NCBI GenBank assembly: GCA_965220975.1
Contig: OZ244855.1
Coordinates: forward strand, 976,967 to 1,040,966
Direction: 5' to 3'
Length of the DNA: 64,000 bases
Source of the DNA: Candidatus Poriferihabitans sp.
GTDB taxonomy: Bacteria; Pseudomonadota; Gammaproteobacteria; Arenicellales; Poriferihabitantaceae
Part shown: positions 1-64,000 of the stretch, one piece after another
Layout of the letters: each line of letters opens with the position of its first letter
How positions within the stretch are numbered: the stretch's first letter is position 1
Position numbers and translations under genes: made by a program
Notes under the pieces: generated by a model
Told to the model about the DNA's origin: nothing
What the model saw: the letters and a program-made list of their open reading frames with translations, nothing else
Database searches by the model: none

Positions 1-22
1 TTTGGAGAATTGCTTGCTGCTG

Positions 23-460
23 TCATGATTCTAGTCGACTTTGTCCGATTCCATAGGCAACGATTGCAGCAACAGCCAGAATCCCGGAAATCACATGGAA
101 TCGATTGAAAGGTTCTCGAAAAATAATCAGACCCACTCCGATTGATGTAGTCAGAATCGACAGAAGTGCATACACGATATAACTGGTTGCACCCTGTTGA
201 GTGTAGAGCCAGTAAAAACCAACAAAAGTGATATAGAAACCCAGTCCGCTAATCAGAATGTACCACAAGTTTTCTTGCACGTAGCTCAAGGACGCTGATC
301 CTTTGCTAATGATTGCACTTGTGAAAAACAATGAAGTGCATACGATTAATGTAACGGTCAAAAAGAGAAATGGATTCTCCGAGGTATTTGAACCTCGTTG
401 ACCATACACGAACATTGCGTTTCCAATTGCTGCAACCAGCGCAAAATAAAAGACCTTCAT
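23..460 (-). CDS. Small polytopic membrane protein, DMT/EamA-like half-size transporter (about 145 aa from the MKVFYF start; the ORF track extends to 547)
   Basis: ORF 23..547(-). Four to five hydrophobic helices: VAAIGNAMFVYG, LFLTVTLIVCTSLFF, ILISGLGFYITFVGFYWLY, LSILTTSIGVGLIIF, ISGILAVAAIVAYGI. Family assigned from overall pattern only. Confidence 0.45.
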   Translation of the reverse strand: MKVFYFALVAAIGNAMFVYGQRGSNTSENPFLFLTVTLIVCTSLFFTSAIISKGSASLSYVQENLWYILISGLGFYITFVGFYWLYTQQGATSYIVYALLSILTTSIGVGLIIFREPFNRFHVISGILAVAAIVAYGIGQSRLES

Positions 461-562
461 TGAAGTAATTCGATAGAAAAGACAATCACCGATTATAATG
501 CGGTGGTATGAAAATCCTTGCCAGTTTTCAAACAGGGTTACTGGCATTAACGAGATTTTCGT

Positions 563-1597
563 ATGTCAGTAAAATTGAAGCAGATTGAGTTGGGTAATTT
601 CTCTATGACCGTCCATTTAGAGCCTCTTGAAGGCTCCGAGAATCTTCCGGATACCGAAGTGAATGCCCAAGAGGTATTTGGCATCGATTGCAATTTGATG
701 GTTCCCGCTTTTTCCTGGCGTGACAATCATGTCCCTGAAATCGACCCGTCCTATCGGTTTAATCAAGAGGTGACGCTTGCTCTACTTGCTGGATTTTCCA
801 GCAATCGGCGTGTCATGATTCAGGGTTTTCATGGAACAGGCAAGTCATCCCATATTGAGCAAATTGCCGCTCGCTTGAACTGGCCCTGTGTGAGAGTCAA
901 TCTCGATGGTCACATCAGCCGTCTCGATCTGGTCGGTCGTGATGCCGTAGTATTGCGCGATGGCAAGCAGATTACCGAGTTTCAGGAAGGGATTGTGCCA
1001 TGGGCATTGCAACGCCCGGTTGCCCTGGTTTTCGATGAATTTGATGCCGGTCGGCCAGATGTCATGTTTGTGATACATCGAGTGCTCGAACGGGATGGAA
1101 AACTGACATTGCTTGATCAAAATCGAGTAATTACTCCACACCCGGGGTTTCGACTGTTTGCAACTGCAAACACAATTGGACTCGGCAATTTGACCGGACT
1201 CTACCATGGTACCCAATTACTGAACCAGGCGCAAATTGATCGCTGGAATATCGTAACTACACTCAACTATCTCCCCGAGCAGGAAGAGGCAGCTATCGTA
1301 ACTGGGCAAGTTGCAGAATTCGTTGCCCGCCAAGATGAAGTCCAAAAGATGGTTGCCATGGCTAATTTGTCGAGACAGGGCTTTGCAGCCGGAGATATTT
1401 CGACGGTAATGTCACCTAGAACCGTAATCACATGGGCAGAAAACGCCATTATTCTGAATGATTTTGATACTGCATTTCGCCTTACCTTTCTCAATAAATG
1501 TCATGAAGCAGAACGTTCCATTATCTCGGAGTATTACCAGCGCGTGTTTGGCTATGAAATTGAACATTCAATCGCTATCGATCTAGAAAAGCAGTGA
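563..1597 (+). CDS. cobS: CobS-like AAA+ (MoxR-class) ATPase
   Basis: 344 aa. Walker A is GFHGTGKSS, followed by [31 protein letters not shown]. Walker B is [14 protein letters not shown]. The string matches my memory of aerobic cobaltochelatase CobS homologues. Confidence 0.75.
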
Positions 1598-1610
1598 AGC
1601 AACTCTGAAA

Positions 1611-3320
1611 ATGGATGAAGCGGCCGTCATTCGCCTGGTAGAACATCACGCTGCAGCCACGATTCGGGCATTATCTGGAATTTATCAAGCAGCCTATCGC
1701 CGTCAGTTGGTGTCGATTGATGGTGAGCGCTTGTTTTTCGAGTCTCCATACCTTTTCGCTGACCCGGTTCACCATGAATTGACCCGAAATCGTGGTGCAG
1801 CCGATGCGCTATCGATGCGATTGAGGTATACGGACCAGGCACTTCACCGATCAAACAACCCCGATACGCTAATTGAAAGACTCATTTTCGATATATTGGA
1901 ACAATTGCGGTGTGAGTCTTTGGCTGATTTACGAATGACAGGCCTAATTGAAAACATGAATCAGGCCTTTGCCGCGTGGAGCATGGAATTTCGGAAAAAT
2001 GGGCATGCCGAAACCGAATTCGGACTACTGCTGTTTACCCTAATCCATGTAGTTCGCTCAAGAATACTCAATATTCCGCCTGACCGGGTAGTTGAGGGCT
2101 TGATTGAGTCGATGCGTTTTGAACTCGTCCCGCACATTGGAGCAGACTTGGCAGGTCTCAAGCAGAATCGATCAAATCAGCTCGCCTATGCAAAACATGC
2201 TCGTTCAATTGCTGCCTCTGTTTTGAAGCTTATGGAGTTGTCAGGTTTGCAATTGATCGAAAAGGAAATCGGTGCTCTTCGTGAGAAAAGGTTGTTACCG
2301 CCCGATAGTATCGGTGATGAAAATCTTGCTGAAACTGATTTTGCCGATTCGTTGTATCGAGACACGGAAGAAGACGTTCAGGAATACAGGATCTTTTGTA
2401 TCGAGTATGACCGCACTATCACAGGTGACAAACTTTATCGACTTGAACAAAGAATGAAACTACGCGAACAACTTGATCAACTGATCTCTGCCCAGTCCGT
2501 CAATTTGCCGAAACTTGCTCAACGATTGAAGATCGTATTTGGAACACCGACTCGATCGGGTTGGAATGAAGGAGTGGAAGATGGCCATATTGATGGTCGC
2601 AGAATCAGCCAGCTCATCGCGAATCCTGCCTATTCGAGAGTCTTCAAGCAGGAAAAGATCACTTTGCAAAGCAATGCCGTTGTTTCATTTTTAATCGACA
2701 ACTCTGGTTCTATGCGCCGTCAGAAATACGAAGCTTTAGCAGTACTTGTTGACGTGGTATGTCGAGCTCTTGATATGGCGGGAGTCAAAACAGAAATACT
2801 TGGCTTTTCAACAGGCGGTTGGGCTGGTGGGCAATCAATCAAAATCTGGCGAAGCAGGGGAGCTCCTCAGAACCCTGGTCGTCTAAATGATCGTCTACAC
2901 ATCATTTATAAAGATGCAGAAACAGACTGGAAGCGGGCACGACTGAATATTTCAGCCATGCTCAATCCAGCGCATTTTCGAGAAGGTCTCGATGGTGAGG
3001 CATTGCAATGGGCCTTTATGCGCTTGCGGGAACGGCCTGAGCCTCGCAAATGCTTGGTTTTTATTTCAGATGGAGCACCGATGGAAACTGCAACGAACAA
3101 CCATAATTCCCCATCCTATTTGGACAATCATCTACGCAATGTTGCAAATGCGATAGAACGAACAGGGGTTGTTGAACTAGCAGGAATCGCGACCGCATTT
3201 AGCCTTGATGATTATCTCGCAACATGGACACCAATTGATTTTTCTGGAACTCTGGATACTCGTGCATTTCATGTTCTTGAACGGATATTTGAAATCAATC
3301 GATCTGCCGAGATAAGCTGA
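1611..3320 (+). CDS. cobT: CobT-like protein with C-terminal von Willebrand A (vWA) domain
   Basis: 569 aa, starting 14 nt after cobS. The MIDAS-like motif is SFLIDNSGSM, and FISDGAPME lies near the C-terminus. The size and pairing with CobS are typical. Confidence 0.7.
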   Translation: MDEAAVIRLVEHHAAATIRALSGIYQAAYRRQLVSIDGERLFFESPYLFADPVHHELTRNRGAADALSMRLRYTDQALHRSNNPDTLIERLIFDILEQLRCESLADLRMTGLIENMNQAFAAWSMEFRKNGHAETEFGLLLFTLIHVVRSRILNIPPDRVVEGLIESMRFELVPHIGADLAGLKQNRSNQLAYAKHARSIAASVLKLMELSGLQLIEKEIGALREKRLLPPDSIGDENLAETDFADSLYRDTEEDVQEYRIFCIEYDRTITGDKLYRLEQRMKLREQLDQLISAQSVNLPKLAQRLKIVFGTPTRSGWNEGVEDGHIDGRRISQLIANPAYSRVFKQEKITLQSNAVVSFLIDNSGSMRRQKYEALAVLVDVVCRALDMAGVKTEILGFSTGGWAGGQSIKIWRSRGAPQNPGRLNDRLHIIYKDAETDWKRARLNISAMLNPAHFREGLDGEALQWAFMRLRERPEPRKCLVFISDGAPMETATNNHNSPSYLDNHLRNVANAIERTGVVELAGIATAFSLDDYLATWTPIDFSGTLDTRAFHVLERIFEINRSAEIS

Positions 3321-3323
3321 CTC

Positions 3324-3930
3324 TTACCCGTCTTGAAAAACCAGAAAACCGACGATTTCCTTGAAAGCCAATACAACATTGTTGCCGCAAAGACTGATTT
3401 TGAACAAGTGCTGATAAATTGAACCAAACATAGCCAGATTTGGCGATCCAAGTGCCCATAATTCTTGCAGCACCGATGCGGTAAACGGAAAAACGAGGTC
3501 TTTGACTTGTTTCTTATATACCAGAATTATTCCCCAGTCATGGTGTATTTGATGATGGTTATTGGCAACGCTGCAATCGCGCATCATATGGTTTTGTTGC
3601 CGAACCGTTCAACGATACGAGCGTGAATGTAGCCATAATTGGAGACCCCCTTTTACCTTCGGTCTCGATCCTGGATATCATCCATAGCATAAAGAACCTG
3701 ATACAAGCTGTTCATGAATCGCCTATATTGGCTTCCGCCTTTGTGTCATGCATCCCTGAATGCAAAATTGAATATCGATAAACGCATCGCTGATGACCGG
3801 AGCACATTATTTCAATTGTTGCGGATTTCGAGCAAAACAATTCAACGGGATGTTCGTTATCAATCCACTTGTTGATGTAATGGAACATTATAATTGCGTG
3901 CAATTTTGGTCTCTGACTAGTGCTAATCAA
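3324..3930 (-). pseudogene. Possible degraded fatty-acid hydroxylase/desaturase-like gene (broken His-box protein)
   Basis: Two minus-strand ORF pieces (3712..3930 and 3324..3587) are separated by stops and frame changes. The downstream piece has NNHHQIHH, an HxxHH-like box. The resemblance to the intact FA-hydroxylase gene at 61240..62046 is weak. Confidence 0.25.
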
Positions 3931-4142
3931 CTTATTTGCGAACCTTGCGGTAATTGGATGCTTTCAATGGCCTTGTGAAACACGTTCAAAAAACCATGAT
4001 TGGACTCATCTTGATTCGCTTACAATCTTTCATGGCTAAAATCCAGTTACGGAGCTGTGATCGCCCAGATCGGTGATTTGACTGATTCACTTGAATGGCT
4101 GATAAACTGAACTCCCTGTATCATTCATTATAGATCGCAGAC

Positions 4143-4766
4143 ATGACTAGACCTAATCTTCTATTGCTACGTTTTGCCACTCTCAATATTCTGGCGCTGT
4201 CCTTGGTTATTGTTGGTGCAATGGAAGGATGGATCAATCAGATTATTGAAACCGATGTAACCCGAATTAGCATTCTGATAGGGATAATGTTCATCATCGG
4301 GTGGGCAATATGTGCATATCGCATATATCAATGTGCTGAGGAAATGAGACAACTGTCGGCAAGCAATCTCGATTCATCCGAGATATATCAGAAATATTTT
4401 GAGATGATGAAAAACACCTCAGCCGATGCAAAAATGACCGTTTCTGAATGTCTGCGTTCCAGACTCTATTCAAGAATTAGTATAGTGCGCTTGATCGCAA
4501 ATAACCTGGTCATTTTCGGACTGATCGGCACCGTTATTGGCTTTGTTATTGCTCTCTCTGGAGTGGATGCTAAAAAGGTCGCTGATACCGCATCAATTGG
4601 CCCCATGATTACAACTCTAATCCAAGGCATGTCTGTTGCACTGTATACCACTCTGGTGGGGGCAATTCTGCATGTATGGTTAATCGTATGTTATCAGATT
4701 TTGGCTGTGGGCACAGTTAGTCTCGTGAACGCAATTATTGAATTCACCCATGTTCCTTCAGAATAG
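4143..4766 (+). CDS. MotA/TolQ/ExbB-family proton-channel protein (small, 3 TM)
   Basis: 207 aa. The C-terminal signature is NNLVIFGLIGTVIGFVIAL ... GMSVALYTTLVGAILHVW. This matches the conserved MotA_ExbB pattern (GLxGTVxG ... AL.TT..GL). Confidence 0.7.
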   Translation: MTRPNLLLLRFATLNILALSLVIVGAMEGWINQIIETDVTRISILIGIMFIIGWAICAYRIYQCAEEMRQLSASNLDSSEIYQKYFEMMKNTSADAKMTVSECLRSRLYSRISIVRLIANNLVIFGLIGTVIGFVIALSGVDAKKVADTASIGPMITTLIQGMSVALYTTLVGAILHVWLIVCYQILAVGTVSLVNAIIEFTHVPSE

Positions 4767-4792
4767 AAACAAGCGCAAAGCAACTCCCGGCA

Positions 4793-5410
4793 ATGCTAAA
4801 TCCTTACGATGACCCCACCAACCCTGGGGATACATTGTTTCGAGATGTTCTCAGTCTCGCCCTGCTTGGATTTCTTGCGGTCATTGTATTGTTGCTTCCC
4901 CACTTGGTAGTTGAGCAAGATGACAAATCTGCTGTTCTAGAGGCCGATGGCGATCTGGTGGTTCAATTGACATGGCCGTCGGAAATGAACGCTGATATGG
5001 ATCTCTGGGTTCAAGCCCCCGGAGATATAGCCGTTGGTTATTCCAGCAAAGGCGGAAAAGTCTTCAATCTATTACGTGATGACCTCGGCAGCAAGTTTGA
5101 CTTATCCAGCGTTAACCATGAAAGTGCATACAGCAGGGGATTTGCCCGAGGCGAGTATGTGGTCAATGTCCACGCCTATCGAATTGACCCAAAATATCCG
5201 CCTCCCTTTACGGTTGAAGTTCTAGTCACTACAAAAATCACAAAAGATGATCAAGCCCAAGTCAAGCCAATCGTATTTACACGGACACTAATCACTCGAC
5301 AGGGTCAAGAAATAACAGCAGCCCGTTTTCGCCTGAAAGGAAATGGGGAGATGATCGAAAACAGCATGCATAGCTTGTTCAAACCGCTTCGTCAAACAGG
5401 CGTGAAGTAA
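4793..5410 (+). CDS. Single-pass membrane protein, ExbD/TolR-like N-terminal anchor plus extracytoplasmic beta-rich domain
   Basis: 205 aa. The N-terminus FRDVLSLALLGFLAVIVLLLPHLV has an Asp at the cytoplasmic edge of the TM, as in ExbD/TolR/MotB. It is followed by DLVVQLTWPSEMNADMDLWVQAPGD. Starts 27 nt after the MotA-like gene. Confidence 0.45.
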   Translation: MLNPYDDPTNPGDTLFRDVLSLALLGFLAVIVLLLPHLVVEQDDKSAVLEADGDLVVQLTWPSEMNADMDLWVQAPGDIAVGYSSKGGKVFNLLRDDLGSKFDLSSVNHESAYSRGFARGEYVVNVHAYRIDPKYPPPFTVEVLVTTKITKDDQAQVKPIVFTRTLITRQGQEITAARFRLKGNGEMIENSMHSLFKPLRQTGVK

Positions 5411-5415
5411 AACGA

Positions 5416-5928
5416 ATGGAAAACATTCCGATACTCTACCTGTTGCACATATGCTTGGCTGGACTACTCGTTGCCATTGCGATCTGGGCAAGGCGCTCAA
5501 TTGGACCTAGAGTTGCATCGATTGCATTACTGTTTGCATTCGTGTTGGTCGGATATGTTTCTCTGGTGAGTTTGTTGGGGCGACCTCAACCGATTGAGTA
5601 TGCATCTTTTGAAGATTCTGAAGAACATGCAACGGTCATTGCAGCAAGTATTGAAGAAGGCAACGCGATATATCTATGGCTTCGTGTTCCGGGAACCAGC
5701 CAACCCCGATACTATCGCATGGATTGGGATCATGAGGTTGCAACATCGCTGAAGCGAGCCATTGATCAGTCCTTGCGTAACAATACTTCAATCCAGTTGG
5801 AACTGGAATATGAGTCTTCTCTTGAAACTCGTCAAATGCCTCAGTTTTACAATTTGCCACAACCACGTCTCCCCGTGAAACCGCCACCAGAAGTATTCGA
5901 ATACCGAAACCCTGACAGCCCCATATGA
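5416..5928 (+). CDS. Two-TM membrane protein with soluble C-terminal domain, unknown function
   Basis: 170 aa, starting 6 nt after the previous stop. TM segments are ILYLLHICLAGLLVAIAIWA and VASIALLFAFVLVGYVSLVSLL. No motif recognised. Confidence 0.4.
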   Translation: MENIPILYLLHICLAGLLVAIAIWARRSIGPRVASIALLFAFVLVGYVSLVSLLGRPQPIEYASFEDSEEHATVIAASIEEGNAIYLWLRVPGTSQPRYYRMDWDHEVATSLKRAIDQSLRNNTSIQLELEYESSLETRQMPQFYNLPQPRLPVKPPPEVFEYRNPDSPI

Positions 5929-6007
5929 TTCTCCACAATCAAGGCATGAATGAAGAATGCTTTTGCTTGTCGGGCATTTTTCCATCTCTTGGTGACGGCA
6001 ATTACCT

Positions 6008-6910
6008 TTGAACGCTTTTCGCTCTAACATCACCGCAATGCCCGATTTGATACGGGGGATCTTGTGGATGATCTTTTCTGGATTCATATTTGTACTTGTT
6101 GGTGTACTGATCAAGTTGATGGAATCCGGATTACCGGCTATTCAAAGCGCATTTCTTCGCTATGTGTTCGGTTTGATCATTATTCTTCCCCTGTACCGAA
6201 GGTTTCACTGGAATAGCTTAACAAGACCGATTCTGGGTCTTTATTCGCTACGAGCCATGTTCCATGGATTCGCAGTGATGTTGTGGTTTTTTGCGATGGC
6301 AACCATTCCGCTGGCTGAGGTTACAGCGATTGCCTACAGCCTGCCGATTTATACTACAATCGGTGCGGCGCTGGTGTTCAAGGAGAAAATACGCATTCGA
6401 AGAGTCATGGCAGTAGTTATCGGATTTGCTGGAACATTAATTATTCTCCGTCCGGGTTTGGTGGAAATTTCATTAGGCTCACTGGCACAAGTTGCAGCTG
6501 CAATCGGTTTTGCTGGCTCGTTTCTGATTGCGAAAAAGCTGGTTTCTGCAGAAACTCCGACCAATATCCTGTTCATGTTGACGGCAGGATGCGGACTTGC
6601 ATTAATGCCTGCTGCACTAGCAGTTTGGGTTACTCCATCTTTGATCGATACAATCATTCTGGTTAGCATCGCGTCTCTGGCAACTCTTGGTCATCATGCA
6701 ATAACGAAAGCCCTGATTGCAGCCCCGCTTACGGCAACTCAGCCGTTTATATTTGTCCAGATGATCTGGGCAATTGGGTTTGGCTATATCCTGTTCAATG
6801 AAACGCCAGATGTATGGGTTGTTGTTGGCGCATTTATCATCATCGCCTCAACCACCTATCTCGCTCATCGAGAAATTGTAGCGCAGAAAAAATATGCACT
6901 TCATGAATGA
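6008..6910 (+). CDS. EamA/RhaT-type DMT-superfamily transporter (10 TM)
   Basis: 300 aa with two repeated five-TM halves, typical of EamA. The track start at 6008 is TTG; an alternative ATG lies at 6038. Confidence 0.65.
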   Translation: MNAFRSNITAMPDLIRGILWMIFSGFIFVLVGVLIKLMESGLPAIQSAFLRYVFGLIIILPLYRRFHWNSLTRPILGLYSLRAMFHGFAVMLWFFAMATIPLAEVTAIAYSLPIYTTIGAALVFKEKIRIRRVMAVVIGFAGTLIILRPGLVEISLGSLAQVAAAIGFAGSFLIAKKLVSAETPTNILFMLTAGCGLALMPAALAVWVTPSLIDTIILVSIASLATLGHHAITKALIAAPLTATQPFIFVQMIWAIGFGYILFNETPDVWVVVGAFIIIASTTYLAHREIVAQKKYALHE

Positions 6911-8071
6911 AGGGTGATCAATCGAAGTTAAATTTGCTGTTGGAGGGGTCCTTGAGAATGTATTTCTCATCGGTCTGGCGAGAATCGAAACCATCTTGTT
7001 CTGTTGCTGGAGGCTAACCGGATACCGATTGCTTTTCACCGCCTCGGAATCCAATTAATGTCCGAGCCTGACAGAGTGTCATTAGTTACCTTTACTGTTT
7101 ACATCATGGGTTGACCGATCAATGACAATATGACACTTGCAGTAATTTGCAGTGATCAAGCGCAGATATTTTCGAATTTCGAGTACTCAGACAGCATTGA
7201 ACAAAGTCTGCTTCAAATAACGATCACTTAAAGTAGTCTCTCTTATTTTTTTATGCTCTTCCTGCACTGAGACTGGATAAATTTTGAGTTGTTCATGACT
7301 CCCTCGCCAGGCAAGGATCATTTGATTGGTTGAAACAATGCTGGAAACCGACCGTTCGGACTTTGCCTGAGTCAAGCTGCCGATACCTGCTAATTTTCGC
7401 TGGAGAGGAAGCGAATATGGCGGACGATGATGCCGAATGTCGTGATTCGGATTTGCAATCAATGCACTGTCGGTAGCAAGTCTGCCCATCGCCGATCACC
7501 GGCAGTTAATTGTCTCCCTCAGACTCGCTCATCGCTTACGGCTAGTCTTAATCTCAATTCAAACTGCAAAAAGAACCATGCCTGATGTTGACCCTACGCG
7601 GATTCCGGGTGATACTCAACCAGTCCATCTTGAAAGACAACTCGGATTGTCACTTGGAGAAATCAAGCAATTGTCCATAATCAAGTTCATGCTATCTTTT
7701 ATCTGGCATGTACTTGCAAAACCGTTGAAAATTAATGATTTGGAAGTGGGTCCAAGGTTGCTTATTTATGGGTTTGGTCATGTATAAATTGTCGATGCAT
7801 CAATATTTCCTTCCCCGTTTCAAAAATATCAACGCGACACCAAACGTGGCCGGTGAAAAACTCTGATCTTTTACTCCAGATATACCTTGAACACCAGTAT
7901 TCGAAAAATACTTCACTTCAGTGGTATGGTAATATATAAACTTAAAAGTATCGAAATTGACGATGACTAGTTAGGTATGCATTCATTGCACGAATGACTG
8001 ATGATCAATGGAAAAACAGTAAATATGCCTATGAATTTTTCTGCTTCAATCTTGAAGATCGCTGTCAAAGC

Positions 8072-9046
8072 ATGATCGCAAAAATCGAATTTACACAGGA
8101 GCGTGTCGTAATTGCGGTCTCCGCAGCGTTATTCATTCTGTTTTCCCTCTCGCTGAGCGGTTTCTTTTCTGTCTCAAATCTGATCGGACTCATTCGCAAC
8201 ATTGCCATTTTGGGAATTCTTGGTGTTGGCATGGGTATCGTCATCATCGGACGCGGGATTGATTTGTCGATAGTGTCGATTTTGGCAATATCTGCTGCAT
8301 TCTTCATCGAAGTGTTACACGCCGGAATTCCATTGACGGGAAGTCTCTTTATCGCACTATGCTTCGTTCTGTTGATCGGCATTGTCAATGGAGTACTGAT
8401 TGCCTATGGGGAAATCCCGCCAATATTCGCAACACTGGCTATGGGGCTATTTGTTTATGGTTATGGACGCTCTCAGATTATGAGTGCCGATGTTGCTTAT
8501 GTGCCAGATGAATATGCTGATTTGCTCGACCTTGGAACAGTCAAGCCGCTAGGCATACCAATTGAGGTCTATATTTTTGCCGCAGTTTGCATCCTTGCCT
8601 GGTTCTTCTTGCGAAAAACCAAATATGGACAATACACATATTACATTGGCGACAATTACGAAGCAGCTCGAAATATTGGCATACCAGTTCGTCCGATGAT
8701 TGTATTGCAGTATGTCTTATCCGCGCTATTCGCCGCGATAGCGGGGGCCATTGTCGCAGGTACTATACTCAGCATTAATACCAGAATTGTGAATTCAACG
8801 CTACTTTACGATGTGATTCTGATTGTTGTCTTGGGCGGGATCGGATTGAGCGGCGGCAAAGGCGGTGTATCGAATGTTATTTTCGGGGCCTTGCTAATTG
8901 GCGTTCTGGTCAATGGCATGACGATCATGGATTTGGAACAGACTCATCAAAACCTGATTAAGGCGCTAATCTTGTTGATCGTTGTCATTCTTGATACTGT
9001 GTTTAACCAACGCAATGAGCAAACCGAAAAGCAGGGTGATATCTAG
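8072..9046 (+). CDS. Sugar ABC transporter permease (RbsC/AraH type)
   Basis: ORF 7994..9046; the likely start is MIAKIEF at 8072. Polytopic, with IGRGIDLSIVSILAISA and VVLGGIGLSGGKGGV motifs typical of ribose-family permeases. Confidence 0.75.
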   Translation: MIAKIEFTQERVVIAVSAALFILFSLSLSGFFSVSNLIGLIRNIAILGILGVGMGIVIIGRGIDLSIVSILAISAAFFIEVLHAGIPLTGSLFIALCFVLLIGIVNGVLIAYGEIPPIFATLAMGLFVYGYGRSQIMSADVAYVPDEYADLLDLGTVKPLGIPIEVYIFAAVCILAWFFLRKTKYGQYTYYIGDNYEAARNIGIPVRPMIVLQYVLSALFAAIAGAIVAGTILSINTRIVNSTLLYDVILIVVLGGIGLSGGKGGVSNVIFGALLIGVLVNGMTIMDLEQTHQNLIKALILLIVVILDTVFNQRNEQTEKQGDI

Positions 9047-9095
9047 TACTCCCATTAAAATATATTTAACTAAAATAAGTAACTAGGAGAATATT

Positions 9096-10118
9096 ATGAA
9101 ATTATTTGTCAATAAAATTGTCAGGATTGTTGTCGTCTCGATGATGGTTGCAAGCCCTTTGATGGTTGTTGCACAGGAAGATCCTGGGCCTGAGATAGCC
9201 AAAAAGGCTCTGGAAGGCAAGCGCGTCGTATTAATGCCTATGGCAATGGGTTTTGACCTTGCACAAGGCTGGGCTCACTACATTGGTAGAGAGGTACGCT
9301 ACTGGGGAGGAATCTTTGAGACTCGTGATCCGAATTGGAGCGTTGAAGCCGGCTCCCAGGCGCTGACTGACGTTATTGCAAGCAGGCCAGATGTAATTAT
9401 TGTACACAACCCTGATCTTCGCTCTTACGTTAAACTGTTCAAACGGGCTCAGGAAGCTGGTATTTATGTCATACAGATCGATAACCGAAGTGCTTTTAAC
9501 ACTGATGCCTTTATCGGGAGTAACTGGGAGAAACTCGGTGAGTTGGAAGCAACGGCAGCCTTGCGTTTCTGTGGTGAAGGAACATCCGGAAAAATTGGGT
9601 TGATTCAGGGAGAACAGGTCAATGCTTCAAGCATCGATCAATACAATGGAATCATGAATATCATCGACGCGAATGATTCTGTTGAGGTTGTGTCAAAGCC
9701 CTATTCGGGATGGGATGCAACCAAAGCCCAGGAGGTCACAACGACGATGTTGCAACAACATCCCGATTTGTGTGCAATTATTGACTTTTGGGATGGTACT
9801 GCTGTTGGAACAGCTGCAGCAATTCGAGCTGCCGGAAAAACAGGTCAGGTGAGATTGATTACAACTGGTGGGGGTGAAGAAGTTGCCTGCAAAATGCTCA
9901 ATGAAGGCACAATTGATGCAATTGTCTCAACTGAAATCCCCAAGCAGTCTCAAGCGATAAACGCCACCATCAAAACCCTGTTGCAAAGTGGCATGCCAGC
10001 CGGAACTATGCAACTGTTTCTATACACGCATGAAGTGGTCACTACCAAGGATGACATTTATCCGGGTTTCTGCTGGAGTCTCGAGAAAAACGCGGCTGAT
10101 ACTCGCGATAATCTTTAA
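9096..10118 (+). CDS. Sugar ABC transporter periplasmic substrate-binding protein (RbsB-like, type I PBP)
   Basis: 340 aa. Signal peptide is MKLFVNKIVRIVVVSMMVASPLMVVAQE. AGGAG lies 7 nt upstream of the ATG. Confidence 0.75.
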   Translation: MKLFVNKIVRIVVVSMMVASPLMVVAQEDPGPEIAKKALEGKRVVLMPMAMGFDLAQGWAHYIGREVRYWGGIFETRDPNWSVEAGSQALTDVIASRPDVIIVHNPDLRSYVKLFKRAQEAGIYVIQIDNRSAFNTDAFIGSNWEKLGELEATAALRFCGEGTSGKIGLIQGEQVNASSIDQYNGIMNIIDANDSVEVVSKPYSGWDATKAQEVTTTMLQQHPDLCAIIDFWDGTAVGTAAAIRAAGKTGQVRLITTGGGEEVACKMLNEGTIDAIVSTEIPKQSQAINATIKTLLQSGMPAGTMQLFLYTHEVVTTKDDIYPGFCWSLEKNAADTRDNL

Positions 10119-10131
10119 TATCAGATCATCA

Positions 10132-10162
10132 CAGTGCCCGGTTTTGTCAAAATCGGGCACTG
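10132..10162 (+). promoter_or_regulatory. Intercistronic stem-loop after the binding-protein gene
   Basis: Perfect 9-bp stem CAGTGCCCG (10132..10140) / CGGGCACTG (10154..10162) with a 13-nt loop, and no U-tail. It lies between the SBP stop (10116..10118) and the next permease. Confidence 0.5.
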
Positions 10163-10294
10163 TTAGATCCAGACCATGCGCATACCGCGACTTCCCGAAT
10201 AGGAGCGGTTGAATGGCACACATGGATTTATGCGAATCCGGTTCATAATTCGATTGCGTCCATCTGAATCACGCCTACAAAATCACGATTGATC

Positions 10295-12412
10295 ATGCGC
10301 TCAAAAATCAATCTGAGCAAGCTCCGTTACAACTATATTCCAGATCACATTCTGGGTGAAATCCTGACCAAACGGTGGGCAGATAACATCGTTCCAATTA
10401 CAGTGTTTGTGATTACTGTCGTGATATTAACAAACCTGATTCCGGGATTTCTGTCACCGCAAAGCTTGAGCGATGCTGGTCGGCAAATGGGGGAATTTCT
10501 GATTATCGTATGCGGCGTCTCTATCGTAATGATTGCCGGGGGTATTGACTTAAGCGTTGGTTCAATCTATGCGATTTGTGCATTAATTGCAGTAGCAGTA
10601 GTAAATCTTCTGGAATGGCCCGTTCCCGTAGCACTAATGATTTCCGTTCTAATCGGTGCCTTGTTTGGAGCAGTAAATGGATACTTAATCGGTTATCTAA
10701 AGCTTCGAGCCTTCCTGACTACCCTTATAACTTTCGTTATCGGGCGGGCCATCTACGACATTGCGCTGGATTATCTTGGAACTCCCATTCAGCTCTCATG
10801 GGTTGACTCTGCACTTTGGGATTTTATCGGCGATGGAACCGTCGGCCTGATTCCTGTCAGCTTTCTCTTTGCTGTAGTGGTGCTTGTGATTGCTCACATT
10901 TTTATCAGCCGCTCTCGACGAGGCTGGCATATCAGTGCAATTGGGGGTTCACGTCGTTCTGCATTCAATACCGGGATCGATGTAAAGAGAGTTGTTTGTT
11001 CAACCTACATCATTTCTGGCGCCTGTTGCGGCATTGCTGGCTTTCTGTTTGGAGCGCGGTTAAACGGAACGGGCCCCGGCACTGGAATCGGAATGGAAAT
11101 CCTGGTTCTTACTGCTTGTGTGGTTGGCGGCATCAGTCTGGGAGGAGGACGTGGCTCCATTGCGAAAGGCGTCCTTGGCGGCTTGATTGTTTTGACCATC
11201 AATAACAGTCTTATACGGATGGGCTATCACAGTGGTACCAATCAGATGGTTCTTGGAATTATGCTGACTCTCGCCGTGATTCTGGATATCCGCTGGCTTA
11301 GAAATCGCCATAAGGTTCTGGATAAGGTGTATGTTGCACCGGTTTATACATCCATGAATGAGCCCATCTCGGCTCTTCCCAAGGACCAGACAGCCTATGC
11401 GCTGAACTCTCGATTATCCGAAACGGAATTGATCGGAGCAGGTGAAGTTGAAGGACCAGAGGATGTTATTCTGGATAACGATGACCACCTGTATTGCGGG
11501 TCGAGACATGGTGATATTGTGCGGTTCTTCGCCCCGGATTACAAGGAATGGGAAGTCTTTGTTCATATTGGAGGATTTCCTCTCGGCCTTGCCTTTGATC
11601 AGCATCAAACCTTAATCATTTGTGTCGGTGCGATGGGGCTGTATTCGGTCACGCCGGACCGCAATATCGAAAGACTGAGCGCAGAAACCAATCGATCCTA
11701 TCTCTCGATCATTGATGATGCTCGATTACGAGACCCTAACGATCTGGACATCGGTTCGGATGGAAAAATTTACTTTACGGATTCAACCACTCGCTATGAT
11801 GCACATGAATGGGCGATTGACAGTGTCGAAAACCGCCCAACCGGCCGGGTATTGGTCTACGACCCGAAAACCAGGAAAACTCGAACTCTTCTGCGACGAC
11901 TGAATTATCCCAACGGGGTATGCATGGCTCATGATGGAGAATCATTTTTCTTTGCCGAATCTTGGGAGTGTCGGGTCAATCGATACTGGTATCGTGGCGC
12001 ACGAAAAGGCCAACTCGCAACAGTGATCCGAGATATGCCTGGATATCCAGACAATATTAATCGCGCATCTGACGGCTGCTATTGGATGGCTTGGCTTGGG
12101 ATGCGTACTCCCACTTATGACTTAATGCTAAAAATGCCCGGGACTCGGAGACGAATGACGCGTCAATTACCTCAGGATGACTGGCTATTTCCAAATATCA
12201 ATACTGGAGGAATCGTAAAGTTTGATGAACAAGGAAACATTCTTGAAGTTCTCGGTGATCTGGGGGGCAAGCATCATCCTATGGTTACCTCAATGCGCGA
12301 ACATAAAGGATATCTGTATGTTGGTGGCATCCTAAACAATCGAATCGGCAAATACAAACTGCATAAAGCGGATCAAAGCTGGACCAGTAATGAATCATAT
12401 TGGGGTAACTGA
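10295..12412 (+). CDS. Fusion protein: ribose-type ABC permease (N-terminal about 340 aa) plus strictosidine-synthase-like/SMP-30-like beta-propeller (C-terminal about 350 aa)
   Basis: 707-aa ORF. The permease part has AGGIDLSVGSIYA and VVGGISLGGGRGS. The C-terminal part has GKIYFTDSTTRYD, GRVLVYDPKTRKTRTLL, NYPNGVCMAHDG, MPGYPDNINRASDGCYWMAW. These are Str_synth-type motifs recalled from memory. Confidence 0.7.
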   Translation: MRSKINLSKLRYNYIPDHILGEILTKRWADNIVPITVFVITVVILTNLIPGFLSPQSLSDAGRQMGEFLIIVCGVSIVMIAGGIDLSVGSIYAICALIAVAVVNLLEWPVPVALMISVLIGALFGAVNGYLIGYLKLRAFLTTLITFVIGRAIYDIALDYLGTPIQLSWVDSALWDFIGDGTVGLIPVSFLFAVVVLVIAHIFISRSRRGWHISAIGGSRRSAFNTGIDVKRVVCSTYIISGACCGIAGFLFGARLNGTGPGTGIGMEILVLTACVVGGISLGGGRGSIAKGVLGGLIVLTINNSLIRMGYHSGTNQMVLGIMLTLAVILDIRWLRNRHKVLDKVYVAPVYTSMNEPISALPKDQTAYALNSRLSETELIGAGEVEGPEDVILDNDDHLYCGSRHGDIVRFFAPDYKEWEVFVHIGGFPLGLAFDQHQTLIICVGAMGLYSVTPDRNIERLSAETNRSYLSIIDDARLRDPNDLDIGSDGKIYFTDSTTRYDAHEWAIDSVENRPTGRVLVYDPKTRKTRTLLRRLNYPNGVCMAHDGESFFFAESWECRVNRYWYRGARKGQLATVIRDMPGYPDNINRASDGCYWMAWLGMRTPTYDLMLKMPGTRRRMTRQLPQDDWLFPNINTGGIVKFDEQGNILEVLGDLGGKHHPMVTSMREHKGYLYVGGILNNRIGKYKLHKADQSWTSNESYWGN

Positions 12413-12414
12413 GG

Positions 12415-13524
12415 TTGTTTGTAGACGAATTTGTTGATCGTTGTCTAGAACGAATCCGTACCAAGGCGATCGTCGTGCCTCCTCTGGATGGCGCGATGCG
12501 ACCAAATAATGCTTTGGATGAGTGTGATGTCATTTACAGCGAAATCGATCAACCTGATAACCTAATCGCTGTCAGTCAGGAACTGTGGTTTTCTTCATTG
12601 AATCGATTGTTCAAACTGAATCCGGAAACTGGTTTTGATGTTCAACTGATCACGGAGTTCGAGTCGAGTATTACATGTATAGCGCTTAGTACTGACCAAG
12701 GTATTGCAATCGCACTTGAAGATGGCAGACTGTTAACTGGAGAGATAAAAAATCAGGATCTTGCGAGCCTTGTGGAGCAGGAACACCTAAAATGCCCGAC
12801 GGCCATGACATTCACCCAAGATGGTCGATTGCTAATTTGCCAGGGCTCCAAAAATATCGACAGGCCGTCAGACATGACGCGAGATTTGCTGCAACATGGC
12901 CGATCTGGATCGATATGGACATACGATTTTGAAACAGGAAAGCGATCCTGCATCTTTCAGGATTTGTGTTATCCATTCGGTATCGTTGCGCTTTCAAACA
13001 GTGACGAGATTTTGGTTTCAGAGTGCTGGAAACATCGAATTCTCAAGTTTTCTTTGCAAAGCACTGATAAGCCAGAATCCGTTTTCAGTGATATTCCGGG
13101 CTATCCAGCCCGAATCATTGAACTTGCCAACTCCGAGTTGATGTTATGTCTTTTTGCGCCGCGAAATCGACTGATTGAATTTGTATTGCGCGAGCATGAA
13201 TTTTGCAGGCAAATGGTTGACACTATCGACCCCGAATACTGGATTGCACCGACTCTAAGGAGCACTCATCGTTTTTTGGCGCCGTTACAGAAAGGAGGTG
13301 TCAAAGTCATGAGCATTCACAAACCATGGGCTCCAACCTTATCGTATGGAATGATGGTTCGGCTGGATCAAAGCCAGTCTCCTGTCGAAAGTTATCATAG
13401 TCGCGCAAATGGCCATCGTCATGGGATAACCAGTTGCTGTCAAATCGGGAATCGAATATTTGCAACCTCCAAGGGTAATGACTGCATCGTGGAGTTGACT
13501 GTTCGCTCTGTAGAATTATCATGA
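12415..13524 (+). CDS. Second strictosidine-synthase/SMP-30-like beta-propeller protein
   Basis: 369 aa (TTG start in the track; the true start is uncertain). Motifs are DGRLLICQGS, ILVSECWKHRILKFSL, IPGYPARIIEL. Its stop overlaps the ATPase start. Confidence 0.5.
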   Translation: MFVDEFVDRCLERIRTKAIVVPPLDGAMRPNNALDECDVIYSEIDQPDNLIAVSQELWFSSLNRLFKLNPETGFDVQLITEFESSITCIALSTDQGIAIALEDGRLLTGEIKNQDLASLVEQEHLKCPTAMTFTQDGRLLICQGSKNIDRPSDMTRDLLQHGRSGSIWTYDFETGKRSCIFQDLCYPFGIVALSNSDEILVSECWKHRILKFSLQSTDKPESVFSDIPGYPARIIELANSELMLCLFAPRNRLIEFVLREHEFCRQMVDTIDPEYWIAPTLRSTHRFLAPLQKGGVKVMSIHKPWAPTLSYGMMVRLDQSQSPVESYHSRANGHRHGITSCCQIGNRIFATSKGNDCIVELTVRSVELS

Positions 13525-15017
13525 CTACCGTATTGAGAATGGAGGGAATCTCCAAGGAATATCGAGGGGTCAAGGCGGTACAGAATGTCGATTTTGATCT
13601 GGAGTCGGGAGAGCTGCATTCTATTCTTGGTGAAAACGGGGCCGGCAAGTCTACCCTGACCAAATTAATGGCAGGAGTGATTGAGCCATCAAGCGGGGAA
13701 ATCTTTGTTAATGATCAGAAGGTCAAATTTCAGAGTCCGTCCGAGGCTCTGGACATGGGAATTGCCATGGTTTTTCAGGAAACCAGTTTGGTGCCATCCA
13801 TGACCGTTGCCCAGAACCTCTTTTTGGGGAACGAAAATTTTTTAAACAGTCTGAGACGGATCAATATCCGGGCTCAGCAGTTCCTGCAGTCCTTGAACTT
13901 TACGGTCAGTCCGACTGCATTGGTGATGTCTCTAGGAGCGGCACAGCGGCAGATGCTGGAGATTGCAAGGGCGGTCAGGCTGAATGCCAATATCCTGATC
14001 TTTGATGAACCGACCGCTTCACTTACCCCCGAAGAAAAGAAACACCTGTTTTCATTAATTCAACGCTTGCGTGAAAGCGGTGTTTCGGTAATTTTTATAT
14101 CTCATGCGCTTGAAGAGTCATTGCAAATAAGTGATCGAATCACTGTATTACGAGATGGTGAAAAAATCATGACAAAATCTACCAGCGATCTAGATCGCAA
14201 CAAGGTGGTTCAAGCGATGATCGGTCGTAGCTTGTCCTATTCAATTGGGCATGCTCGAAAGCAGCAGGAAATTCGTCCATCCGGAAAGAAAATTTTAAGT
14301 GTTCAGGGGTTGTCGATGGGCACTCTTGTCAAGAACAATTCTTTTTCGGTATTTTCTGGGCAAGTAACGACTATTTTTGGTTTGGTGGGTTCGGGGAGAA
14401 CGGAAACTGCGAAGATCATATCCGGGATTTACAAACGTGATTTTGCTCGAGGAGGGCAGGTTGACTTTCATGGACGATCTACACGTTATCGCGTTCCAAG
14501 CAAGGCTGTTGCTGATGGCATTGTGTATGTGACCGAAGATAGAAAAAATGAAGGATTTTTCGACAAGATGACAGTTGGCGAGAACTTTTATTCCGGCTAT
14601 CTTTCGTCAAAAACCCACAATGGATTTTCCGTTAGCATGCGCGAGATGCGAGATATATCCAAATTATGGATTGAAAAGGTCTCAATAAAGGCAATCAACG
14701 ATAATGCGAATGTTGTTGAATTATCGGGCGGGAATCAGCAAAAGACGGTTATTGGAAAGACTTTGATTCAGAAGCCCGAGCTCTGTTTTTTTGACGAGCC
14801 GACCCGAGGGGTTGATGTCTCTGCAATCGATGAAATCCACGAATTGATAGGTGATCTTGCCGATTCGGGGTTGGCGGTCATAGTAATTTCATCCTATTTG
14901 CCAGAGGTTCGAAAAATTTCAGATCGAATTCTGGTATGCAGACAGGGGAGGATTGTCGAAGAATTTTCACCGACTAATGTTTCAGACAAGGATATCATGT
15001 TTGCAGCTGTCCACTAA
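13521..15017 (+). CDS. Sugar ABC transporter ATP-binding protein, duplicated ATPase (RbsA-like)
   Basis: 498 aa. Walker A is GENGAGKST. Signature motifs are SLGAAQRQ and LSGGNQQK. Walker B motifs are ILIFDEPT and LCFFDEPT. ATGA start/stop overlap with the upstream gene. Confidence 0.85.
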   Translation: MTTVLRMEGISKEYRGVKAVQNVDFDLESGELHSILGENGAGKSTLTKLMAGVIEPSSGEIFVNDQKVKFQSPSEALDMGIAMVFQETSLVPSMTVAQNLFLGNENFLNSLRRINIRAQQFLQSLNFTVSPTALVMSLGAAQRQMLEIARAVRLNANILIFDEPTASLTPEEKKHLFSLIQRLRESGVSVIFISHALEESLQISDRITVLRDGEKIMTKSTSDLDRNKVVQAMIGRSLSYSIGHARKQQEIRPSGKKILSVQGLSMGTLVKNNSFSVFSGQVTTIFGLVGSGRTETAKIISGIYKRDFARGGQVDFHGRSTRYRVPSKAVADGIVYVTEDRKNEGFFDKMTVGENFYSGYLSSKTHNGFSVSMREMRDISKLWIEKVSIKAINDNANVVELSGGNQQKTVIGKTLIQKPELCFFDEPTRGVDVSAIDEIHELIGDLADSGLAVIVISSYLPEVRKISDRILVCRQGRIVEEFSPTNVSDKDIMFAAVH

Positions 15018-15187
15018 TTTTGTTCATTTCCATCCCATGAGTTACGTTGTCGCAAACATATCACAACAGTGATACTGCATTTTGGTTTTCGAACATTGAT
15101 TTAATTGTCATTCGGAAAAGTCAAATTGATGCCGAACCCGGTGCTGGGACGTTCATCCGACTAATCGATTCTATCGCCGTGAGCTTG

Positions 15188-15256
15188 ATAGTTAATCCGG
15201 CTACGCCGCTTTTTTCAACCCCCTTCCGCCCCACGCACTACTTTCGACCATAACTC
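15188..15256 (+). repeat. Solo copy of an IS256-family terminal sequence (about 69 bp)
   Basis: ATAGTTAATCCGGCTACGCCGCTTTTTTCAACCCCCTTCCGCCCCACGCACTACTTTCGACCATAACTC. About 90% identical by eye and in the same orientation as 50733..50810, the outer end of the mini-IS256 element. Confidence 0.8.
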
Positions 15257-15374
15257 CAGTATGCAGCATCTCGGAATTTAATTCGGATTGAACAAATAGA
15301 AGCCATCATGTCCGTTTGACTCACAACTCTTGCGACGAAATTTTCTAACGATGGTATTTTTCATGGATATCATC

Positions 15375-18266
15375 TTATTTGCGCAGCAAAGACGCCCATT
15401 CTTTTAAAGTCTGTTTGTTGTCGAGAAGTTCATTTTCCAAGAACTTTTGTATTTTCGCTGTGAGTTCTTCTAATCTCCCAAACTGATTGGAAAAATAGAA
15501 TGCATCGGTTATTTCAACAAAGTCATGATTGAATAAGGATTCGGGCTCCAGCAAATCGTATATCCTTACCCATTTCTGTTCAACTTTGACGCTTAACTCA
15601 GGATTAAGCACATAATAACCCCTAGTTAATCTTTTGAAGATTCGACGGTTGTTGCTGGTGTCCCGGTTCATTTCGTTTCGAGCAAGAACTGATGAGATGT
15701 ACCGACGCTGTTTGCGAAAATTTGGCACGATTGAATCAGGAAAGCTTTCGAGTACATTTTCTAGTTGAGCTGCCGTGATTCCAAGCTTGTTTCTATGCAC
15801 ATTTAATTCCTGCTGCGTATCGATATTAAATATTGCCATGAACAGATTGAAAAACAAAAACTCGGCTTTGTGACTATCCAATTTCGTCAGTCGACCACCG
15901 ACCATGACCGACACGTCCTTTGGACAAATTTTTGCACAAATTCTTGTTGTTGTCTTTTCTGCATATGTTTTATCAATTCGAGCTTGCTGCAGCATGATCT
16001 GATAGGCAGTCAGGCCGGCGCAATTGACCAGGTCAAGTTTTGCATTCATTTGCGTGAGCATCTGCACGCCATTCTCACTTCCAAAGCGTGTAGCAAGCAT
16101 AAGTGGGGTAAAGTTAAATCGATCCCGATGATCTACTCCATATTGCCCAACTAGTCTCTCAATACCTCTTGCATTTTTAAATGAATAGGCCCCATAGTGG
16201 TTATCGATGAGTTTCTTGATTCCGATATCAAAATTATTTCTTGCAGGTTTGAAATGGTTAAATTTCAGCAAGTTTAAACGTGCATAATCACAACTTAGAA
16301 GGGCATACTCGTAAAGATAAAGCATGCTCTTTCGATCTGCATCGTGAGTATAAATTCGATTGCTAATTTCATTTAGCACCACTCTGTCCACAGGGTTCCA
16401 AGGAACGGGCTGTACTCCAAGAATCCGCTTACGGATATCTTCCGCTTGTGTTGCTTTGCCTTGCCGTTCCAGTTTTTGCGCTTCCTGATTCCATTCAGCA
16501 AGACTCGATTTCTGGTTTTCAATTTGAAATTCCCCGGAAAACAGTTGAATGTCCATCAAGTTATAGATTGGTTGATTGGGTTTTGGCTCAACCAGATAGA
16601 TCGTACGTATCGCTCGGGTAACCGCAACATACAAGGCATTTATATGAAATTTGTAAATCTCGAGGGACTTGTCTGTTTTATCTTTTGCCCGTGCATATTT
16701 CAATTCTCCAGAACGAACCTGCTCTGGATCGACATCTTTTGCTATTTCCCGAAATCTTTTCTCATCCTCCGAAACAAATCCGTAGAGAACAATATTTTCA
16801 TACTCCAGGCCTTTTATCTCCTGGACTGAAAAGATCAAAGGTGTTCGAAATTTCTCCTGGGCAATTTTCTTATCTTCTGGATTGAGAACAATCACTGCAT
16901 GTCGAGTCGATCCATGCGTTTTGCCATCGAGTTCATTGGTCACTTCAGGCACATCAGACAGTAATATCACGTTACCATCATCGAGAGAATTGCTCGTGAC
17001 CAGATGATTGCTCTCCCTGTCTACAGAGCCAAAACGCGCATGCTTCAAACGCAAAATTCGATTTGCCATTTCAGTGACTTGTCTTGAATTCCGGTAGTTT
17101 GTGCTAAGTATTCGGATTAAATCTGCAGGACTTTCAAAATCAGTGCTGGTGGTTTGACTGGTTTTTTCGTACAGGTGAGATTTAAGTCCAGACCAGGAAA
17201 AGAAATTTGGGTGAACGATCTGGTTCGAATCTCCGCTCAAGACAAATTCACGAGCGTTTTTCAGACCACGAAAAATGAGCTCCAGCTGAACATTTGTGAA
17301 GTCCTGGACCTCATCAATAATAATGAAGTCCCATTCCGGTTTGACTAGTGCCTGATACTCGTAACTGATTATATTAATATCATGAAAACCCGAATCTTGA
17401 AGAAACTGCAGATATTTCTGAAACAGATCGTAAACTCGATCACGCACTTCCACTGGATATATCGACTGACGAACTCCAAGGCTTACATAGCCTTCGCGGC
17501 TTAAATAAGCGGCACTTCCAGTACCTGTAATCACGCCATTGAATTCTTCGTACAATTGGTAAGCATCCTTGAATCCTGCTGCTCTGGAATGTCTTGCAAA
17601 CCAAGATTCGAAATCTGTGAATCCGACTTCTCGTGTTTGAGGCACCCGGATCGATTCAAGAAATTCAGCATAGGACAGAAAACTGGCTTCCTGATCCTCG
17701 TTTTCATAATTTAGCCCGTAATATGATTCGCTGGATTTGTCAACGAGATAAGGTGAACGTGTAACATACAGAACATCGCCTTCGGCTTGCTTAAGTTTCT
17801 CAAGTGTCAGTACGGTTTTACCGCTACCTGCAGAACCAATAATTATGAAAGGAGGCTTTAAGTTGTAGGTCTCATGTTGATTGTCATCGAAAAAAATAAT
17901 CTTATCGAGAACATTGAATGTATTATGTGCTTCATTCACATAAACAAGCTTCTCTGACTCTTTCGATGAATCCGCATCCGCTATGGGTAATGCCGTTTCG
18001 TCAATTTGAACACCGCGCGCAAGGAAGCGTGACTTCTCATAATTATGATTGGGAATAAATTCCAAGATCAGGATATATGACTGCTGATTGTGGCGAGCGA
18101 ACGAAAATAAAAGTCGATTAGTTCTATCGAGTCGTGCGCGAAACAAGTTTTTTCCAACCTTGCGTACATCCGCAGACTGATAATCTCCAGCTTCAAGCTG
18201 GGCCTTAATCTTTGTGAAATTTGGAATTTTCTGTGCGTCTAGGTTTTGATAAAGTAGTGTTTTCAA
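15375..18266 (-). CDS. SF1 (UvrD/Rep-like) helicase with RelE/ParE-like N-terminal domain and C-terminal ankyrin-repeat region
   Basis: 963 aa, TTG start. Walker A is IIIGSAGSGKT and motif II is FIIIDEVQDF. Further helicase motifs are STNYRNS and LYVAVTRAIRTIYLV. The N-terminus reads VRKVGKNLFRARLDRTNRLLFSFARHNQQSYILILEFIPNHNYEKS. The ANK-like stretch is FNFTPLMLATRFGSENGVQMLTQMNAKLDLVNCAGLTAYQIM. Confidence 0.75.
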   Translation of the reverse strand: MKTLLYQNLDAQKIPNFTKIKAQLEAGDYQSADVRKVGKNLFRARLDRTNRLLFSFARHNQQSYILILEFIPNHNYEKSRFLARGVQIDETALPIADADSSKESEKLVYVNEAHNTFNVLDKIIFFDDNQHETYNLKPPFIIIGSAGSGKTVLTLEKLKQAEGDVLYVTRSPYLVDKSSESYYGLNYENEDQEASFLSYAEFLESIRVPQTREVGFTDFESWFARHSRAAGFKDAYQLYEEFNGVITGTGSAAYLSREGYVSLGVRQSIYPVEVRDRVYDLFQKYLQFLQDSGFHDINIISYEYQALVKPEWDFIIIDEVQDFTNVQLELIFRGLKNAREFVLSGDSNQIVHPNFFSWSGLKSHLYEKTSQTTSTDFESPADLIRILSTNYRNSRQVTEMANRILRLKHARFGSVDRESNHLVTSNSLDDGNVILLSDVPEVTNELDGKTHGSTRHAVIVLNPEDKKIAQEKFRTPLIFSVQEIKGLEYENIVLYGFVSEDEKRFREIAKDVDPEQVRSGELKYARAKDKTDKSLEIYKFHINALYVAVTRAIRTIYLVEPKPNQPIYNLMDIQLFSGEFQIENQKSSLAEWNQEAQKLERQGKATQAEDIRKRILGVQPVPWNPVDRVVLNEISNRIYTHDADRKSMLYLYEYALLSCDYARLNLLKFNHFKPARNNFDIGIKKLIDNHYGAYSFKNARGIERLVGQYGVDHRDRFNFTPLMLATRFGSENGVQMLTQMNAKLDLVNCAGLTAYQIMLQQARIDKTYAEKTTTRICAKICPKDVSVMVGGRLTKLDSHKAEFLFFNLFMAIFNIDTQQELNVHRNKLGITAAQLENVLESFPDSIVPNFRKQRRYISSVLARNEMNRDTSNNRRIFKRLTRGYYVLNPELSVKVEQKWVRIYDLLEPESLFNHDFVEITDAFYFSNQFGRLEELTAKIQKFLENELLDNKQTLKEWASLLRK

Positions 18267-18744
18267 GGCAACAATCTGCAGTTCTTATAATAGGGTTGAT
18301 TGAGTTACTTGCATGGTAATTTCATCCAGGGCAAGATCATTCGCGATCAATTTCGCCAGTTGCTTTTGTCGTCATGGACGACAATATTCGGGATCAGTTT
18401 CTTCAGGTTTATTCTATCGACTTGATGCATGAATTGTCCAGATTCCAGCCAACACATGTTATCGAGGTGAGTTGAAGCCGCAGTCAATAGAAACATTGAT
18501 AAATCATTTTAATCTCATATGTATACTGATGATATCGAGAGTGTTAGTGAACAGATACTCATGTCAATTGTTTCGATTCATTTTATTGTATCAAATGCAG
18601 AATCTCCCTGATCACTCACGAATTCGAGTAACAGGAAAAAGAATGAGGCGTGATCAGTTCGTTGATTTCATCGTCTCCTGATCCTCTAATTTTATGTGTT
18701 GCTCAAATAAATTTCCAAGATGGTGGGATTGGTAAACTATGTGG

Positions 18745-19989
18745 TTACAAATCTTCAATGAAATCAGCACCGATCTTTTGATTGTCAGAAGGCAGGATAC
18801 TTTGGCACATCTCGAGATGAAGTCGTCCACCCGGGGTATAAGGGTGAGCTTCAATAACATCCACATCCATCTCTATACCTAGCCCAGGCTCCAATGGTGC
18901 AATAATGTATCCGTCTTCCCACTCGGGTTGTCGGGTCAAAACCCGATGATGGAAATCTGTCTGTATTGTCTCAAGGATCAGAAATGCTGGACAACTAATC
19001 GCAACGTGTACAGCAGCCGCATGAGCAATTGGACCACAATAGATATGCGGCGCAATTTGCGCATTGAAAACTTCACAAAGCATGGCTATTTTTTTGGTTT
19101 CCCAGATTCCACCGCTACGACCAATATCCGGCTGGAGTATGGATACTCCCGCATTCAAGCATTGGTAAAACTCCTGTTTGGTAGTTAATCGCTCACCAGT
19201 AGCAATGGGTATTGATGTTGATTCGGCAATCCTACGGAAAGTATTCATTTGATCTGGAGGGCAGGGCTCTTCGATCCACAATGGATCATACGGTTCCAAA
19301 CGCTTTGCAAGGCGTATGGCAGAAGATGTCGTCATCTGCCCATGTGTTCCAAATAGAATATCGGCTTGATTTCCAACAGCTTCACGAATAGTTCGAACAT
19401 TTTCTTCGCAACGGCTTAACTCGTAGAGAGATAATTCTCGGCCTCCTTGAATGCCATAGGGACCTGCAGGATCCTGCTTGATGGCAGTAAATCCGGAGTT
19501 TACGTATTCCAAGGCCCGTTTTGCAGCTGCTTCCGGGTTGTGATACACATCGTCTTCATAATTCAGAGTATTCCCATGTTTGTCTGCATGTTTGGGATAG
19601 AGGTAGGTGTAGGTTCTTAACTTTTCATGACACATGCCTCCCAGCAGGTTGTAGATTGGCTGGTCGAGAGCTTTTCCTACAATATCCCAAATTGCAATTT
19701 CCATACCGCTAAAAACACCCATCATGGTGATGTCCGGTCGTTGCGTGAATCCAGCTGAATAAACCCGGCGAAATAGCAATTCAATATTGAATGGACTCTC
19801 GCCTTCCAGATATCGGGCAAAGGTATCTTCAACCATTTGGCAAGCAATATTTCCGGATACGGGAATTCCGTAACATTCTCCAAGACCGGAAATGCCGTTA
19901 TCAGTTGTGATTCTTACAATTACCCAAAATGAACCGCCAATACCTGTTGGTGGAACTGTTATCCATGTTTCGATATCCTTCAGTTTCAT
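18745..19989 (-). CDS. Enolase-superfamily (mandelate racemase/muconate lactonizing) acid-sugar dehydratase-like enzyme
   Basis: ORF 18745..20034; the likely start is MKLKDIE at 19989. Motifs: ITTDNGISGLGECYG, MEIAIWDIVGKALDQPIYNLLGG, LWIEEPCPPD. Confidence 0.7.
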   Translation of the reverse strand: MKLKDIETWITVPPTGIGGSFWVIVRITTDNGISGLGECYGIPVSGNIACQMVEDTFARYLEGESPFNIELLFRRVYSAGFTQRPDITMMGVFSGMEIAIWDIVGKALDQPIYNLLGGMCHEKLRTYTYLYPKHADKHGNTLNYEDDVYHNPEAAAKRALEYVNSGFTAIKQDPAGPYGIQGGRELSLYELSRCEENVRTIREAVGNQADILFGTHGQMTTSSAIRLAKRLEPYDPLWIEEPCPPDQMNTFRRIAESTSIPIATGERLTTKQEFYQCLNAGVSILQPDIGRSGGIWETKKIAMLCEVFNAQIAPHIYCGPIAHAAAVHVAISCPAFLILETIQTDFHHRVLTRQPEWEDGYIIAPLEPGLGIEMDVDVIEAHPYTPGGRLHLEMCQSILPSDNQKIGADFIEDL

Positions 19990-20090
19990 GTTTTGTAATT
20001 TGCGATTGACAAACAGCAAAGATAACACGATCATGCGGAAAAAGAAGCGGCTAGTTCAACCAATTCTGATCGGATAATGGCAAATTTGAC

Positions 20091-21362
20091 ATGACAATAA
20101 ACCGAAATCAAGATCGCATTGATAAAAAGGATGTGATTATTATTGGTGGCGGAATTATTGGTACCGCAACCGCCTGGAATCTGGCAAAAAGAAACAAGCG
20201 GGTCAAGTTGTTCGAAAAGGGCAGTGTAGCTGGTGAGCAATCTGGCCGGAATTGGGGCTCGATACGTTCGCAAAGACGATCAGCTACAGAGTTTCCAATC
20301 ATGCTGGAAGGAATTCGGATTTGGGAAACTCTCGAGAAAGAACTGAATGCAGATCTTGATTAGCGCCAAGAGGGTCATATTCGGCTTTGTTACGATGAAA
20401 AACTGCTAGAGTGGGCTGAGGATTGGGTGCCAATTGGTCGGGAAAATGGTCTTGATACCCGTGTTCTTACACCTGGAGAATGCGAGAAACTATTGCCACA
20501 CTATTCAGCCAAAGGTTTGCTAGGTGCTCTGTATACGCCAACAGACGGGTGTGCCGAACCGATAAAGGTAACAGCTGCGCTGGCACGTTCTGCCTCCCGT
20601 TGTTCTGCCGAAATTATTGAAAATTGTGCAGTACTGCAAATTTTAACGGAGAATGGTCGAGCATCTGGAGTCCTGTCAGAAGAGGGTGAAACTCATGCTG
20701 ACGCGGTCATCGTAACCAGTGGCGCATGGACTAGTCGTCTCCTTAAACCTCTCGGTATTGATCATCCTTCCTTGTGGGTCAGAGCTTCAGCTGCACATAC
20801 CGAAGCCCTGACCATCAATCTGAGAAAGCTGGTTAGTTGGGGTCGTTGCGCATTTCGCCAGAGATCCGACCAGTCCTTGACGCTTGCTGTTGCAGAACAT
20901 GGATGTCACGACCTGATGCTTGATTCTTTTCGTTATGATGCTGCATATCTCAAATTGGTAGTACAGAATCATGACTTGTTTCGTTTTTCACTAGGTCAGC
21001 CTATGCTGGATGACCTTAACGGTCGATTTGATGACTTTGCAAGCACAGAAAATAGAACTCTTGATCCTGCTCCCGATCATGCAGCACTTGAGCGAGCCGC
21101 CAAGTTTTTTGCTGCCGAATATCCAGCTGCACAGCCATTGAAACTAACTCGATCTTGGGCGGGATGGATCGATTATATGCCAGATGCACTACCAGTTCTT
21201 GGTGAGACTCCAAATATATCGGGGCTTTTCGTTGGAGCTGGATTCAGTGGAGGAGGCTTTGGAATGGGGCCAGTCAGCGGAAAGATTCTGTCCGATCTTG
21301 TTTGTGATGGATATACGCCGCATCCTGTGCAGCCACTGTGCCCTTCCAGATTTCAGCGGTAA
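20091..21362 (+). pseudogene. FAD-dependent oxidoreductase (DAO family) interrupted by one in-frame TAG
   Basis: ORFs 20091..20363 and 20427..21362 are in the same frame. The N-terminus has VIIIGGGIIGTATAWNLA (GxGxxG). The TAG at 20361..20363 sits in ...ADLD*RQEGHIRL, where family members usually have W/F. TGG to TAG is one transition. Confidence 0.65.
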
Positions 21363-21586
21363 TCGGAGCGATTGCTATTCTTGCATCAATTTCAGGATGG
21401 TGATTTATTTTCCTGAAATTTGTCGAGTGGTCCCAGGATGAACCTCCCGACAATGAAATGCCTCAGTGAATCTTTTGAATTCAACATGCTTATGCATAAA
21501 GGAAACAGGCATTTTCCAATGGGCCAGTCCATTTGATACAATTCGAAGCTTCCATTCCCTATTTACCAAAAATCAATTTCATAATT

Positions 21587-22222
21587 ATGATCGATCTTTA
21601 TACATGGTCCACGCCGAATGGACGAAAAATCAGTATCATGCTTGAAGAGACTGAATTGCCATATCAAGTTCATCCGATCGACATCGGCAAGGGAGACCAG
21701 CATGCAGAATCATTCTTGACAATGAATCCGAATGGCAAAATACCTGTAATTGTTGATCAGGAAAATGGGAAAACCGTTTTCGAATCTGCAGCTATATTGA
21801 TCTATCTTGCATATAAGACAGATAGACAGTTTCTGCCAAAAGATCATTCCGATCAATATTGGACTGCCATGCAGTGGCTAATGTTTCAGGTAGCACATGT
21901 TGGACCTATGCTTGGGCAGGTTCATCATTTCACCAAATTCAATCCGGGAGTAGCTCCTTATGCCCAAGACCGATATTTACAGGAAGCGCTTCGACTATAT
22001 CAGGTATTGGATAGTCACCTTGAAAACAGCGAATTTCTTGCTGGTCATTATTCAATTGCGGATATGGCGACTTGGCCCTGGATTGCGAGATTTAATTGGC
22101 AGACCATTGACATTTCCCGATACCCGAATGTCTTGCGCTGGTATTTGTCCATTGCAGAGAGACCAGCCGTCCAAAGAGCATGGCATGTCCCACCAAGTGA
22201 TCAGCCTGTTCCCATGCCATAA
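21587..22222 (+). CDS. Glutathione S-transferase (Nu-class, YfcG/YghU-like)
   Basis: Likely start is MIDLYTWSTPNGRKISIMLEE. Motifs: NPNGKIPVIVD and a C-terminal GST helical domain. Confidence 0.7.
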   Translation: MIDLYTWSTPNGRKISIMLEETELPYQVHPIDIGKGDQHAESFLTMNPNGKIPVIVDQENGKTVFESAAILIYLAYKTDRQFLPKDHSDQYWTAMQWLMFQVAHVGPMLGQVHHFTKFNPGVAPYAQDRYLQEALRLYQVLDSHLENSEFLAGHYSIADMATWPWIARFNWQTIDISRYPNVLRWYLSIAERPAVQRAWHVPPSDQPVPMP

Positions 22223-22241
22223 CTTTTTTCCTGCTTTGCAA

Positions 22242-22249
22242 GTGAATTG
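22242..22249. repeat. Left 8-bp target-site duplication GTGAATTG
   Basis: Identical octamer at 24160..24167, immediately outside the two inverted ends. Confidence 0.8.
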
Positions 22250-24159
22250 GTAACTACTCGTCCACTTGATTGCACTTGAGGGGAAAACATCAAGCGAGAG
22301 CTGGTTTACCGCAGGACCCGCCAGTAACCGATCATGTGGCTTGAGGTTGCAAGTCCGAGTTCTCCACGATCCCGCCCAGCTCGAGCAGATAGGTCCGGAA
22401 AGACGGGATCGGGCACACAAACTGATTCCTTGATTCTCGGTGCAAGGCCCCCTGGTGCACGAGGTGAACGAAGAAGGCGTCTGCATCCATGCCTGCCGGC
22501 AAGCGATATTTCCGAGGATCCGCCTCATGAAGGTCTTCCATCAAGCGCCTGATCCGGGAAGAGCCCTGATTGCTGTCCATCGCAGCCATCACTTCGGCCG
22601 TCAGCTCCATGGCATCTTTCATCTCGCTTGAAAACTGACCGTCGCAATACCCGTCCCTTCCGGTCTTGATCTCGGCCTGTATCCTCTCCCATGCCGCCCT
22701 GCCGAGATCGCCCTCCGTTTTCAGGGCTTCTGCGCCCAGTGCCTGCAAGACGACATGCAGATGCCGGGGCCACCCGTCACAAGGCTGAAGCAGCCGATCG
22801 ACCTCATCATCATGTCCGGCAGCATCAATGCCAAAATGCGCACAGGACCTTTCCATGAGTTCCTGAACTTCATGATCCGGGAAACGCCCGATGTTGTGTT
22901 TCTGCCTGTGCGGCATGCGGGTCAGTCCCATCTTGCGGGCCGAGTATTCGGTATCGCTGAGACCCGCCAGCACCAGCGCAATCGGCAGCCCGCAACCGTC
23001 ATGGAGACTCTGAAACAGCTTGGAGAGAGGATCTTCGGAATCACGTTGAAAGCGCTGTGCCTCGTCGATGGCCAGCACGATCGGACGGTCAAACCCGCCA
23101 TGCTGTTCAGCCCAGTCCCCCAACACATCCCAGTGCATGCGCGGTCTTGCTGGCTCCATGGTGGTCTCTTGCTTGCCGAAGGCCTTGACTGGACCCAAGC
23201 CAATCCCAGCCTCTCCGCCGGATGTCCGAACGGAATGCGATAAAAACTCCTCGGCAGCTGTCGGGTTGATGCTCCGGGCTAGCGGTTGAAGAATGTCAAC
23301 GGGCTCCTCGATTACGCCAGACTCCAGCACTACCACCAGCGGGAGCTTGCCGACACTCTCCGTATACAGTCTCTCCGGATTGTGCCTGATCTGGTGCACG
23401 ATCGAGCTCTTGCCCGCCCCCGGCGCGCCCTGGATAATGCGCGTCGTTTTCCCTGCGCCATGCTGATCGGCTCCCGAGCCCTTCCACACCTGTCTGGCCG
23501 CTTGCGCAATGTCGTCGAGCACTTCGGCCCGTCCAACAAACACCAGAGGAGGCTTCCCTTCCGTTCGCTTGAGAAAGGACTCCAGTTCTTTTTTCTGATC
23601 AGGATTCATCGCTACACCTCGCCACGGGCATGATCATTGAATGCATGCAGACATGGTATACAGAATAAAACGGATCACCGAAGACTACTCAAGTACACAG
23701 GCAAATAAATCTAAATCATTGCCTGAAAGCGGCATCCCGTTCGCTGTACCCGAAATTTGACGATGGACTGAACGATCTGACAGACACCACGAAACTTTCA
23801 CATGTGCCCGGGACCGGAAAACGATCTCCTTGAGCTCCTGTGCCCACTCTCCCGTACTGATTGCATGGATATTCGAGGCCTGCAAGAGAAAACGGCATGG
23901 CGAAATACATGCCTGCAGTCTATCACACCATGCTGCTGGGAATGGAACGCTCACTCGCTTTCACCCTGTCATGACAACCCGAACCAATCGATCAAACTGT
24001 CTTCATTTCGGACCGATCGAGCTCAACGAGCTTTCCACTCACGCGAGACTTCACTGCAGATGGATTGGCCAGACTGCTGGTTCGGGAACTGAAGTCTGAA
24101 ACTTCAGCAGAGTACGGTTCCAAAATATCTGCTCGTCACCAATAGGGGCGAGTAGATAC
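22250..24159 (-). mobile_element. Non-autonomous IS66-family-like cassette (mobile insertion cassette) carrying one AAA+ ATPase gene
   Basis: The ends are GTAACTACTCGTCCAC (22250 onward) and GTATCTACTCGCCCCT (reverse complement of the 24159 end), matching at 11 of the first 14 positions. Both start GTA(A/T). A perfect 8-bp direct repeat flanks the element. The interior is visibly GC-rich compared with the flanks. No transposase ORF is present. Confidence 0.75.
22332..23609 (-). CDS. ORC/Cdc6-like (AAA_16/AAA_22-type) ATPase, cargo of the cassette
   Basis: 425 aa. LVFVGRAEVLDDI precedes the P-loop, Walker A is IQGAPGAGKSS, and Walker B is IVLAIDEAQRF. The C-terminal half is helical. GAGGTG lies 6 nt upstream of the ATG. 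Confidence 0.7.
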   Translation of the reverse strand: MNPDQKKELESFLKRTEGKPPLVFVGRAEVLDDIAQAARQVWKGSGADQHGAGKTTRIIQGAPGAGKSSIVHQIRHNPERLYTESVGKLPLVVVLESGVIEEPVDILQPLARSINPTAAEEFLSHSVRTSGGEAGIGLGPVKAFGKQETTMEPARPRMHWDVLGDWAEQHGGFDRPIVLAIDEAQRFQRDSEDPLSKLFQSLHDGCGLPIALVLAGLSDTEYSARKMGLTRMPHRQKHNIGRFPDHEVQELMERSCAHFGIDAAGHDDEVDRLLQPCDGWPRHLHVVLQALGAEALKTEGDLGRAAWERIQAEIKTGRDGYCDGQFSSEMKDAMELTAEVMAAMDSNQGSSRIRRLMEDLHEADPRKYRLPAGMDADAFFVHLVHQGALHRESRNQFVCPIPSFRTYLLELGGIVENSDLQPQAT

Positions 24160-24167
24160 GTGAATTG
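24160..24167. repeat. Right 8-bp target-site duplication GTGAATTG
   Basis: See 22242..22249. Confidence 0.8.
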
Positions 24168-24366
24168 AATCATCAATCAAAACAGCAATGATGGATGTTT
24201 GCTCTCAAAACAGACCCGGCAAGTACTGAATGCTTTCGGCATGCATTACGGATGACTTTTCGACAGGGTGAGAAATGCACACGGCGTATCAATCCAGATT
24301 GAAGGGCGCCCGATCGCCTACAGTCAAGGTTGATTTGCAACATGACCATCTATCTGCCGTTTTTTT

Positions 24367-25389
24367 TTATAAAGCAGAAACCTCAACACCTATGACCGCT
24401 AGAGGTCTGACCAGTTTCGTCAACTGAAGTGCTCGTTCGTTTGACGCATTCCCTTCCAAGGCTCGCTTCTTGACTCCCTGCAATATGGCTGCAAATCGAA
24501 AAAAGCTAAATGCCAGATAAAAATTCCAATCCGCAATACCGTCAAGATTTCTCCTTTGGCAATACATTTCCACATACTCGTTCTCCTCTGGTATAGCAAG
24601 ATTTTTGCGGTTTTTGCCACCCAAGCCCGGCAAAACATTGTTATCGGGCAATCGCAATTGCATGCACTGGTAGGCTAAATCCGCATAAGGATGTCCAAGC
24701 GTGCTGAGTTCCCAGTCCAATACTGCTAAAACTTCAAACTTTTGCGAATCAAAAATCAGATTGTCCAATCGGTAGTCACCATGGACTATGGAGGGCAGGC
24801 CTTGGTCTAGAGGGATATTTTCATTTAGCCATTGGATCAGGTAATCCATTTCCTTAATTGATTCCGTTGCTGAATGCTGATATTGCCGAGTCCAGCGATC
24901 AGTTTGACGCGCAAAATAGTTTCCCGGTTTTCCGAAGTCGGAAAGTCCAATCGATTCGGGCGAGATTGAGTGAATACTGGCCAATACCTGATTCATTTGA
25001 TCATAAACCTCTGACCTTTGATGATTGGTTAATTCGGGCAATGCTGGATTCCAAAATATCTTGCCTTCGACAAATTCCATAACAAAAAACATCGTGCCAA
25101 TCACGTCTTCGTCATCACAGAGATGCAGACATCGAGGAGTCGGTATCCCGGCTCCATGCAGAGCATTCATAATGCGAAATTCCCGATCAACAGCATGCGC
25201 CGAAGGGAGCAGATCCCCATCGGGCTTTCTTCTCAGAACATATTTTGACTGAGGAGTCTGCAATTGATAAGTTGGATTTGACTGTCCATCAGGAAACTTT
25301 GAAAGTTCTAGTGGTCCGGAAAATAATGGAATTTTTGTGGAAAGGTAAGCTTCCAGCGACTGGAGGCGAAGATGATCAAAATCATGCAT
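24367..25389 (-). CDS. Phosphotransferase (APH/choline-kinase fold), ACAD10/11-N-terminal-like kinase
   Basis: Likely start is MHDFDHLRL at 25389, overlapping the upstream stop by 8 nt. Motifs: PDGQSNPTYQL, IVHGDYRLDNLIF (catalytic HxDxxxxN), VLDWELSTLG. Confidence 0.7.
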   Translation of the reverse strand: MHDFDHLRLQSLEAYLSTKIPLFSGPLELSKFPDGQSNPTYQLQTPQSKYVLRRKPDGDLLPSAHAVDREFRIMNALHGAGIPTPRCLHLCDDEDVIGTMFFVMEFVEGKIFWNPALPELTNHQRSEVYDQMNQVLASIHSISPESIGLSDFGKPGNYFARQTDRWTRQYQHSATESIKEMDYLIQWLNENIPLDQGLPSIVHGDYRLDNLIFDSQKFEVLAVLDWELSTLGHPYADLAYQCMQLRLPDNNVLPGLGGKNRKNLAIPEENEYVEMYCQRRNLDGIADWNFYLAFSFFRFAAILQGVKKRALEGNASNERALQLTKLVRPLAVIGVEVSAL

Positions 25390-26599
25390 AACGTGCGATG
25401 ATCTGCTTACCAAGCGCCATATGGTGAACCTGATCGGGTCCATCAGCTTGACGACACCAACGAGCGTAGTTGAATGCCTCAGCCATAGAATAATCCGCAG
25501 TCAATCCGCCAGCACCATGTATCTGCATACATCGGTCAAGCACCTCCTGAACCAGCAGTGGAACCCGTGTCTTGCTGGCTGCAATTAAATCCCTTGCTTC
25601 CTTTGCTCCATGCAAATCCATTTTGTTGCAAGTCTCATGAACGAGTAGGCGGGCCATCTCAATATCCGAAAATGATTTCGATATATCCTCCCTGATCGAT
25701 TGATTCTTGGATAAGGACTCTCCGAAAGCATGACGGTTGGCAACCCGAGTGCAAGACAGCTCCAAGGCTCTTTGAGCGCATCCAATTAATCTCATGCAAT
25801 GATGAATTCGACCAGGTCCTAGACGTCCCTGTGCAACTTCAAATCCTTTGCCAGGACCAGCAAGGATATTTTCGAGCGGTACTCGCACTTCCTGAAATAG
25901 GATTTCCGCATGTCCAAATGGCGCATCATCATATCCCAAGGTAGTGAGTGGTCGCACCAGAGTGATTCCTGGAGTTTCGGTCGGTACAAGAATCTGACTT
26001 TGTTGGCGATATCGATCCGGGTTATCAGGATCCGATTTGCCCATCACGATCAACAGCTGGTTGTTCTCATGCATCGCACCTGTTATGAACCACTTCCTTC
26101 CATTCAACACCCATTCATTTTCTTGTTGTTCTATTCGCAACTGGATATTGGTAGCATCACTGGACGCCACATCGGGTTCAGTCATGGCATAGGAAGATCG
26201 AATTTCTCCTTTGAGGAGTGGTTTGAGCCAGGTATTTTGTTGTTCCGGAGTGCCATATTTCATCAGAACTTCCATATTTCCCGTGTCTGGTGCATTGCAG
26301 TTAAATACTTCCGGAGACCACAATACGCGTCCCATTTCCTCGGCTAGTGGCGCATATTCAAGGTGAGACATTCCTCCATTTTTCCCATAATGCCCATGAT
26401 CAACATGTATAAACAGGTTCCAAAGTTCTTCCTTGATGGCCAGTCTCTTGAGCTTCTTGATCAATTCCGTGCTCTTGAATCGGTTCTTTGCTGATTCCAG
26501 TTCTTCGCGATAAATTGATTCATTCGGATAGATGTGTCGGTCCATAAAGTCCTTGAGACGCGATAGAATCATCTCTCCCTTGTCAGAGTTTTTAAACAT
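25382..26599 (-). CDS. Acyl-CoA dehydrogenase (ACAD10/11-C-terminal-like)
   Basis: Start is MFKNSD at 26599. Motifs: YAMTEPDVASSDATN, RKWFITGA, QIHGAGGLTADY. Confidence 0.75.
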   Translation of the reverse strand: MFKNSDKGEMILSRLKDFMDRHIYPNESIYREELESAKNRFKSTELIKKLKRLAIKEELWNLFIHVDHGHYGKNGGMSHLEYAPLAEEMGRVLWSPEVFNCNAPDTGNMEVLMKYGTPEQQNTWLKPLLKGEIRSSYAMTEPDVASSDATNIQLRIEQQENEWVLNGRKWFITGAMHENNQLLIVMGKSDPDNPDRYRQQSQILVPTETPGITLVRPLTTLGYDDAPFGHAEILFQEVRVPLENILAGPGKGFEVAQGRLGPGRIHHCMRLIGCAQRALELSCTRVANRHAFGESLSKNQSIREDISKSFSDIEMARLLVHETCNKMDLHGAKEARDLIAASKTRVPLLVQEVLDRCMQIHGAGGLTADYSMAEAFNYARWCRQADGPDQVHHMALGKQIIARYA

Positions 26600-26646
26600 C
26601 GCGAACTGCAAATTGAAACCGTGTTGGATGGATCAAATGCTTGTTG

Positions 26647-27042
26647 TTAACCATCTTCGATTTGCCTTCTCTTTAGCATGTGAAAGATAAATACCAGCAG
26701 CCAAGCAGGACTGCTGATAATTGCAGCATAAAGCAACATCATCAAGGGGCCGAGCAGCCCCGCCATTAAGACCCCGAGCACACTGGTTGGCCCCAAAAGT
26801 ATTGCACATGTATACATTGGCACTTTCCGCTCCTGAAGCCATAACTTGCGACACGCGAAAGCCAGGAACAGTCCGGATAAGCAACTGAAAAACATCATCA
26901 TGCCTTGGCCTTGCCCCCCAGCATATTGAAATACTGACAAACCAAATCGAATGAAGGAAATGAAAATGATTCCGGCAGGCAACCAGGTAAAGGCAATAAA
27001 CCCAAAAACTGTTTTTCTAATGGTCGGTTTTAATACGAACAT
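26647..27042 (-). CDS. Small four-TM membrane protein, unknown function
   Basis: 131 aa and hydrophobic throughout. Lies between the ACAD and CoA-transferase genes on the same strand. Confidence 0.4.
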   Translation of the reverse strand: MFVLKPTIRKTVFGFIAFTWLPAGIIFISFIRFGLSVFQYAGGQGQGMMMFFSCLSGLFLAFACRKLWLQERKVPMYTCAILLGPTSVLGVLMAGLLGPLMMLLYAAIISSPAWLLVFIFHMLKRRQIEDG

Positions 27043-27075
27043 TTTTGACCCTCATGTTGTTTTATTTCAAATGCT

Positions 27076-28239
27076 TCATTTGTAACCGAGAACAGAGTCA
27101 TACACTATGCCCTTGTCAATCAGCTCTTGAATTTTTTCAGCATTGATTCCAAATTCTTGCAGGATTGAATGGGTATGCTCGCCAAGTTTGGGACCGCTGC
27201 AATTAATTTTTGACTCCGTTCGTGAAAATCGTGGAGCAGGGGCAGCCTGAAGGACTCCGTCAATCACAGCGAAACTGGATCGTTCCTTATTTGCAGGATG
27301 ATCGGGAGCTTCATGCAAATTCAGGACAGGACTCACACAGGCATTGGAACCTTCCAACATCTCACACCATTCATCACGTGGACGAGTTTCGATTAAGTTG
27401 GCTATTTGAACGCGAAGGGCAGGCCAGTTTGCTGGATCCAGGTAGTCAGGAAGAGCGTCAGTATCAAAATCGAGTTGGTGCATCAATGATTGATAAAATT
27501 GATCTTCCAGAGCGCAGATTGAAATATATTTGCCATCCGAACACTCATAAACATTGTAATGATGCGCTCCGCCATCAAGAAGGTTTACACCACGTTGTTC
27601 AGCATTCCAGCTACCCTCAGCTATCAGTTCATGAATCGTTAGTAGCTGATAAATCGTACCATCGACCATGGCAGCGTCGACAACCTGCCCCAGTCGGGAT
27701 TGCTGTCTCTCAAGCAGTGCAGCCAGAATTCCATTCACAAGCAACATGCCGCCACCGCCCATGTCGGCAATCATGTTGAGGGGAATTTGGGGCTTGCTTC
27801 CATATTCGCCAATGGCATGCAATGCGCCGGTAATTGACAAATATCCAAGATCATGTCCTGGAACATTTGCTAACGGTCCATCCTGTCCCCAACCGGTTAT
27901 ACGTCCGTAAATCAATCCTGGGGTTTGTTCAAGACAGATATCGGGGCCTATTCCCAGTCTCTCGCAAACTCCCGGCCTGTATGGGTCAATCAGTACATCT
28001 GCTTGTGCAATCAATGCAAGAGCAGTAGCCACTCCCTGCGAATCCTTGAGATTGATAACCATGGATTCCTTGCCACGCATACCAATCATATTTCGTCTTT
28101 TTTCGTCTTCTCTGAATCTTTCTATCACAATCACTCGCGCACCCATGTCAGCAAGCATCATGCCTGCCATCGGCCCCGGTCCAATTCCGGCAAGTTCAAT
28201 GACTGTATATCCGTTTAGTGTTCCCAATTCCGAACCCAC
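27076..28239 (-). CDS. Class III CoA-transferase (CaiB/BaiF family, alpha-methylacyl-CoA-racemase-like)
   Basis: 387 aa, GTG start. Motifs: VIELAGIGPGPMAGMMLADMGARVIVIER, DVLIDPYRPG, GHDLGYL. Confidence 0.75.
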   Translation of the reverse strand: MGSELGTLNGYTVIELAGIGPGPMAGMMLADMGARVIVIERFREDEKRRNMIGMRGKESMVINLKDSQGVATALALIAQADVLIDPYRPGVCERLGIGPDICLEQTPGLIYGRITGWGQDGPLANVPGHDLGYLSITGALHAIGEYGSKPQIPLNMIADMGGGGMLLVNGILAALLERQQSRLGQVVDAAMVDGTIYQLLTIHELIAEGSWNAEQRGVNLLDGGAHHYNVYECSDGKYISICALEDQFYQSLMHQLDFDTDALPDYLDPANWPALRVQIANLIETRPRDEWCEMLEGSNACVSPVLNLHEAPDHPANKERSSFAVIDGVLQAAPAPRFSRTESKINCSGPKLGEHTHSILQEFGINAEKIQELIDKGIVYDSVLGYK

Positions 28240-28586
28240 AAATTGTCTAAAACTAACATGACTATTGTATACACAGAAACTTCATTCCTCTGAATGATTG
28301 ACATATTCCACTTCGAAACAATCGAATTTCAGTACTCAAAACTTGATTTTTCTCCAGTCGACTATTGGTAATGAGAAATATCCTGAATTATTGCAATATA
28401 TAATCGCGTTACGTTCTGATGCACACCTTGTCGAACCCTTGTCAATTAAAAATATCATTCATATCTGAGTCCTATATAACTGTAAATAATAGATAACTAT
28501 AATGATATATTTATACTTATGGCAACTGATTGACATATTTTCATGGCTGGAATGGATGCCTAACAGTTGCATCATCATCTGAAAAA

Positions 28587-29693
28587 ATGCAAAAAAACAG
28601 AAAAATCGCTCTAATCAAAGGGGATGGAATCGGCATTGACGTTGCTGAAGCGGCAAAAGCGGTCATCAATCAAACGCTGGAAATCAAGCAACTTCCGAAA
28701 TTTCACTATTTCGAGATCGAAGCGGGAGCAAGATATTATCAGAGGACCGGGCTCGACATTGAACCTGGAGGAGAGGAGATGGCCGAAAATTGTGATGCAA
28801 TCTTGCTCGGAGCTATTGGCTTGCCCTCGGTTCGAACTCCTGATGGAACCGAAATAATGCCTCATCTTCGACTTCGTGAGCGCATGGATTTATATGCTGC
28901 GGTTCGTCCAGTTCGCGCATATTCAAATTCAACTCGACGACTGAGCGACCCGCGAGCAGCAAAGATTGATCTCGTCATCTTGCGAGAGAACACCGAGGGA
29001 TTGTTCTATACCGCCTCGACAAGCGGCCGAGCACAAGTGGTTAATGACTATGAAGCTCGTGAAACACTGCGAATTACCCGTTCCAATACCGAAAAACTTC
29101 ATCGATTTGCTTTTCGACTTGCTCGAAAACGTAAAGAACAGGGAAAGAAAGCACTCTTGACCTGCGTGGATAAAGCCAATGCATTCAAGTCAATGGCCTT
29201 TTTCCGAAAGATTTTTGATGAAATCGCTGTGAATTTCCCAGATATTGAAACCTCCTATAATCATGTCGATGCCCAGGCGCTTGATATGGTCCGTCGCCCA
29301 TGGGAGTTTGGAGTTTTGGTCATGGAAAACATTTTTGGTGACATACTCTCCGATTTGGGAGGAGGACTGGTCGGCGGCATGGGCATGGCACCATGCGCCG
29401 AAATTGGTGATTACAACGGATTGTTTCAGTCTTCTCATGGTACTGCGCCTGATATTATGGGAAAGGATCTGGCAAACCCGTTGGCGAGCATACTTGCCGG
29501 GTCAATGATGCTGGATTACCTGTCAGAAAAATTCGATGATCAATCTTTGGCAGATTGTTCAAACTTGATCGATCAGTCTATCGAACGCGGATTTGATGAG
29601 AATCGACTTCGTCCATGTGAATCGGGTGGAGACATGGGCACACAGGCTATCACCGAAGAAGTCATTGCATTGATCAATGAAACAAACGCTTAA
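28587..29693 (+). CDS. Isocitrate/isopropylmalate-dehydrogenase-family enzyme (tartrate-dehydrogenase-like)
   Basis: Likely start is MQKNRKIALIKGDGIG. Motifs: LRENTEGLFY, NIFGDILSDLGGGLVGGMGMAP, SHGTAPDI. Confidence 0.75.
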   Translation: MQKNRKIALIKGDGIGIDVAEAAKAVINQTLEIKQLPKFHYFEIEAGARYYQRTGLDIEPGGEEMAENCDAILLGAIGLPSVRTPDGTEIMPHLRLRERMDLYAAVRPVRAYSNSTRRLSDPRAAKIDLVILRENTEGLFYTASTSGRAQVVNDYEARETLRITRSNTEKLHRFAFRLARKRKEQGKKALLTCVDKANAFKSMAFFRKIFDEIAVNFPDIETSYNHVDAQALDMVRRPWEFGVLVMENIFGDILSDLGGGLVGGMGMAPCAEIGDYNGLFQSSHGTAPDIMGKDLANPLASILAGSMMLDYLSEKFDDQSLADCSNLIDQSIERGFDENRLRPCESGGDMGTQAITEEVIALINETNA

Positions 29694-29732
29694 GGGGGAT
29701 ATGTTATTTCTAAGATAGCGTTCGCAACTTGT

Positions 29733-32045
29733 TTATTTGTCTGCAAATCTTGGAGAATTAAAAGCAGTTACTGGTGGCGCTGTACCGTCAAACTTCTCAA
29801 TCCTGACTAGACAGCTGTTGGCAATTGGTCCCTGTCCCAAACTGGAGGTGCCTTTATCCGGGGTCAGTACATTTGGATTGCCATGCTTGCAAAGACTGTT
29901 TCTGGCTCCCGGTTCATCAGGATCAAACCAGGCGCCTGTACTCATCAATGCAACTTGATCACGGATAGCGTCATCAATCACCAATCCTGCCAGACATGCT
30001 CCACGCTGGTTGTAGACTTTTACAATATCCTTTGGCTTGAGGTTTCTTTTCGATGCCTCGCGAGAATTAATGGCAACCGGCTCGCGGCCACAGATTTTAT
30101 TTGATCGACTGTATTGCCCATGATCGAGTTGCGAATGCAATTTGGTGGCGGGCTGGTTCGATAAAAGGTGAAGAGAATCTTCATCGGCATTGCCAAGCCA
30201 CTCCAAAGGTTCCAGCCAGACTGGATGGCCTGGACAATCGTCGTATCCAAATTGATCAATGGTTGGACAAAACAGTTCAATCTTTCCGCTTTTGGTTTTG
30301 AGCGGGTTGTTGACAGGATCATCATGGAATGCTCGGAACAGAACAGCTGGTTCCCTGGGTGGAGGGTAGAGTATCCACCCAGCAGACTTGAAATCATGAT
30401 AATCCGGAATATCAATTCCATGAGATTTGGCTTTTTTCTGCGTCTGGTTATAGATAAATTGCAACCATTCCTCTTCACTCCGACCATCTGTAAATTCTTC
30501 TTCCATCCCCATCTTTTTTGCGATCCCCGAGAATATCTTAAAGTCGTTCTTGGCAAGACCTGGCGGATCAATCACTTTTTGCATGTGAATAGCAAAGGGA
30601 TCTCTAGGGGAGAGAGCGATATCATTTCTCTCTAATGTCGTTGTGCAGGGGAGAACAATATCGGAATGTTTGGCCATACTGTTCCAGCACCATTCGTTGA
30701 CAATAATCGTGTCGGGCTTCTGCCAGGCTTTGAGCATCCGATTGATATCCTGATGGTGGTGGAACGGGTTTCCGCCCGCCCAGTAGACAAAATGGATATC
30801 GGGATAGGTTAGGACTTGACCATTGTAGTCAAACTGTTCACCCGGATGCAGCAACATGTCAACAAGTCGGGCTACAGGGATAAAGTCTTTAACTGGATTT
30901 TCTCCTTGCGGCAATGATGCGCCTGGCAACCGTGAACCATGATCGCCAACACTGTTGGTGGCACTGTATCCAAAACCAATGCCGCCACCAGGCTGTCCAA
31001 TCTTTCCAAGCATGGATGCGACGGCAATGCCAGCCCAAAAGGGCTGTTCTCCATGGTCTTGTCGAGTCAGTGACCAGGATAGAGAAATCATGGTTTGGCC
31101 TGCGGACATCTCACGAGCAAGGCTTGTAATTTCGTTTTCTGTCAGACTGCAAATCCTGGAAGCCCATTTCGCATTTTTTACTGTTCCATCTTGTTTTCCA
31201 TTCAAATATGCAATGAATCGCTCATAGCCAATGGTGTACTTCGCAATAAACTCATGGTCAACGCGGTTCTCCAAAAATAGAGTGTGCGCGATACCCAGGA
31301 GTAATGCTGTATCGGTGTTGGGGCGAGGGGCAAGCCATTTGATCCGAGGATCACTGCCTAGATCGGATTGAACAGGGCTGACATTGACGATTTTCAAGCC
31401 ACTGTCAAGTGCTTGTTGCAAATTTTCCTTTTGGGTATGGCGTCCCAAACCGCCAGCATTAATTTGCCCATTTTTCAGCGGAATACCGCCGAAGGCTACT
31501 AACAGATCTGCATTATCAATAATTGAAGGCCAGCTTGTAGCATGCGTCAACATAACATACAGGTTGCCGATGATATGTGGCAGCAAAACTTCACCAGCAG
31601 CAAAACTGTAGGTATCAACGGAACGTACATACCCACCGATACAATTCAAAAACCGGTGAATCTGGCTTTGGGCATGATGAAATCGACCTGCACTCGCCCA
31701 ACCATAGCTACCGGCATAAATGGCATTGTTTCCGTGTTTGCGAATGACCCGATTTAACTCATCTGCAACGATTTGATCTGCTTCATCCCAGGTTACTTGA
31801 ACAAAAGGATCTTTGCCGCGTTGTTCATTAACTGTCCCAGGCCCTTGATCCAGCCAGCTCTTTCGTATCGCTGGTTTCGTGATTCGATTTGGACCATCCA
31901 GAACATCAAGTATTCCGGAACCAATTGGCGAGACGTCTGGATCTTGCTCGAAACCATGCAGGGCTTTAACTCGACCATCCTGTGTTTCGACACGGTAGGT
32001 TCCCCAATGCGATGCCGTCAGTGGTAATGAAGAATAATCTTTCAT
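29733..32045 (-). CDS. Cytoplasmic molybdopterin oxidoreductase, DMSO-reductase family (BisC/TorZ-like S- or N-oxide reductase)
   Basis: 770 aa with no Tat signal. The N-terminus TASHWGTYRV resembles BisC. No N-terminal Cys cluster is present. The size is typical. Confidence 0.7.
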   Translation of the reverse strand: MKDYSSLPLTASHWGTYRVETQDGRVKALHGFEQDPDVSPIGSGILDVLDGPNRITKPAIRKSWLDQGPGTVNEQRGKDPFVQVTWDEADQIVADELNRVIRKHGNNAIYAGSYGWASAGRFHHAQSQIHRFLNCIGGYVRSVDTYSFAAGEVLLPHIIGNLYVMLTHATSWPSIIDNADLLVAFGGIPLKNGQINAGGLGRHTQKENLQQALDSGLKIVNVSPVQSDLGSDPRIKWLAPRPNTDTALLLGIAHTLFLENRVDHEFIAKYTIGYERFIAYLNGKQDGTVKNAKWASRICSLTENEITSLAREMSAGQTMISLSWSLTRQDHGEQPFWAGIAVASMLGKIGQPGGGIGFGYSATNSVGDHGSRLPGASLPQGENPVKDFIPVARLVDMLLHPGEQFDYNGQVLTYPDIHFVYWAGGNPFHHHQDINRMLKAWQKPDTIIVNEWCWNSMAKHSDIVLPCTTTLERNDIALSPRDPFAIHMQKVIDPPGLAKNDFKIFSGIAKKMGMEEEFTDGRSEEEWLQFIYNQTQKKAKSHGIDIPDYHDFKSAGWILYPPPREPAVLFRAFHDDPVNNPLKTKSGKIELFCPTIDQFGYDDCPGHPVWLEPLEWLGNADEDSLHLLSNQPATKLHSQLDHGQYSRSNKICGREPVAINSREASKRNLKPKDIVKVYNQRGACLAGLVIDDAIRDQVALMSTGAWFDPDEPGARNSLCKHGNPNVLTPDKGTSSLGQGPIANSCLVRIEKFDGTAPPVTAFNSPRFADK

Positions 32046-32069
32046 CAGAATATTGTATGCCTGGATGGC

Positions 32070-32669
32070 TTAATGCCTGGCATCGATGATATAGGAAAGA
32101 TCATTGTTATCAAGTGTCAAATAATAGGGTTGTCCTGTCTTGGCATCGAACTCTGTGCGTTCTCCCTGAATATCGAATGACTTTCCGTAGAAGTGCAGGT
32201 GTAGCAGTGGACAATTTCCGGAAGATTGAATCGCATGTATACCACCCGGCAGTAATGATACGGCGGTACCGGGCTTGACGGCGATATCGGTTATCCATTT
32301 TGCAGTGGATGAATAGCTGGTTTGCCGATAAAGGCTATGGATTTCCGTGCCTTCAATGGCTGCCACGATTGCCCAGGAATTGCCATGGTTATGTGGGCGA
32401 TAAGATTGTCCTGGTAATGCGGAGTAGACATATAGAGAATATTCCTGAATCGGATCTTCGTATATGTGAAAGAACAATTCCTTGCTTCCGGCTGATGGAA
32501 TGGGGAAGTCTTCTCTTGGGAACAACCCCCGTTGTTCGCAGAGTTTCATCAGCTCCTTTTTCGCAAGTTCGATTGAAGCGATGTTTATTCCCTCATTCAG
32601 ATAATGTCGAACCCGGTCAACCATGACAACGATCGCTCGCTTTCTCTGCTCTTTGATTGATGTTTTCAA
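32070..32669 (-). CDS. Cupin-fold metalloenzyme, cysteine-dioxygenase-like (COG5553-type)
   Basis: 199 aa (TTG start in the track; an alternative Met gives 32624). Motifs: PGQSYRPHNHGNSWAIV and GGIHAIQ, candidate metal-binding His residues. Its stop lies 25 nt upstream of the Mo-enzyme start. Confidence 0.5.
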   Translation of the reverse strand: MKTSIKEQRKRAIVVMVDRVRHYLNEGINIASIELAKKELMKLCEQRGLFPREDFPIPSAGSKELFFHIYEDPIQEYSLYVYSALPGQSYRPHNHGNSWAIVAAIEGTEIHSLYRQTSYSSTAKWITDIAVKPGTAVSLLPGGIHAIQSSGNCPLLHLHFYGKSFDIQGERTEFDAKTGQPYYLTLDNNDLSYIIDARH

Positions 32670-32834
32670 GCGGGCTCCTTAACAGGCAGTGATGTTAATG
32701 TGGCTCTAGAACGCCACAGAATATTCTTACAACAATTATAATTCGATATTCAGGGTAATTCAGGCTTTGCCAAATATCAACCCAGTCATTCATTGTGATC
32801 CAATGAACCTGATCCAATCCGGACTTTATTTTCC

Positions 32835-33872
32835 ATGAAATTCCAGATCGCAATCAATCTTGAACGAGTAGACGACAGTTACGACATGTCATCGGTTGTC
32901 CAACACACTTTGGATATGGTGCGGATTGCCGACCAAGGTGGTTTTGGCTTGATCTGGTCAGCAGAACATCATGCTCTTGAGATGACAATAGCTCCCAATC
33001 CATTTCAGATTCTGACTTGGTGGGCTCCGCATGTTAAACACGCCCGTTTAGGCACGGCTGTTGCCGTAGCACCTTATTGGCATCCAATCAATCTGGCGGG
33101 GGAGGCGGCATTTACCGATTTGATAACGGGCGGTCGACTTGATTTCGGGATTGGATCGGGAGCCTATCAGAGAGAATTTGATCGCATGAAGCCCGGATTA
33201 AAGCAAACTGATGGCTACCGTTATGTACAGGAAATGTTGCCAGTTTTGAGAGAATTGTGGAAAGGAGACTATGAGCATCAGGGCGAGTTCTGGTCATTCC
33301 CTTTATCAACATCAGTACCGAAACCTCTGCAAAAACCGCATCCCCCGATATGGGTTGCAGCCCGTGCTCCGGTTTCCTTTGATTATGCCGTAGAGCAGGG
33401 ATGCAATATTATTTCTTGGCCACTAACACGTCCATTCTCTGAAGCAGAGCTCTACAAACAGCACTATGAAGAAGCTCTTGCTTCCCATCCAGATTGCAAA
33501 GCTCCGATCCTAGCAGTGATGAGACACGCATCGGTCTATGTCTCCGAATCGGAACGAAGGCGGGTCATTGACTCAATTACTCGTGTCCTGGGGCAATTTG
33601 AGAATGTTTTTCGAAACCTGGGGAGAGTCGTAAATGGATTCCCGGAACAGGTTTCTCTAGAGGAGCTGTCAGAGCGTGAGCAATATGATGAAAACTACCT
33701 GGAAGAGAACCTGCTTTTTGGCTCGCCCAAACAGGTCGTTGAGAAACTGGAGCGTTATCAGGAATTGGGCGTTGATGAGTTCATCTACTATGCGAGCATG
33801 GGTTTGGATCATCGCCAGCAAATACTTTCGCTCGAAAGGTTTTGCGAACAAGTGATGCCTGAATTCACATGA
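32835..33872 (+). CDS. Luciferase-like (LLM-class) flavin-dependent oxidoreductase
   Basis: 345 aa. Motifs: FGLIWSAEHH, RLDFGIGSGAY. TIM-barrel LLM pattern. Confidence 0.65.
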   Translation: MKFQIAINLERVDDSYDMSSVVQHTLDMVRIADQGGFGLIWSAEHHALEMTIAPNPFQILTWWAPHVKHARLGTAVAVAPYWHPINLAGEAAFTDLITGGRLDFGIGSGAYQREFDRMKPGLKQTDGYRYVQEMLPVLRELWKGDYEHQGEFWSFPLSTSVPKPLQKPHPPIWVAARAPVSFDYAVEQGCNIISWPLTRPFSEAELYKQHYEEALASHPDCKAPILAVMRHASVYVSESERRRVIDSITRVLGQFENVFRNLGRVVNGFPEQVSLEELSEREQYDENYLEENLLFGSPKQVVEKLERYQELGVDEFIYYASMGLDHRQQILSLERFCEQVMPEFT

Positions 33873-34118
33873 ATCAGTAGTTTTAGGGATGCAAAAGACA
33901 AGTGGCATGTCGCTGGATTCTCTTCCAGATAACTACCTAAGATTTTTTGTTCAATGTCCCGCATTCAACTATGAAGTGGGATTTCATCAAAAGCCTCTCT
34001 GATACATCAGAATTATCGGATAAGTCAGGGTGATTTATAAAATATACGCCAGAAATTCCCCTTCCTTCCTGTCGAAAGTGATTACTATGAATCGAAGCCA
34101 CTGTTTGTATCATAATCC

Positions 34119-34982
34119 TCAAGGCTCCAGGTAGCGTTCTATCAAGTCTAAATAGCGGTGTTTATCGGTGATCTTGTCCATCAGTGATTGATCAGGCAAT
34201 CCAGGCAAATCTTGCGGGATTACACCTTCATGAAGCAATTTGAGGGACGCATAAACAGCCTGTATCGCGGCCTGAATTGGCTGGTGACCTTGAATAAAGA
34301 ACCGGACTCCATGCTCCGCAAGAAAATCAGAATCGGCAAGTTCCGGCCCAGCTCCACCCAGCATTATCGGCAATTTTGCAATTTCTCGAATTGCCTTCAA
34401 CTGATCACGGGTTTTGACGCCAACCAGAAACAATGCGTCGACCCCAGTTTCCTGATAGATCTTGACTCGCTTCAAGGCATCATCCAGTGAACCGACTCTG
34501 AGCGCATTGGTTCTGGCTGCAATCAGGAGTGATGCATCTCTCCTAGCCTCGACTGCAGCCTGCATTTTGCCGGCTCCTTCTTCAACGGATAACAATGCAG
34601 CGCTTTTGCCAGAATCGAATGGACGCGGCAGATTGGCATCTTCAATCGAAAGACCTGAAGCACCGGAATTCTCAAGTTCCTGAATCGTTCTTCGAACATT
34701 CAGTGCATTGCCGTAGCCATGATCCGCATCCACCATCAGCGGCAGATTGCTGGCACGGCATATGCGCCGGGACAGATCGGATAACTCACTGAGTGTAAGC
34801 AATATGTGATCAGGGTCTCCAAGTACGGCGAGTGAGGCAGTCGAACCAGCCAGCATTAGAGTCTCAAAGCCGAGATCCTCGGCGATTCTGGCCGATATCG
34901 GATCGTTTACCGAAGCTGGAAAAATGCATCGGCCATGCTGAAACAAGTCTCTTAGTCTCGGTTGTTGCAAGTTATGGTTCAT
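34119..34982 (-). CDS. Isocitrate-lyase/PEP-mutase-superfamily enzyme (methylisocitrate-lyase / oxaloacetate-decarboxylase-like)
   Basis: 287 aa. Motifs: PLMVDADHGYGNALN, GLSIEDA, LIAARTNA. Confidence 0.65.
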   Translation of the reverse strand: MNHNLQQPRLRDLFQHGRCIFPASVNDPISARIAEDLGFETLMLAGSTASLAVLGDPDHILLTLSELSDLSRRICRASNLPLMVDADHGYGNALNVRRTIQELENSGASGLSIEDANLPRPFDSGKSAALLSVEEGAGKMQAAVEARRDASLLIAARTNALRVGSLDDALKRVKIYQETGVDALFLVGVKTRDQLKAIREIAKLPIMLGGAGPELADSDFLAEHGVRFFIQGHQPIQAAIQAVYASLKLLHEGVIPQDLPGLPDQSLMDKITDKHRYLDLIERYLEP

Positions 34983-35024
34983 GTTGATGATCTGGCATGG
35001 GTTAGCCAGTTACTCGCTGAAAAT

Positions 35025-36320
35025 TTACTTTCCCGGGATCAGGCCTTTCGGTGCAAAGCGCATGACTGCCAGCAAAATAGCACCCATGAGGATCAAGCGG
35101 GTTTGCGCGGCATTTCCAATCAGGTGTTCTTTCAACCAGTAGCCGTCCTCGAACGGAAACGTGACTACCTCAACCAGGGCATATCCAAGAGGTTCCGCCT
35201 GAATCCAAATGAACCAGATAATACAGCCACCGAGTACCGATCCCCAGTTATTGCCTGAACCACCCAAGATGACCATGACCCATATCAGGAAAGTATAACG
35301 CAAAGGTGAATAGCCGCCTGGCACCAGTTGACCATCCAGAGTCACCAGCATTGCGCCTGCAATACCGCAAACCGCACAGCCGAGCACGAATGTTTGAAGA
35401 TGGCGGCCAGTGACATCCTTGCCCATTGCGCTTGCTGCATCCCGGTTGTCTCGGATGGCGCGCATCATTCTTCCCCAGGGAGATTTGAGCGCTCGTTCGG
35501 AGAGCCACATCAGAATGGCGAGCACACCCAGAAACAATGCGAAATAGCAGAACTTGACCAGCAACGAAGCCATGGCAACCGGATTTGCATCAAAGCTCTC
35601 TGCAAGATTCACAAACCATGGTGTTTCAATCAGGTTTATTTCATAGGGCACTGGTCGGGGGAGTCCGGTCACATTTTTAACTCCTCGTGTCAGCCACTCT
35701 TCATACTTGATGACGGCGATGATTATTTCGGAGATGCCTAAAGTCGCGATAGCAAGGTAATCGGCCCGAAGCCCCAGTGAAATTCTGCCGATTAGCCAGG
35801 CACCTCCGGCGGCCACCAGTCCTCCAATCAACCATGAAATGATGATTGGCAATCCCAGCCCCCCCAAGTACCCTGTCAAGGCTGGATCAATGGTTTCGAT
35901 CTGCTCTACAGCTGGAAAATAAAGACCCTGAAACAGCCAATATCCAAGCAAGCTGACCGTTATGATGCACCATGCACGAAGAGGTGGCTTTATCCTGTTT
36001 CGGATATGCAGGATCGCAACAATGGTGATTCCCAGAATTGCCAGGCCTCCCAGAATGCCTAGACCTCCAGAGGTCCAGGCTTCACTGACCGGCTTGGCCG
36101 AAACCAGAACAGCACTCAACCCGCCCAAAGCAACAAACCCCATGATTCCCGCGTTAAATAGGCCGGCGTATCCCCATTGGATATTGACCCCTAGTGCCAT
36201 GATTGCGGAAATTAGGCACATATTCAAAATACCGAATGCAACATTCCAGCTCTGCAACCATCCGACTCCAATCAGGAAAATCAGGAATGTTGCAAAATAA
36301 AGAAAACCCTTCTGCCTCAC
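35025..36320 (-). CDS. livM: Branched-chain-amino-acid-type ABC transporter permease (LivM-like)
   Basis: The ORF track extends to 36440. The probable start is a GTG at 36320, forming a GTGA overlap with the upstream livH stop. Polytopic, with WGYAGLFNAG and GSGNNWGSVLGG motifs. Confidence 0.75.
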   Translation of the reverse strand: MRQKGFLYFATFLIFLIGVGWLQSWNVAFGILNMCLISAIMALGVNIQWGYAGLFNAGIMGFVALGGLSAVLVSAKPVSEAWTSGGLGILGGLAILGITIVAILHIRNRIKPPLRAWCIITVSLLGYWLFQGLYFPAVEQIETIDPALTGYLGGLGLPIIISWLIGGLVAAGGAWLIGRISLGLRADYLAIATLGISEIIIAVIKYEEWLTRGVKNVTGLPRPVPYEINLIETPWFVNLAESFDANPVAMASLLVKFCYFALFLGVLAILMWLSERALKSPWGRMMRAIRDNRDAASAMGKDVTGRHLQTFVLGCAVCGIAGAMLVTLDGQLVPGGYSPLRYTFLIWVMVILGGSGNNWGSVLGGCIIWFIWIQAEPLGYALVEVVTFPFEDGYWLKEHLIGNAAQTRLILMGAILLAVMRFAPKGLIPGK

Positions 36321-37330
36321 AACACTTTTCCACGGATGATCCCGGTTGGGCGAATCAACAGCACAACAACCAGAATAATGAATGAAACAGCGAATTTGTA
36401 ATCGGTTGACAATAATTGCAGCAACCCTTCCGGTACCCAATTGCCAGGAGCGAGATAAGTTACGAATTTCTTGTAGGCATAGGTCAGCAAAACCTCGGAA
36501 TACGCGATCACAAATCCCCCCAGAATAGCCCCAAGGGGTTGTCCGATTCCACCAACAATTGCTGAAGCAAAAATCGGTAGCAGTAATTGCATAAATACAA
36601 AAGGCTTGTAGGATTTATCCAGTCCATAAAGTGTTCCGCTTAGAGTCGCCAGAATGGCCGCCAGTATCCATGCGATAGCAACAATTCGATCGGGATTGAT
36701 ACCTGAAAGCAGAGCCAGGTCTTCATTATCCGAAAATGCCCGCATCGCCTTCCCAGAGCGGGTTCGATAGAGAAACCAGAACAGAACCCCGGCCATTGAT
36801 ACTGCAACAGCGATGGTGATGACCTGAGTGGTCTTGATAGACAGACCTTCATCCAATCCGGTCATGCGTTTGAATTCTGCAGCCTTGATCAGGAACCGTT
36901 GACCATCAGCCATAACTTGCTCATCAGGACCAATCAGGAACCGGATCAGTCCCGCCATCACAAACATCACACCAACCGACACAATTGCAAAAGTGATCGA
37001 ACTTGCTCGCTGTATACGATAGAACCGATAGACTATTTTTTCGGTAGCGAGAGCCATTGCCATTGCGCCAAGCATCCCGACCGGCAGAGCTAGAAGAGCA
37101 GTTGGCAGAGGTCCTGCATGTATCCCGACAGATTGCAAATACCAGGTCAGAAACAAGGTCAGCATTGCTCCCCAGGACATCAATTCGCTATGTGCAAAAT
37201 TTGCAAAACGAAGGATGCTGTAAATGACTGTAATTCCTAATGCCCCCAATGCAAGTTGCGCCCCATAAGTTGTGGCAGGAACAAGTACAAAATTGCAAAA
37301 CAGCACAAAGCCATTCAGGAAATCCATCAT
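36317..37330 (-). CDS. livH: Branched-chain-amino-acid-type ABC transporter permease (LivH-like)
   Basis: 337 aa, polytopic. Its ATG overlaps the upstream ATPase stop. Confidence 0.75.
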   Translation of the reverse strand: MMDFLNGFVLFCNFVLVPATTYGAQLALGALGITVIYSILRFANFAHSELMSWGAMLTLFLTWYLQSVGIHAGPLPTALLALPVGMLGAMAMALATEKIVYRFYRIQRASSITFAIVSVGVMFVMAGLIRFLIGPDEQVMADGQRFLIKAAEFKRMTGLDEGLSIKTTQVITIAVAVSMAGVLFWFLYRTRSGKAMRAFSDNEDLALLSGINPDRIVAIAWILAAILATLSGTLYGLDKSYKPFVFMQLLLPIFASAIVGGIGQPLGAILGGFVIAYSEVLLTYAYKKFVTYLAPGNWVPEGLLQLLSTDYKFAVSFIILVVVLLIRPTGIIRGKVL

Positions 37331-38034
37331 CCACCCAAAAATGAACGTTGGACTTCAGGGTTGGCCAATAGGACCTTGCCCTGATCGGTGAAGCGATTCT
37401 TGCCCTGTACCAACACGAACCCACGATCAGCAATTGCAAGTGCCTGCCGGGCATTCTGTTCAACCATAAGTACGGCAATACCGCCAGACGTGATATCCTG
37501 AATACACTGGAACAGATCCTGCATGACAATCGGTGCTACCCCGGCAGTTGGCTCATCAAGCATCAATAGCTTCGGTTCTGTCATCAGAGCTCGACCAATG
37601 GCCACTTGCTGACGTTGACCCCCGGAGAGTTCACCGGCCACCTGCTTGCGTTTGTCCTTGAGAACGGGAAACAACTCAAAGACTTGAGCCATGGTCTTGG
37701 AGATGCCGTTTGTACGAATGAACGCACCCATCTCAAGATTCTCCTCAACACTCATTGAGGGAAAGACATTATTATTTTGAGGAACAAATGCCATTCCTTC
37801 CAGCACACGATCAGATGGGGACAGGGCGGTAATATCACGAGTATTGAATAGCACTTTCCCTTTACGCAGTTGAATCATTCCGAAAATGCCCTTCATAGCC
37901 GTGGATTTACCTGCGCCGTTGGGTCCGACCACAACTGCAATTTCACCGGCTTCAACACGAAGATCACAATCATGAATAATGTCAGGGCCTGTACCATACC
38001 CGCCACTCATGCCGGTTGCTTCAAGAAAACTCAT
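37327..38034 (-). CDS. livF: ABC transporter ATP-binding protein (LivF-like)
   Basis: 235 aa. Motifs: GPNGAGKST, LSGGQRQQV, LLMLDEPT. Confidence 0.8.
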   Translation of the reverse strand: MSFLEATGMSGGYGTGPDIIHDCDLRVEAGEIAVVVGPNGAGKSTAMKGIFGMIQLRKGKVLFNTRDITALSPSDRVLEGMAFVPQNNNVFPSMSVEENLEMGAFIRTNGISKTMAQVFELFPVLKDKRKQVAGELSGGQRQQVAIGRALMTEPKLLMLDEPTAGVAPIVMQDLFQCIQDITSGGIAVLMVEQNARQALAIADRGFVLVQGKNRFTDQGKVLLANPEVQRSFLGG

Positions 38035-38813
38035 CCCTGCAAATTTGGTTGAACGGTAGTTTTTCGGCCGAGATAGGACTCAATCACTTCGCGATTGGCC
38101 TTGATTTCTTGAGCACTACCTTGCGTGAGTATTTTTCCTTCTGCCATCACGATGACCGGGTGACACATTCGGGTAATGAAGTCGATATCATGCTCAATCA
38201 TGCAGAACGTGTAACCATGCTCTTGATTTAACTCTTGAATTGAATCACCGATGGTTTTCAGGAGGGTTCGATTTACACCAGCGCCAACTTCATCCAGAAA
38301 TACGATTTTGGCTTCGGTCATCATTGTTCGTCCAAGTTCAAGAAGCTTCTTTTGTCCGCCTGACAGATTGCCAGCAAGTTCATTTTCAAGATGGGATATT
38401 TTGAGGAACTCCAGGACTTCTTGAGCTCGTTCCCGAATTCGCTCCTCGGATTGTCGGATTTGTCCAGGTTTGAACCACACATTGAGTAGTTGTTCGCCGG
38501 GTTGTTCCCCCGGCACGACCATCAAATTTTCCAGTACGGTCAAAGAGGAAAACTCGTGGGCAACCTGAAATGTTCGGACTAGCCCACGGGCAAATAACTG
38601 ATGAGGCAGAAGTCCGGTTATCTCTTCCTGATCCAGAAAGATATGCCCAGAGGTTGGGGGATATGCACCCGCGATAGCATTAAACAGGCTAGTTTTTCCC
38701 GCCCCGTTAGGGCCAATCAAACCGGTTATGGTGCTCGGTTCGATGGTAAGGGAGACCCCGTCAACAGCCCTGATCCCGCCAAAGTGCAGATGAAGGTTGT
38801 CAACCGAGAGCAT
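38031..38813 (-). CDS. livG: ABC transporter ATP-binding protein (LivG-like)
   Basis: 260 aa. Motifs: GPNGAGKTS, LSGGQKKLLE, IVFLDEVGAG. Confidence 0.8.
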   Translation of the reverse strand: MLSVDNLHLHFGGIRAVDGVSLTIEPSTITGLIGPNGAGKTSLFNAIAGAYPPTSGHIFLDQEEITGLLPHQLFARGLVRTFQVAHEFSSLTVLENLMVVPGEQPGEQLLNVWFKPGQIRQSEERIRERAQEVLEFLKISHLENELAGNLSGGQKKLLELGRTMMTEAKIVFLDEVGAGVNRTLLKTIGDSIQELNQEHGYTFCMIEHDIDFITRMCHPVIVMAEGKILTQGSAQEIKANREVIESYLGRKTTVQPNLQG

Positions 38814-38824
38814 CGTCTACCCGC

Positions 38825-38863
38825 AAATAAAAAGGCGACTGGGTTGATTCGACCCAGTCGCCT
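38825..38863 (-). terminator. Rho-independent terminator/attenuator between the binding-protein gene and livG
   Basis: The minus strand reads GGCGACTGGGTC-gaatca-ACCCAGTCGCC followed by TTTTTATTT. It lies 20 nt downstream of the SBP stop. Confidence 0.7.
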
Positions 38864-38883
38864 TGATTCAAGCAATCACGGAA

Positions 38884-40065
38884 TTAATGATTTGCGACTT
38901 GTTCAAATTTGCCGTTTTTGACTTCCATTTCGAAATAAGAACCAGCCGATTCACCCTGCCCAATCAACTCGACAGCAGTCGCGCCGACATAGTCGATTTC
39001 TCCCCCATCGGTGAGAATCATTAGTGCCTTGGACAGTTGCCCGGGATAAATTTTCTCGCCCGGAGCGTTGGCGACTTTTTCTACATGAGCTTTGAAATCA
39101 GCACTTTTGGTTGAGCCAGCTGATTGCATTGCCAGCAAAATCAAAGCGGATGCATCATAGGATTCAGGCGCATAGGGGCCAGAGGCGTTAAAACTGGATC
39201 CGGCAAGATCCGATAACATGGCAGCTCCAGGACTGTCTGTTCCGGGACGAGTACCAAACGAGCCATTTATATCCGTACCAAAGGCTTCGGTCAGTGAATC
39301 ACCAATCATGCCGTCAGGAAGCATGAATACATCGAAAGCAGCATTATCCAATGATGCCTGAATAATGCCTTTACCTCCTTGATCCAGATAACCGATGACA
39401 ACCAGAACTTCACCTCCAGCTGAAGCGAGTGTTGCAACCTCGGCCGAATAATCAGCCTTGCCATCTTCATGCGATACAACAGTGGTGATCTCGCCACCTG
39501 CTTCACTGTAAGCAGATTGAAAACTGTCCGCCAATCCTTTGCCATAATCGTTATTGGTATGGGTTACGGCAACAGACTTGATACCACGGTTACCAAGAAT
39601 ATTTGCCATTACCTGACCTTGTCTGGCATCCGAAGGAGCAGTTCGGAAAAATAGACCGTTGTCTTCGACAGTAGACAGCGCCGGACTGGTTGCCGAGGGT
39701 GAAATCATGACTATGCCGTTTGGCAGGGCAACATTATTCAAGACTGCTGTGGTTACTCCAGAGCAGTTCGCCCCGTTAATTGCTGCCACACCATCTGAAG
39801 TTATCAGACGCTCAGCAGCTGCGGTAGCGGCGGCGGCATCAACGCAGGTACTGTCACCTCGAACTGCCACTACTGAATGCCCGCCAAGAAACATGCCGCT
39901 TGCTGATACTTCGCTTATCGCAAGCTCACCACCTGCAGCAATGTCCGGTGCCAAAGACTCAATTGGGCCTGTGAAACCCATCAAAACCCCAATTTTGACG
40001 TCATCAGCCACCACAATGCCGCCTGACAGTGCGATACCAATAACAGTAGAAATAAGTTTTTTCAT
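38884..40065 (-). CDS. Periplasmic substrate-binding protein, LivK/amide-urea type I PBP
   Basis: Likely start is MKKLISTVIGIALSGGIVVA (signal peptide). VKIGVLMGFTGPIESL is typical of the Leu/Ile/Val-binding family. Confidence 0.75.
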   Translation of the reverse strand: MKKLISTVIGIALSGGIVVADDVKIGVLMGFTGPIESLAPDIAAGGELAISEVSASGMFLGGHSVVAVRGDSTCVDAAAATAAAERLITSDGVAAINGANCSGVTTAVLNNVALPNGIVMISPSATSPALSTVEDNGLFFRTAPSDARQGQVMANILGNRGIKSVAVTHTNNDYGKGLADSFQSAYSEAGGEITTVVSHEDGKADYSAEVATLASAGGEVLVVIGYLDQGGKGIIQASLDNAAFDVFMLPDGMIGDSLTEAFGTDINGSFGTRPGTDSPGAAMLSDLAGSSFNASGPYAPESYDASALILLAMQSAGSTKSADFKAHVEKVANAPGEKIYPGQLSKALMILTDGGEIDYVGATAVELIGQGESAGSYFEMEVKNGKFEQVANH

Positions 40066-40283
40066 CGTGAAATATACCCTCAAAAAAATTAATAAGTTAA
40101 CGAACAGTAAAGCAAGTGCCTTGTTTTGCTGCTACAGTTATGATCGATAAACGGTTTTCGATGTCATGAGTCAATCAGGGATGGACAGAACAAGGAACTC
40201 TTGCTCATGTTCAGCTCGATACTGCAATTTCAAGGTCGAAAAAATGGTCCTTGTTTTATCCTTCTGTCGTTAAGTTGCATATC

Positions 40284-40769
40284 TTATGGCTTTATGTAGG
40301 AATAGCCCAAAGCCTGCAACTTGGCTACTTCTGCTACACCGCTTGGAACAATATCTTCTTCGGAAACATCGTACAAGTCGGTTTCATAATCCACTTTGCG
40401 CCCATTGATAGTATTGTTGCAAACCTGAAATTCAACTCCTTGATTTTTCAGTCCTGCGATCCTGGCGGTCATGTTCTCATTTGCATTGGCATGTTTGAAT
40501 TTGCCAAGTTTCTCCAGTGATTCTGGCTCGAGCAATAATGCCAGCCCATTTCCATGCAACACTACCTTGAGATCCAAATTCTCAGCCCCAACAGCATTAA
40601 TGTGATTTTGAATGTTGCGAAGTGCGCCGCTCTGAGCTTTCGGGTCGTCATAATTTATGTGATAGACAACTTTTTGTTTTTGATAAGTAGACTCTCCACT
40701 GATGGACACTCCGGTCCAGAGTATAGATGTCAGCATCGTAAAAAAAACAACTTTAACCAGCGATTTCAT
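40284..40769 (-). CDS. Secreted DsrE/DsrF-like (COG1416-type) protein
   Basis: 161 aa with a signal peptide. Motifs: KVVYHINYDDPKAQSGALRNIQNHINA and FQVCNNTI, resembling the DsrE-like family. Confidence 0.5.
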   Translation of the reverse strand: MKSLVKVVFFTMLTSILWTGVSISGESTYQKQKVVYHINYDDPKAQSGALRNIQNHINAVGAENLDLKVVLHGNGLALLLEPESLEKLGKFKHANANENMTARIAGLKNQGVEFQVCNNTINGRKVDYETDLYDVSEEDIVPSGVAEVAKLQALGYSYIKP

Positions 40770-41149
40770 CTCGATTCCTCAGCAATTGAAAGTTGGTGTT
40801 TAGTTCCTGCTAGTTTAGCACAGGTAACCTGCATTAAAAACTTTGCCCTCGGTTAGCGGATAGAAGTGTGAGTTTTCGGCTAGCCGGATTCGAAGACGGT
40901 ACTGAATATCAACAAATAATTTATCAGCAAATAAATTCGATCTTTGAAAAATTAGTAATGGTAATTTGCGCTTCAAACAATTAAGATATAGCATGTCTGC
41001 TGAATTGAGATGGCAATGATACAAACCGACTCGCAATTGAAATCAGTTTGTGCAAATCAAAGATTGTCACTTGCATTCGTCACACAAACGCTGCATTGAA
41101 CAGCGTAATTAATGTAAATTAAATTAGTATCACAAGAGGAAAACATACT

Positions 41150-42253
41150 ATGTCTAAACTTTTCAAGTCTCTGTCTGCAACGATTGTTGGTTTGATTCTT
41201 ATCACATCACAGTCTGCACTTGCAGAAGTTGTTATCAAAGTGCAATCAGTTTTGCCCACCAAAGCAGACGAAATCGTTATGGTCAAGGATTTTGCTGCAA
41301 ATGTAGCTGCTTTAACCAATGGCGAGGTCAAGATTGAAGTCCTTCCCGATGGGGCTGTTGTTAGTGGACGCGATATTTTGAATGCAGTCCATACCGGTCT
41401 AGTCGATGCAGGCTTTGCATGGACCCACTATTGGTCTGGTCAACATCCAGCTGCGATGCTGTTTGGTTCTCCCGTAGCAGGTGCCGGGGTTGGTATCGAC
41501 AACATAGCCTTTCTTTCGTGGTATATGAATGGTGGCGGTAAAGAACTATACAACCGCCTGTGGGATGAAATGGGTCTGAATATTCATGGTCTAATGCTTC
41601 AGCCGGTTGGCCCCGAAGCTTTAGGATGGTTCAAAGAACCAATCAACAGCATGGATGATTTTCGAAAATACCGTTTTCGTACACCTCCAGGTATTCCTGG
41701 GCAAACCTATAAAGATATTGGTATCGCCTCTGTCGCTATGGGTGGTGGCGATATCCTGCCTGCTCTGGAAAAAGGAACAATTGATGCTGCCGAATGGTGC
41801 TGTCCGAAACCCGATAGTGTTTTTGGTTTCCAGAAAGTACTCAAACATTACTATTTGCAAGGTCTACATCAGGTAGTTGTCAATGCTGACATGTACATTA
41901 ATGGCGATGTCTGGAACAGCCTCACTAGAGATCAGCAAATTGCCATGGAAGTTGCTGCAGATGCATCCTTGATTCGCTCTTTGAGTTATCGAATTTATGA
42001 AAACGGCAAGGCTCTCAAGGACTTGACCGAGAATCACGGTGTGATCTTGCATGATACTCCTGCTGATTACTTTCCAGAATATATGAATGCGGCTCGTGCA
42101 AGCCTTGAGAAAAACGCGGCAGAAAACGAGTTTTTCGCAGAAGTCTGGAACTCGCAAAAAGAGTTTGCAAAGATCGCTGTACCGTTTTGGGCGGGAGCAC
42201 AATCGTCAAATGCGCAACTTGGACAGGCGTACGCTAAATCCTTGCAGAACTGA
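41150..42253 (+). CDS. TRAP transporter substrate-binding protein (DctP-like, COG4663-type)
   Basis: 367 aa. Signal peptide ends ITSQSALA. GAGG lies upstream. Followed by DctQ- and DctM-like genes. Confidence 0.75.
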   Translation: MSKLFKSLSATIVGLILITSQSALAEVVIKVQSVLPTKADEIVMVKDFAANVAALTNGEVKIEVLPDGAVVSGRDILNAVHTGLVDAGFAWTHYWSGQHPAAMLFGSPVAGAGVGIDNIAFLSWYMNGGGKELYNRLWDEMGLNIHGLMLQPVGPEALGWFKEPINSMDDFRKYRFRTPPGIPGQTYKDIGIASVAMGGGDILPALEKGTIDAAEWCCPKPDSVFGFQKVLKHYYLQGLHQVVVNADMYINGDVWNSLTRDQQIAMEVAADASLIRSLSYRIYENGKALKDLTENHGVILHDTPADYFPEYMNAARASLEKNAAENEFFAEVWNSQKEFAKIAVPFWAGAQSSNAQLGQAYAKSLQN

Positions 42254-42349
42254 CGATCCGCATCACCACAATTGTCGAATCCTTCCGGCCAAAAAAAGAG
42301 TCTGCTCTCTTGGCCGGAAGGTTCCAATGCCATTTCCATGGGTTGACCT

Positions 42350-42964
42350 ATGGCTAAAGACCCGGAAACCTCCCAGCTCGATATAACCGACGAGCTCATA
42401 GCTGAGCGGAGATCTGGAGGAGACGAGATGCCTCCAGACATGCCTGCATGGATGGTGGCAACCATTCTCAATATCGATCGTTTCAGTCACTGGATAGGAC
42501 GAATCGTCTGCTGGTTACTGGTACCGATGTGTTTGGCAATGGTTTATGAGGTCATTGCCCGCAAATTTTTCGTAGCCCCTACCATGTGGGCTTATGATGT
42601 CAGCCGCATGCTGTATGGCGCATTATTCACCCTTGGTGCGGGATATGCACTTTACAGGGGAATACACATACGAGCAGACTTTCTATACCGCAACTGGTCA
42701 TCCAGAACACAGGGAACGATTGACGCCTTGCTCTATTTGCTGTTTTACTTTCCGGGCCTGCTGGTTTTCATGTGGATGTCAATCGACTACGCATGGCTCG
42801 CCATTTCAAAAGGAGAACGCGGTATGGATACAGCATGGATGCCATATATGGGCCCGATTAAGAGCGCCTTACCGGTTGGCATTCTTTTCTTGTTAATTCA
42901 AGGCATTTCGGAGTTTCTGAAAAGTTATTATGCGGCCACTCGCGGCAGGTGGCCTGGCGAATGA
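42350..42964 (+). CDS. TRAP transporter small permease (DctQ-like)
   Basis: 204 aa with four TM segments, positioned between the P and M components. Confidence 0.7.
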   Translation: MAKDPETSQLDITDELIAERRSGGDEMPPDMPAWMVATILNIDRFSHWIGRIVCWLLVPMCLAMVYEVIARKFFVAPTMWAYDVSRMLYGALFTLGAGYALYRGIHIRADFLYRNWSSRTQGTIDALLYLLFYFPGLLVFMWMSIDYAWLAISKGERGMDTAWMPYMGPIKSALPVGILFLLIQGISEFLKSYYAATRGRWPGE

Positions 42965-44316
42965 TTGACGCGATCATCAACCTGCAGTCCGAGTATGTCG
43001 GCATCATCATGATCGGAGTCATGCTGTTTGCCATATTTGTCGGATTTCCGATTTCATTCACTCTGATTTTTCTCGGCATGGTATTTGGCATGTGGGGATT
43101 TGGGCATCTTGTTTTCTACTTGATGACTTTCCAGTTCTCCAATGTCATGCTGGAACAGACCCTGGCTGCTGTACCGCTATTCATTTTCATGGGGATTCTC
43201 ATGGAACAGGCGGGGCTTATGGAGCGATTATTCTCGGCTGTTCAGTTAACTCTCTCGCGTACACGCGGTGCATTGTACATCGCAGTTTTGTTTGTTTCTA
43301 CGATTTTTGCGGCTGCCACCGGCATTGTCGGTGCCTCGGTGACCATACTTGGCATTATGGCTGCTAAAACAATGAACAAGTCGGGCTATGACGTAAAGCT
43401 TGCTGCCGGCACCATTACTGCCGGTGGAACCTTGGGTATACTGATTCCGCCGAGCATAATGTTGGTTGTGATGGGGCCAATTCTTGAGGTACCAGTCACC
43501 GACCTGTTTGCGGCTGCCATCATACCCGGATTCATGCTGGCATTTCTGTATACCGGATATGCACTCATTCGCTGTCAGTTAAATCCCTCTCTTGGGCCGC
43601 CATTATCGGAAGAACTCCAACCAGAATCCTTACGCCATGTTTTTTACGAGTTTTTCATGGGACTCGTACCGCCAGCCACTCTGGTTGCCTTTGCTCTTGG
43701 CAGTATTCTGTTTGGTTTTGCAACACCTACGGAGGCAGCAGGTATGGGAGCAATGGGTGCATTTTTGCTAACCGCGGCTTACCGCAAGTTGACCTGGCCC
43801 GGGTTCAAGGATGCACTGATAAAGACCTTGGAAATATCTGCTCTGATTCTGGTGCTCGTTGCCGCATCCAATTTCTTTGGTGCCGTATTTTCCAGACTGG
43901 GCACCCCAAACATGCTTACCGAATATCTGCTTCATCTGGATCTTCCTCCCTATCTGATTCTTGCCATGATTATGGCACTTATTTTTGTTCTCGGATGGCC
44001 GCTTGAATGGGTTCCTATCGTCTTGATTATCGTCCCCATCCTACTGCCTTTAGTTGATCAGATGAACTTTAATCTGATCTGGTTTGGCATCTTGGTCGCA
44101 GTGAATCTCCAAACGGCCTGGTTATCACCTCCTGTGGCTCTTTCCGCCTATTTTTTGAAGGGGGTTGTTCCACAGTGGGATCTCAAGGACATTTATGGCG
44201 GAATGCTGCAGTTCATGGTCATTCAATTGATTGGACTGATTTTGATTATCATTTTTCCGCAAATCGCTTTATGGTTACCGGAATACCTTGATCAATTGGC
44301 CAGGGCAAGCCTGTAA
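42961..44316 (+). CDS. TRAP transporter large permease (DctM-like)
   Basis: The start ATG at 42961 forms an ATGA overlap with the DctQ stop. About 451 aa, polytopic. Confidence 0.8.
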   Translation: MIDAIINLQSEYVGIIMIGVMLFAIFVGFPISFTLIFLGMVFGMWGFGHLVFYLMTFQFSNVMLEQTLAAVPLFIFMGILMEQAGLMERLFSAVQLTLSRTRGALYIAVLFVSTIFAAATGIVGASVTILGIMAAKTMNKSGYDVKLAAGTITAGGTLGILIPPSIMLVVMGPILEVPVTDLFAAAIIPGFMLAFLYTGYALIRCQLNPSLGPPLSEELQPESLRHVFYEFFMGLVPPATLVAFALGSILFGFATPTEAAGMGAMGAFLLTAAYRKLTWPGFKDALIKTLEISALILVLVAASNFFGAVFSRLGTPNMLTEYLLHLDLPPYLILAMIMALIFVLGWPLEWVPIVLIIVPILLPLVDQMNFNLIWFGILVAVNLQTAWLSPPVALSAYFLKGVVPQWDLKDIYGGMLQFMVIQLIGLILIIIFPQIALWLPEYLDQLARASL

Positions 44317-45648
<1,332 letters not shown>

Positions 45649-45680
45649 CTCTCTTCATCAATCCGGTGGCACGATCCATC

Positions 45681-46439
45681 ATGAATCAATTTTCCCTTGA
45701 AGGGAAAAGTTTCGTAGTTACTGGCGCAAGTTCAGGAATAGGCAGGGCCGCAAGCCGTTTTTTGGCTGAAGCCGGTGCACAGGTTATCTGCATAGCCAGA
45801 CGTCAAGAGCCGCTTGATGAACTGGTTGCTGCAATCAATGACAAGGGGGGCAGGGCTTCAAGATTGACTGCGGATTTGTCGGTCCTCTTAGACCTGTCCA
45901 GTATCGCAAGTTCCTGTCAGAAAATTTACCAGCCTATTCATGGTCTGGTCAATGCTGCAGGGGTTAACCTCCGACAGCCTGTCGATGAAATCACCATCGA
46001 CAGCTGGCAGTCAACCCTGAATATAAATCTGGCGGCTCCATTTTTTTTCTCGAGGGAATTTGTTTCGCAAATGAAAGCGGCAGGTTATGGCAGGATTATC
46101 AATTTTGCATCGTTGCAGTCAGTCCGGGCATTTCCGAATGGGCTTGCCTATGGTGCATCGAAAGGAGGCATTTGCCAGCTGACGCGTGCCATGGCCGAAG
46201 CGTGGTCCCACAATTCAATCACCTGCAATGCCATCGCCCCCGGATTTTTTCCAACCGAATTGACGGAGCCGGTATTTTCAGATTCGAAAACCCGTCAATG
46301 GGCGGCTGATCAAACTCTTATCGGCAGGAATGGGGTAATGGAAGACCTCTCCGGAGCCTTGATTTTTCTGGCATCTGAAGCATCGAAATACATAACGGGA
46401 CAAGTACTGTTTGTCGATGGGGGATTTACCGCAAGGTAA
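45681..46439 (+). CDS. Short-chain dehydrogenase/reductase (SDR)
   Basis: Motifs: VTGASSGIGRA (TGxxxGxG), NAAGV, YGASKGG (YxxxK). Confidence 0.8.
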   Translation: MNQFSLEGKSFVVTGASSGIGRAASRFLAEAGAQVICIARRQEPLDELVAAINDKGGRASRLTADLSVLLDLSSIASSCQKIYQPIHGLVNAAGVNLRQPVDEITIDSWQSTLNINLAAPFFFSREFVSQMKAAGYGRIINFASLQSVRAFPNGLAYGASKGGICQLTRAMAEAWSHNSITCNAIAPGFFPTELTEPVFSDSKTRQWAADQTLIGRNGVMEDLSGALIFLASEASKYITGQVLFVDGGFTAR

Positions 46440-46479
46440 ATGCGAACTGATCGACTGTTTGTGGAGTAAGTGGATACGA

Positions 46480-46870
46480 TGCCCTGATTCTTGATTGACA
46501 ATTTGCAATACTGCAACTGATCCGTGAAAATTTTTCGGCAGTTGTGCGAGCATTGACATTCACTTAACAATTTTTAGGAGCCTAAAGTCGATGCCGGGCT
46601 TCTACATCGTTTCGGCGGGGGTGGCCACTGGCCACTCTCTCCGGAATGTGATTGTCAATAGTGGATAATCTATTTGCTATGAAACCGTAGAATCAATCTT
46701 GTTTCATTTACTGCTTGGGGGAAGCAATCCAAGACCGTAATTCAATTCATGCAGAGCAATAGTTGAAAATCACCAGTCTGATTGTGTGGACAGAAACGAC
46801 CCGCCCTGAGGTTCGGAATTTGATTGGTCAGTTCAGAAGTAACATTAGTGTCAATCAGAAAGCCCCTCAT
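46480..46870 (-). pseudogene. Decayed PIN-domain (VapC-like) toxin gene
   Basis: The minus strand from 46870 reads MRGFLIDTNVTSELTNQIPN..., the canonical VapC start. Stops and frameshifts follow, with fragments such as HELNYGLGLLPPSSK. The left boundary is approximate. Confidence 0.5.
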
Positions 46871-46927
46871 TCTCTTCAGCCTTCATGAAAGGAAAATTCC
46901 GATTGGATCTTCTGCCGAATTGAGCGT

Positions 46928-47149
46928 TTAGACCAGCACCTGCTGGCATATTTCCACAAGCCATTTGCCCGCACTTTGGCCAAGCTTGACCATTGAATGC
47001 CATTCGTCATCCGGCATGATAACAAAAGAGTGCCTGACACCGATGTGCTATGGTCCTTCCTGCTCGGCGAGGCGCATTATCTCTGACAAGCGGAACTTTG
47101 CCTCAGGTACTGTCCAGACCCGTTTGGGCTTATTTTTGGGAGTTTTCAT
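46928..47149 (-). pseudogene. Phd/YefM-type antitoxin gene with in-frame TAG
   Basis: The minus strand reads MKTPKNKPKRVWTVPEAKFRLSEIMRLAEQEGP*HIGVRHSFVIMPDDEWHSMVKL... The TAG at 47048..47050 sits where the family has Q (CAG). Confidence 0.55.
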
Positions 47150-47486
47150 TTTCCTATGGTCTTTTTCGAATATGCACGTCCGAGTAGAGTTTAAGATGTC
47201 CTCAAAATCAAGTCGGTCATTGTAATTTGCCGATGCCAGACCAAGGATGCACCACAAGAGGATTGACATTTATCAAAAATGCAGTAATTTGGAAATAGGT
47301 GCGATAAGACTTGAATCAGCATGATCCAGCAGTTTCATTTTTGATATGCATCTCAGGCTACAATGCAATATGCACGTCAAGAACATCGTTGTGGAATACG
47401 GCAGATTGCCCTTGATCTCCTACGGTTTGGCTTTCTGGCGTGATTCCGGAAAGTATTCAATCCTTATGTAAATAATCGAGTTGACT

Positions 47487-48473
47487 ATGAAAGCACTGGT
47501 TTTTACTGCTGAACAGGAGATGACCTACCGCGAAGAACCGGAGCCTGAAGTAGGGCAGGGTGACTCGTTGGTTAAAATTCAGAGTGTCGGAATTTGCGGT
47601 TCCGACATGCATGCCTATCTGGGGCATGATGAACGTCGGATTCCGCCCCTCATTCTTGGGCACGAAGCTGTGGGTACAGTCATTGAAGGGTCCAGTCCCG
47701 GCAGTCGTGTAGTGCTGAATCCCTTGATTACTTGCATGCAGTGCGACTATTGCCTGTCAGGAAGACAAAATCTCTGTGCTGAGCGTGATCTGATCGGCAT
47801 GTATAGACCGGGCGCATTTGCAGAAATGATCGCAATTCCCGAACGAAACCTGATCGAAGTTCCTGAGGGAATGGATGCCGACAAAGCTGCGCTAACAGAA
47901 CCCGGCGCGACTGCCATTCACGCTGTGAATCTGGCAGAACGATCGGTTTCACGACCAATCAGCGAAACCAGATGCCTTGTTATTGGTGCGGGCTCTGTCG
48001 GGTTATTGACTGCGCTTGCTCTCAAGGACAAGGGGGCTGAAACTGAAATTTCAGAAACCAACCCGCTTCGACGGCAGACTGTGGTGGATCATACAGACTG
48101 TTCAGTGTTTGACCCGATTGACAGCCCGCCTGATAGAGAGTCCTATGGTCTGGTGTTTGATGCGGTAGGCAATGCCAGGACCCGAAGTACTGCCGTGGAT
48201 TGTATTCGGCCCGGCGGCATTGTGGTACATATTGGCCTCATGGACAATGAAGGTCGGCTGGATACCCGTCGCATGACACTCCAGGAAATCACCTTCATCG
48301 GTTGTTATACGTATTCTCCTATCGATCTTGGGATTACTCTCGAAAAACTGCATAGTGGTGCTTTGGGATCTCTTGACTGGATTTCACCAAGACCATTGGA
48401 CAGCGGAGCAGAAGCATTCAAGCAAATACTCGAAGGACAATGTGCTGCTCCCAAAGTGGTGCTGCAAGTCTGA
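47487..48473 (+). CDS. Zinc-dependent medium-chain alcohol/polyol dehydrogenase
   Basis: Motifs: GICGSDMH, GHEAVG, CMQCDYCLSGRQNLC (structural Zn), VIGAGSVGL. Confidence 0.8.
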   Translation: MKALVFTAEQEMTYREEPEPEVGQGDSLVKIQSVGICGSDMHAYLGHDERRIPPLILGHEAVGTVIEGSSPGSRVVLNPLITCMQCDYCLSGRQNLCAERDLIGMYRPGAFAEMIAIPERNLIEVPEGMDADKAALTEPGATAIHAVNLAERSVSRPISETRCLVIGAGSVGLLTALALKDKGAETEISETNPLRRQTVVDHTDCSVFDPIDSPPDRESYGLVFDAVGNARTRSTAVDCIRPGGIVVHIGLMDNEGRLDTRRMTLQEITFIGCYTYSPIDLGITLEKLHSGALGSLDWISPRPLDSGAEAFKQILEGQCAAPKVVLQV

Positions 48474-48539
48474 TCTTGGCGCAAGAAGCTCCTGTGCTGA
48501 AAGAGGCTAATGCCCTCGGTCGCAAACTTGATCAAGCTA

Positions 48540-48969
48540 GGGTGTATTAACGCTAATCAGTGCATCGACGATGAGCGCGAAGACGATGAATCCGAGGAAC
48601 ATGATGTCGAGTTTCTCGAAGCGCGAGAACACACGTCGGAAGCCCTTGAGCCGCCGGAACAGGCACTCGAACTCGCGGTCCAGAACGCCGTTCTTCGACC
48701 ACCGGTTCATGCACGTGTAGATGGTGTGCCCGTTTCCGAAGTGCTCCGGCAGACCGCGCCACTTGCAGCCGTGCTCGGCCACGTAGAGAATGGCATTGAG
48801 GACCTGCAGGTTCGAGAGGCTGACATTGCCCCACTGCCTCAGCAACAGTGGCACAATGCGCTCATACTGTATCCGGATGAGTTCCACTTGCCTGTTCCTC
48901 CGCATTGCTTCAACTGAAAACAAGGGTGGCAAGTCTACCACATCCATGGCAAACTATGTTAACACGCCC
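48540..48969 (-). mobile_element. 430-bp internally deleted IS5-family (IS427-like) element
   Basis: Inverted ends are GGGTGTATTAAC (48540 onward) and GGGCGTGTTAAC (reverse complement of the 48969 end). They are flanked by TA (48538..48539) and TA (48970..48971) within C-TA-G. The 136-aa ORF 48537..48947(-) fuses the N-terminal HTH part (LNAILYVAEHGCKWRGLPEHFGNGHTIYTCMNRWSKNGV) to the C-terminal tail (RRLKGFRRVFSRFEKL). The DDE core is missing. GC-rich. Confidence 0.75.
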
Positions 48970-49017
48970 TAGATTGGACGGCCTGTTTCCCACGAAGATT
49001 CATGCGATTACAGAGAT

Positions 49018-49745
49018 TGAACCAGGAGTCCGCCATCAACGGATATCACGGCACCATTGATGAAGTTGCGGCATCGCTGACCAGCATTTAAATAACGGAA
49101 TATCTAGTTTCATGCATCTGTCCGACCCGGCCAGCAGATGTTTTTTCAATATATGCAGTCCCGGTACCAGAATCCAGATACTCTGGTTCATGTCTGTCTC
49201 GAAATAGCCAGGAAAGAGCGCATTGAAACGAACCCTCTTGGGTCAAGCTCCAGTGCCATAATTCTGGCAAGTTGAATAACTCCATCTTTTGAGACCGAAT
49301 AGGCTGACTGCCCAAGGCTCGGTTGCATCCCAAGGATAGAAGCAATATTCAGGATACATCCGGATCTATGGTTTTTCAGCATGAATCGGGAAACCACTCG
49401 TGAAAGTCGAAACATTCCATGTAAGTTGTTCTCCATGATTCCAGACCGGCTTGCTCCTCGATTCACGTAAAACGAGCTGAATGAACAATTCCTGCATTAT
49501 TGACCAGAATATCGATCGGCCCCAAGGCGTTGATCACCGATTTAACAGCATTGCAAATAGAGGTGCTACTTTAGACATCAAGCTCGACTGATAACGTCCT
49601 GTTTGACAGGCCAGAGGCAACATGGTTGAGCTTCATGAGACTCCAGCCCACAATTGCGCCCGTTGCCCAGGCTTGATCTAGTACATGCGCGAAATGAGCA
49701 CCTAATCCGCCTGATGTGCCGGTAACCAAGGCTACTCAACAGCAA
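49018..49745 (-). pseudogene. Decayed SDR gene
   Basis: The minus strand reads LVTGTSGGLG..., then LDV*, ...IDILVNNAGI..., FT*, ...NIASILG...YSVSKDG..., and a C-terminal INGAVISVDGGLLVQSL*. Several stops and frame changes are present. Confidence 0.7.
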
Positions 49746-49811
49746 ATCAAGCTGGTCATGGAAGCAGGAAGATCGGAATTCACGGACAAACCAGTAAGCA
49801 GGTGTTCAATA

Positions 49812-50103
49812 TGGCGTCCCCGAGAGGATTCGAACCTCTGACCTGTCGCTTCATACCCGCCACAGTTTTCACTGCCAGTTAATGACTGTTTGGAGTCTGG
49901 ACTATCTCTTGACCATGAGCATGACTGCCCGTAGGCCCCACCCGTTTAGTCTCTATACCTTCCGTTGTCGGCTTGGCTAGGGATTGCCATCGGCTTAAAC
50001 CGTTAAGGTTTCCCCTAATTTGAGTGGATTCATCCAGGGAGTTTCCAGCCCCGATGCCCAATATTTAGGAGGCGACCGTTCTATCCTGCTGAACTACGGG
50101 GAC
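49812..50103 (-). tRNA. tRNA-Arg(CCU) interrupted by a group I intron (exons 50103..50067 and 49851..49812; CCA encoded)
   Basis: The spliced sequence is GTCCCCG-TA-GTTC-AGCAGGATA-GAAC-G-GTCGC-CTCCTAA-GCGAC-AGGTC-AGAGG-TTCGAAT-CCTCT-CGGGGAC-G-CCA. It folds as a canonical 77-nt cloverleaf with anticodon CCT. Confidence 0.85.
49852..50066 (-). ncRNA. Group I intron (IC3-like), 215 nt, no ORF
   Basis: Inserted after U36 of the anticodon loop and ending in G (...GGGUAUG|AAGCGAC). The core strings are UCAAAUUAGGGGAAACC, AUGGCAAUCCCUAGCCAAGC and GAAGGUAUAGAGACUAAACGG. They closely parallel the bacterial tRNA-intron (Azoarcus-type) core as I remember it. Confidence 0.8.
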
Positions 50104-50256
50104 GCATAATCACTATTTTAACAGAATCTAGATTGGGCGGGTCAGGCGCTACTTGATAACGGCAGAGTCGGGTTATTTATTTAACTTATTGTATTATAAT
50201 AATTTTATTATAAGTAAATTTAGGTTTAGAAATAACTGAAATCCGCATCACATATG

Positions 50257-50810
50257 GAGTTATGGCTGAAAGTAGTGCGCGGGGCGGAAAGGGGTTCATC
50301 CAGCGGCTACCGTGTTCTGATCTGATTGTACCTCGATTCCGTCCTGGAACTGCACTTCCTCGATGACCTGTCCCAGCCTGCGGAACCCGCGCAGCCTTCG
50401 CCAGCGGGATTCCGCGCACTGGCCGAGCTTGAACATCATGTCGAGCATGGTGTCGCGGCTCAGGCAGCCCCGGGTCGTCCGGGTCCGGTGGCGGGTCGTG
50501 GCGAAGGTCGACTCGATCGAGTTGGTGGTGCGAATGCTCTGCCAGCGCTCGGCCGGAAAGTCGAAGAAGTTCATCCGTTTCTCGCGATCCTCGATCAGCT
50601 TCACCGCCGCGCCAGCAACTGCTGGGCGCCGTCGCACAGAATCCCGGTCAGGGCGTCCTCAAATTTTCCGATTTGCGAATAGTCAATAATGTTATCATCT
50701 CTCATGGTGGCGTACCTCCTGGTCAGCTTTTTAGTTAATGGAATAGTTAATCCGGCTACGCCGTCTTTTCAACCCCCTCCCACCCCGCGTACTACTCTCG
50801 ACCATAACTC
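50257..50810 (-). mobile_element. 554-bp internally deleted IS256-family element
   Basis: Terminal inverted repeats are GAGTTATGGCTGAAAGTAGTGCGCGGGGCGGAAAGGGGTT (50257 onward) and GAGTTATGGTCGAGAGTAGTACGCGGGGTGGGAGGGGGTT (reverse complement of the 50810 end). The transposase remnant has the N-terminus MRDDNIIDYSQIGKFEDALTGILCDGAQQLL. It is joined out of frame to the C-terminus FFDFPAERWQSIRTTNSIESTFATTRHRTRTTRGCLS. Confidence 0.85.
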
Positions 50811-51104
50811 ATCTCAGAAGCCCATATTGTATAAATATGTCTCGGCGGCGAGATAATAAATTGAAGTGAGAATCAAAAATTCAAAGGGTGAAGAAAATTC
50901 TGGAGTTGCAAGAGTTGCTCATTATCTCAATGAGAGAGACACTCGGGTTGTGTGCAGGTCGCCCGACGTTGGGCGGCAGGAGAACTACCGAAATTGTCCG
51001 ATTTCAAAATTGAAGCAAAAGTTCTCCATTTTCGAGAATACGGTCTATAATCTGCCTCAGCCAACTGAAAATGTAAAGGAATCAAGTAGAGGGGATTCGG
51101 ATTG

Positions 51105-54008
51105 ATGGGTCGGAACACTGAAGGAGTATTCAACGTCATTTTAGCCAATGTATTACGTGAGATGCATCCACGCTGGCATCAATACATTGAAGCCGAACAG
51201 ACACGTAAATTCGTTAACCATTGGAGTCGGCAACCAGACCTATTAATCCACCACCCCAAAGGTCTGCCTGTAATCGTAGAAACTGAGTTTATGCCGGGCC
51301 GAACCGTCGAAGATGATGCCAAGAGTCGTCTTGGAGAGATGCTGGAAGCAGACAGCAATCCGATTGAGCAAACCATTGCGGTACGTATACCTCAGCAACT
51401 CAGCGTCGCGAGTCAGGGAGATTTATCGCGATTGATTCGAGAAACAACCGATTTTCATTTTTGTGTATTTTCCGCGGGAACAAAAGATGCCATTCGATGG
51501 CCCGAAAATGGCTGGCTGAAGGGTAATGTCAAAGATCTGGCTACTCTGATCGAACATGCTTCTCTGTCCGAAAATCGAATCGCCAGTGGAGTAAGAATTC
51601 TTGAAACAGGTGTTGCCCAAGCAAGTTACATGCTTCGAGAAGCAGGAAAAGACGCACCTGATGCGCTCAGAAACATCGCAGAAGAACTAAGACAGCAAGA
51701 CTGTGAACAGACTTCCCGCATGGCCATGGCAATAGTTGCAAATGCCATGATATTTCATAATGCTATCGCTGGACAAGAGAACATCAAATCCATTGATGAA
51801 CTTCGTAATTTTCGAGGTCGCTTGCTGAAAGTATATTTGCTTGAACACTGGCATTTCATCTATTACAACATCAATTACTGGCCAATCTTTTTCATTGCTC
51901 GACAGATCATGTTGCCCATTCCTGATCGCACTGCGCACAATATTTTGAACAGGTTAGCCAAAGCAGCTAGTCAACTAGCCGACCTTGGGACAACCAGCCA
52001 GCTGGATTTAGCCGGAAGAATGTTCCAGCAACTGATTACCGACCGGAAATTCCTGGCTACCTTCTATACCTTACCCAGTTCCGCCACCTTGCTAGCAGAG
52101 TTAGCCGTTTCAAGACTAGCCATTGATTGGGCAAATGAAAAAGCCGTTACTGGATTGCGGATTGGGGATTTTGCGTGTGGAACGGGGGCTCTACTGAATG
52201 CCGCATATGGCGCTGTGATGGCGAGATATCGGCGAGCAGGCGGAGATGATCAGGCGATCCACTCACAGATGATGGAACATGCTTTGGTGGGTGCTGATAT
52301 CATGCCTTCAGCAGTGCATTTAACGGCAACGATTTTATCGAGCAGGCACCCAAATATCACGTTCGGAGATACGTCTATTGGAATCTTAAGATATGGAATG
52401 CCGGAAGAAGGAAGTGGTCATAAGTTAAGTTTGGGCGCCTTGGATTTCTTAGAGGACGAAGCGACAATGCCAATTTGGGGCACAGGACACAAGAACGTTC
52501 ATGGTATCAAGGAGGATAGCAAGCAGGAATTACATATCAAGCATGGATCTTTCGATTTGGTCATTATGAATCCGCCTTTTACACGACCTACGGGTCAAGA
52601 AGCGGAGAGGATCGGCGTCCCAGTCCCTTCTTTCGCAGCTTTTGGAACGGAAGAAGAGATTCAGCGAGCGATGTCAGTTGAACTCAAAAAAATGACCAAG
52701 CCCGGCATGGCTGGTGACGGGCAAGCGGGGCTGGCATCAAACTTCATCGACTTGGCGCATAAAAAACTCAAGCCAGGTGGCGTTTTGGCACTGATATTGC
52801 CGTCTACCTTTATTCAGGGCGATGCATGGGAAAAATCTCGCAAGCTGATTCATGAGCACTATCATGACATTTGCATCTTTAGTATAGCGGCCACTGGTTC
52901 TACCGACCGTGCGTTTTCTGCAGATACCGGCATGGCGGAAGTAATGGTGCTTGCTACTCGCCGTAGCAAGGAGAGCAAGTCAGCTAAAACTGATGCTGCT
53001 TATATCAACCTGCACAGGAGGCCCCAATCGATGCTGGAAGCTTTTGCAATGGGCAAGCCGGAAATCAATTTCGAGGCAGGTGCAAAGGACGGTTCGTATG
53101 AAATTGGCAAAGAACGGGTTGGCAACTGGATTGTAGCTGAGTTGTCCGAGGGAGGATTTGCGGGTGTTCGTGAAAATGATGTTTCCCGATTTGCTCATCA
53201 CTTGGAACGAAGCGAATTGGTACTTCCCAGGATGAGTAAGACCGTCAGGGTCCCTCTATGCCCACTTTCTGAGCTTGGAGAACGTGGGCTGTATCATATG
53301 GATTTGACAGGAACAGAGCAAAATAGCGATGGACAACCACGAGGCCCGTTCGAAAAGAAACTGCTAATCCAGGGTGAAATTCCAACATATCCCATGTTAT
53401 GGTCACATGATGCGAAGCGCGAGACCTCGTTTATAGTTGAAATCGATTCTTGTGGTAGGCCTCGTATCGACTGTGAGGGTCGGGCACTAAAGGCGTGGCA
53501 GAAAACAGCGACTCGGCTACACTTCAATCGGGATTTCCGGCTCAACTCGCAGCCATTGGCGGCTTGCATGACTCGGGAGCCATCAATTGGCGGTCGGGCC
53601 TGGCCGAACTTCGTATGCGAAAATCAAGGATGGGAGCTAATTTTGGCTTTGTGGGGAAACACTACACTCGGATTGATCGCATTTTGGTGGGCAGGCACGC
53701 GCCAACAACAAGGAAGAGCCTGCCTACCTATATCCCTATTGCCCGCCTTGCTTACGCTTGATGTCCGTAAATTATCCAGTGAACAATTATCCAAAGGAGA
53801 TGAAATATTCGAGAGTTTTGCGGATCAACATTTTCGTCCGGCCAATGAGGCGTGGGATGATGCGGTGCGCCAAGACCTGGATCGATCCGTATTGATCGAT
53901 CTTTTGGAGTTGCCTGTTCACATTCTGGAACCTCTGGATCTGCTCAGGAAGCAATGGTGTGCAGAGCCAACCGTTCATGGAGGAAAAAACACAAGACCAG
54001 CCATCTAA
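51105..54008 (+). CDS. Type IIG/IIL-like restriction-modification fusion: PD-(D/E)xK-like N-terminus, gamma-class N6-adenine methyltransferase, and C-terminal specificity region
   Basis: About 967 aa. The N-terminus has QPDLLIHHPKGLPVIVETEF. SAM motif I is IGDFACGTGALLNAAY (about 52161..52208). Motif IV is MNPPF (NPPF codons 52569..52580). About 350 aa after the methyltransferase core have no recognised motif. Confidence 0.65.
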   Translation: MGRNTEGVFNVILANVLREMHPRWHQYIEAEQTRKFVNHWSRQPDLLIHHPKGLPVIVETEFMPGRTVEDDAKSRLGEMLEADSNPIEQTIAVRIPQQLSVASQGDLSRLIRETTDFHFCVFSAGTKDAIRWPENGWLKGNVKDLATLIEHASLSENRIASGVRILETGVAQASYMLREAGKDAPDALRNIAEELRQQDCEQTSRMAMAIVANAMIFHNAIAGQENIKSIDELRNFRGRLLKVYLLEHWHFIYYNINYWPIFFIARQIMLPIPDRTAHNILNRLAKAASQLADLGTTSQLDLAGRMFQQLITDRKFLATFYTLPSSATLLAELAVSRLAIDWANEKAVTGLRIGDFACGTGALLNAAYGAVMARYRRAGGDDQAIHSQMMEHALVGADIMPSAVHLTATILSSRHPNITFGDTSIGILRYGMPEEGSGHKLSLGALDFLEDEATMPIWGTGHKNVHGIKEDSKQELHIKHGSFDLVIMNPPFTRPTGQEAERIGVPVPSFAAFGTEEEIQRAMSVELKKMTKPGMAGDGQAGLASNFIDLAHKKLKPGGVLALILPSTFIQGDAWEKSRKLIHEHYHDICIFSIAATGSTDRAFSADTGMAEVMVLATRRSKESKSAKTDAAYINLHRRPQSMLEAFAMGKPEINFEAGAKDGSYEIGKERVGNWIVAELSEGGFAGVRENDVSRFAHHLERSELVLPRMSKTVRVPLCPLSELGERGLYHMDLTGTEQNSDGQPRGPFEKKLLIQGEIPTYPMLWSHDAKRETSFIVEIDSCGRPRIDCEGRALKAWQKTATRLHFNRDFRLNSQPLAACMTREPSIGGRAWPNFVCENQGWELILALWGNTTLGLIAFWWAGTRQQQGRACLPISLLPALLTLDVRKLSSEQLSKGDEIFESFADQHFRPANEAWDDAVRQDLDRSVLIDLLELPVHILEPLDLLRKQWCAEPTVHGGKNTRPAI

Positions 54009-54010
54009 TG

Positions 54011-54046
54011 GCTGATATGTGTTATGCCGATATCAGCATAATTTTG
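54011..54046 (+). terminator. Rho-independent terminator after the RM-like gene
   Basis: Stem GCTGATAT (54011..54018) / ATATCAGC (54030..54037), followed by ATAATTTTG. Confidence 0.55.
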
Positions 54047-54352
54047 TGGAACGGGTGATGCGAATGAGCAAAGTGGAGCAGAAAATATCTGGCACCTTCT
54101 GTTCCTTCAAGGTGCTACAAGCCTATTGCCGATGTGCGAGCTACTTACCAACCCTGAATATGTTCGGATATAACCCCGCTAACTCCGATTGAACTCGTAC
54201 TGAAGGGCAAGGCAGTCAACATACTCAAAAATAGCTATACAAAATAATCACACTCGGAGAAAATTATCCCTCAATTATTCATAACACCGTTTTCATGGCC
54301 TTTTTGCCCCCTTTATTTCATGTGCAATCAAGGGGGCGGGCGAGTAAGTTAC
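54047..54352 (+). mobile_element. 3-prime terminal fragment of an IS66-family (ISBst12-like) element: transposase C-terminal remnant plus terminal repeat
   Basis: Translation gives VERVMRMSKVEQKISGTFCSFK..., then after a frameshift ITPLTPIELVLKGKAVNILKNSYTK*. This resembles the conserved ...ERDIRMxKVKQKISGxFRS... tail. The fragment ends ...GGGGGCGGGCGAGTAAGTTAC at 54352, which is the reverse complement of a GTAAC... IS66-type terminus. Confidence 0.6.
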
Positions 54353-54542
54353 CCTGTAACTTTCTTTTATTAAAATGTTCGGTAAAGGCGAGTTTTTTCT
54401 GCCATTAGGGAATGTTCGTTGATTTTCTACCCTAAACGCAAATTTATAAGGTAGGCAGATTTGAGCAGATGGTCTGGCACTCGCAAACTATCTGGCTTTT
54501 GATGAACTTTGAACGAGAGATAATCGAATGATGGTGTCTTGA

Positions 54543-55043
54543 TCAATCGGCACGACGATTCAGGACGAAAAGTACAATGCCCAAAATCATAATGGAAACT
54601 GCCGCATAAAAAAGTGAGCCTCCATCCGATTCTCCCTTATGCAAGACTTCAATACCCAATGGGGTAAAAAGGTGAAAAAATGTCGCGCCAGCCATCACAG
54701 CGCTCGCCATGAGACCACCATACTGATGTAGTTTTTTTCGTACGCCTTGAGCATCTATCTTGCCAGCTTTGCTCAAAATCCAGTAAATGGCCGGAGCTAT
54801 CAGAACTAGCGAAGTAAGAATTTCAAAACTACCAACAACATAAGGCCCAAATTGAGTGAAAAACGCCCCCAACCATTCGAAAAATACCTCACCCATCCAA
54901 TTACCAATGGTTCCAAATATATGTTGCGTATCGGGATGATTTGAGAACTTGTAGGGAATTGACGACAAAAATACTCTACAAATCCAGAATACAATGCACC
55001 AACTAAGAACTGGGACAACAAATTTCTTGAGATTATCGTTCAT
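54543..55043 (-). CDS. DoxX-like four-TM membrane protein
   Basis: Likely start is MNDNLKKF at 55043. Hydrophobic pattern only. Confidence 0.4.
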   Translation of the reverse strand: MNDNLKKFVVPVLSWCIVFWICRVFLSSIPYKFSNHPDTQHIFGTIGNWMGEVFFEWLGAFFTQFGPYVVGSFEILTSLVLIAPAIYWILSKAGKIDAQGVRKKLHQYGGLMASAVMAGATFFHLFTPLGIEVLHKGESDGGSLFYAAVSIMILGIVLFVLNRRAD

Positions 55044-55126
55044 TTTGCTTTGTCTCGATGAGTGATTTTTCAATAGTTGATCAAGGCATTGTGCTGATCG
55101 TGCTTAGTTTTCCAGCCCTGCCTTTA

Positions 55127-56296
55127 TCATAGCTGGTCTAGTGCCTGCTTCAGGTCTGCGATGAGATCTTCGGCAGATTCCAAACCGGTCGAAAGCCGAA
55201 CCAGACCGTCCGTGATTCCTGCCGACATTCGTTCTTCACGCGGCATATCCGCATGGGTCATGGTTACAGAGTGAGTAACCAGCGACTCGACAGAGCCTAG
55301 ATTTTCAGCAAGACTCCATAGTTCCAGAGCATTCATCAACTGCTTGCCCGCCTCAACGCCTCCTTTTACCTCAAACCAGAGCATCGATCCATAACCACTA
55401 GCCTGACGATTTGCTAATTCCCTTTGTGGAAATGAGTCAAGGCCCGGATAACAAACCCGATCCACAGCATTGTGAGTAGCTAGAAAATCAGCAATACGAG
55501 TGGCATTTTCGGACTGGGCTCGAATACGTGTGCTCAGCGTCTTGCACCCCTGTAAAGTATAGAAAGCCACCATTGGAGACATGTTGCTTCCTAGACAGTT
55601 TCTGACAAACTTGATCGACTCCAGCAATTCTTCCGTCTTTGAAGTGATTGAGCCACCAACACTGATATTGTGTCCTTCCATGAATTTGGTTGTGGAATGC
55701 AGGGATATATCAGCACCAAGTTCCAGGGGTCTCTGAAAATACGGAGTCAAAAAAGTATTATCCACTACATGCGGAATGCCCTTTTCAGTGGCAATTTGTG
55801 AAACTGCAGCAATGTCGGTTAGTTTGAGGGTCGGATTTGCTGGTGTTTCAGTAAAAATCAAACGGGTTTCAGGGCAAAGTGCTTGAACAATATTGGCTGG
55901 ATCTGAAGTATCAACAAAACTGAAGTCCACCCCCAGTCGTGATAACACATGCGTCGCAAGTCGATGCGTTCCACCATAAACCACATCCGACAAAATACAG
56001 TGATCACCATGACTTAACAAAGCCATCATGGTAGCACTCGTTGCCGCCATACCCGTTGCAAAACAAGCGCTACCAACACCATTCTCCAAAGAAGTTATTT
56101 TCTTTTCAAGTGCAACTACTGTAGGGTTGCCTGAACGGCTATATGAATACCCCTTATCCATGTACTGATCGACAGATTCCTGGACATAGGTTGTGGTCTG
56201 ATAAATTGGCGTCAGTATTGCTCCGGTTGTCGGGTCAGGCTCTATACCGTCATGAATCTCTCGAGTTTGGAATCGTTGCTTGGTTTTATCACTCAT
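55127..56296 (-). CDS. PLP-dependent Cys/Met-metabolism enzyme (cystathionine gamma-synthase/beta-lyase/methionine gamma-lyase family)
   Basis: 389 aa. Motifs: YSRSGNPT, SGMAA-type region (TGMAATSA), HSTTKFMEGH (PLP-binding lysine). Confidence 0.8.
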   Translation of the reverse strand: MSDKTKQRFQTREIHDGIEPDPTTGAILTPIYQTTTYVQESVDQYMDKGYSYSRSGNPTVVALEKKITSLENGVGSACFATGMAATSATMMALLSHGDHCILSDVVYGGTHRLATHVLSRLGVDFSFVDTSDPANIVQALCPETRLIFTETPANPTLKLTDIAAVSQIATEKGIPHVVDNTFLTPYFQRPLELGADISLHSTTKFMEGHNISVGGSITSKTEELLESIKFVRNCLGSNMSPMVAFYTLQGCKTLSTRIRAQSENATRIADFLATHNAVDRVCYPGLDSFPQRELANRQASGYGSMLWFEVKGGVEAGKQLMNALELWSLAENLGSVESLVTHSVTMTHADMPREERMSAGITDGLVRLSTGLESAEDLIADLKQALDQL

Positions 56297-56378
56297 GATG
56301 AAAAATACATCTGATCAGGTTAGAAATACATAGTGTCAGTTATTCAGCCAAATTAATACTTACAAGGAATGTCATAAC

Positions 56379-57992
56379 TTACGGTTCGTTATCACAACCA
56401 CAAGACGGCATAGGGGAATTTTGGCGATTGAAGTAATCAACCAGAAAATCATCAAAACTCATTGAATCTGCGTTTTCGATATCCTTTTGGGCTTGATGAG
56501 ACTCCCGAGACAGGGATTCGAATTTCTTCGAGATATCAGCCTTAAGCTGAGAATTTTTAAAATACAGTTCAGTCTCTTCGGCCAGCTCCATTGCAAACTC
56601 GTAGAAACTCTCTTTATTGCTGGCAACTCGAGAAACGATCTGTCCGGATGGAGTCAGTTCTGGATGCTCAACCTTGAATCTTTGCGATTGAAGGGCAAGC
56701 CGATAATTAATACTATTCTCAAGAGAATCCAGCAACTCTGCTAGAGGCGTTAATGCATCCAACAATTCATGCATTTGTACCAAAGCCTTTCTTTTTCCAC
56801 TGGCCAGGGTAATCTCGGAATCAGGATTGCGTCCATTTATGACCATTTCCTGCTGATTCTTGCAGGTCAATTGAAATTCTGCATCATCCATATTCGGACT
56901 ATCCATCAACAAACAGGCAAGTAGCAATAAATCATAAAAACGAATGCAATCTTGATCAATACCTACTGGTACAAATGGATTCAGGTCAATGTTTCGGATT
57001 TCAACATATTCAACACCTCCAAGACATAGTGCCCTAGATGGACTCTGCCCGGATTTGGCTACCCGCTTGGGGCGTATTGATGCATAAAATTCATTTTCTA
57101 TTTGTAGCAAATTGGAGTTTAATTGCCGGTAATGTCCGTTGGTTTTAACTCCGATCTTTTCGTATAAAGGATACGAAGTTTGAATAGCATGGCGTAATGA
57201 TTGGACGAAAGACTCAACATCGTTGTAATTGATTTGAATATCATTTTGGGCATCATTGCTATAGCCGAGATGACTTAATCGAAGTGAAGTGGCTGTCGGA
57301 CCATAGAACGTATGGCAATGTAACGGCGTCAGGGAGTGCTCACGATCATGCAGAAAAGTCTGACATACTGCAGGAGAAGCGCCAAACAGGTAAATTGTCA
57401 CCCATGACAAACGATGATAATTTCGGATCAGGCCAAAATACCGTTTCGACTTGTAGTTTTTAACATCATTAATATTTTCTTGTTCAGCAATCTTAGACCA
57501 GAAATCTTCAGGCAACGAAAAGTTGTAATGGATGCCCGCAATCGTCTGCATCAGCGAACCATAACGATGATGTAGACCCTCCCGATATACTTCTTTCATG
57601 CGTGCAATATTTGATGTCCCATACTGAGCAATTGGGATTTGCTCCTCGCTTTCAACAATACATGGCATGCTATTGACCCACAGTTTCTCATTGCCGATAT
57701 GCTGATAGGTAAAATGATGAATATTATGCAGTTCCAGCAGGAGCTCGGATATCTCCGTGTGAATACCGGTCACAAATTCGAGTAGAGATTCCGAATAGTC
57801 AGTAGTGATGGAACTGTGGGTAAGACTCGAGCCCAAGGCATATGGATGAGGAGTTGAAGCCAGTGTTCCATCAGGTGTGACACGAAGACTTTCTTTTTCA
57901 ATGCCACGGTTCAATTGTCCCAAGTATTGCCCTAGCTCACGGTTAAGCAGGGAATCCACTGCTTTTTTCAAACTGTCAGACAAAACAGACAT
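56379..57992 (-). CDS. gshA: Glutamate-cysteine ligase, proteobacterial type
   Basis: 537 aa. Motifs: RGIEKESLRV, HSSITTDYSESLLEFVTG, GIHYNFSLP. These match the E. coli-type GshA pattern. Confidence 0.85.
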   Translation of the reverse strand: MSVLSDSLKKAVDSLLNRELGQYLGQLNRGIEKESLRVTPDGTLASTPHPYALGSSLTHSSITTDYSESLLEFVTGIHTEISELLLELHNIHHFTYQHIGNEKLWVNSMPCIVESEEQIPIAQYGTSNIARMKEVYREGLHHRYGSLMQTIAGIHYNFSLPEDFWSKIAEQENINDVKNYKSKRYFGLIRNYHRLSWVTIYLFGASPAVCQTFLHDREHSLTPLHCHTFYGPTATSLRLSHLGYSNDAQNDIQINYNDVESFVQSLRHAIQTSYPLYEKIGVKTNGHYRQLNSNLLQIENEFYASIRPKRVAKSGQSPSRALCLGGVEYVEIRNIDLNPFVPVGIDQDCIRFYDLLLLACLLMDSPNMDDAEFQLTCKNQQEMVINGRNPDSEITLASGKRKALVQMHELLDALTPLAELLDSLENSINYRLALQSQRFKVEHPELTPSGQIVSRVASNKESFYEFAMELAEETELYFKNSQLKADISKKFESLSRESHQAQKDIENADSMSFDDFLVDYFNRQNSPMPSCGCDNEP

Positions 57993-58077
57993 GACCTTTA
58001 ATGGATGACCGGAAATTGAATGTGCAAAGTGGTATGGTTTGATACAATACCTTTGCTAAATTTGATGACCTACACTT

Positions 58078-59067
58078 ATGGAAAAAACATTTGCCTTAGC
58101 CCCGATGATGTCAATTACCGATCGGCATTTTAGGGTATTTATTCGTCAAATCTTCCCAAGGTCGCAATTGTATACCGAAATGATCTCTACGGGTTCAATC
58201 ATTCATGGTTCAAGGCTGGATGCGCTGGACTTTGACCCGCTTGAACACCCAGTTGGTATTCAGTTTGGAGGCAGTAATCCACAAGAACTGGCTTACTGCT
58301 CAAAACTTGCCGAGCAAAGAGGATATGATGAGATCAATCTGAATATCGGATGTCCAAGTAATCGCGTACAAAACGCCCGATTTGGCGCCTGCTTAATGGC
58401 TGAACCCGATTTGGTCGCTAGTTGTGTTGAGCAAATCAAAAGTGTCTGTGATTTGCCAGTTACTATCAAAACCCGAATTGGAATCGATAGGCACGCTGAT
58501 TATGAATTTCTGGCAAAATTCATTGCCAGAACCTCCGGTGCTGGTTGTAACATGTTTTATATTCATGCTCGTAAAGCCTGGCTTAAAGGATTAAACCCCC
58601 GTCAAAATAGGAACATTCCTCCACTAGAGTATGACAAGGTTTACAAACTGAAAAAAGACTTTCCAAACCTTCGCATTATCGTGAATGGCGGTATCCATAC
58701 TCTAAGTGAGGTTGAATCCCATCTCGAAAAACTGGATGGAGTCATGATCGGTAGGGAAGCAAATCGTAATCCATGGTTCATGAAAGAGCTAAGCGATTAT
58801 TATTGCGGTAACCCTTCGGCAAACCCAGAGCCTGACCGAGAAACAATCGTTCGTTCCTATATGGACTACATCGAGCAACAGTTAACCCTAGGCGTCAGCC
58901 TGAAATCGATGGTACGACATCTGACGGGCATATATCATGGCCAAAGGGGGGCTAGATACTGGCGTAGAATGTTATGCGGAGATGGTCCAGTTTCGGAACT
59001 TGGGCTAGAAATAGTAGAATCGGCTCTTCAGAAAGTCACGAGTATGCAAACCCTCCAGCATACATAA
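58078..59067 (+). CDS. dusA: tRNA-dihydrouridine synthase A
   Basis: 329 aa. Motifs: APMMSITDRHFR, INLNIGCPS, HARKAWLKGLNPRQNRNIPPLEY. These match the DusA pattern. Confidence 0.85.
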   Translation: MEKTFALAPMMSITDRHFRVFIRQIFPRSQLYTEMISTGSIIHGSRLDALDFDPLEHPVGIQFGGSNPQELAYCSKLAEQRGYDEINLNIGCPSNRVQNARFGACLMAEPDLVASCVEQIKSVCDLPVTIKTRIGIDRHADYEFLAKFIARTSGAGCNMFYIHARKAWLKGLNPRQNRNIPPLEYDKVYKLKKDFPNLRIIVNGGIHTLSEVESHLEKLDGVMIGREANRNPWFMKELSDYYCGNPSANPEPDRETIVRSYMDYIEQQLTLGVSLKSMVRHLTGIYHGQRGARYWRRMLCGDGPVSELGLEIVESALQKVTSMQTLQHT

Positions 59068-59423
59068 ACCATTCTGTTTTACTCGACAGAGCTTTTTATC
59101 CAACAAACCCCAATTCAAGCTTGGCAAGTATTCGGTCAATCCCATGTAGAAACGTTCGTTCCTGGTAATCACCCCTTCGGCCATGAAATCCCCGGATTAC
59201 AATTGACTCGACAACTGCATCATCCATACCGGTTGAGTCGCGACCAGAATTGCGAGATAGTTGTCCAAAAGCCGCCTGGAATGGATCGTTGTCATCCATG
59301 CAAAATCAGGAAACAGCATCTCAATGGCGATGGCCTTTTACTAGAACATCGATTCGTCAACTAATACATTACAAGGCAATAAACAGCAACTGCTCGCTTC
59401 AGCAATGTCAAGATGATCGCATC

Positions 59424-61015
59424 ATGAGTGAAAAAACACGAACAGATCGCCATCCGCTACCGCTTGGACTTGAATCATTTCGCAGACTTCGAGAGAGGGG
59501 CTGTTATTATGTGGATAAAACGCCCCTGATCCGGCAAATGATCAACGAGGGTGATTTCTACTTCCTCTCTCGTCCGTGCCGTTTCGGCAAGAGTCTGCTG
59601 GTCGATACCTTGCAGGAACTGTTCGAGGGCAATGAGTCGCTGTTCGAAGGCCTGGACATCCACCCGCACCGGGACTGGTCGGTCAGGCATCCGGTGGTTC
59701 GTCTGACCCTGGATGGGGTTGTCAGTACGCCAGAGAAGCTGGAAGACAGCGTGTCAGGCCAGCTGCACAAGACTGGAAAGAACTTCAACCTGGAACGCCC
59801 TCCGGCAAAGTATGCTGCGGAACGGCTTCGGTATATCCTTTTCGAATTGCATCAGGCGACTGGCCAACAGGTGGTGGTACTGGTCGATGAACATGACAAG
59901 CCGGTGCTGGACGTACTGGAAGATGACGAGAAGGCTAAAGCGAACAGGGATAGCCTTCGGGAGATCTACAGCATCCTGAAGAGTGCTCAAAAACACATCC
60001 GCTTCGTGTTCGTGACCGGCATCACGATGTTTTCCAAGGCCAGTTTTTCATCCGGCCTGAACAATCTCACGAACATCAGCCTGTCGCCGAGGTATGCGGC
60101 CATCTGCGGCTATACGGACCAGGATCTGGAGACCGTATTTGCTCCGGAACTGGAAGGTCTGGATCGGGACAGGATTCGCGAATGGTACAACGGCTACAAC
60201 TGGCTGGGCGAGGACAAGCTCTACAATCCCCACGACATTCTGCACCTCTTTTATGAACGTGAATATACGGAGCACTGGTTCGAATCCGGGGGCCGGGTTA
60301 TCTCTACCGGATACTGGAGAAGAACCGGGTCAGTCCCCTGCAGCTGGAAAACCTCGTGGTCGAAGCCTCCTCTCTGAAAAAGCTTGAACTGGGCACGTTC
60401 AGTCCCGAGGCCCTGCTGTTCCAGTCCGGTTATCTGACCATCAAGGAAATGGAACTGCAAGACAAACGCATTCTGTACCATCTGGCCTTTCCGAATTTTG
60501 CAGTACAGAGAAGTTTCAACTACGGGATGGCCGAGCACTTGACCAAGCAGGGTGAGCAAGTTACAGTTCCGGGAAAGGGACTGCTTCAAGCCCTGGGAGA
60601 GAACGACTTTTCTGCATTCAGGCAGAAAATTCGGGAATTGCTTCCGAATCTTCCGCATGCTTGGCATGACAGCGGAAAGCTTGGTCATCATGAGTCCTGG
60701 TATGCGAGCATGCTGTACATGAGTTTTCGAACAACAACCGCCAACCTGGCAGTCGAGGAAATGACCAGTCAGGGCCGCTCGGACATGGTGCTGCTGCATG
60801 AGAATCAGGTGTTCGTGTTCGAGTTCAAGATGGTGAAGGGCTAAAGAAACATGGAAAGAAAGACCAGGGAACGTCTGGACAGGGCGATCGAACAAACTCG
60901 CGCAAAAAAGTATGCCGAGAAGTATCTTGACTGCCGGGAACCGATTCACCTGATCGGCATGGCATTTGGCGAGAAAGCTCGAAACCTGCTGGATATTCGG
61001 GTGGAGAGGCTTTGA
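59424..61015 (+). pseudogene. AAA-ATPase-like plus PD-(D/E)xK (PDDEXK_9-type) gene, disrupted by one frameshift and one in-frame TAA
   Basis: The start reads MSEKTRTDRHPLPLGLESFRRLRERGCYYVDKTPLI...RPCRFGKSL. The frame switches at the G5 run 60288..60292: WFESGG followed by PGYLYRILEKN continues in another frame. A TAA at 60842..60844 interrupts ...FEFKMVKG*RNMERKTRERLDRAIEQTRAKKYAEKY. The stop is at 61013..61015. Visibly GC-rich. Confidence 0.7.
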
Positions 61016-61239
61016 CCTTGCATGCATTTCCCTTACATCCATTTACACTCGTCTGCAAATCAATCTGTGGAAACACATGCAGGGCAGAGCCTCCTGCGAA
61101 TTCCGGCGAAAAGAAAAGCATCAAGCAAAACCACTGAATTCAAAGAGGACATGTAGTTGCATAATACAATAAGCTCTGAACATGAGCCAAGCGACAGCAC
61201 TTTTTCATATCTTTTACAGGGTTGACCGAATATTTAACC

Positions 61240-62046
61240 ATGCTTGAAACTGTATCCCTTGAAAATCTATTGAGGATTTCCGCATTCACCTCAGTTGCGA
61301 TCATCATGGCATTGTGGGAATCGTTGTTCCCGCGACGTGAATCAGGCAAGAGACGGTTGCGCTGGACTGGTAACTTTGGAGTTTTTCTGATCAATACAAT
61401 CATGCTTGTACTGATTCCTATTACCGCGGTCGGGGCAGCTATTCTCTCGATTCAATATCAATTCGGTTTGTTTTACTGGGTTGAATTCGCATTCTGGCCA
61501 AAAGTCATATTCTGCATAATTGTTCTGGACTTGCTAATCTACTGGCAACATCGAATCTTTCACATGGTCGGCCCTTTGTGGCGAATTCATCGAATGCATC
61601 ATACCGATACCGCTTTTGACTTCACTACCGCTCTTCGATTTCATCCAATTGAGATCTTCCTCTCGATATTAATCAAGGCGATAGCAATTATTATTCTCGG
61701 AGCACCAGCCTTTGCTGTAATCGCCTTTGAGATCATCCTAAATGCCTCGGCTATGTTCAACCATGGTAATATAAAAGTACCTTCACCAGTGGACAGGCTA
61801 CTCCGCATGTTCATCGTGACTCCAGATATGCATCGTATCCATCACTCGATCGATCCAAAAGAACACAATATGAATTTCGGTTTTTTTCTGTCCGTGTGGG
61901 ATCGAATTTTTGGAAGTTATCGAAATCAACCACAACAACCACAAACTACAATGCCAATCGGGCTTGAGATTTTTAATCAGGATAGTGAAACGAGAGTTGA
62001 TCGCTTGATCACTCAGCCCTTTCGAAAAAGCACTAGTTATCAATAA
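61240..62046 (+). CDS. Fatty-acid hydroxylase/sterol-desaturase-family membrane enzyme
   Basis: His boxes are YWQHRIFH, RIHRMHH and MHRIHHS. Polytopic. Confidence 0.75.
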   Translation: MLETVSLENLLRISAFTSVAIIMALWESLFPRRESGKRRLRWTGNFGVFLINTIMLVLIPITAVGAAILSIQYQFGLFYWVEFAFWPKVIFCIIVLDLLIYWQHRIFHMVGPLWRIHRMHHTDTAFDFTTALRFHPIEIFLSILIKAIAIIILGAPAFAVIAFEIILNASAMFNHGNIKVPSPVDRLLRMFIVTPDMHRIHHSIDPKEHNMNFGFFLSVWDRIFGSYRNQPQQPQTTMPIGLEIFNQDSETRVDRLITQPFRKSTSYQ

Positions 62047-62049
62047 GTC

Positions 62050-62328
62050 ATGCCGCTTAACAAAGAATTATTAAATATACTGGTATGTCCAATTACCAAA
62101 CTCTCGGTACGCTTGTTATCAAAATCGAATCTTGAGACACTGAATCAGGCTATCAGTGAGGGAAATTTGCAAAATGCCGCGGGGCAGAAGATCAATTCAC
62201 CATTGTCACAAGCTCTGATAACGCAGAACAATACCATAATCTATCCGGTTAGGGATGGAATTCCGATCATGCTTGAAGATCAGGCAATACCCGTAAATCA
62301 GCTTGAAGGAAAAGTCTCGTTTTCCTGA
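62050..62328 (+). CDS. Trm112/YcaR-family small protein
   Basis: 92 aa. LLNILVCPITK ... YPVRDGIPIMLEDQAI brackets an inserted segment. Confidence 0.6.
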   Translation: MPLNKELLNILVCPITKLSVRLLSKSNLETLNQAISEGNLQNAAGQKINSPLSQALITQNNTIIYPVRDGIPIMLEDQAIPVNQLEGKVSFS

Positions 62329-62453
62329 TCTGCGCAGCAAAACCATGGTTTGTCGAATCACTTTGTATACTTGTTGATCAAGTTATATGGATCAGGAACT
62401 CAGCTACAGAATCAAGCAACCAGGCACCAGTTCGGCTGAACTCGGAATTAAAT

Positions 62454-64000
62454 TTAGTTTCTCTTCCTAATAGGTTGTAAATTTGTCTTTTTTTTACCTC
62501 GTTTACCCTGTATATGGACTTGAGAGTATTCCAGGAGCTTTAGTTGACAGCCAACTGCTTTCGTGTCTGCATTCTTGCGGGAGACATAACTTCCGTCGGA
62601 GCACATTTCCCAGCTGTCTACATGATCATTCATCAGGGTATCGAGAATGAGTTTTAGAGATTCCTTCAGAGACTTTTTCTCAATGGGAGTAACAACTTCA
62701 ACTCGACTTTCCAGATTTCGCTTCATGATGTCGGCAGATCCGATAAAATATTCATGCTTTCCGTTATTCTGGAAATAAAAGATTCGGCTGTGCTCAAGGA
62801 ACCGGCCGACTACGCTAATTACGGTAATACTCTCGGATAAATTTGCAACTTTTGGTCGCAGACGACAGGTATCCCGAACAATGAGTTCAACCTTGACGCC
62901 AGCGATTGATGCTTTGTACAAATCTTTCACCACATCCTTATCCTCCAAGGCATTGGTTTTTATCCGAATCAAGCCATTTTTTCCATTTTCGACATGTTTG
63001 ATCTCAGTAGCAATCCGTTTTCTCAGCTCGTTTTTGAGATCAATCGGTGCAATCACAATATGTTTGAATTGGCGTTTTTTGATATGCCCGGTAGTTAGGA
63101 AGTTGAATAGTTCGGTAGCATCTTCACCTATTTCCTTGTTACAAGTTAGAAGTCCAAGGTCTGTATACAGTTTTGCAGTTCCGCCATGGTAGTTTCCGGT
63201 GCCGATATGAACATAGCGTTGCAATTGCTTTTTTTCTCTACGAATAACTAAGAGCACTTTACTGTGTGTCTTAAATCCGACTACACCATAGGTTACATGA
63301 ATGCCAGCTTCTTCTAGACGTTCCGCCCAGTTAATATTATTCGCTTCGTCAAACTTTGCCTTGATTTCAACAACTACAGCGACTTGTTTCCCATTGTTTG
63401 CCGCTTCAATTAACAGGTCAACTATACGAGTTTCACGATCAGTTCTATACAAGGTCATCTTAATTGCCCTTACTGACTCATCGCGGGCTGCTTCGCCTAG
63501 AAACCTGACTACAGATCCGGAAAATGATTCGTATGGATGCTGGAGTAATATCGCTTCCTCCTCACGAATGAGATTGAAGATACTCCGTTGGTTATCTTGT
63601 AGCCGATGATGATTGATTGGTTGATGCGGAGGATAGCGCAAATTCGCAACTGGCAAGTTAGTAAGCTCAAAGAGATCTCTGCGTGCCAATAGGCCATTGG
63701 TTTCATAAACGTCGAGTTCCGAGTCGAGACCGAGTAATTCTGTAAGCATACTCTTGCGTTCCGGGTTCATTCCCTTGTTAACTACCATACGAACAATTGG
63801 TGCAATTCTCCGATCTCGTAATTCCAATTCGATCATTGACAAGAGGTCGGCTGCGCCGGATTCCTGACGTTCTGTGCTTGCATTACGTGCAACGAAAAAG
63901 AAATCATATTCAAATTCATTCTCGCCTGGAAATAGTAGATCGAGATTATTTGCAACGATTTGTTCAAGAGGAACAAAACGGTAATCATCTACTTTGATGA
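62454..64000 (-). CDS. ppk: Polyphosphate kinase 1 (C-terminal about 515 aa; the N-terminus lies beyond the window edge)
   Basis: The frame stays open to position 64000. Motifs: FKTHSKVLLV (PLD-like HxK), FLEHSRIFYF, VEIKAKFDE. Confidence 0.85.
   Translation of the reverse strand, partial: IKVDDYRFVPLEQIVANNLDLLFPGENEFEYDFFFVARNASTERQESGAADLLSMIELELRDRRIAPIVRMVVNKGMNPERKSMLTELLGLDSELDVYETNGLLARRDLFELTNLPVANLRYPPHQPINHHRLQDNQRSIFNLIREEEAILLQHPYESFSGSVVRFLGEAARDESVRAIKMTLYRTDRETRIVDLLIEAANNGKQVAVVVEIKAKFDEANNINWAERLEEAGIHVTYGVVGFKTHSKVLLVIRREKKQLQRYVHIGTGNYHGGTAKLYTDLGLLTCNKEIGEDATELFNFLTTGHIKKRQFKHIVIAPIDLKNELRKRIATEIKHVENGKNGLIRIKTNALEDKDVVKDLYKASIAGVKVELIVRDTCRLRPKVANLSESITVISVVGRFLEHSRIFYFQNNGKHEYFIGSADIMKRNLESRVEVVTPIEKKSLKESLKLILDTLMNDHVDSWEMCSDGSYVSRKNADTKAVGCQLKLLEYSQVHIQGKRGKKKTNLQPIRKRN

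Follow-up and report, generated by a model that had tools for sequence, protein, structure and literature searches.

Three compact genes on the + strand of the window (the whole stretch of 64,000 nucleotides of Candidatus Poriferihabitans sp. DNA that was analysed) probably form one operon for a minimal ion-driven (proton-driven) motor of the MotA/TolQ/ExbB (5:2) class, with its output in the periplasm. The gene g1 (positions 4143-4766, + strand) encodes a 207-aa protein with four transmembrane (TM) helices, assigned to the MotA/TolQ/ExbB type by its match to PF01618 and by hhalign comparison with TolQ and ExbB. The gene g2 (4793-5410, + strand) encodes a 205-aa single-pass protein modelled with AF2 as a TolR/ExbD-like transmembrane ("transpore") helix followed by a periplasmic beta-sandwich, and g3 (5416-5928, + strand) a 170-aa protein for which the AF2 model and alignments give a 2-TM hairpin, a small periplasmic domain and a Pro-rich tail. 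The spacers taken from the list of open reading frames (ORFs) are 26 nt between g1 and g2 and 5 nt between g2 and g3.

The three-ORF module at 4143-5928 had been proposed in an initial annotation as an ion-driven motor with a novel output domain. Its coordinates, spacing and quoted peptide motifs were all confirmed, and the proposal is supported by profile searches, by the exclusion of known families and by synteny. Identical g1, g2 and g3 products are annotated on two public contigs, and each gene has a large homologue set (3074 for g1; at least 1133 word-index matches and 1897 cluster-50 representatives, of uniform length, for g2; 49 for g3), so the three genes are real.

Domain architecture of the three proteins

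The g1 product matches Pfam MotA_ExbB (PF01618) with 38.9 bits (cut-off 22.9, E 8.3e-10), and this domain is present in 120 of 120 g1 homologues among the matches listed. Profile-profile alignment with E. coli TolQ/ExbB using hhalign gave a probability of 81% (E 1.2e-5). Pore threonines are located in the last two TM helices of these proteins, at T145 and T178 in TolQ and at T148 and T181 in ExbB. In g1, the TM3 motif GLIGTVIGF (aa 126-134; 4518-4544, + strand) contains T130, which is at least 90% conserved in the g1 family alignment and is aligned by hhalign to TolQ T145 in GLFGTVWG; G126, G129 and G133 of the same motif are invariant. The TM4 motif GMSVALYTTLVG (aa 162-173; 4626-4661, + strand) contains T170, aligned to TolQ T178 in ALIATAIG and invariant, as are A166 and G173. 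With a profile score above the cut-off and both threonines in register, the earlier assignment was upheld, and g1 is, as judged from its sequence, a bona fide MotA/TolQ/ExbB-family protein in which both predicted pore-lining threonines are kept. It is also smaller than its relatives, as had been noted (207 aa, vs 230 aa for E. coli TolQ and 244 aa for ExbB), with a short cytoplasmic TM2-TM3 loop of about 55 aa and no cytoplasmic tail. The g1 proteins of phages are shorter still (130-190 aa), TM2 being joined almost directly to TM3; the cytoplasmic loop is therefore dispensable.

The TM helix of g2 (aa 12-38; 4826-4906, + strand) was delimited from the AF2 model and alignments and carries the motif TxFRDV, the Asp of which (D18, 4844-4846) had been described as lying at the cytoplasmic edge of a single TM segment, a description borne out by the model and by the conservation of this residue. 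T14, F16, R17, D18 and V19 are invariant across 32 close homologues, and the conservation of D18 is still 90% or more among 135 distant homologues and among the phage copies. The sole hhalign match of g2 to TolR/ExbD places D18 on TolR D23 and ExbD D25; it is weak (24 columns, E 0.012, probability 3.5%), and nothing was aligned outside the TM helix. A weak match to MotB_plug was obtained in 1 of 135 family members (E 0.0087).

The periplasmic part of g2 is an eight-strand beta-sandwich in the AF2 model (aa 53-181; 4949-5335, + strand), with a mean pLDDT of 79.8 for the protein and values of 85-95 across most of the sandwich. W61, D68, D70, W72, R95, D96, E110 and N125, together with an LLRDDLG loop, are invariant in the close, distant and phage alignments, and the ectodomain has a mean column identity of 64% among the 32 close homologues. 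No family match to g2 was obtained in Pfam, NCBIfam or PADLOC. In particular, g2 gave no ExbD/TolR (PF02472) match at E<=1 in Pfam and NCBIfam, and 32 family members gave none at E<=10; there was no ExbD/TolR match among PDB sequences, no match to OmpA/MotB profiles in Pfam and NCBIfam, and no significant structural neighbour using Foldseek against PDB and BFVD. The sandwich is unrelated to TolR, ExbD or OmpA-like domains, in agreement with the earlier view that the periplasmic part of g2 does not resemble ExbD. A resemblance to DUF2135 (PF09906) had also been suggested. It is real, with weak matches in 15 of 135 family members (best E 1.3e-4), but sub-threshold and limited to a 27-residue hairpin: the family consensus scored 12.3 bits over positions 2-28 of 48 (gathering threshold 22 bits), and the g2 of the window itself had no PF09906 match. 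The PPC-like C-terminal jelly roll of the Tk-SP protease (3afg) gave a weak sequence match (E 0.5).

The g3 product comprises a 2-TM hairpin (aa 4-55) and a beta-beta-beta-alpha-beta-beta domain (aa 71-148) in the AF2 model (pLDDT 73), followed by a conserved Pro-rich segment (F144..PQPxxPxK155 in the g3 alignments) which is a short C-terminal tail and not a linker. The loop between the helices (W-A-R-R...R) is positively charged, and the C-terminal domain is thus predicted to be periplasmic. The hairpin of the model and the lack of any match in Pfam, NCBIfam and PADLOC fit the previous description of g3 as a 2-TM protein belonging to no recognised family; no PDB sequence match and no significant Foldseek neighbour were found either. 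The TonB_C and TolA families of Pfam and NCBIfam gave no match, the SHLS/His motif of TonB/TolA is missing, and His13 is not conserved in the g3 alignment. A TolR/ExbD-like nature of g3 was considered and rejected, no match being found with hhalign. The Pfam, NCBIfam and PADLOC searches thus leave both g2 and g3 outside the ExbD, TolR, TonB and MotB families, as initially proposed.

Conservation, genomic context and phage carriage

Carriers of g2 were detected in at least 593 species in a genome scan, and the trio occurs in hundreds of species of proteobacteria; hosts of the module include Alpha- and Gammaproteobacteria, with chromosomal forms in cultured Azospirillum and Skermanella. Gene order was scored by stop codons, and g1-g2-g3 was kept in 68 of the 71 evaluable bacterial loci, so that the three genes are conserved together across genomes, as the initial proposal requires. 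At the g2/g3 junction the two genes most often overlap by 4 nt (30 loci), which suggests translational coupling. The trio is not strictly obligate, since one genome (L017) has g2 and g3 side by side but no g1 next to them, and a subgroup of phages has other ORFs after g2. Several copies of the module are present in some genomes (L059, L060). A conserved fourth gene was sought in bacteria and rejected, as none of the flanking families keeps a constant position from locus to locus.

The g1-g3 products are 72-85% identical to those of Arenicellales orthologues in conserved synteny, and the flanking CobT and EamA products show similar values. The conserved synteny and a divergence like that of the neighbours point to purifying selection and vertical inheritance, and the module in the lineage of the window resembles an envelope function that is inherited stably.

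CobS-like and CobT-like genes are located 0.8 kb upstream of g1, with ferrochelatase and CbiX genes just beyond. The adjacency reported for CobS/CobT is real in the window, but it is not a conserved linkage: among the 80 loci examined it was found only in the closest Arenicellales relatives (L005-L007 and L009; g2 identity of at least 79.5%) and was absent at the others. A functional link between the trio and CobS/CobT was rejected on this basis. Most of the spacer between CobT and g1 is filled by an alpha/beta hydrolase pseudogene (3333-3791, + strand) lying outside the module and identified using tblastn and blastn. It aligns by tblastn with an intact 283-aa orthologue from L005, a member of BD-FAE/Abhydrolase_3, in three pieces in different frames, and a 146-bp deletion seen with blastn takes out the GHSAGG nucleophile region. 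The spacer gene is accordingly decayed, as had been stated, but not antisense, since tblastn places it on the + strand.

Copies of the module are also carried by phages, as observed with a viral scan using the alignment of the 32 close g2 homologues as query; this carriage did not appear in the earlier sequence-only reading. The trio corresponds to p038/p040/p042 of Rhizobium phage 16-3, and occurs in eight other rhizobiophages and in most of 30 IMG/VR viral contigs. The order g1-g2-g3 holds in most of 34 viral loci. Some phage loci have no recognisable g3 after g2, or small ORFs between g2 and g3; in one subgroup (L104, L105, L110, L111) other small ORFs lie directly downstream of g2, and two of these four phages have only a weak g3-like ORF, located upstream. 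In 16-3-like phages the lysis cassette and a gene for a periplasmic trypsin-like protease immediately precede the module; in other phages the module lies among early replication genes. The protease was rejected as a component of the bacterial module, being absent from 80 of 80 bacterial loci. The viral copies in a crude NJ tree occupy scattered positions in the deep branches, and the cellular clade of the window is one compact sub-branch. A search of PHROGs gave a single weak match (phrog_1735, E 1e-3), and a literature search found no paper on phage-borne MotA/ExbB modules.

Proposed mechanism and rival readings

From homology and synteny we infer a 5:2 stoichiometry, a contact between g1 and g2 and a contact of g3 with the complex. 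In the proposed mechanism, g1 would form a pentameric ring, the Asp-bearing helices of a g2 dimer would lie within it, and proton flow through the Asp/Thr site would turn or shift g2 relative to g1. This movement would displace the beta-sandwich, in which the invariant acidic cluster may be a Ca2+-binding site. The g3 protein would dock on the ring by its TM hairpin and act as partner or transducer; contact with components of the cell wall or outer membrane would be made by its periplasmic domain and its Pro-rich tail. In phages, the module most likely serves to modify the envelope of the infected host. A broader and quite tentative reading is that phages encode a large and so far unrecognised family of minimal proton motors, of which the trio would be the cellular branch, domesticated by Alpha- and Gammaproteobacteria. 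Phages would employ these motors to remodel or protect the envelope of the host, whether for superinfection exclusion, for counter-defence against machines of the Tol, Ton or Zorya type, or for lysis control.

A motor in which g3 takes no part, g3 being a mere conserved neighbour of g1 and g2 with an independent role (for example as a membrane-anchored periplasmic binding protein), would account for the phage loci where g3 does not directly follow g2, and for g3 being the least conserved of the trio (31-37% identity where g2 has 45-50%). This seems improbable, since g3 comes next after g2 in those 68 of 71 bacterial loci, where its start codon mostly overlaps the g2 stop, and does so in most phage loci too; the g2-g3 pair also persists where g1 is absent. 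Still far less credible is an energiser of Ton type, with g3 as the TonB analogue, serving outer-membrane uptake linked to cobalt or cobalamin metabolism; the upstream Cob, ferrochelatase and CbiX genes and the Pro-rich segment of g3, as in TonB, would lend themselves to it. Synteny largely refutes it, the CobS/CobT adjacency being confined to the closest relatives and no flanking family being conserved across loci; moreover, no TonB-dependent receptor or TonB_C domain was found, a decayed gene separates the Cob cluster from the trio, and phage copies lack such neighbours.

Carriage by temperate rhizobiophages and many viral contigs would also suit a conflict system, in which the g1/g2 channel serves superinfection exclusion or anti-phage defence rather than envelope housekeeping and the chromosomal copies are domesticated phage modules. 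Such a system might, for example, block DNA entry at the envelope, poison the Tol, Ton or Zorya motor of the host, or open a proton leak in response to a trigger (abortive infection or lysis timing). The deep scatter of viral copies around a compact clade of the window, the location beside lysis or early replication genes, the multiple copies in some genomes and the ZorA profiles as best specific matches of g1 (E 4e-8) are in its favour. This reading is nevertheless considered unlikely: those ZorA scores are far under the family cut-offs, g2 and g3 have no PADLOC match, and no effector domain is present. In Arenicellales the copies stay at one chromosomal position, surrounded by metabolic and transport genes, and diverge at the rate of their neighbours, unlike a mobile defence island, and the highly conserved g2 ectodomain does not show the pattern of an arms-race surface. 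The operon for a minimal motor with periplasmic output is thus the reading retained here.

Motors of the ion-driven 5:2 type drive flagella, uptake through Ton, envelope maintenance by Tol-Pal, gliding, type 9 secretion and Zorya defence; to our knowledge, each partner newly found so far has shown this one engine put to a further use. With a phage ring reduced to barely more than four TM helices, the module would rank among the smallest motors of 5:2 type, and the g2 output domain falls outside any catalogued family. The module is common (at least 593 species, and about 1900 sequence clusters at 50% identity). As 16-3 is a classical and genetically tractable Sinorhizobium phage, the question of a phage proton motor is directly testable.

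Comparison with known systems

The trio resembles TolQ-TolR and ExbB-ExbD in the membership of g1 in PF01618 with both threonines that surround the TolR/ExbD Asp, in the gene position and N-in single-pass topology of g2, and in its T-x-F-x-D-V motif (T-P-F/L-x-D-V in TolR/ExbD); the gene that follows encodes a third membrane protein, as with TolA/TonB. It differs in that the four TM helices of g1 are arranged in a MotA-like way, with hardly any cytoplasmic domain, and g2 has a beta-sandwich of about 130 aa instead of the alpha/beta fold of TolR/ExbD, with no PF02472 match. TonB and TolA have a single TM helix, an SHLS/His motif, a Pro-rich or helical linker and a C-terminal domain, whereas g3 has two TM helices and neither this motif nor the TonB/TolA C-terminal domain.

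With MotA-MotB and PomA-PomB the module shares the 4-TM topology of g1, whose best PDB sequence matches are MotA and PomA (E 0.036-0.5), and an Asp at the cytoplasmic end of the partner helix. It lacks the torque-generating cytoplasmic domain, the plug/linker and the OmpA-like peptidoglycan-binding domain, and no flagellar genes are found near the trio. ZorA-ZorB of Zorya is likewise a MotAB-type motor outside motility, and ZorA profiles are the best specific matches of g1 but cover only the channel core (21.8 bits for a cut-off of 100; 30.4 bits in PADLOC). The long ZorA tail is missing in g1, and no Zorya partners (ZorC/D/E, ZorF/G) are encoded in the flanks. The lack of TonB, flagellar and Zorya-type partners had already been remarked.

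The g2 hairpin "GEYxVNVHxY...V.V" is shared with DUF2135, for which we know of no function and a literature search retrieved no paper (under DUF2135 or PF09906), and its motif "W....DxDLWV.aPgd.pVgYs" weakly resembles the PPC-like C-terminal jelly roll of 3afg. Scores remain below the thresholds of these families, and the invariant LLRDDLG loop has no counterpart there.

TPH-vWA proteins are non-TolR "transpore-helix" partners with a conserved Asp that are paired to TolQ-like pentamers (PMC12204202, 2025). The trio would follow the same principle by analogy, a TolQ/MotA-like gene being combined with an Asp-helix partner that bears an unrelated periplasmic domain. It differs from them in having a small beta-sandwich in place of vWA and a third, 2-TM protein, and in being carried by phages as well.

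Organization and predicted products of the three genes

The module consists of three open reading frames on the + strand of the window, g1 (4143-4766, 207 aa), g2 (4793-5410, 205 aa) and g3 (5416-5928, 170 aa), with spacers of 26 nt (g1/g2) and 5 nt (g2/g3). ORF translation confirmed the coordinates and strand of the initial annotation, and two public metagenome contigs that match the window (0.27 and 3.2 Mb) are annotated with identical products. The genomes nearest to the window are Arenicellales and sponge-associated Gammaproteobacteria MAGs. In the window, g1 stops early and the gap before g2 (4767-4792) is devoid of an obvious Shine-Dalgarno sequence; the closest relatives have overlapping g1 stop and g2 start codons and a g1 extended by 9-15 residues at its C-terminus.

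The MotA-like assignment of g1 held in profile searches, with 38.9 bits against Pfam MotA_ExbB (gathering score 22.9). The specific models PomA, MotP, ExbB2, TolQ and ZorA each scored far under their cut-offs, and g1 was therefore considered as a member of the family belonging to none of these subfamilies. Inspection of its sequence shows four hydrophobic segments arranged in a MotA-like manner, a TM2-TM3 loop of about 55 residues and no C-terminal tail. A profile built from 27 g1 relatives was aligned with E. coli TolQ/ExbB (profile-profile, probability 81%, E 1.2e-5), which placed T130 (GLIGTV) on TolQ T145 and T170 (ALYTTLVG) on TolQ T178. In known motors of the family, these two threonines face the Asp of the partner protein.

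Neither g2 nor g3 was matched in Pfam, NCBIfam or PADLOC, nor g2 among PDB sequences, and neither matches a known ExbD/TolR/TonB family there. A word-index search with g2 returned at least 1133 matches, all named "hypothetical", and its profile retrieved 1897 proteins from all cluster-50 representatives, very uniform in length (mostly 170-260 aa in the best 150). Residues T14, F16, R17, D18 and V19 are invariant in close homologues, and D18, the helix Asp, retains 90% or higher conservation across 135 distant family members and the phage copies. Using hhalign, the sole alignment of g2 with TolR/ExbD was the TM helix, with D18 on TolR D23 / ExbD D25, a short match with weak statistics (E 0.012, probability 3.5%). 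For g3, considered as a TolR/ExbD-like candidate, hhalign aligned nothing.

The AlphaFold2 model of g2 (mean pLDDT 79.8) comprises a helix (residues 12-38) followed by an eight-strand beta-sandwich (53-181), for which neither PDB nor BFVD yielded a significant match in Foldseek. An acidic cluster, which may be a site for Ca2+ or a ligand, is made up of the ectodomain invariants (W61, D68, D70, W72, R95, D96, E110, N125 and the LLRDDLG loop). The DUF2135 likeness suggested initially was recovered in part: 15 of 135 family members gave weak matches (best E 1.3e-4; next most frequent family, 4 times), these span the GEYxVNVHxY hairpin only, and the consensus of the g2 family reaches 12.3 bits on this model (cut-off 22). 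A profile search of PDB sequences matched protease 3afg in its PPC-like jelly roll, insignificantly (E 0.5) but with sensible motifs.

For g3, a word-index search gave 49 matches, and many further copies were located by position in the loci. Its AlphaFold2 model (pLDDT 73) combines a TM hairpin of two helices with a small beta-beta-beta-alpha-beta-beta domain and has no significant counterpart in the PDB. Conserved elements are a basic inter-helix loop, LLGxPKP after TM2, EGxAIYLWL, PRxYxLPW and F..PQPxxPxK at the C-terminus; the His typical of TonB/TolA is not conserved.

Conservation of the trio in bacteria and its chromosomal surroundings

Scanning one genome for each species identified a g2 relative in at least 593 genomes, the best 80 of which comprise Arenicellales, Poriferihabitaceae and many Alphaproteobacteria, with Azospirillum, Skermanella and Arenibaculum among the cultured carriers. 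The proposed module is kept as a unit in other genomes: g1-g2-g3 occur in order and on one strand in 68 of the 71 loci with sufficient flank (order counted by stop codons), a 4-nt overlap being the commonest g2/g3 junction. Exceptions are one g2-g3 pair, a locus in which no intact g3 is present and another whose g2 ORF is long. The pair (locus L017, = L003, 5995-7133; Poriferihabitaceae) has an esterase gene upstream and no adjoining g1; the genome has its complete trio on a different contig (L014), which makes the pair a second copy. Tandem extra copies were observed in two alphaproteobacterial MAGs (L059 5316-11970 and L060 4083-6597; patterns g1-g2-g3-g2... and g1-g2-g3-g2), and two separate trios on different contigs in several other assemblies.

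No family is conserved in the flanks of the trio loci, and the CobS/CobT pair noted initially lies upstream only in the closest relatives. In these relatives, identity to the window's proteins is 72-85% for g1-g3, much like that of the flanking CobT (76-79%) and EamA (80-89%), which indicates vertical inheritance under purifying selection in the window's lineage.

The 0.8-kb spacer before g1 does contain a decayed gene, on the + strand and not antisense as first described: an alpha/beta hydrolase pseudogene (BD-FAE/Abhydrolase_3, 3333-3791), intact (283 aa) in the closest Arenicellales relatives (e.g. L005), whose window copy has a frameshift and a 146-bp deletion taking out the GHSAGG nucleophile region. 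The CobS-like and CobT-like genes (563-3320, + strand) score below their NCBIfam equivalog cut-offs (517 vs 559 and 282 vs 759 bits, respectively), and the MoxR/vWA pair that they form is possibly not a canonical aerobic cobaltochelatase; next to the pair, just outside the window, are ferrochelatase and CbiX genes transcribed divergently (L001 1892-3497). A 174-aa EamA-like half-transporter ORF occupies the left edge (23-547, - strand; 27.4 bits, Pfam cut-off 28.2), and a second, full-length EamA gene follows the trio (6008-6910). At 10289-12412 (+ strand), Pfam searches delimited an unusual transporter-enzyme fusion, a 707-aa ORF joining BPD_transp_2 (ABC-type permease) to SSL_N/SGL/strictosidine-synthase-like beta-propeller domains; a second Str_synth-like gene comes next.

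Copies of the module in phages

Searching GenBank phages with g2 (tblastn) matched nine rhizobiophages. In the classical temperate phage 16-3, p040 corresponds to g2 (42% identity, E 8e-26), p038 to g1 (E 7e-8 with the g1 HMM, and a weak Pfam MotA_ExbB match) and p042 to g3 (E 3e-11 with the first HMM, 6e-6 with the clean HMM). Relatives of g2 were also found on 30 IMG/VR viral contigs, some of which may be prophage or misassigned sequence; on most, g1 directly precedes g2 and a g3 relative follows. Deep-branch metagenomic representatives lie on unmistakable phage contigs, one with DNA polymerase A, Enc34 ssDNA-binding protein, HNH endonucleases and phage lysozyme, another in a muramidase context. 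The g1 proteins of phages, 130-190 aa long, have no cytoplasmic loop between TM2 and TM3; in the g2 proteins of phages, the Asp and every ectodomain invariant are retained.

The 16-3-like gene order is endolysin, two small envelope proteins (one lipoprotein-like), trypsin-like protease, trio and SbcD-like exonuclease; other phages carry the trio among replication and repair genes. The protease, sometimes with a PDZ domain, was found upstream of the trio in 14 of 34 viral loci versus 0 of 80 bacterial loci, and immediately before it in 16-3 (L091 4148-7036), L103-L105 and L110-L111. It belongs to Trypsin_2, one group being Trypsin_2+PDZ, i.e. DegP/HtrA-like. The small gene after the 16-3 trio (p043, L091 7149-7514) matched the DarT1-associated NADAR antitoxin family below threshold (25 bits, cut-off 27). 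In a crude, midpoint-rooted NJ sketch, viral copies are scattered over deep branches and the cellular clade with the window forms one compact sub-branch, a picture considered as suggestive only.

Possible function and comparison with known systems

The family of g1 and its threonine pair, the Asp helix of g2 in the partner position, the tight co-inheritance and the dispensable cytoplasmic domain fit a proton-driven 5:2-type motor with a periplasmic moving part, of which we infer stoichiometry, contacts, ion and target. The moving part would be the g2 beta-sandwich, probably together with g3, and could act on peptidoglycan, a component of the outer membrane or the apparatus of an incoming phage. 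The main rival is a role in conflict (superinfection exclusion, counter-defence or lysis control), which would explain the phage copies; in the window's lineage, a stable cellular function is favoured by the chromosomal locus, which is fixed and evolves slowly. Synteny essentially excludes a Ton-like role linked to cobalamin.

A literature search found no description of this trio. TolQ-like pentamers have been proposed to pair with Asp-bearing "transpore-helix" vWA proteins, and the existence of non-TolR partners is already established (PMC12204202). These systems and TolQR/ExbBD are the nearest to the trio, which differs from both in the beta-sandwich of its g2 partner, its third, 2-TM subunit g3, the extreme reduction of its putative g1 ring and its carriage by phages.

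Follow-up and report, generated by a model that had tools for sequence, protein, structure and literature searches.

A stand-alone SF1A helicase with a predicted RelE/YoeB-like N-terminal domain and C-terminal ankyrin-type repeats in a patchily distributed, mobile bacterial gene family

The window analyzed here (the whole 64,000-nucleotide stretch of Candidatus Poriferihabitans sp. DNA) carries on its minus strand, at 15375..18266, a gene for a stand-alone protein of 963 aa with a TTG start, as read from the ORF listing. Because homologues from many phyla begin at the equivalent position in alignments (M-x-V/I-L-L-Y...), this start is supported, and both the extent and the start codon given by the initial annotation stand; public assemblies also contain a protein 100% identical to the product. 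The gene is flanked, as had been claimed, by an ABC ATPase gene and an MR_MLE (enolase-superfamily) gene, and its description as monocistronic is plausible, with 478 bp separating it from the upstream gene on the same strand, and a convergent gene downstream. The best promoter-like site in this gap (TGGACA-18-TAGAAT, 18411..18440, minus strand, 10/12 consensus matches) is weak evidence, since the number of such sites in the region is not above that in shuffles. The gene had also been called more AT-rich than its neighbours, a real but modest difference: its GC content of 0.412 is the lowest of the 44 ORFs in the window (mean 0.468, sd 0.034). It is located at a synteny break, and is missing beside all of the orthologues of the neighbouring enolase-family gene (80/80). 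No Rfam family or tRNA was found in the window, and a second long TTG-start ORF (968 aa, 51102-54008), considered as a possible paralogue, was rejected as an Eco57I-type methyltransferase.

A solo terminal repeat of an IS256/Mutator-type element (15188..15255, no strand assigned) ends 119 bp past the stop codon of the gene. This 68-bp sequence matches positions 50743-50810 of the window at ~88% identity, with sharp divergence on either side, and directly beside the second copy lies the remnant of a Mutator/IS256-type transposase with an internal deletion. As only a fragment of this transposase is left, its match to Transposase_mut is borderline (20.9 bits for a cut-off of 21, E = 1.9e-4); repeat and remnant together support the IS256 end reported at this distance from the gene.

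Judged from its sequence, the central part of the protein (residues 119-565; 16572..17912, minus strand) is an intact but divergent SF1A helicase of the UvrD/PcrA/Rep type. The SF1 motif set, from Walker A and Ia to VI, is complete, and includes (all on the minus strand) the Walker A motif GSAGSGKT (residues 144-151; 17814-17837), motif II IIIDEVQDF (residues 315-323; 17298-17324), motif III (GDSNQ; 17211-17237), motif IV TNYRNS (residues 389-394; 17085-17102), which is of the UvrD type NYR(S/N), motif V (16785-16832) and motif VI (VAVTRA; 16590-16628). Residue mapping located all of the motifs quoted in the initial annotation, with VAVTRAIRTIYLV at residues 547-559, the quoted N-terminal string at residues 34-79 and the quoted ankyrin string at residues 717-756. 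The motor motifs are invariant in 114 diverse family members, Pfam UvrD-helicase is matched with 32.1 bits (cut-off 23) alongside AAA_19 and Viral_helicase1, and a motor profile searched against the PDB recovers PcrA (2.6e-8), UvrD, Rep, AddA, UvrD1, FBH1 and HelD (E = 0.0019), so that the proposal of a complete UvrD/Rep-type motor is well founded. The relationship to UvrD, PcrA and Rep is nevertheless very distant: Walker A and motifs II (DEVQD), III, IV (NYRNS), V and VI are shared, but only motifs II-IV align (E ~1e-8), motifs IV and V are separated by a short insertion here, and the N- and C-terminal modules described below are foreign to UvrD.

The N-terminal domain (residues 1-88; 18003..18266, minus strand) is a small alpha/beta domain, predicted from AF2, Foldseek and HMM analyses to adopt a RelE/YoeB-like fold. 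The AF2 model (pLDDT 85, pTM 0.77) has the topology b1-a1-b2-b3-b4-b5, i.e., the N-terminal strand, helical layer and 3-4-stranded antiparallel sheet that characterize the RelE/ParE superfamily. Foldseek places YoeB/ParE 6n90, Sa2YoeB, HigB, HP0892 and HigB2 as its top PDB matches (6n90, 7v5y, 9chl, 2otr and 5ja9 being the best over the full domain), with borderline values (E 5e-3, TM ~0.5). At the sequence level, a combined HMM of the domain searched against 3,857 small proteins ranked E. coli RelE and 3/3 YoeB homologues among the top five non-self matches, and in a shuffle test the counts were 9/2000 for RelE and 3-27/2000 for YoeB (an empirical p of ~0.002-0.005 being given for these two), with no significant signal for ParE. 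Pfam toxin profiles (ParE_toxin, YoeB_toxin, HigB and others) did not recognize the domain, ParE_like being touched by a single one of 44 members (E = 0.2); the PDB sequence-profile search returned no toxin, and hhalign against toxins gave probabilities of at most 5%. A sequence-profile proof of RelE/ParE homology was thus sought and rejected, the signal being one of rank and shuffling only. The earlier suggestion of a RelE/ParE-like N-terminus therefore holds for the RelE/YoeB branch, at the level of the modelled fold and with a weak sequence signal, but not for ParE itself, and we consider membership in the RelE/YoeB/HigB toxin fold a borderline assignment.

Compared to the RelE, YoeB and HigB mRNA interferases of type II toxin systems, the domain is alike in size and in strand and helix order, and shares a core motif (hYrxRhxxxxRhhF), after which come a hydrophobic strand and an end containing His and Tyr. 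It differs in that those toxins are free proteins of 85-95 aa, whereas here it is joined to a helicase that makes up ~870 further residues, the helical layer is cut to one predicted helix, and there is no antitoxin gene: none lies adjacent in the window, where the flanks encode the ABC ATPase and the enolase-family protein, and 81 related loci are without a conserved neighbour. Among the best 150 of the 608 matches to the domain, no stand-alone version was seen, and the short proteins were contig-end fragments or frameshifted copies. Conservation reaches at least 97% at seven polar residues (K36, R43, R51, E69, H74, Y76 and S79), a level that matches the helicase motifs. The catalytic or RNA-binding residues of mRNA interferases are K52, K54, R61, R81 and Y87 in RelE, and E46, R65, H83 and Y84 in YoeB. 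In the register given by the HMM and hhalign (the latter with insignificant scores), R43, R45 and R51 fall on RelE K52, K54 and R61, and R51 on YoeB R65; by inspection only, H74 and Y76 lie just past the last strand, 1-3 residues from the His/Arg and Tyr positions of the toxins. Y76 is not kept in Firmicutes relatives. Conservation of such basic, His and Tyr residues is more suggestive of an effector or nucleic-acid site, and the “sensor” label originally attached to this domain is unsupported. A variable acidic linker (residues 89-118; 17913..18002, minus strand), with the lowest conservation of the protein, a varying length and a pLDDT that drops after residue 90, connects the domain to the motor.

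Downstream of the motor, a helical hairpin and ankyrin-type repeat stack span residues 586-780 (15927..16511, minus strand), with one canonical repeat (residues 717-756; 15999-16118, minus strand) flanked by degenerate ones. The protein of the window alone is below threshold for Pfam ankyrin models (Ank_2 18.5 bits, cut-off 27.3), but homologues exceed the cut-offs (P0235, Ank_2 37.1 bits and Ank 25.7 bits) and the family profile matches ankyrin and DARPin chains in the PDB with E-values down to 7.5e-24. The AF2 model of the C-terminal part (pLDDT 85) is all-helical over the same residues, and its top Foldseek matches are DARPins and ankyrin proteins; profile, homologues and model all bear out the C-terminal ankyrin repeats initially proposed.

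The stack is followed by a conserved alpha/beta module (residues 781-905; 15552..15926, minus strand), delimited from AF2 and conservation and modelled confidently as a beta-hairpin, helices and a four-strand meander. Residues Y856, E865, F877, R879, G883, Y885, N888, P889 and W899 are near-invariant. This C-module has no relatives among PDB sequences and no Pfam match, and Foldseek searches with the C-terminal model, in which it was included, gave mostly ankyrin matches. By eye, its RGxYxLNP motif resembles a winged-helix-type wing. The last residues (906-963; 15378..15551, minus strand) form a variable helical tail, poorly conserved, gapped and of low pLDDT, and unusually long homologues contained no additional domains.

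The family is large: clustered at 90% identity it yields more than 4,500 groups, and 608 clusters formed at 50% identity show a match to the N-terminal domain. Members share 41-62% identity over at least ten phyla, the range being ~41-58% across Gammaproteobacteria, Zetaproteobacteria, Desulfobacterota, Bacteroidota, the PVC group, Nitrospirota, Chloroflexota and Deinococcus. In distant Firmicutes relatives, TPR repeats take the place of ankyrin repeats, either within the same protein or encoded by a gene of their own upstream. The distribution is patchy, accessory and mobile: there are at least 323 matches among ~186,000 species genomes, the gene is found on plasmids and islands, 2.1% of E. 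coli genomes carry it, and it is absent from the 80 orthologous loci mentioned above. Homologues are consequently not syntenic housekeeping core genes, as the accessory position originally proposed would have it. No relative was found in the viral collections INPHARED or IMG/VR. A conserved partner gene was sought and rejected, the largest cluster of ORFs within 7 kb of the gene over 81 loci including only five loci. The nearest neighbours in 73 loci belong to 150 Pfam families, mostly metabolic or housekeeping, and recurrent neighbours are limited to an SNF2/DUF3670 helicase (4-6 of 130) and a few RM or PIN genes.

No model of PADLOC-DB v2.0.0 matches the protein over its full length, the best matches being confined to the ankyrin repeat or to at most 130 residues of the motor, and in NCBIfam the family is uncovered, with the protein far under all equivalog cut-offs. 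The best PADLOC match is GajB of Gabija (E = 1.7e-11, residues 277-406), likewise an SF1A motor outside DNA repair, but this match covers part of the motor only, and GajB is without a RelE-fold or ankyrin module. An identity with Gabija was rejected, as the GajB matches are partial and no GajA (OLD nuclease) gene accompanies the helicase, be it in the window or at related loci. A translocating motor and a nuclease-type domain are also joined in a single polypeptide in Nhi, Hna, type II Mokosh and RecB/AddA, and the Nhi and recB models match the motor weakly; however, their nuclease folds are PD-(D/E)xK, PLD or others and occupy other positions, they are without ankyrin repeats, and none of their profiles spans the full-length protein.

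A full-text literature search found no published work on the family, and the only analogue in it was the fusion of HEPN RNases to SF1 helicases. These proteins, in which a HEPN RNase is joined to an SF-I/UvrD helicase, are encoded in restriction and defence loci and have been proposed to answer the recognition of an invader with suicide or defence directed at RNA (Anantharaman et al., 2013, PMC3710099). As is proposed here, they begin with a toxin-type RNase domain, continue with an SF1 helicase and carry recognition modules at the C-terminus, all within one polypeptide. In contrast, the toxin fold is HEPN rather than RelE/YoeB-like, no Vsr/REase DNase or transglutaminase domain is present in our protein, and its recognition module would be the ankyrin (or TPR) repeats and C-module.

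An intact SF1A motor, ankyrin-type repeats, an accessory and mobile distribution and the lack of a partner gene are thus the firm elements from which a function can be considered. We tentatively favor, while stopping short of calling it probable, a stand-alone mobile conflict or defence enzyme, whose RNase-like effector, of the RelE/YoeB type, would be controlled or supplied by the motor and repeat sensor. The motor would load onto nucleic acid and translocate along it, and the ankyrin stack and C-module may recognize a conserved ligand, either protein or nucleic acid, and thereby set when or where the motor engages. The exchange of ankyrin for TPR repeats in Firmicutes relatives fits such a sensor module, where swaps are usual. 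The RelE/YoeB-fold domain, flexibly linked to the motor, would be the output, either as an RNase-type effector cutting RNA or the strand fed by the motor, or as a translation-directed toxin, released once motor and sensor are triggered, which would halt growth of the infected or invaded cell. This logic would be that of nuclease-helicase immunity proteins and HEPN-RNase/SF1 fusions, with the RelE/YoeB-fold domain as the nuclease-like part. The defence context already suggested in the initial annotation is likewise kept conditional here: the toxin-like N-terminal domain, the mobility and accessory status, including an E. coli slot that has Dnd or CDI systems in other strains, and the low GC content and nearby IS end speak for it, but PADLOC has no model, the neighbours in 73 loci are mostly housekeeping and the cargo of the slot occupied in E. 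coli (see below) is mixed.

If true, this reading would extend the catalogue of defence and conflict systems by a new single-gene member, and represent a new deployment of the RelE/YoeB-type toxin fold, as part of a helicase whose repeat sensor can be exchanged and with no separate antitoxin. It is tempting to go further and speculate that helicase and exchangeable ankyrin/TPR sensor gate a genuine RelE/YoeB-type mRNA interferase, making an antitoxin-free translation-shutoff module for immunity or addiction, possibly auto-inhibited in cis by the C-module or tail; we regard this more specific version as unlikely.

The mobile copies bear on a first alternative, doubtful in our view, namely that the gene serves its carrier plasmid or island through post-segregational killing (by a cis-regulated RelE-type toxin), competition with rival elements or establishment, the helicase acting on its own or rival DNA. 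The gene is found on 142 plasmids; Shigella pINV is among these, with 103 records, and relatives also occur on Piscirickettsia plasmids. The pINV copy, WP_010921718.1, lies amid IS elements and several toxin-antitoxin modules (vapBC, ccdAB, yacA). In E. coli, 115 of 5,426 genomes carry the gene inside CP4-type integrative islands, as a clean single-gene indel relative to strains CRE78 and EC14; this slot holds variable cargo (Dnd in O157:H7, CDI or AMR genes in other strains), and neighbours in the islands include antirestriction, CbtA/CbeA and CDI genes. WP_000686652.1 is one of the intact island copies. A 177-aa gene upstream in E. coli was rejected as a partner, as it belongs to the island backbone and is present in 2,589 genomes. 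Such carriage and company, the toxin-like N-terminal domain and a strong conservation, expected with a fixed molecular target, would all suit a selfish function. However, the copies of the species-level genome set are mostly chromosomal, beside ordinary metabolic genes and without a visible mobile element; no antitoxin-like partner recurs in the 81 loci; and the E. coli island copies are often pseudogenized, a loss that an addiction module should resist.

A second alternative is an accessory nucleic-acid or RNA-surveillance helicase without a conflict role, in which a non-catalytic RelE fold would serve as a docking module for the ribosome, RNA or a DNA end, and the ankyrin stack and C-module would anchor the motor on a conserved machine of the host, much as HelD associates with RNA polymerase. 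Conservation across phyla extends over the whole length, repeats included, which suggests a conserved host ligand; the mostly housekeeping neighbours, the detection of HelD by the motor profile and the lack of a PADLOC match also agree with this. We nonetheless give it little weight, since the patchiness in E. coli, at the 80 orthologous loci and across the species genomes, the carriage by plasmids and islands, the clean presence/absence polymorphism and the swapping of the repeat module are not marks of a housekeeping factor. Even if the family is not involved in defence, a helicase bearing a ribosome-toxin fold would link nucleic-acid motors and translation.

Finally, a secreted effector directed at eukaryotes, like many bacterial ankyrin proteins, could be read from the repeats, from the Piscirickettsia plasmids and from the place of the pINV copy next to virK, lpxM(msbB2), ospG and ipaH9.8 on the Shigella/EIEC virulence plasmid (implying a virulence role in Shigella), but this is highly improbable, as most members come from free-living sulfur oxidizers, methanotrophs, nitrifiers, Bacteroidota, Deinococcus and similar bacteria, the SF1A motor is intact and of bacterial type, no secretion-related neighbour is conserved over 81 loci, and the closest relatives of the pINV copy are E. 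coli chromosomal island copies (83-90% identity). The presence of the gene on the well-studied pINV of Shigella and EIEC and in ~2% of E. coli makes the mobile conflict or defence enzyme that we favor immediately testable in standard hosts, and this reading, if true, would provide a function for the pINV ORF, which is ~970 aa long and appears in current records as “UvrD-helicase domain-containing protein” or “hypothetical protein.”

At 15375-18266 on the minus strand, the window carries a stand-alone ORF of 963 codons with a TTG start, as the initial annotation had described it, and a protein 100% identical to its product is recorded in public assemblies on chromosome-sized contigs. The same first position is shared by homologues of many phyla, which supports TTG as the true start. 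Every motif quoted in that annotation could be assigned residue coordinates, namely Walker A GSAGSGKT (144-151), motif II IIIDEVQDF (315-323), motif IV TNYRNS (389-394), motif VI VAVTRAIRTIYLV (547-559) and an ankyrin-like string (717-756). The motor (residues ~119-565) is a divergent helicase of the SF1A UvrD/Rep/PcrA class: Pfam UvrD-helicase, AAA_19 and Viral_helicase1 all exceed their cut-offs, each covering the motor only partly, and a family profile, aligned to solved structures over motifs II-IV only, matched PcrA best (E = 2.6e-8), then UvrD, Rep, AddA, UvrD1, FBH1 and HelD. Across an alignment of 114 sequences drawn from many phyla no helicase motif varies, so the motor is very probably active. 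Gabija was rejected as an identity, the GajB motor matches being partial and a GajA partner being absent.

The first 88 residues (the N-domain), proposed earlier to be RelE/ParE-like, were not recognised in Pfam or PDB sequence searches and so do not fall within the curated RelE/ParE families. A confident AlphaFold2 model built with 44 homologues (pLDDT 85, pTM 0.77) has the topology b1-a1-b2-b3-b4-b5, and the N-domain of distant Firmicutes relatives (...IPKGFWIxKIxGTxIYKFRVNSGDRILF...HDxQI) has a layout that reads like textbook RelE/ParE. An HMM of 163 N-domains, of both family and Firmicutes types, was run against a set of 3,857 small proteins made up of four classic toxins and every 60-140-aa ORF in the loci retrieved. 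Behind a frameshifted family-gene fragment, E. coli RelE ranked first and the three genuine YoeB homologues among the locus ORFs third to fifth, with individually weak toxin scores (6-7.5 bits). Against 2,000 composition-matched shuffles per toxin, the real score was equalled or exceeded by 9 for RelE, 3 and 10 for YoeB homologues from the loci, 27 for E. coli YoeB, 101 for HigB and 1,194 for ParE. The hmmsearch and hhalign registers agree in placing N-domain R43/R45/R51 on RelE K52/K54/R61, and R51 on YoeB R65, residues described as catalytic or RNA-binding in the RelE-ribosome and YoeB structural literature. K36, R43, R51, E69, H74, Y76 and S79 are at least 97% conserved, equal to the helicase motifs, and by inspection H74 and Y76 lie just past the last strand, near the positions of YoeB H83/Y84 and RelE R81/Y87. 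A RelE/YoeB-like fold bearing a conserved basic/His/Tyr patch is thus likely from the model and the weak rank and shuffle signal, while ParE itself gave no signal. Unlike the RelE/YoeB toxins that it resembles in fold, the N-domain has no antitoxin.

For the C-terminal third (residues 578-963), the AlphaFold2 model, again confident (pLDDT 85, pTM 0.80), consists of a helical hairpin, a stack of helix pairs up to ~residue 780, a module of beta-hairpin, helices and four-strand meander (781-905), and a poorly predicted tail. The ankyrin-like repeats reported after the motor are borne out at the family level: the best Foldseek matches were DARPins and natural ankyrin proteins, the family profile matched ankyrin chains with E-values down to 7.5e-24, and homologues exceed the Pfam ankyrin cut-offs, below which the window protein by itself falls. 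One repeat (717-756) is canonical, with degenerate repeats at either side. The 781-905 module is strongly conserved (e.g., RGxYxLNP, W899) and had no detectable relative among PDB sequences.

A word-indexed search recovered 4,521 related clusters at 90% identity, the best 120 of which were all full length (880-1,130 aa; 49-62% identity), and an exhaustive search with the N-domain profile matched 608 clusters at 50% identity. In the top 150 of these, 35/35 full-length proteins were collinear with the query and the short ones were contig-end fragments or frameshifted copies, so that within this set the N-domain was seen in the helicase architecture only. Full-length members (41-58% identity in a one-genome-per-species collection) occur in Gammaproteobacteria (Chromatiales, Methylococcales, Endozoicomonas, Thiothrix), Nitrosomonas, Zetaproteobacteria, Desulfobacterota, Bacteroidota, Verrucomicrobiota/Lentisphaerota, Planctomycetota, Nitrospirota, Chloroflexota and Deinococcus, a patchy distribution that suggests horizontal transfer. 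No relative was found in phage genomes (INPHARED) or IMG/VR viral contigs. Public records name members "hypothetical protein", "AAA family ATPase", "UvrD-helicase domain-containing protein" or "ankyrin repeat protein", and a full-text literature search returned no account of the family. More distant relatives (23-24% identity from N-domain through motor) on Bacillus cereus and Paraclostridium plasmids carry a TPR module in place of ankyrin, either fused (Paraclostridium, 1,049 aa, L087 5869-9018) or, on B. cereus pJ2_2, as a 190-aa TPR/SEC-C gene (L088 5370-5942) 2 bp upstream of an 804-aa helicase (L088 5944-8358). Some of the ~55 clusters of this Firmicutes-type branch are TPR-fused and others ankyrin-fused, which indicates a wider superfamily of N-domain, SF1A motor and swappable repeat module.

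Homologues were not found as core housekeeping genes: the family is accessory, mobile and patchy. It occurs on 142 plasmids, including 103 from Shigella and 13 from E. coli (the virulence plasmid pINV), as well as plasmids of Piscirickettsia, Deinococcus, Methylosinus, Polymorphobacter and others. The intact copy on pWR501, the pINV of S. flexneri M90T (WP_010921718.1, L082 8938-11850; RefSeq places its start 21 codons ahead of the family consensus), adjoins shf-capU-virK-lpxM amid IS elements and toxin-antitoxin modules, and E. coli chromosomal island copies (L084-L086) are 83-90% identical to it. Of 5,426 complete E. coli genomes, 115 (2.1%) carry the gene, at 106 chromosomal places and 10 on plasmids. 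Its setting is always a CP4-type integrative island, where it is accompanied by AlpA, "inovirus Gp2 family" proteins, a YeeP-like GTPase, antirestriction, CbtA/CbeA, Rpn and IS66, and two of the three copies inspected are pseudogenes. The module of AlpA plus a 177-aa gene preceding the helicase belongs to the island backbone and occurs in 2,589 genomes. In the slot behind this module, O157:H7 86-24 has dndBCDE and a DGQHR protein gene (L171 8953-14874) in place of the helicase, so that the slot is a hotspot of variable cargo; dnd genes encode a DNA phosphorothioation defence system. Other cargo includes a CDI system (CRE78 and EC14) and IS1 with sul2/aph genes (NC22). CRE78 and EC14 share the flanking genes of EC28 and lack the helicase, so the gene acts as a discrete single-gene indel. 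Within the window lineage, all 80 metagenomic contigs with an orthologue (65-76% identity) of the neighbouring enolase-family gene lack the helicase, and the most syntenic one (L165) is collinear over ACAD-APH-GST-enolase and breaks exactly at the helicase start.

Clustering of all ORFs within 7 kb at 81 loci revealed no conserved neighbour (largest cluster, five loci). The 130 nearest neighbours span 150 Pfam families, for the most part metabolic, an SNF2/DUF3670 helicase being alone in recurring (4-6 times). This ~900-aa helicase lies directly downstream on the same strand in five unrelated genomes (L011, L049, L052, L066, L071), followed in three by a 358-aa protein that by inspection is SWIM zinc-finger-like, and may sometimes serve as a functional partner or be a co-travelling module.

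What is established is that the SF1A motor is intact, that the repeats are ankyrin, and that the gene stands alone with an accessory, mobile distribution. We tentatively read the protein as a single-gene conflict enzyme of helicase plus toxin or nuclease. The motor would engage nucleic acid, the ankyrin stack and conserved C-module would bind a conserved ligand that sets when or where, and the N-domain, tethered by a flexible acidic linker beside motor domain 1A, would be the output, either as a nuclease-type effector fed strand by the motor (RecB/AddA logic) or as a translation-directed toxin freed upon activation (abortive-infection logic). A documented analogue comes from restriction and defence loci, where HEPN RNase-toxin domains have been fused independently to SF-I/UvrD helicases, in some cases with C-terminal recognition modules (PMC3710099). 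The single-gene defence or conflict role first suggested is weakened because no PADLOC model covers the protein, which matches no catalogued system, because the 130 nearest neighbours show no clear defence-island signal, and because whole-length conservation, as read from alignment, is unusually high for an arms-race sensor; a defence or conflict role of the kind outlined is possible at somewhat under even odds. Given the plasmid and island carriage, the gene could conceivably work for the element that carries it, for instance in addiction or in competition between elements, but this is rather unlikely. Equally doubtful is an accessory helicase with no part in conflict, in which the toxin fold would serve solely to dock the protein on a conserved machine. 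An ankyrin-type secreted effector is very improbable because of the phyletic spread. As to the conflict-enzyme reading, the copies in Shigella pINV and E. coli islands make the family directly testable. The module combination is undescribed; its architecture and distribution are well founded and somewhat surprising, the function being inferred.

The flanks are those first annotated, an ABC ATPase gene convergent toward the helicase 3' end and, 478 bp upstream in the helicase orientation, an MR_MLE (enolase-superfamily) gene. The gene is indeed AT-richer than its neighbours, its G+C of 0.412 being the lowest among 44 large window ORFs and only ~1.6 sd below their mean (0.468, sd 0.034). The reported solo IS256 end, a terminal repeat (15188-15255), stops 119 bp from the helicase stop codon and is ~88% identical to 50743-50810, with abrupt divergence at either side. 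That second copy adjoins an internally deleted IS256/Mutator-type transposase remnant (50296-50715, minus strand; 20.9 bits vs. a cut-off of 21) in an IS graveyard (48500-50810) that also holds a DUF4096 IS4/IS5-type transposase fragment (48537-48947, minus strand) and short-chain dehydrogenase-like ORF fragments. Directly past the remnant, a TTG-start 968-aa protein with an Eco57I-type N6-adenine methyltransferase domain (51102-54008, plus strand) gave weak PADLOC matches to mad2, type II MTase and PglX. It may be a restriction-modification enzyme of type IIG or BREX-like kind, and adds a second accessory gene to the window. A 425-aa AAA_16/AAA_22 ATPase (22332-23609, minus strand; G+C 0.588, GC3 0.671, vs. 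a window average of 0.468), ~4 kb from the helicase and without a match among PADLOC models, is missing from L165 and, with its high G+C, looks like a recent single-gene insertion of foreign origin. A DAO (FAD-dependent oxidoreductase) gene at 20091-21362 (plus strand), broken into ORFs 20091-20363 and 20427-21362, is apparently a frameshifted pseudogene, and L165 lacks the entire gene between GST and the enolase-family gene. Finally, a 707-aa fusion of an ABC-transporter permease (BPD_transp_2) with an SGL/strictosidine-synthase-like beta-propeller (10289-12412, plus strand), followed by a second, stand-alone SGL/Str_synth protein (12415-13524), is an unusual transporter-enzyme fusion.

Follow-up and report, generated by a model that had tools for sequence, protein, structure and literature searches.

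What kind of element places a single ATPase gene, with no transposase, between two ordinary chromosomal genes? The question arose in Candidatus Poriferihabitans sp. (GCA_965220975.1, contig OZ244855.1, positions 976,967–1,040,966, forward strand), from which we analyzed a stretch of 64,000 nt, hereafter the window. Between its GST and kinase genes, a segment carrying one ORF is framed by an 8-bp direct repeat. The features relevant to its interpretation, including a relic further downstream, are as follows (window coordinates):

22242..22249, no strand: left 8-bp target-site duplication, GTGAATTG; the same duplication is found in a sister genome
22250..22290, plus strand: gene-distal end, a GTAAC-type terminal inverted repeat with subterminal region (GTAACTACTCGTCCACTTGATTGCACTTGAGGGG), resembling the end of the 54-kb IS66 relic
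22332..23609, minus strand: the only gene, encoding a 425-aa P-loop NTPase with, by motifs and predicted fold, an AAA+/STAND-like core and a C-terminal winged helix
23610..24124, minus strand: non-coding leader, conserved among full copies including one that is 69% identical
24125..24159, minus strand: GTATC-type terminal inverted repeat (last 14 nt, 24146–24159) with an imperfect terminal palindrome, GTATCTACTCG...CGAGCAGATAT
24160..24167, no strand: right 8-bp target-site duplication, GTGAATTG
54031..54352, plus strand: relic of an IS66-family element, comprising the C-terminal ~49 codons of a transposase (54031–54177, decayed) and a terminal repeat ...GGGCGAGTAAGTTAC that ends at 54352

The octamer GTGAATTG, proposed to be duplicated in the first-pass annotation of this DNA, indeed occurs at 22242–22249 and 24160–24167. 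Directly inside the two copies lie inverted ends, also as proposed, with the sequences GTAACTACTCGTCC (22250–22263) and GTATCTACTCGCCC (reverse complement of 24146–24159); these imperfect repeats are identical at 12 of 14 positions, not at 11 as originally counted. Coordinates and motifs likewise confirmed the length of 1,910 bp between the duplications (22250–24159), the 425-aa ORF and the non-coding leader of ~550 bp. The reported GC excess was reproduced, with GC fractions of 0.57–0.62 in the ORF and 0.48–0.53 in the leader compared to about 0.45 in the flanks. The deduced empty site reads ...ctgctttgcaaGTGAATTGaatcatcaatc....

Taken alone, the octamer is unremarkable (three occurrences in the window versus 4.1 expected). 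An 8-bp direct repeat combined with an adjoining inverted repeat matching at 12 or more of 14 positions, 0.5–5 kb apart, was found once in the real window versus 0.023 times per shuffle, as estimated from 300 first-order Markov shuffles of the window. The terminal repeats are short (14 nt, 12 matching) and the region holds many chance inverted repeats of equal length, as would be expected if the segment were a chance pairing of repeats or part of a larger known element with true ends elsewhere. We consider this extremely improbable, given the low shuffle expectation and the behavior of independent copies: homology with them begins and stops exactly at the end bases of the cassette instead of running into the flanks, and each copy has its own 8-bp duplication. 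Moreover, the GST and kinase genes on either side are of an ordinary chromosomal kind and ~100% identical in the sister genome.

An 8-bp duplication and termini beginning with GTAA are hallmarks of the IS66 family, to which the ends had been assigned. Metagenomic data supported this assignment. Of 120 metagenome loci, 24 have the terminal motif GTAACTACTC..CC.CTTG immediately next to a single-ORF IS66-family transposase gene; the ATPase gene is present in none of the 120. Complete metagenome elements of 1.5–2.3 kb carry an identical 16-nt repeat (GTAACTACTC.CCCC) on both ends, and the first 16 nt of the cassette's GTAAC end match the ends of these transposase-encoding elements. Perfect 8-bp target-site duplications are present in the window cassette, in two further source-genome copies (L002 and L085) and in autonomous relatives (TATTTTAT in L195, CACGATGG in L125/L160). 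One cassette end thus has the GTAA terminus common to transposase-encoding IS66 members, while the other is a GTATC variant. The latter was predicted to form a DNA hairpin of −5.2 kcal/mol in the window cassette and hairpins of −10.8 and −11.8 kcal/mol (z −5.9 and −7.9) in the copies L004 and L007. Judged by sequence similarity, the cassette ends are of IS66 type. The relatives belong to the single-ORF (ISBst12-like) IS66 subgroup, with metagenome members comprising 1.5-kb transposase-only and 2.25-kb methyltransferase-plus-transposase elements (L195, L125, L174 and L037). The cassette shares with them the 16-nt terminal repeat and the 8-bp duplications but differs in the lack of a transposase gene, in the one GTATC end with its terminal palindrome and in an unrelated interior.

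The IS66 fragment noted earlier at 54 kb was confirmed by tblastn, which matched it as a transposase C terminus to an element-borne transposase (E 1.8e-10); the short relic peptide itself had no Pfam match. Its plasmid matches are annotated as IS66, and the relic is 53% identical to the L174 transposase. The similarity of the relic end (last base 54352) to the GTAAC end extends past the generic terminus, with CTTGATTGCAC in common. This relic is evidence that the cognate transposase family was once present in the source genome. The suggestion that the ATPase holds the position and orientation of a transposase gene stood only in part: the left cassette end is like that of the relic, but the Ca. 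Poriferihabitaceae copies L004 and L007, with the same two end types, contain the gene in the opposite orientation.

The reported absence of a transposase was borne out. Neither the ORF nor the six frames of the leader gave a Pfam match to a transposase, and tblastn with two IS66 transposases yielded the 54-kb relic as the sole match and none in the cassette. Accessory tnpA and tnpB ORFs are absent from the cassette, as they are from the related autonomous elements, whether single-ORF or methyltransferase-plus-transposase. The cassette consequently encodes neither the DDE transposase (TnpC) of an IS66 element nor the TnpA and TnpB of the classical three-ORF type. It does combine IS-type inverted repeats, a duplication of parental length, a passenger gene and the lack of a transposase, the properties of a mobile insertion cassette (MIC). 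Lacking a transposase, it qualifies as a non-autonomous IS66 derivative of the MIC kind rather than as an IS, and was presumably moved in trans.

Other MICs are MIC231, derived from IS231 in Bacillus cereus (De Palmenaer et al. 2004, cited in PMC3281130), and the qnrD mic elements of Proteeae (PMC3913671). These and the cassette have in common the inverted repeats of a parent IS, the missing transposase, a single passenger gene, a target duplication of parental length and presumed trans-mobilization. The cassette is distinguished by its IS66 parent, by its cargo, a STAND/ORC-like ATPase from a large, recombining intragenomic paralogue family, and by the strong divergence of its copies (69–91%), unlike a recent burst. 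In agreement with the first-pass statement that no such IS66 derivative was known, our literature search found neither an IS66 derivative or MIC like this cassette nor any MIC described for IS66. We consider it likely that 22250–24159 is an IS66-derived MIC that was moved in trans, with the ATPase as cargo from a rare family amplified in sponge-associated bacteria.

Evidence for mobility, which had been proposed from the window locus, came from further copies. L002 (91% identical) and L085 (69% identical), both in the source genome, are full copies homologous to the window cassette exactly end to end, each with its own perfect 8-bp duplication (CCGAAATG and AGGATTGT, respectively). Three complete copies with three different duplications attest past mobility. 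Among the eight source-genome paralogue loci inspected, these three were complete and the others interrupted or truncated, and the cassette family may be largely decaying. The ATPase gene itself is represented by at least 18 paralogue clusters in the source genome.

It is possible, though we doubt it, that the cassette is a dead fossil, that is, an ancient insertion with no cognate transposase left, and that its paralogues now spread and diversify through recombination and duplication alone. Truncation or interruption by other insertion sequences in several copies, strong divergence among copies (dS up to ~1) and an orthologous insertion in the sister genome are all consistent with such a history. 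So is the decayed state of the relic, the only transposase trace within the window; a word-based protein search with its 59-aa peptide found no intact partner transposase or close intact relative, although the transposase search covered only a part of the source genome. Against long inactivity, the copy with only 69% identity still has a perfect 8-bp duplication and recognizable ends, so transposition went on during the divergence of the subfamilies.

The sister genome provided a view of the same insertion in a relative. The duplication GTGAATTG is present there as well, and the flanks are about 100% identical. The insertion interior is mosaic, with 78–98% identity and divergent patches that best match other paralogues, which points to gene conversion between copies. 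The coexistence of identical flanks with a 15% protein difference between the orthologous insertions suggests rapid diversification through gene conversion. Because the sister genome shares the insertion, the comparison revealed neither an empty site nor a presence/absence polymorphism; a search using the neighboring GST protein returned solely this occupied orthologous site.

We also examined the 550 nt that precede the ATPase ORF and contain no conserved ORF. Among full copies, leader indels are not multiples of three. In L003 and L210, which lack ends, just the proximal ~200–290 nt of the leader accompany the gene. Interpretation as a decayed gene was rejected, as six-frame translation gave no Pfam match and tblastn revealed no resemblance to IS66 transposase or to the methyltransferase that related elements encode; an 89-aa ORF within the leader (23685–23954, minus strand) is broken by non-triplet indels in L085. 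A structured RNA was likewise rejected, with no Rfam match and a positive RNAalifold covariation term (+2.9, four sequences). One hairpin, CTGAAGT...ACTTCAG, shows a single compensatory change, too little evidence for RNA structure. Promoter and terminator scans detected nothing exceeding shuffle expectation.

The encoded protein contains a Walker A motif at G61–S68 (GAPGAGKS) and a Walker B motif at D182–E183 (within LAIDEAQ), and both GAPGAGKS and DE are invariant across 83 homologues. GAGGTG is located 8 nt upstream of the ATG. An AlphaFold model (pLDDT 88, pTM 0.86) searched with Foldseek matched 2qen, 2fna, ORC/Cdc6 and NLR NB-ARC structures (E 1e-9 to 1e-6, probability 1.00) at a sequence identity of only 11–17%, in accord with the initial designation as an ORC/Cdc6-like ATPase. 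The predicted P-loop core with Walker A and B motifs, helical lid and winged helix place the protein with AAA+ ATPases of the ORC/Cdc6 or STAND type. Pfam matches were marginal (AAA_16, 32.8 with a cutoff of 32.6; AAA_22, 28.9 with a cutoff of 27), while curated STAND models were not matched, with nSTAND1 at 18.5 bits versus a cutoff of 27.1 and NACHT at E 0.26. This predicted architecture is common to ORC/Cdc6, archaeal Walker-type ATPases (2qen and 2fna) and STAND proteins (plant NLR NB-ARC; AAA_16 and nSTAND1). Unlike ORC/Cdc6, the cassette ATPase has no replication-origin context and, unlike STAND NTPases, it falls below the nSTAND1 cutoff and lacks an effector or repeat sensor domain.

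No effector, sensor repeat or further domain was detected in the 425-aa protein; some homologues feature C-terminal ankyrin repeats or unassigned extensions of 200–260 aa. Comparison to PADLOC-DB defense models yielded only a P-loop-level match to mad8 (E 0.03 over 17 residues), which does not assign the protein to a known defense system. The gene is under purifying selection, with dN/dS of 0.22–0.41 between copies. Taken together, the predicted fold, Walker motif conservation and, in some homologues, C-terminal ankyrin repeats or other extensions suggest an ATP-dependent sensing or oligomerizing protein, which probably acts in a conflict, defense or host-interaction role.

Homologues are globally rare, with about 111 clusters at E ≤ 1e-30 among 1.84 billion representatives, and greatly expanded in sponge-associated Gamma- and Alphaproteobacteria. 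At least 413 loci were counted in species-representative genomes, a set to which the source genome does not belong, and almost all were from sponge-associated bacteria. When we asked whether homologues are bounded by the same ends, this was true for some copies (L004 and L007), but most homologous genes elsewhere lack them: a relaxed BLAST search for flanking inverted repeats was clear for five of 79 homologous loci. The idea that every homologue sits in a cassette was rejected, as a strict scan of 82 loci for duplication plus repeat recovered source-genome copies only. For some alphaproteobacterial homologues, the surrounding cassette has 5-bp duplications and TGT...ACA ends of an unrelated type, the Paracoccaceae ends being TGTCGCGACAGGCATATTTTTCCAC.

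These distributions bear on whether the ATPase is cargo or, as the first-pass annotation had also considered, a transposition-target helper. If it were an accessory factor like IstB of IS21, TniB/TnsC of Tn402/Tn7 or MuB, its task would be to attach to target DNA and to recruit or control a transposase encoded at another locus, and the cassette would be a helper-bearing IS66 parasite. In favor of this role, the protein is of AAA+ type, has a winged helix predicted to bind DNA and matches AAA_22 marginally; its ORF is under purifying selection in independently transposed copies, and short cassettes with two different end types carry it as their single gene. An ATPase inside a transposable element is itself a likeness to these systems, and the TGT...ACA ends with 5-bp duplications around some homologues recall Tn7-, Tn402- and Mu-type elements. 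A helper function nevertheless appears quite improbable. Models of IstB_IS21, TniB, TnsC and MuB gave no match at E ≤ 1, and such factors are absent among the top 50 structural matches, the best being ORC/Cdc6, archaeal ATPases and NLRs. Unlike these systems, the cassette co-encodes no transposase; IS66 elements with identical ends transpose without such a gene (0 of the 120 loci above); and we know of no IS66 element that uses a factor of this type. Gene orientation relative to the ends varies, clear flanking repeats are confined to the five loci elsewhere, and service to two unrelated transposase types is not expected of a helper. The ATPase instead looks like cargo because most homologues lack such ends. 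Further support is provided by the inverted gene in L004 and L007, the homologues on unrelated TGT...ACA ends, the absence of IstB, TniB or TnsC model matches and the C-terminal ankyrin or other extensions of some homologues.

A broader reading, which we regard as unlikely, treats the ATPase family as the real unit of interest. It would represent a rare STAND/ORC-like NTPase repertoire with dozens of diverged copies per genome in sponge symbionts of two classes, repeatedly packaged as the sole gene on unrelated transposon ends (IS66-type with 8-bp duplications in Gammaproteobacteria, TGT...ACA with 5-bp duplications in Paracoccaceae) and diversified by gene conversion. If true, this would make it a gene family for recognition or immunity that is both mobile and mosaic, with a logic like that of variable multigene families.

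For the favored IS66-derived MIC, we propose the following mechanism. The cassette would retain two termini recognized by a transposase, the GTAAC end and the palindromic GTATC end, and an IS66-family DDE transposase encoded elsewhere would move it in trans. The 8-bp staggered target cut made by this enzyme would give rise to the GTGAATTG duplication. The single gene would be cargo rather than transposition machinery, encoding a nucleotide-switch ATPase with a predicted AAA+/STAND-like nucleotide-binding domain, helical lid and C-terminal winged helix. Its rare family has expanded to dozens of diverged copies in bacteria associated with sponges, where purifying selection keeps copies intact and gene conversion between them appears to reshuffle them. 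Within this scheme, the boundaries and duplications of the element, its multiple copies, the IS66 character of its ends, the lack of a transposase, the predicted fold, purifying selection and mosaicism are established by the analysis, and we infer trans-mobilization, any activity at present and what the ATPase does in the cell.

The cassette is a newly found case of an already known class of hitch-hiking elements and one of many diverged, recombining copies. With it, IS66 joins the few IS families known to yield gene-carrying cassettes without a transposase, and several independent, well-bounded copies are available for trans-mobilization tests. The analysis also flags a previously unannotated ATPase family. 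If the protein turns out to be a sensor or immunity component, the cassettes would show how symbionts spread and reshuffle such genes.

The perfect 8-bp direct repeat GTGAATTG encloses a 1,910-bp interval flanked by genes for a GST and an aminoglycoside-kinase-like protein. As the first-pass annotation had described, inverted ends lie directly inside the octamers, GTAACTACTCGTCC facing GTATCTACTCGCCC (reverse complement), although a recount raised their agreement from 11 to 12 of 14 positions. The interval contains a single long ORF with a 550-nt upstream leader:

22242–22249 and 24160–24167: perfect 8-bp direct repeat GTGAATTG
22332–23609, minus strand: ORF for a 425-aa ATPase

GC content over the ORF is 0.57–0.62 versus ~0.45 in the flanking genes, bearing out the visibly higher GC noted earlier. 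The octamer by itself is nothing unusual. The full configuration, in which perfect 8-bp direct repeats 0.5–5 kb apart adjoin inverted repeats matching at 12 or more of 14 positions, is found just once in the window, compared with 0.023 times per Markov shuffle of it.

Protein searches identified ORF paralogues in at least 18 clusters (90% identity) on the same 3.37-Mb contig and at least 12 on the 3.22-Mb contig of a sister genome. For comparison, paralogue loci were fetched from the same assembly as the window.

Paralogous loci compared with the window element (22250–24159)
L002: 91% identity; complete, end to end; own duplication CCGAAATG
L085: 69% identity; complete, end to end; own duplication AGGATTGT
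L083: 87% over retained positions 519–1910; leader broken by an IS256-like element
L084: 83% over retained positions 519–1910; leader broken by an IS256-like element
L209: 84% over retained positions 546–1910; GTAAC end the only end left
L210: 81% over retained positions 260–1896; both termini missing
L211: 75%; only the ORF retained

The further copies proposed as a check thus exist, and in L002 and L085 homology starts at the very first base of the repeats and stops at the very last. With three complete copies, each bearing a different perfect duplication, both chance and true ends elsewhere are excluded; the segment is a real, repeated and mobile unit. The IS256 end that breaks the leaders of L083 and L084 (at ~2700–2967) is also found at window 50220–50800, which contains an IS256-family (Transposase_mut) relic at 50296–50637 (minus strand). 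An IS605-type TnpB (OrfB_IS605/Cas12f-like) gene directly adjoins the GTAAC end in L209 (4366–5337). In L084 (5148–6265) the cassette is followed by a ParE-toxin gene and then, at 6265, by another solo GTAACTACTCGCCCCC end; the toxin gene may be different cargo on the same kind of ends.

The affiliation of the ends with IS66 was examined using a stretch at 54 kb, previously read as an IS66 fragment:

54031–54352, plus strand: decayed IS66-family transposase tail with terminal repeat

Translation of 54031–54177 confirmed a transposase C-terminus, which shares 44% identity with an annotated IS66 transposase from Pseudanabaena and 53% (E = 1.8e-10) with that of the metagenomic element L174; plasmid matches of the relic are annotated as IS66 family. 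Its terminus at 54352 reads ...GGGCGAGTAAGTTAC, and the subterminal CTTGATTGCAC matches the GTAAC (gene-distal, left) end of the cassette. A metagenome scan for GTAACTACTYRNCCNCTTG returned 120 loci, in 24 of which the motif is directly adjoined by a single-ORF IS66-family transposase gene; the ATPase gene is present at none of the 120. Complete autonomous elements of 1.48–2.3 kb are bounded on both sides by the same 16-nt repeat, with perfect 8-bp duplications in L195 and L125/L160, and the ends are accordingly of IS66 type, as first proposed. The cassette interior resembles neither the IS66 transposase, in agreement with the original description of a transposase-less unit, nor the D12-type methyltransferase of 2.25-kb IS66 variants. 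These variants belong to a set of ~2.25–2.3-kb elements with the same ends (L174 357–2605; L037 4685–7003, from a sponge-associated Paracoccaceae MAG; also L133, L127, L201 and L100); in the two checked, L174 and L037, the single transposase gene is preceded by one for a D12-class (Dam-like) adenine methyltransferase.

With IS ends and a duplication of the parental length around a passenger gene, but no transposase, the element is by definition a mobile insertion cassette (MIC), a concept established for qnrD mic elements (PMC3913671) and for IS231/MIC231 (PMC3281130). No report of an IS66-derived MIC was found in the literature; this instance is new, the kind of element already known. A word-based protein search with the relic peptide found no intact partner transposase, and for this reason we infer, rather than observe, mobilization in trans. 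The first-pass observation holds, and the data support its main reading: the segment is a transposase-less IS66-type cassette carrying an ORC/Cdc6-like, more precisely STAND-like, ATPase.

Alternatively, the ATPase could act in transposition as a target helper, as had been considered. This idea is not supported: the gene is absent from IS66 elements that share these ends, Pfam revealed no similarity to IstB, TniB or TnsC, and two Ca. Poriferihabitaceae cassettes carry the gene inverted relative to the same two end types, which also leaves unsupported the earlier argument that it occupies the place and direction of a transposase gene.

L004, 2551–4530 (OZ244914.1): cassette with GTAAC and GTATC end types
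L007, 2551–4529 (OZ244914.1): cassette with GTAAC and GTATC end types

Neither has matching duplications at its ends, and directly beside L004 is another solo GTAACTAC end. Homologous loci elsewhere likewise speak against a role in transposition. Among other genomes of Arenicellales and Gammaproteobacteria, homology at the nucleotide level is confined to the ORF, with at most ~200–450 nt of common upstream sequence in close paralogues only, and no flanking repeats were seen. The expectation that homologues are bounded by such ends held for the three complete source-genome copies, L004 and L007, but clear flanking inverted repeats were present at only 5 of 79 further loci.

The 550-nt leader is kept even in the 69%-identical copy, with indels that are not multiples of three. 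It yielded no protein signal, Rfam match, covariation signal or promoter prediction above chance. Because only its proximal ~200–290 nt travel with the gene at loci without ends, the distal part probably belongs to the transposon end. The GTATC (right) end is an imperfect palindrome (window 24125–24159; L004 4495–4530; L007 4495–4529), whose terminal ~11–13 nt recur inverted ~10–14 nt further inward, so that another end motif effectively faces outward next to the terminus. It is weak in the window (−5.2 kcal/mol) and strong in L004 (−10.8 kcal/mol, z −5.9) and L007 (−11.8 kcal/mol, z −7.9).

For the ATPase, Pfam gave only generic P-loop matches barely above cut-off (AAA_16, 32.8 bits; AAA_22, 28.9 bits) and a subthreshold nSTAND1 match over residues 23–345, while NCBIfam, PADLOC and PHROGs gave no informative match. 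An AlphaFold model built with 83 homologues was confident (pLDDT 88, pTM 0.86), with one disordered loop (residues 128–155). Foldseek against the PDB retrieved the archaeal Walker-type ATPases 2qen and 2fna, many ORC/Cdc6 structures, consistent with the initial assignment, and plant NLR NB-ARC modules (E = 1e-9 to 1e-6, 11–17% identity); a sequence profile search matched only Cdc6/ORC1, weakly. The last 50 residues are modeled with a helix–strand–strand–helix order, a winged-helix-like arrangement. Walker A (G61–S68), Walker B (D182, E183), R27, W280-P281-x-H283, G387 and P402/F404 are invariant across the 83 homologues, and H382 and H385 nearly so (≥90%). We take the G-W-P and H-x-x-H-Q-G motifs to be placed like the STAND GxP and MHD-like motifs. 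In longer homologues the C-terminus bears ankyrin repeats or 200–260-aa extensions without an assigned domain, an architecture like that of a nucleotide switch coupled to a variable sensor.

Eight homologues in Paracoccaceae MAGs lie between unrelated TGTCGCGACAGGCATATTTTTCCAC-form ends with subterminal repeats, as the sole gene of units of 2.0–2.8 kb (4.0 kb in L079), among them:

L048, 2475–4585; perfect 5-bp duplication CCTGA
L051, 2633–4656; perfect 5-bp duplication ACGGC
L061, 2664–4924
L066, 2742–5000; perfect 5-bp duplication GCAAG
L070, L023 and L079

Unlike IS66 ends, these resemble Tn7/Tn402/Mu/IS21-style termini; the same gene is thus also carried by a second type of non-autonomous cassette that is not of the IS66 kind.

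Elsewhere in the window, an ORF of 968 aa that contains a restriction-modification methylase domain of Eco57I type (51102–54008, plus strand) lies between the IS256 and IS66 relics, beside an intron-containing tRNA-like region; the arrangement looks like an integrated island. The group I intron-like RNA (49882–50079, within 49812–50110, minus strand; RF00028, 45.6 bits, below the gathering score of 50, E = 1.6e-10) is flanked by sequences like tRNA halves, where ARAGORN calls no tRNA. A second, unrelated predicted ATPase of 375 aa, apparently truncated, lies at 59250–60377 (plus strand; AAA-ATPase_like PF09820, E = 5e-56).

Selection maintains the cassette ORF in old and young copies alike, with dN/dS of 0.22–0.41 between copies at dS up to ~1. 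The sister genome contains the orthologous insertion (L208, 4664–6576) with the same duplication and a 433-aa, 85% identical ATPase; its flanks are ~100% identical, the element 78–98% (100-nt windows). Divergent patches of this copy are closer to other paralogues than to the window copy (columns 901–1000, 0.97 to L084/L210 versus 0.87; columns 1701–1800, 0.98 to L002 versus 0.85), a signature that suggests gene conversion between cassette copies. The family is rare overall: a search of 1.84 billion representatives gave 111 clusters at E ≤ 1e-30 and 453 at E ≤ 1e-10. Species-representative genomes nevertheless contain at least 413 loci. Almost all of the 80 loci listed come from Arenicellales, Ca. 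Poriferihabitaceae and Paracoccaceae MAGs, which represent lineages associated with sponges, with up to ~17 loci per genome among those listed. The more interesting lead is the ATPase family itself, which has expanded in sponge symbionts, is carried by two unrelated types of cassette and shows mosaic evolution.

Follow-up and report, generated by a model that had tools for sequence, protein, structure and literature searches.

Introduction

Group I introns that interrupt tRNA-Arg(CCU) genes were discovered in Agrobacterium tumefaciens before other Alphaproteobacteria proved to carry them (Paquin et al. 1999, as cited in PMC7717549). One of them, the BbgpI intron of Bartonella bacilliformis, self-splices in vitro, and the alphaproteobacterial tRNA-Arg(CCU) intron is flanked by CCT direct repeats (PMC7717549). 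Subgroup IC3 is among those represented in bacterial group I introns, and crystal structures of the Azoarcus pre-tRNA-Ile are on record (cited in PMC3984707). The gammaproteobacterial tRNA introns described earlier likewise sit in the anticodon loop of tRNA genes that annotation had missed, but they interrupt other tRNAs. The literature searched mentions no gammaproteobacterial intron in tRNA-Arg(CCU), which is not proof of absence.

Here we analyse a 64-kb stretch of DNA (the window) in which a sequence-only reading had recognized a tRNA-Arg(CCU) gene interrupted by a group I intron. Both the observation and its interpretation stand. The data point strongly to a functional gene split between U36 and A37 by a 215-nt, ORF-less, IC3-like intron that would be self-splicing. 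This kind of intron was already known; the host lineage is new.

Results

A split tRNA-Arg(CCU) gene overlooked by standard searches

In its default mode, ARAGORN finds no tRNA gene in the whole 64-kb window. With introns allowed, the program makes exactly one call, tRNA-Arg(cct) at c[49812,50103], in which 215 nt of intron separate ...CTCCT from AAGCG..., and none in 20 shuffled versions of the window. The two exons lie on the minus strand. A 37-nt 5' exon (50103-50067), ending in the anticodon CCU with U36 at 50067, and a 40-nt 3' exon (49851-49812), running from A37 to an encoded CCA, join into a 77-nt tRNA. The product folds into a canonical cloverleaf with a 7-bp acceptor stem, a 5-bp anticodon stem (GUCGC/GCGAC) and a 7-nt anticodon loop, CU-CCU-AA. 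The 215-nt intron (49852-50066, minus strand) is inserted between U36 and A37, at the junction ...CTCCT|AAAT...TATG|AAGCG. Its 3' end, ...GGGUAUG, places the terminal G (omega-G) at 49852, and a terminal G is present in 4/4 members of the clade described below and in 7/7 other tRNA-Arg(CCU) introns. All the strings, coordinates and lengths (37, 215 and 40 nt) given in the sequence-only reading, along with its anticodon CCT, its encoded CCA and its placing of the intron between U36 and a final G, were recovered here.

The Rfam model Intron_gpI (RF00028) aligns over its full length (model positions 1-253) to 50079..49882 of the minus strand with a score of 45.6 bits, corresponding to E = 1.8e-10 in a local search of 551 nt, and is the sole RNA family matched in the window at E<=0.01. 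The covariance-model hit on which the earlier claim had been staked is thus significant by E-value (2e-8 over the whole window) and falls below the curated cut-off, the gathering score of this family being 50, so that a run at that score reports nothing. The gathering score also misses 6/6 other tRNA-Arg(CCU) introns tested (L014, L042, L097, L122, L126 and L128), indicating that a low Rfam score is a property of the family and no sign of decay. An Azoarcus-like intron (L064) passes the threshold with 64.5 bits. The authors of tRNAscan-SE 2.0 state that their program was not designed for detecting such introns (PMC8450103). The suspicion that standard finders would overlook the gene was therefore well founded: default ARAGORN, tRNAscan-SE (on its authors' statement) and the Rfam gathering score all miss it, and the genome would consequently be annotated as if it had no tRNA-Arg(CCU).

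Secondary structure of the intron

The window intron, with 8 nt of exon on either side, was aligned with 35 bacterial tRNA introns using MAFFT without structural information (alignment A1). Sixty columns are invariant, including UCAAA-U-GG-G-A..C, AGCCAAGC, GAAGGU-UAGAGACUA-ACGG and AUAGUCC, of which the middle block is not independent evidence because it was fixed by the search pattern. A P1-P9 structure was written for the window intron by homology and then counted on A1. Standard pairs make up 88.3% of 2188 cells, versus 32-44% after displacement of the 3' partners by 1-3 columns, a comparison in which the structure is favoured because it derives from the window sequence. Changes on both sides occur at 41 of 64 pairs across the 36 introns, which are related sequences, and 0 of 500 shuffles matched any of the observed pairing measures. 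Pairing on A1 reaches 91-100% in P1, P3, P4, P5, P8 and the long-range P9.0-type helix.

All core helices, the P3/P7 pseudoknot included, can form in the window sequence. The single-sequence minimum free energy (MFE) fold misses the core, with -68.3 kcal/mol versus -48.6 for the homology structure computed without P7. Folding the intron, as had been proposed, thus yields no core by energy minimization, while the homology P1-P9 structure is supported by covariation. A local GACU/AGUC hairpin following P7, present in the MFE fold and also the last helix of the Rfam alignment, was rejected because the long-range ACUC/GGGU pairing is kept with covariation in homologues.

The features that follow are all on the minus strand. 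P1 (50057-50069) joins CCUAA (50069-50065, with the splice site between 50067 and 50066) to the guide UUGGG (50061-50057). It consists of three exon pairs, among them the U.G wobble at the splice site, and two intron A-U pairs, closed by a 3-nt loop. On A1, 97% of its cells are paired, three pairs show two-sided changes, and the splice-site U.G is found in 35/35 aligned introns. The CCU/GGG pairing first drawn for P1 therefore exists but is only part of the helix. The UU of the guide could, in addition, form a 2-bp P10 with the first two residues, AA, of the 3' exon. P2 (50031-50056) is a hairpin, CAUCGGGG / CCCUG(G)AUG, with one bulged nucleotide and a 9-nt loop, CUGGAAACU, that contains GAAA (50045-50042). 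Its earlier drawing had the hairpin and the GAAA-containing loop right but put the bulge on the wrong G, a register that the sister lineages (see below) correct: the unpaired residue is the second G of ...CUGGAUG (intron nt 33), which is G, A or C among these lineages while its neighbours stay paired, and the pair between intron nt 15 and 31 is G.U, G-C or A-U.

The 5' strand of P3, CCACUC (50022-50027), pairs with GGGUGG at 49943-49938 (99.5% paired, four double-change pairs). The P4-P5 domain (49978-50017) comprises P4, UAGGGG (50017-50012) with UCCCUA (49983-49978), which is 98.6% paired, and P5, CC/GG (50008-50007 with 49988-49987) plus a small P5a hairpin, which is 100% paired. An A-U pair in P4 of the window intron stands where 34/36 aligned sequences have C-G. 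A 7-bp version of P4 was discarded, its last G belonging to P6. P6/P6a (49957-49977) is made of GC/GU closing pairs followed by CCG-ACAA-CGG; it is 100% paired, and the length of P6a varies between lineages. P7, the presumed guanosine-binding helix, which forms a pseudoknot with P3-P8, pairs GAGACUA (49947-49953, with a bulged A) with UAGUCC at 49904-49899. It is invariant in 36/36 sequences and so carries no covariation information either way, and its 5' strand is not independent evidence because the comparison set was gathered with a pattern covering it. In P8/P8a (49911-49937), GGCC...GGUC encloses a tetraloop-receptor-like CCUACG...CAUGG and the hairpin GGGCA-GUCA-UGCUC (99% and 90% paired, six double-change pairs). 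The P9 domain (49855-49896) is closed by ACUC/GGGU (49896-49893 with 49858-49855), which encloses CAGU-CAUUA-ACUG and GCAGU-GAAA-ACUGU; the three are 91%, 93% and 76% paired, with 11 double-change pairs.

The architecture of the core is compact, with a short P5 hairpin, no P5abc extension and GAAA in both L2 and L9 (49870-49867). The P8 motif CCUACG...CAUGG and the P5 motif CCUUAAC...GAUGG are variants of CCUAAG...UAUGG, and the former may act as a tetraloop receptor. Docking of L2 on P8 and of L9 on P5 would follow the Azoarcus crystal structure; as both motifs depart from the canonical 11-nt receptor, these tertiary contacts are uncertain. At the level of structural homology, the element is confirmed as a complete group I intron, best described as IC3-like, the subgroup having been assigned by homology rather than by a subgroup classifier. 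It includes a 60-codon open stretch (49879-50061), which was considered as an endonuclease remnant and dismissed: a homing endonuclease would need a longer one, and two of the sister lineages (L122 and L126) have breaks in the frame. The description of the intron as ORF-less holds, as this stretch is not conserved.

Comparison with other tRNA introns

Scanning GTDB genomes with the J6/7-P7 string AAGGTNTAGAGACTANACGG identified at least 120 loci. Of the 120 loci listed, about 105 contain an intron-split tRNA according to ARAGORN in intron mode, mostly tRNA-Leu(UAA), with Met/Ile(CAU), Ser, Thr, Phe and Arg(UCU) among the others. At least seven are tRNA-Arg(CCU) introns: L026, L092 and L115 (Methylobacterium/Methylorubrum), L042 (Xanthobacter), L097 (Herbaspirillum), L015 (Microcoleus) and L014 (an unclassified Proteobacteria MAG). 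These seven introns from public genomes are all inserted at CCU|A, the site occupied in the window. The guide is UUGGGC in six of them and UCGGGC in that of Microcoleus. The 3' end of the window intron, UAUG|AA, recurs in three of the seven and in single-base variants in three others.

With the Agrobacterium/Bartonella-type introns the window intron thus has in common the host tRNA, the insertion point, the guide UUGGG(C), the P1-P9 plan, a GAAA-containing L2 and L9 and the lack of an ORF. That such introns were known from Alphaproteobacteria, as the sequence-only reading noted, is borne out by the literature on the self-splicing BbgpI (PMC7717549). The window intron differs from this group in its host, an uncultured gammaproteobacterium, in its length (215 nt versus 235-252 nt in L026, L092, L115, L042, L097 and L014), in its shorter P5, P6 and P8, in the P4 A-U pair where nearly all the others have C-G, and in its core, which is only about 70-72% identical to the closest Arg(CCU) introns listed (L097 and L042). 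The best BLAST match of the window pre-tRNA among the GTDB loci listed is the Herbaspirillum tRNA-Arg(CCU), with 68% identity over 315 nt. Across 175 core columns that align well, the GTDB introns listed that come closest to the window intron share 69-73% identity with it; those in Ser, Leu and Thr tRNAs, at about 0.73, match it as closely as Arg(CCU) introns do. A neighbour-joining tree places the window intron loosely with the Herbaspirillum Arg(CCU) intron and apart from the alphaproteobacterial Arg(CCU) cluster.

The tRNA-Ile(CAU) intron of Azoarcus sp. BH72 was represented in these comparisons by four Azoarcus-like introns (L003, L057, L064 and L087, labelled tRNA-Met(cat) by ARAGORN). 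They share with the window intron the core strings UCAAAUU-GG-GAAAC, AGCCAAGC, GAAGGU-UAGAGACUA-ACGG and AUAGUCCAG, the order of domains and a site in the anticodon loop; they differ from it in the tRNA interrupted, in the guide, in the P9 and 3' end, CACAAACC-G, and in that the Rfam threshold is reached (L064). Alignment A1 hence bears out the proposed helix-for-helix likeness to bacterial tRNA introns of this type; presumably the likeness extends to the Azoarcus sequence itself. Further gammaproteobacterial cases among the GTDB loci listed are an Arg(UCU) intron in Vibrio agarilyticus and Leu(UAA) introns in Halioglobus, Carnimonas and Microbulbifer.

When the same pattern was used to scan IMG/VR, at least 120 loci were obtained. 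Among the matches listed, the best full-length match outside the clade is a tRNA-Leu(UAA) intron on viral contigs L162 and L230 (74% over 217 nt). It has a P9b hairpin, GGCAGUGAAAACUGU, identical to that of the window intron and the same start of P5, GAAACCUUAAC, but it interrupts another tRNA, has the guide UUGAG and has a longer P1 loop. The tRNA arrays of these two contigs contain up to three intron-split tRNAs. Of ten ORFs sampled on L162, nine are ORFans and a single one matches a PHROG family. In plasmid and phage records, only distant core matches (68-81%) were detected. Since the GTDB and IMG/VR samples (at least 120 loci each) were ascertained on one motif, no origin of the intron is drawn from them.

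Conservation of the split gene in sister lineages

The same split tRNA-Arg(CCU) gene is found at the syntenic site in three sister lineages, in independent ENA, NCBI and Logan assemblies. The conserved gene order is DusA-GshA-Cys/Met enzyme-166-aa gene ... ADH-SDR-HisD-DctMQP, with the split tRNA in the gap. In L128, GshA is 81% identical to the window protein, the intron is 215 nt long and the pre-tRNA is 96.2% identical; the corresponding values are 80%, 214 nt and 92.8% in L122-L125 and 70%, 218 nt and 88.5% in L126. Flanking DNA is 70-86% identical where it can be aligned. A four-way alignment (A2) shows identity at 77/77 exon positions, so that the 5' exon, like the rest of the tRNA, is 100% identical in L122, L126 and L128. 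Within the intron, 17 of 63 pairs vary; of these, five have changed on both sides and three lose their pairing, the latter in P6a and P8a, which are of unequal length. Compensatory changes have occurred within the clade in P3, P8a, P9a and P9b, converting A-U to G-C in P3 and P8a and A-U to C-G in P9b. Columns that vary amount to 21/125 of those paired versus 27/92 of those unpaired. This pattern of variation indicates that the RNA structure is under selection and that the intron is no relic. The U.G pair, the omega-G, an intact P7 and J8/7 are retained in the sister lineages. There is thus a strong case, made jointly with that for a functional gene, that the intron is inherited vertically and maintained by purifying selection in a clade of uncultured gammaproteobacteria from sponge metagenomes.

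Scans of JGI metagenomes revealed no intron-less allele and no further member of the clade: nothing matched the final 27 nt of the 5' exon, and a clade-specific P4-P6 string detected only an unrelated tRNA-Leu intron (L132). A locus of the same species as the window (L131) stops before the tRNA, with extra IS copies intervening.

Host and genomic context

GshA is encoded at 56379-57992 on the minus strand of the window. One relative of the protein is 100% identical; the named relatives closest to it, with about 80% identity, carry the label "MAG: Gammaproteobacteria bacterium", with Arenicellales, Acidiferrobacterales and Pseudomonadales farther away. The gammaproteobacterial host surmised from the sequence is thus backed by the closest named GshA relatives. 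We read the sources of these relatives as sponge-metagenome studies from the sample labels ROBB21, NGUY21 and SHAF22 and from MAG accessions only. Most genes of the window are ordinary metabolic genes, a few of which look truncated compared with their relatives.

Upstream of the tRNA lies a C-terminal fragment of an IS256-family transposase (50296..50637, minus strand; NCBIfam NF033543, E=2.3e-12, profile positions 271-332 of 338 only), and downstream of it an N-terminal fragment of an IS5-family transposase (48537..48947, minus strand; NF033580, E=2.3e-25, profile positions 4-76 of 258 only; PF13340). The same interval contains an SDR pseudogene fragment (49188-49466) and a gene for a 968-aa Eco57I/PglX-like methyltransferase (51102-54008). 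The IS256 fragment is absent from the syntenic gap of L122, where the tRNA stands alone in 1.6 kb of intergenic DNA, whereas contig L131 has still more IS copies in the interval. Because the L122 gap is clean, the IS debris around the window tRNA is secondary. The "IS-rich decay zone" of the original description is accurate locally, in that IS256, IS5 and SDR fragments flank the gene, but the tRNA gene itself is intact.

A putative extended -10 promoter element, TGTTAAAAT (50115..50123, minus strand), ends 11 nt upstream of the mature 5' end of the tRNA. The motif TGnTAnAAT occurs in 4/4 lineages and is the sole conserved upstream block, the remaining upstream DNA not being alignable (alignment A3, four lineages). 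A scan for a two-hexamer consensus gave no promoter, so that the -10 assignment is one that we infer from conservation, and a search for an intrinsic terminator found none.

Discussion

It seems likely, by analogy, that the window intron works like the tRNA introns of Azoarcus and Agrobacterium, including its competence for splicing. The gene would be transcribed, probably from the conserved extended -10 promoter, and the intron would fold into the P1-P9 core, with the guide UUGGG pairing with the exon CCU and the first two intron A residues, a structure that covariation shows; this pairing would place the U.G wobble at the 5' splice site. If the chemistry is that of the family, a free guanosine held in P7 would attack the 5' splice site. 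The terminal G215 would then take the same P7 pocket, with the guide UU pairing with the AA of the 3' exon, and the 3'-OH of U36 would attack the 3' splice site, ligating the anticodon loop CU-CCU-AA and freeing the intron. In the window genome, IS fragments and the methyltransferase gene have accumulated around the intact gene. AGG accounts for 9.5% of the Arg codons in 24 long ORFs of the window, indicating that a tRNA-Arg(CCU) has decoding work to do.

That the intron might instead be a decaying, non-splicing relic within a tRNA pseudogene is suggested by its position amid remnants of transposase genes and of an SDR pseudogene, by the truncated look of several other window genes and by the sub-threshold Rfam score. 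The last of these is shared by the other bacteria's Arg(CCU) introns that were tested, and the first by no means extends to L122, whose gene sits in a clean 1.6-kb gap. Decay is, moreover, difficult to reconcile with exons that are 100% identical in four lineages with 19-30% divergence in GshA, or with an intron that is better conserved than its flanks, shows compensatory pairing and keeps the U.G, omega-G, P7 and J8/7; we consider it very improbable. Still less weight can be given to a chance match or an assembly artefact, such as a chimeric contig joining two tRNA halves. The contig is of low coverage (6x by its name) and metagenomic, but this idea is refuted by the independent ENA, NCBI and Logan assemblies, in which the split gene recurs at the syntenic position, and the RF00028 match (E=2e-8) and the 0 ARAGORN calls in shuffles weigh against it too, leaving it a practically negligible probability.

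A subtler possibility is that the element is a true group I intron that needs help from a host protein or chaperone, without which it would not self-splice. Such introns are presumed to need some protein help in vivo (PMC7717549), P1 has only three exon pairs and P10 only two, and the receptor motifs of P5 and P8 are non-canonical. However, similarly short P1 and P10 helices follow from the exon ends, guides and 3' exon starts of the other Arg(CCU) introns, GAAA loops are present in both L2 and L9, and a member of the family, BbgpI of Bartonella, does self-splice in vitro (PMC7717549). Strict dependence on a protein therefore appears unlikely, and we favour a functional gene with a self-splicing intron.

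The main practical value of these results lies in correcting an annotation; the host range is modestly widened, and no new mechanism is involved. A split tRNA that goes undetected distorts estimates of tRNA complement and codon capacity for symbiont MAGs. The tRNA-Arg(CCU) intron, in the literature searched described only from Alphaproteobacteria, is extended to an uncultured gammaproteobacterial clade, where the four-lineage series, with its invariant exons and compensatory intron changes, shows that an ORF-less group I intron has been retained vertically over the long term.

A more adventurous view is that the intron, fixed in its clade, is more than a neutral passenger, residing possibly in the sole tRNA-Arg(CCU) gene of its host and possibly acquired from a phage. 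We think this a long shot. The idea of phage acquisition comes from the nearest full-length relative among the matches listed, which belongs to a phage-type array with several split tRNAs. Were it true, phage-mediated transfer would have been followed by transposition from tRNA-Leu to tRNA-Arg, and the decoding of AGG by tRNA-Arg(CCU) would depend on a ribozyme, with GTP, Mg2+ or temperature as possible means of tuning it.

Detection and distribution of IC3-like introns

At its gathering score, the Rfam Intron_gpI model recovered none of the six tRNA-Arg(CCU) introns tested, three from other bacteria (L014, L042 and L097) and three from sister lineages carrying the same split tRNA at the syntenic site (L122, L126 and L128). 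The sole intron found at that score was the Azoarcus-like intron of a tRNA-Ile(CAU) gene (L064; 64.5 bits). Since all tested members were missed, Rfam runs with default settings systematically under-annotate the tRNA-Arg(CCU) intron family.

Among the GTDB matches listed (L002-L121), many different tRNA species are interrupted by IC3-like introns, and the hosts span many phyla. The hosts in this set include the candidate-phyla-radiation bacteria Saccharibacteria (L105) and Kaiserbacteria (L113), as well as Acidobacteriota, Chloroflexota and Bacteroidota. Gammaproteobacterial examples are found in tRNA-Arg(UCU) of Vibrio agarilyticus (L050) and in tRNA-Leu(UAA) of Halioglobus, Carnimonas and Microbulbifer. 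Some of the anticodon labels assigned by ARAGORN, Phe(aaa), Ser(aga) and Tyr(ata) among them, are probably due to junctions placed off by one or two bases.

Split-tRNA arrays are also present in two phage-like IMG/VR viral contigs whose ORFs are mostly ORFans (L162, 12957-13868; L230, 3526-5058). Each array contains two to three tRNAs that are interrupted by group I introns of the IC3-like type; these are Arg(UCU), Leu(UAA) and one called SeC(tca) by ARAGORN. Among the matches listed, the Leu(UAA) intron of these arrays is the nearest full-length relative of the window intron (74%, 217 nt). Furthermore, an unannotated segment of Gordonia phage Daredevil (NC_048021.1, 41904-41971) resembles the window intron in its P6-P7-P3 core (81% identity over about 70 nt), suggesting that this phage carries an unannotated group I intron.

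Surroundings of the split tRNA gene

Alignment of the upstream regions from the window and three sister lineages revealed a single block kept across all four, TGnTAnAAT (window 50115-50123, minus strand; alignment columns ~85-97). This block may represent an extended -10 element; it was not picked up in a two-hexamer promoter scan.

The tRNA gene is adjoined by an Eco57I/PglX-like DNA methyltransferase gene (968 aa; 51102-54008, plus strand) and by fragments of IS256-family (50296-50637) and IS5-family (48537-48947) transposases. None of these is present in the syntenic 1.6-kb gap of sister lineage L122. In contig L131, from the same species, there is a copy with about 92% DNA identity at a greater distance from gshA. 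The arrangement has the look of an island and IS elements accreting beside a tRNA gene.

Several other window genes are apparently truncated when set against their sister-lineage orthologues. Polyphosphate kinase (62454-63842) and an AAA-ATPase_like gene (59250-60377) encode 462 and 375 aa, versus 713 and 530 aa in the sister-lineage orthologues; the group also includes an SDR fragment (49188-49466) and a DAO-domain gene (20427-21362) whose profile match is confined to the C-terminal part. These shortened genes are consistent with ongoing gene decay in the window genome.
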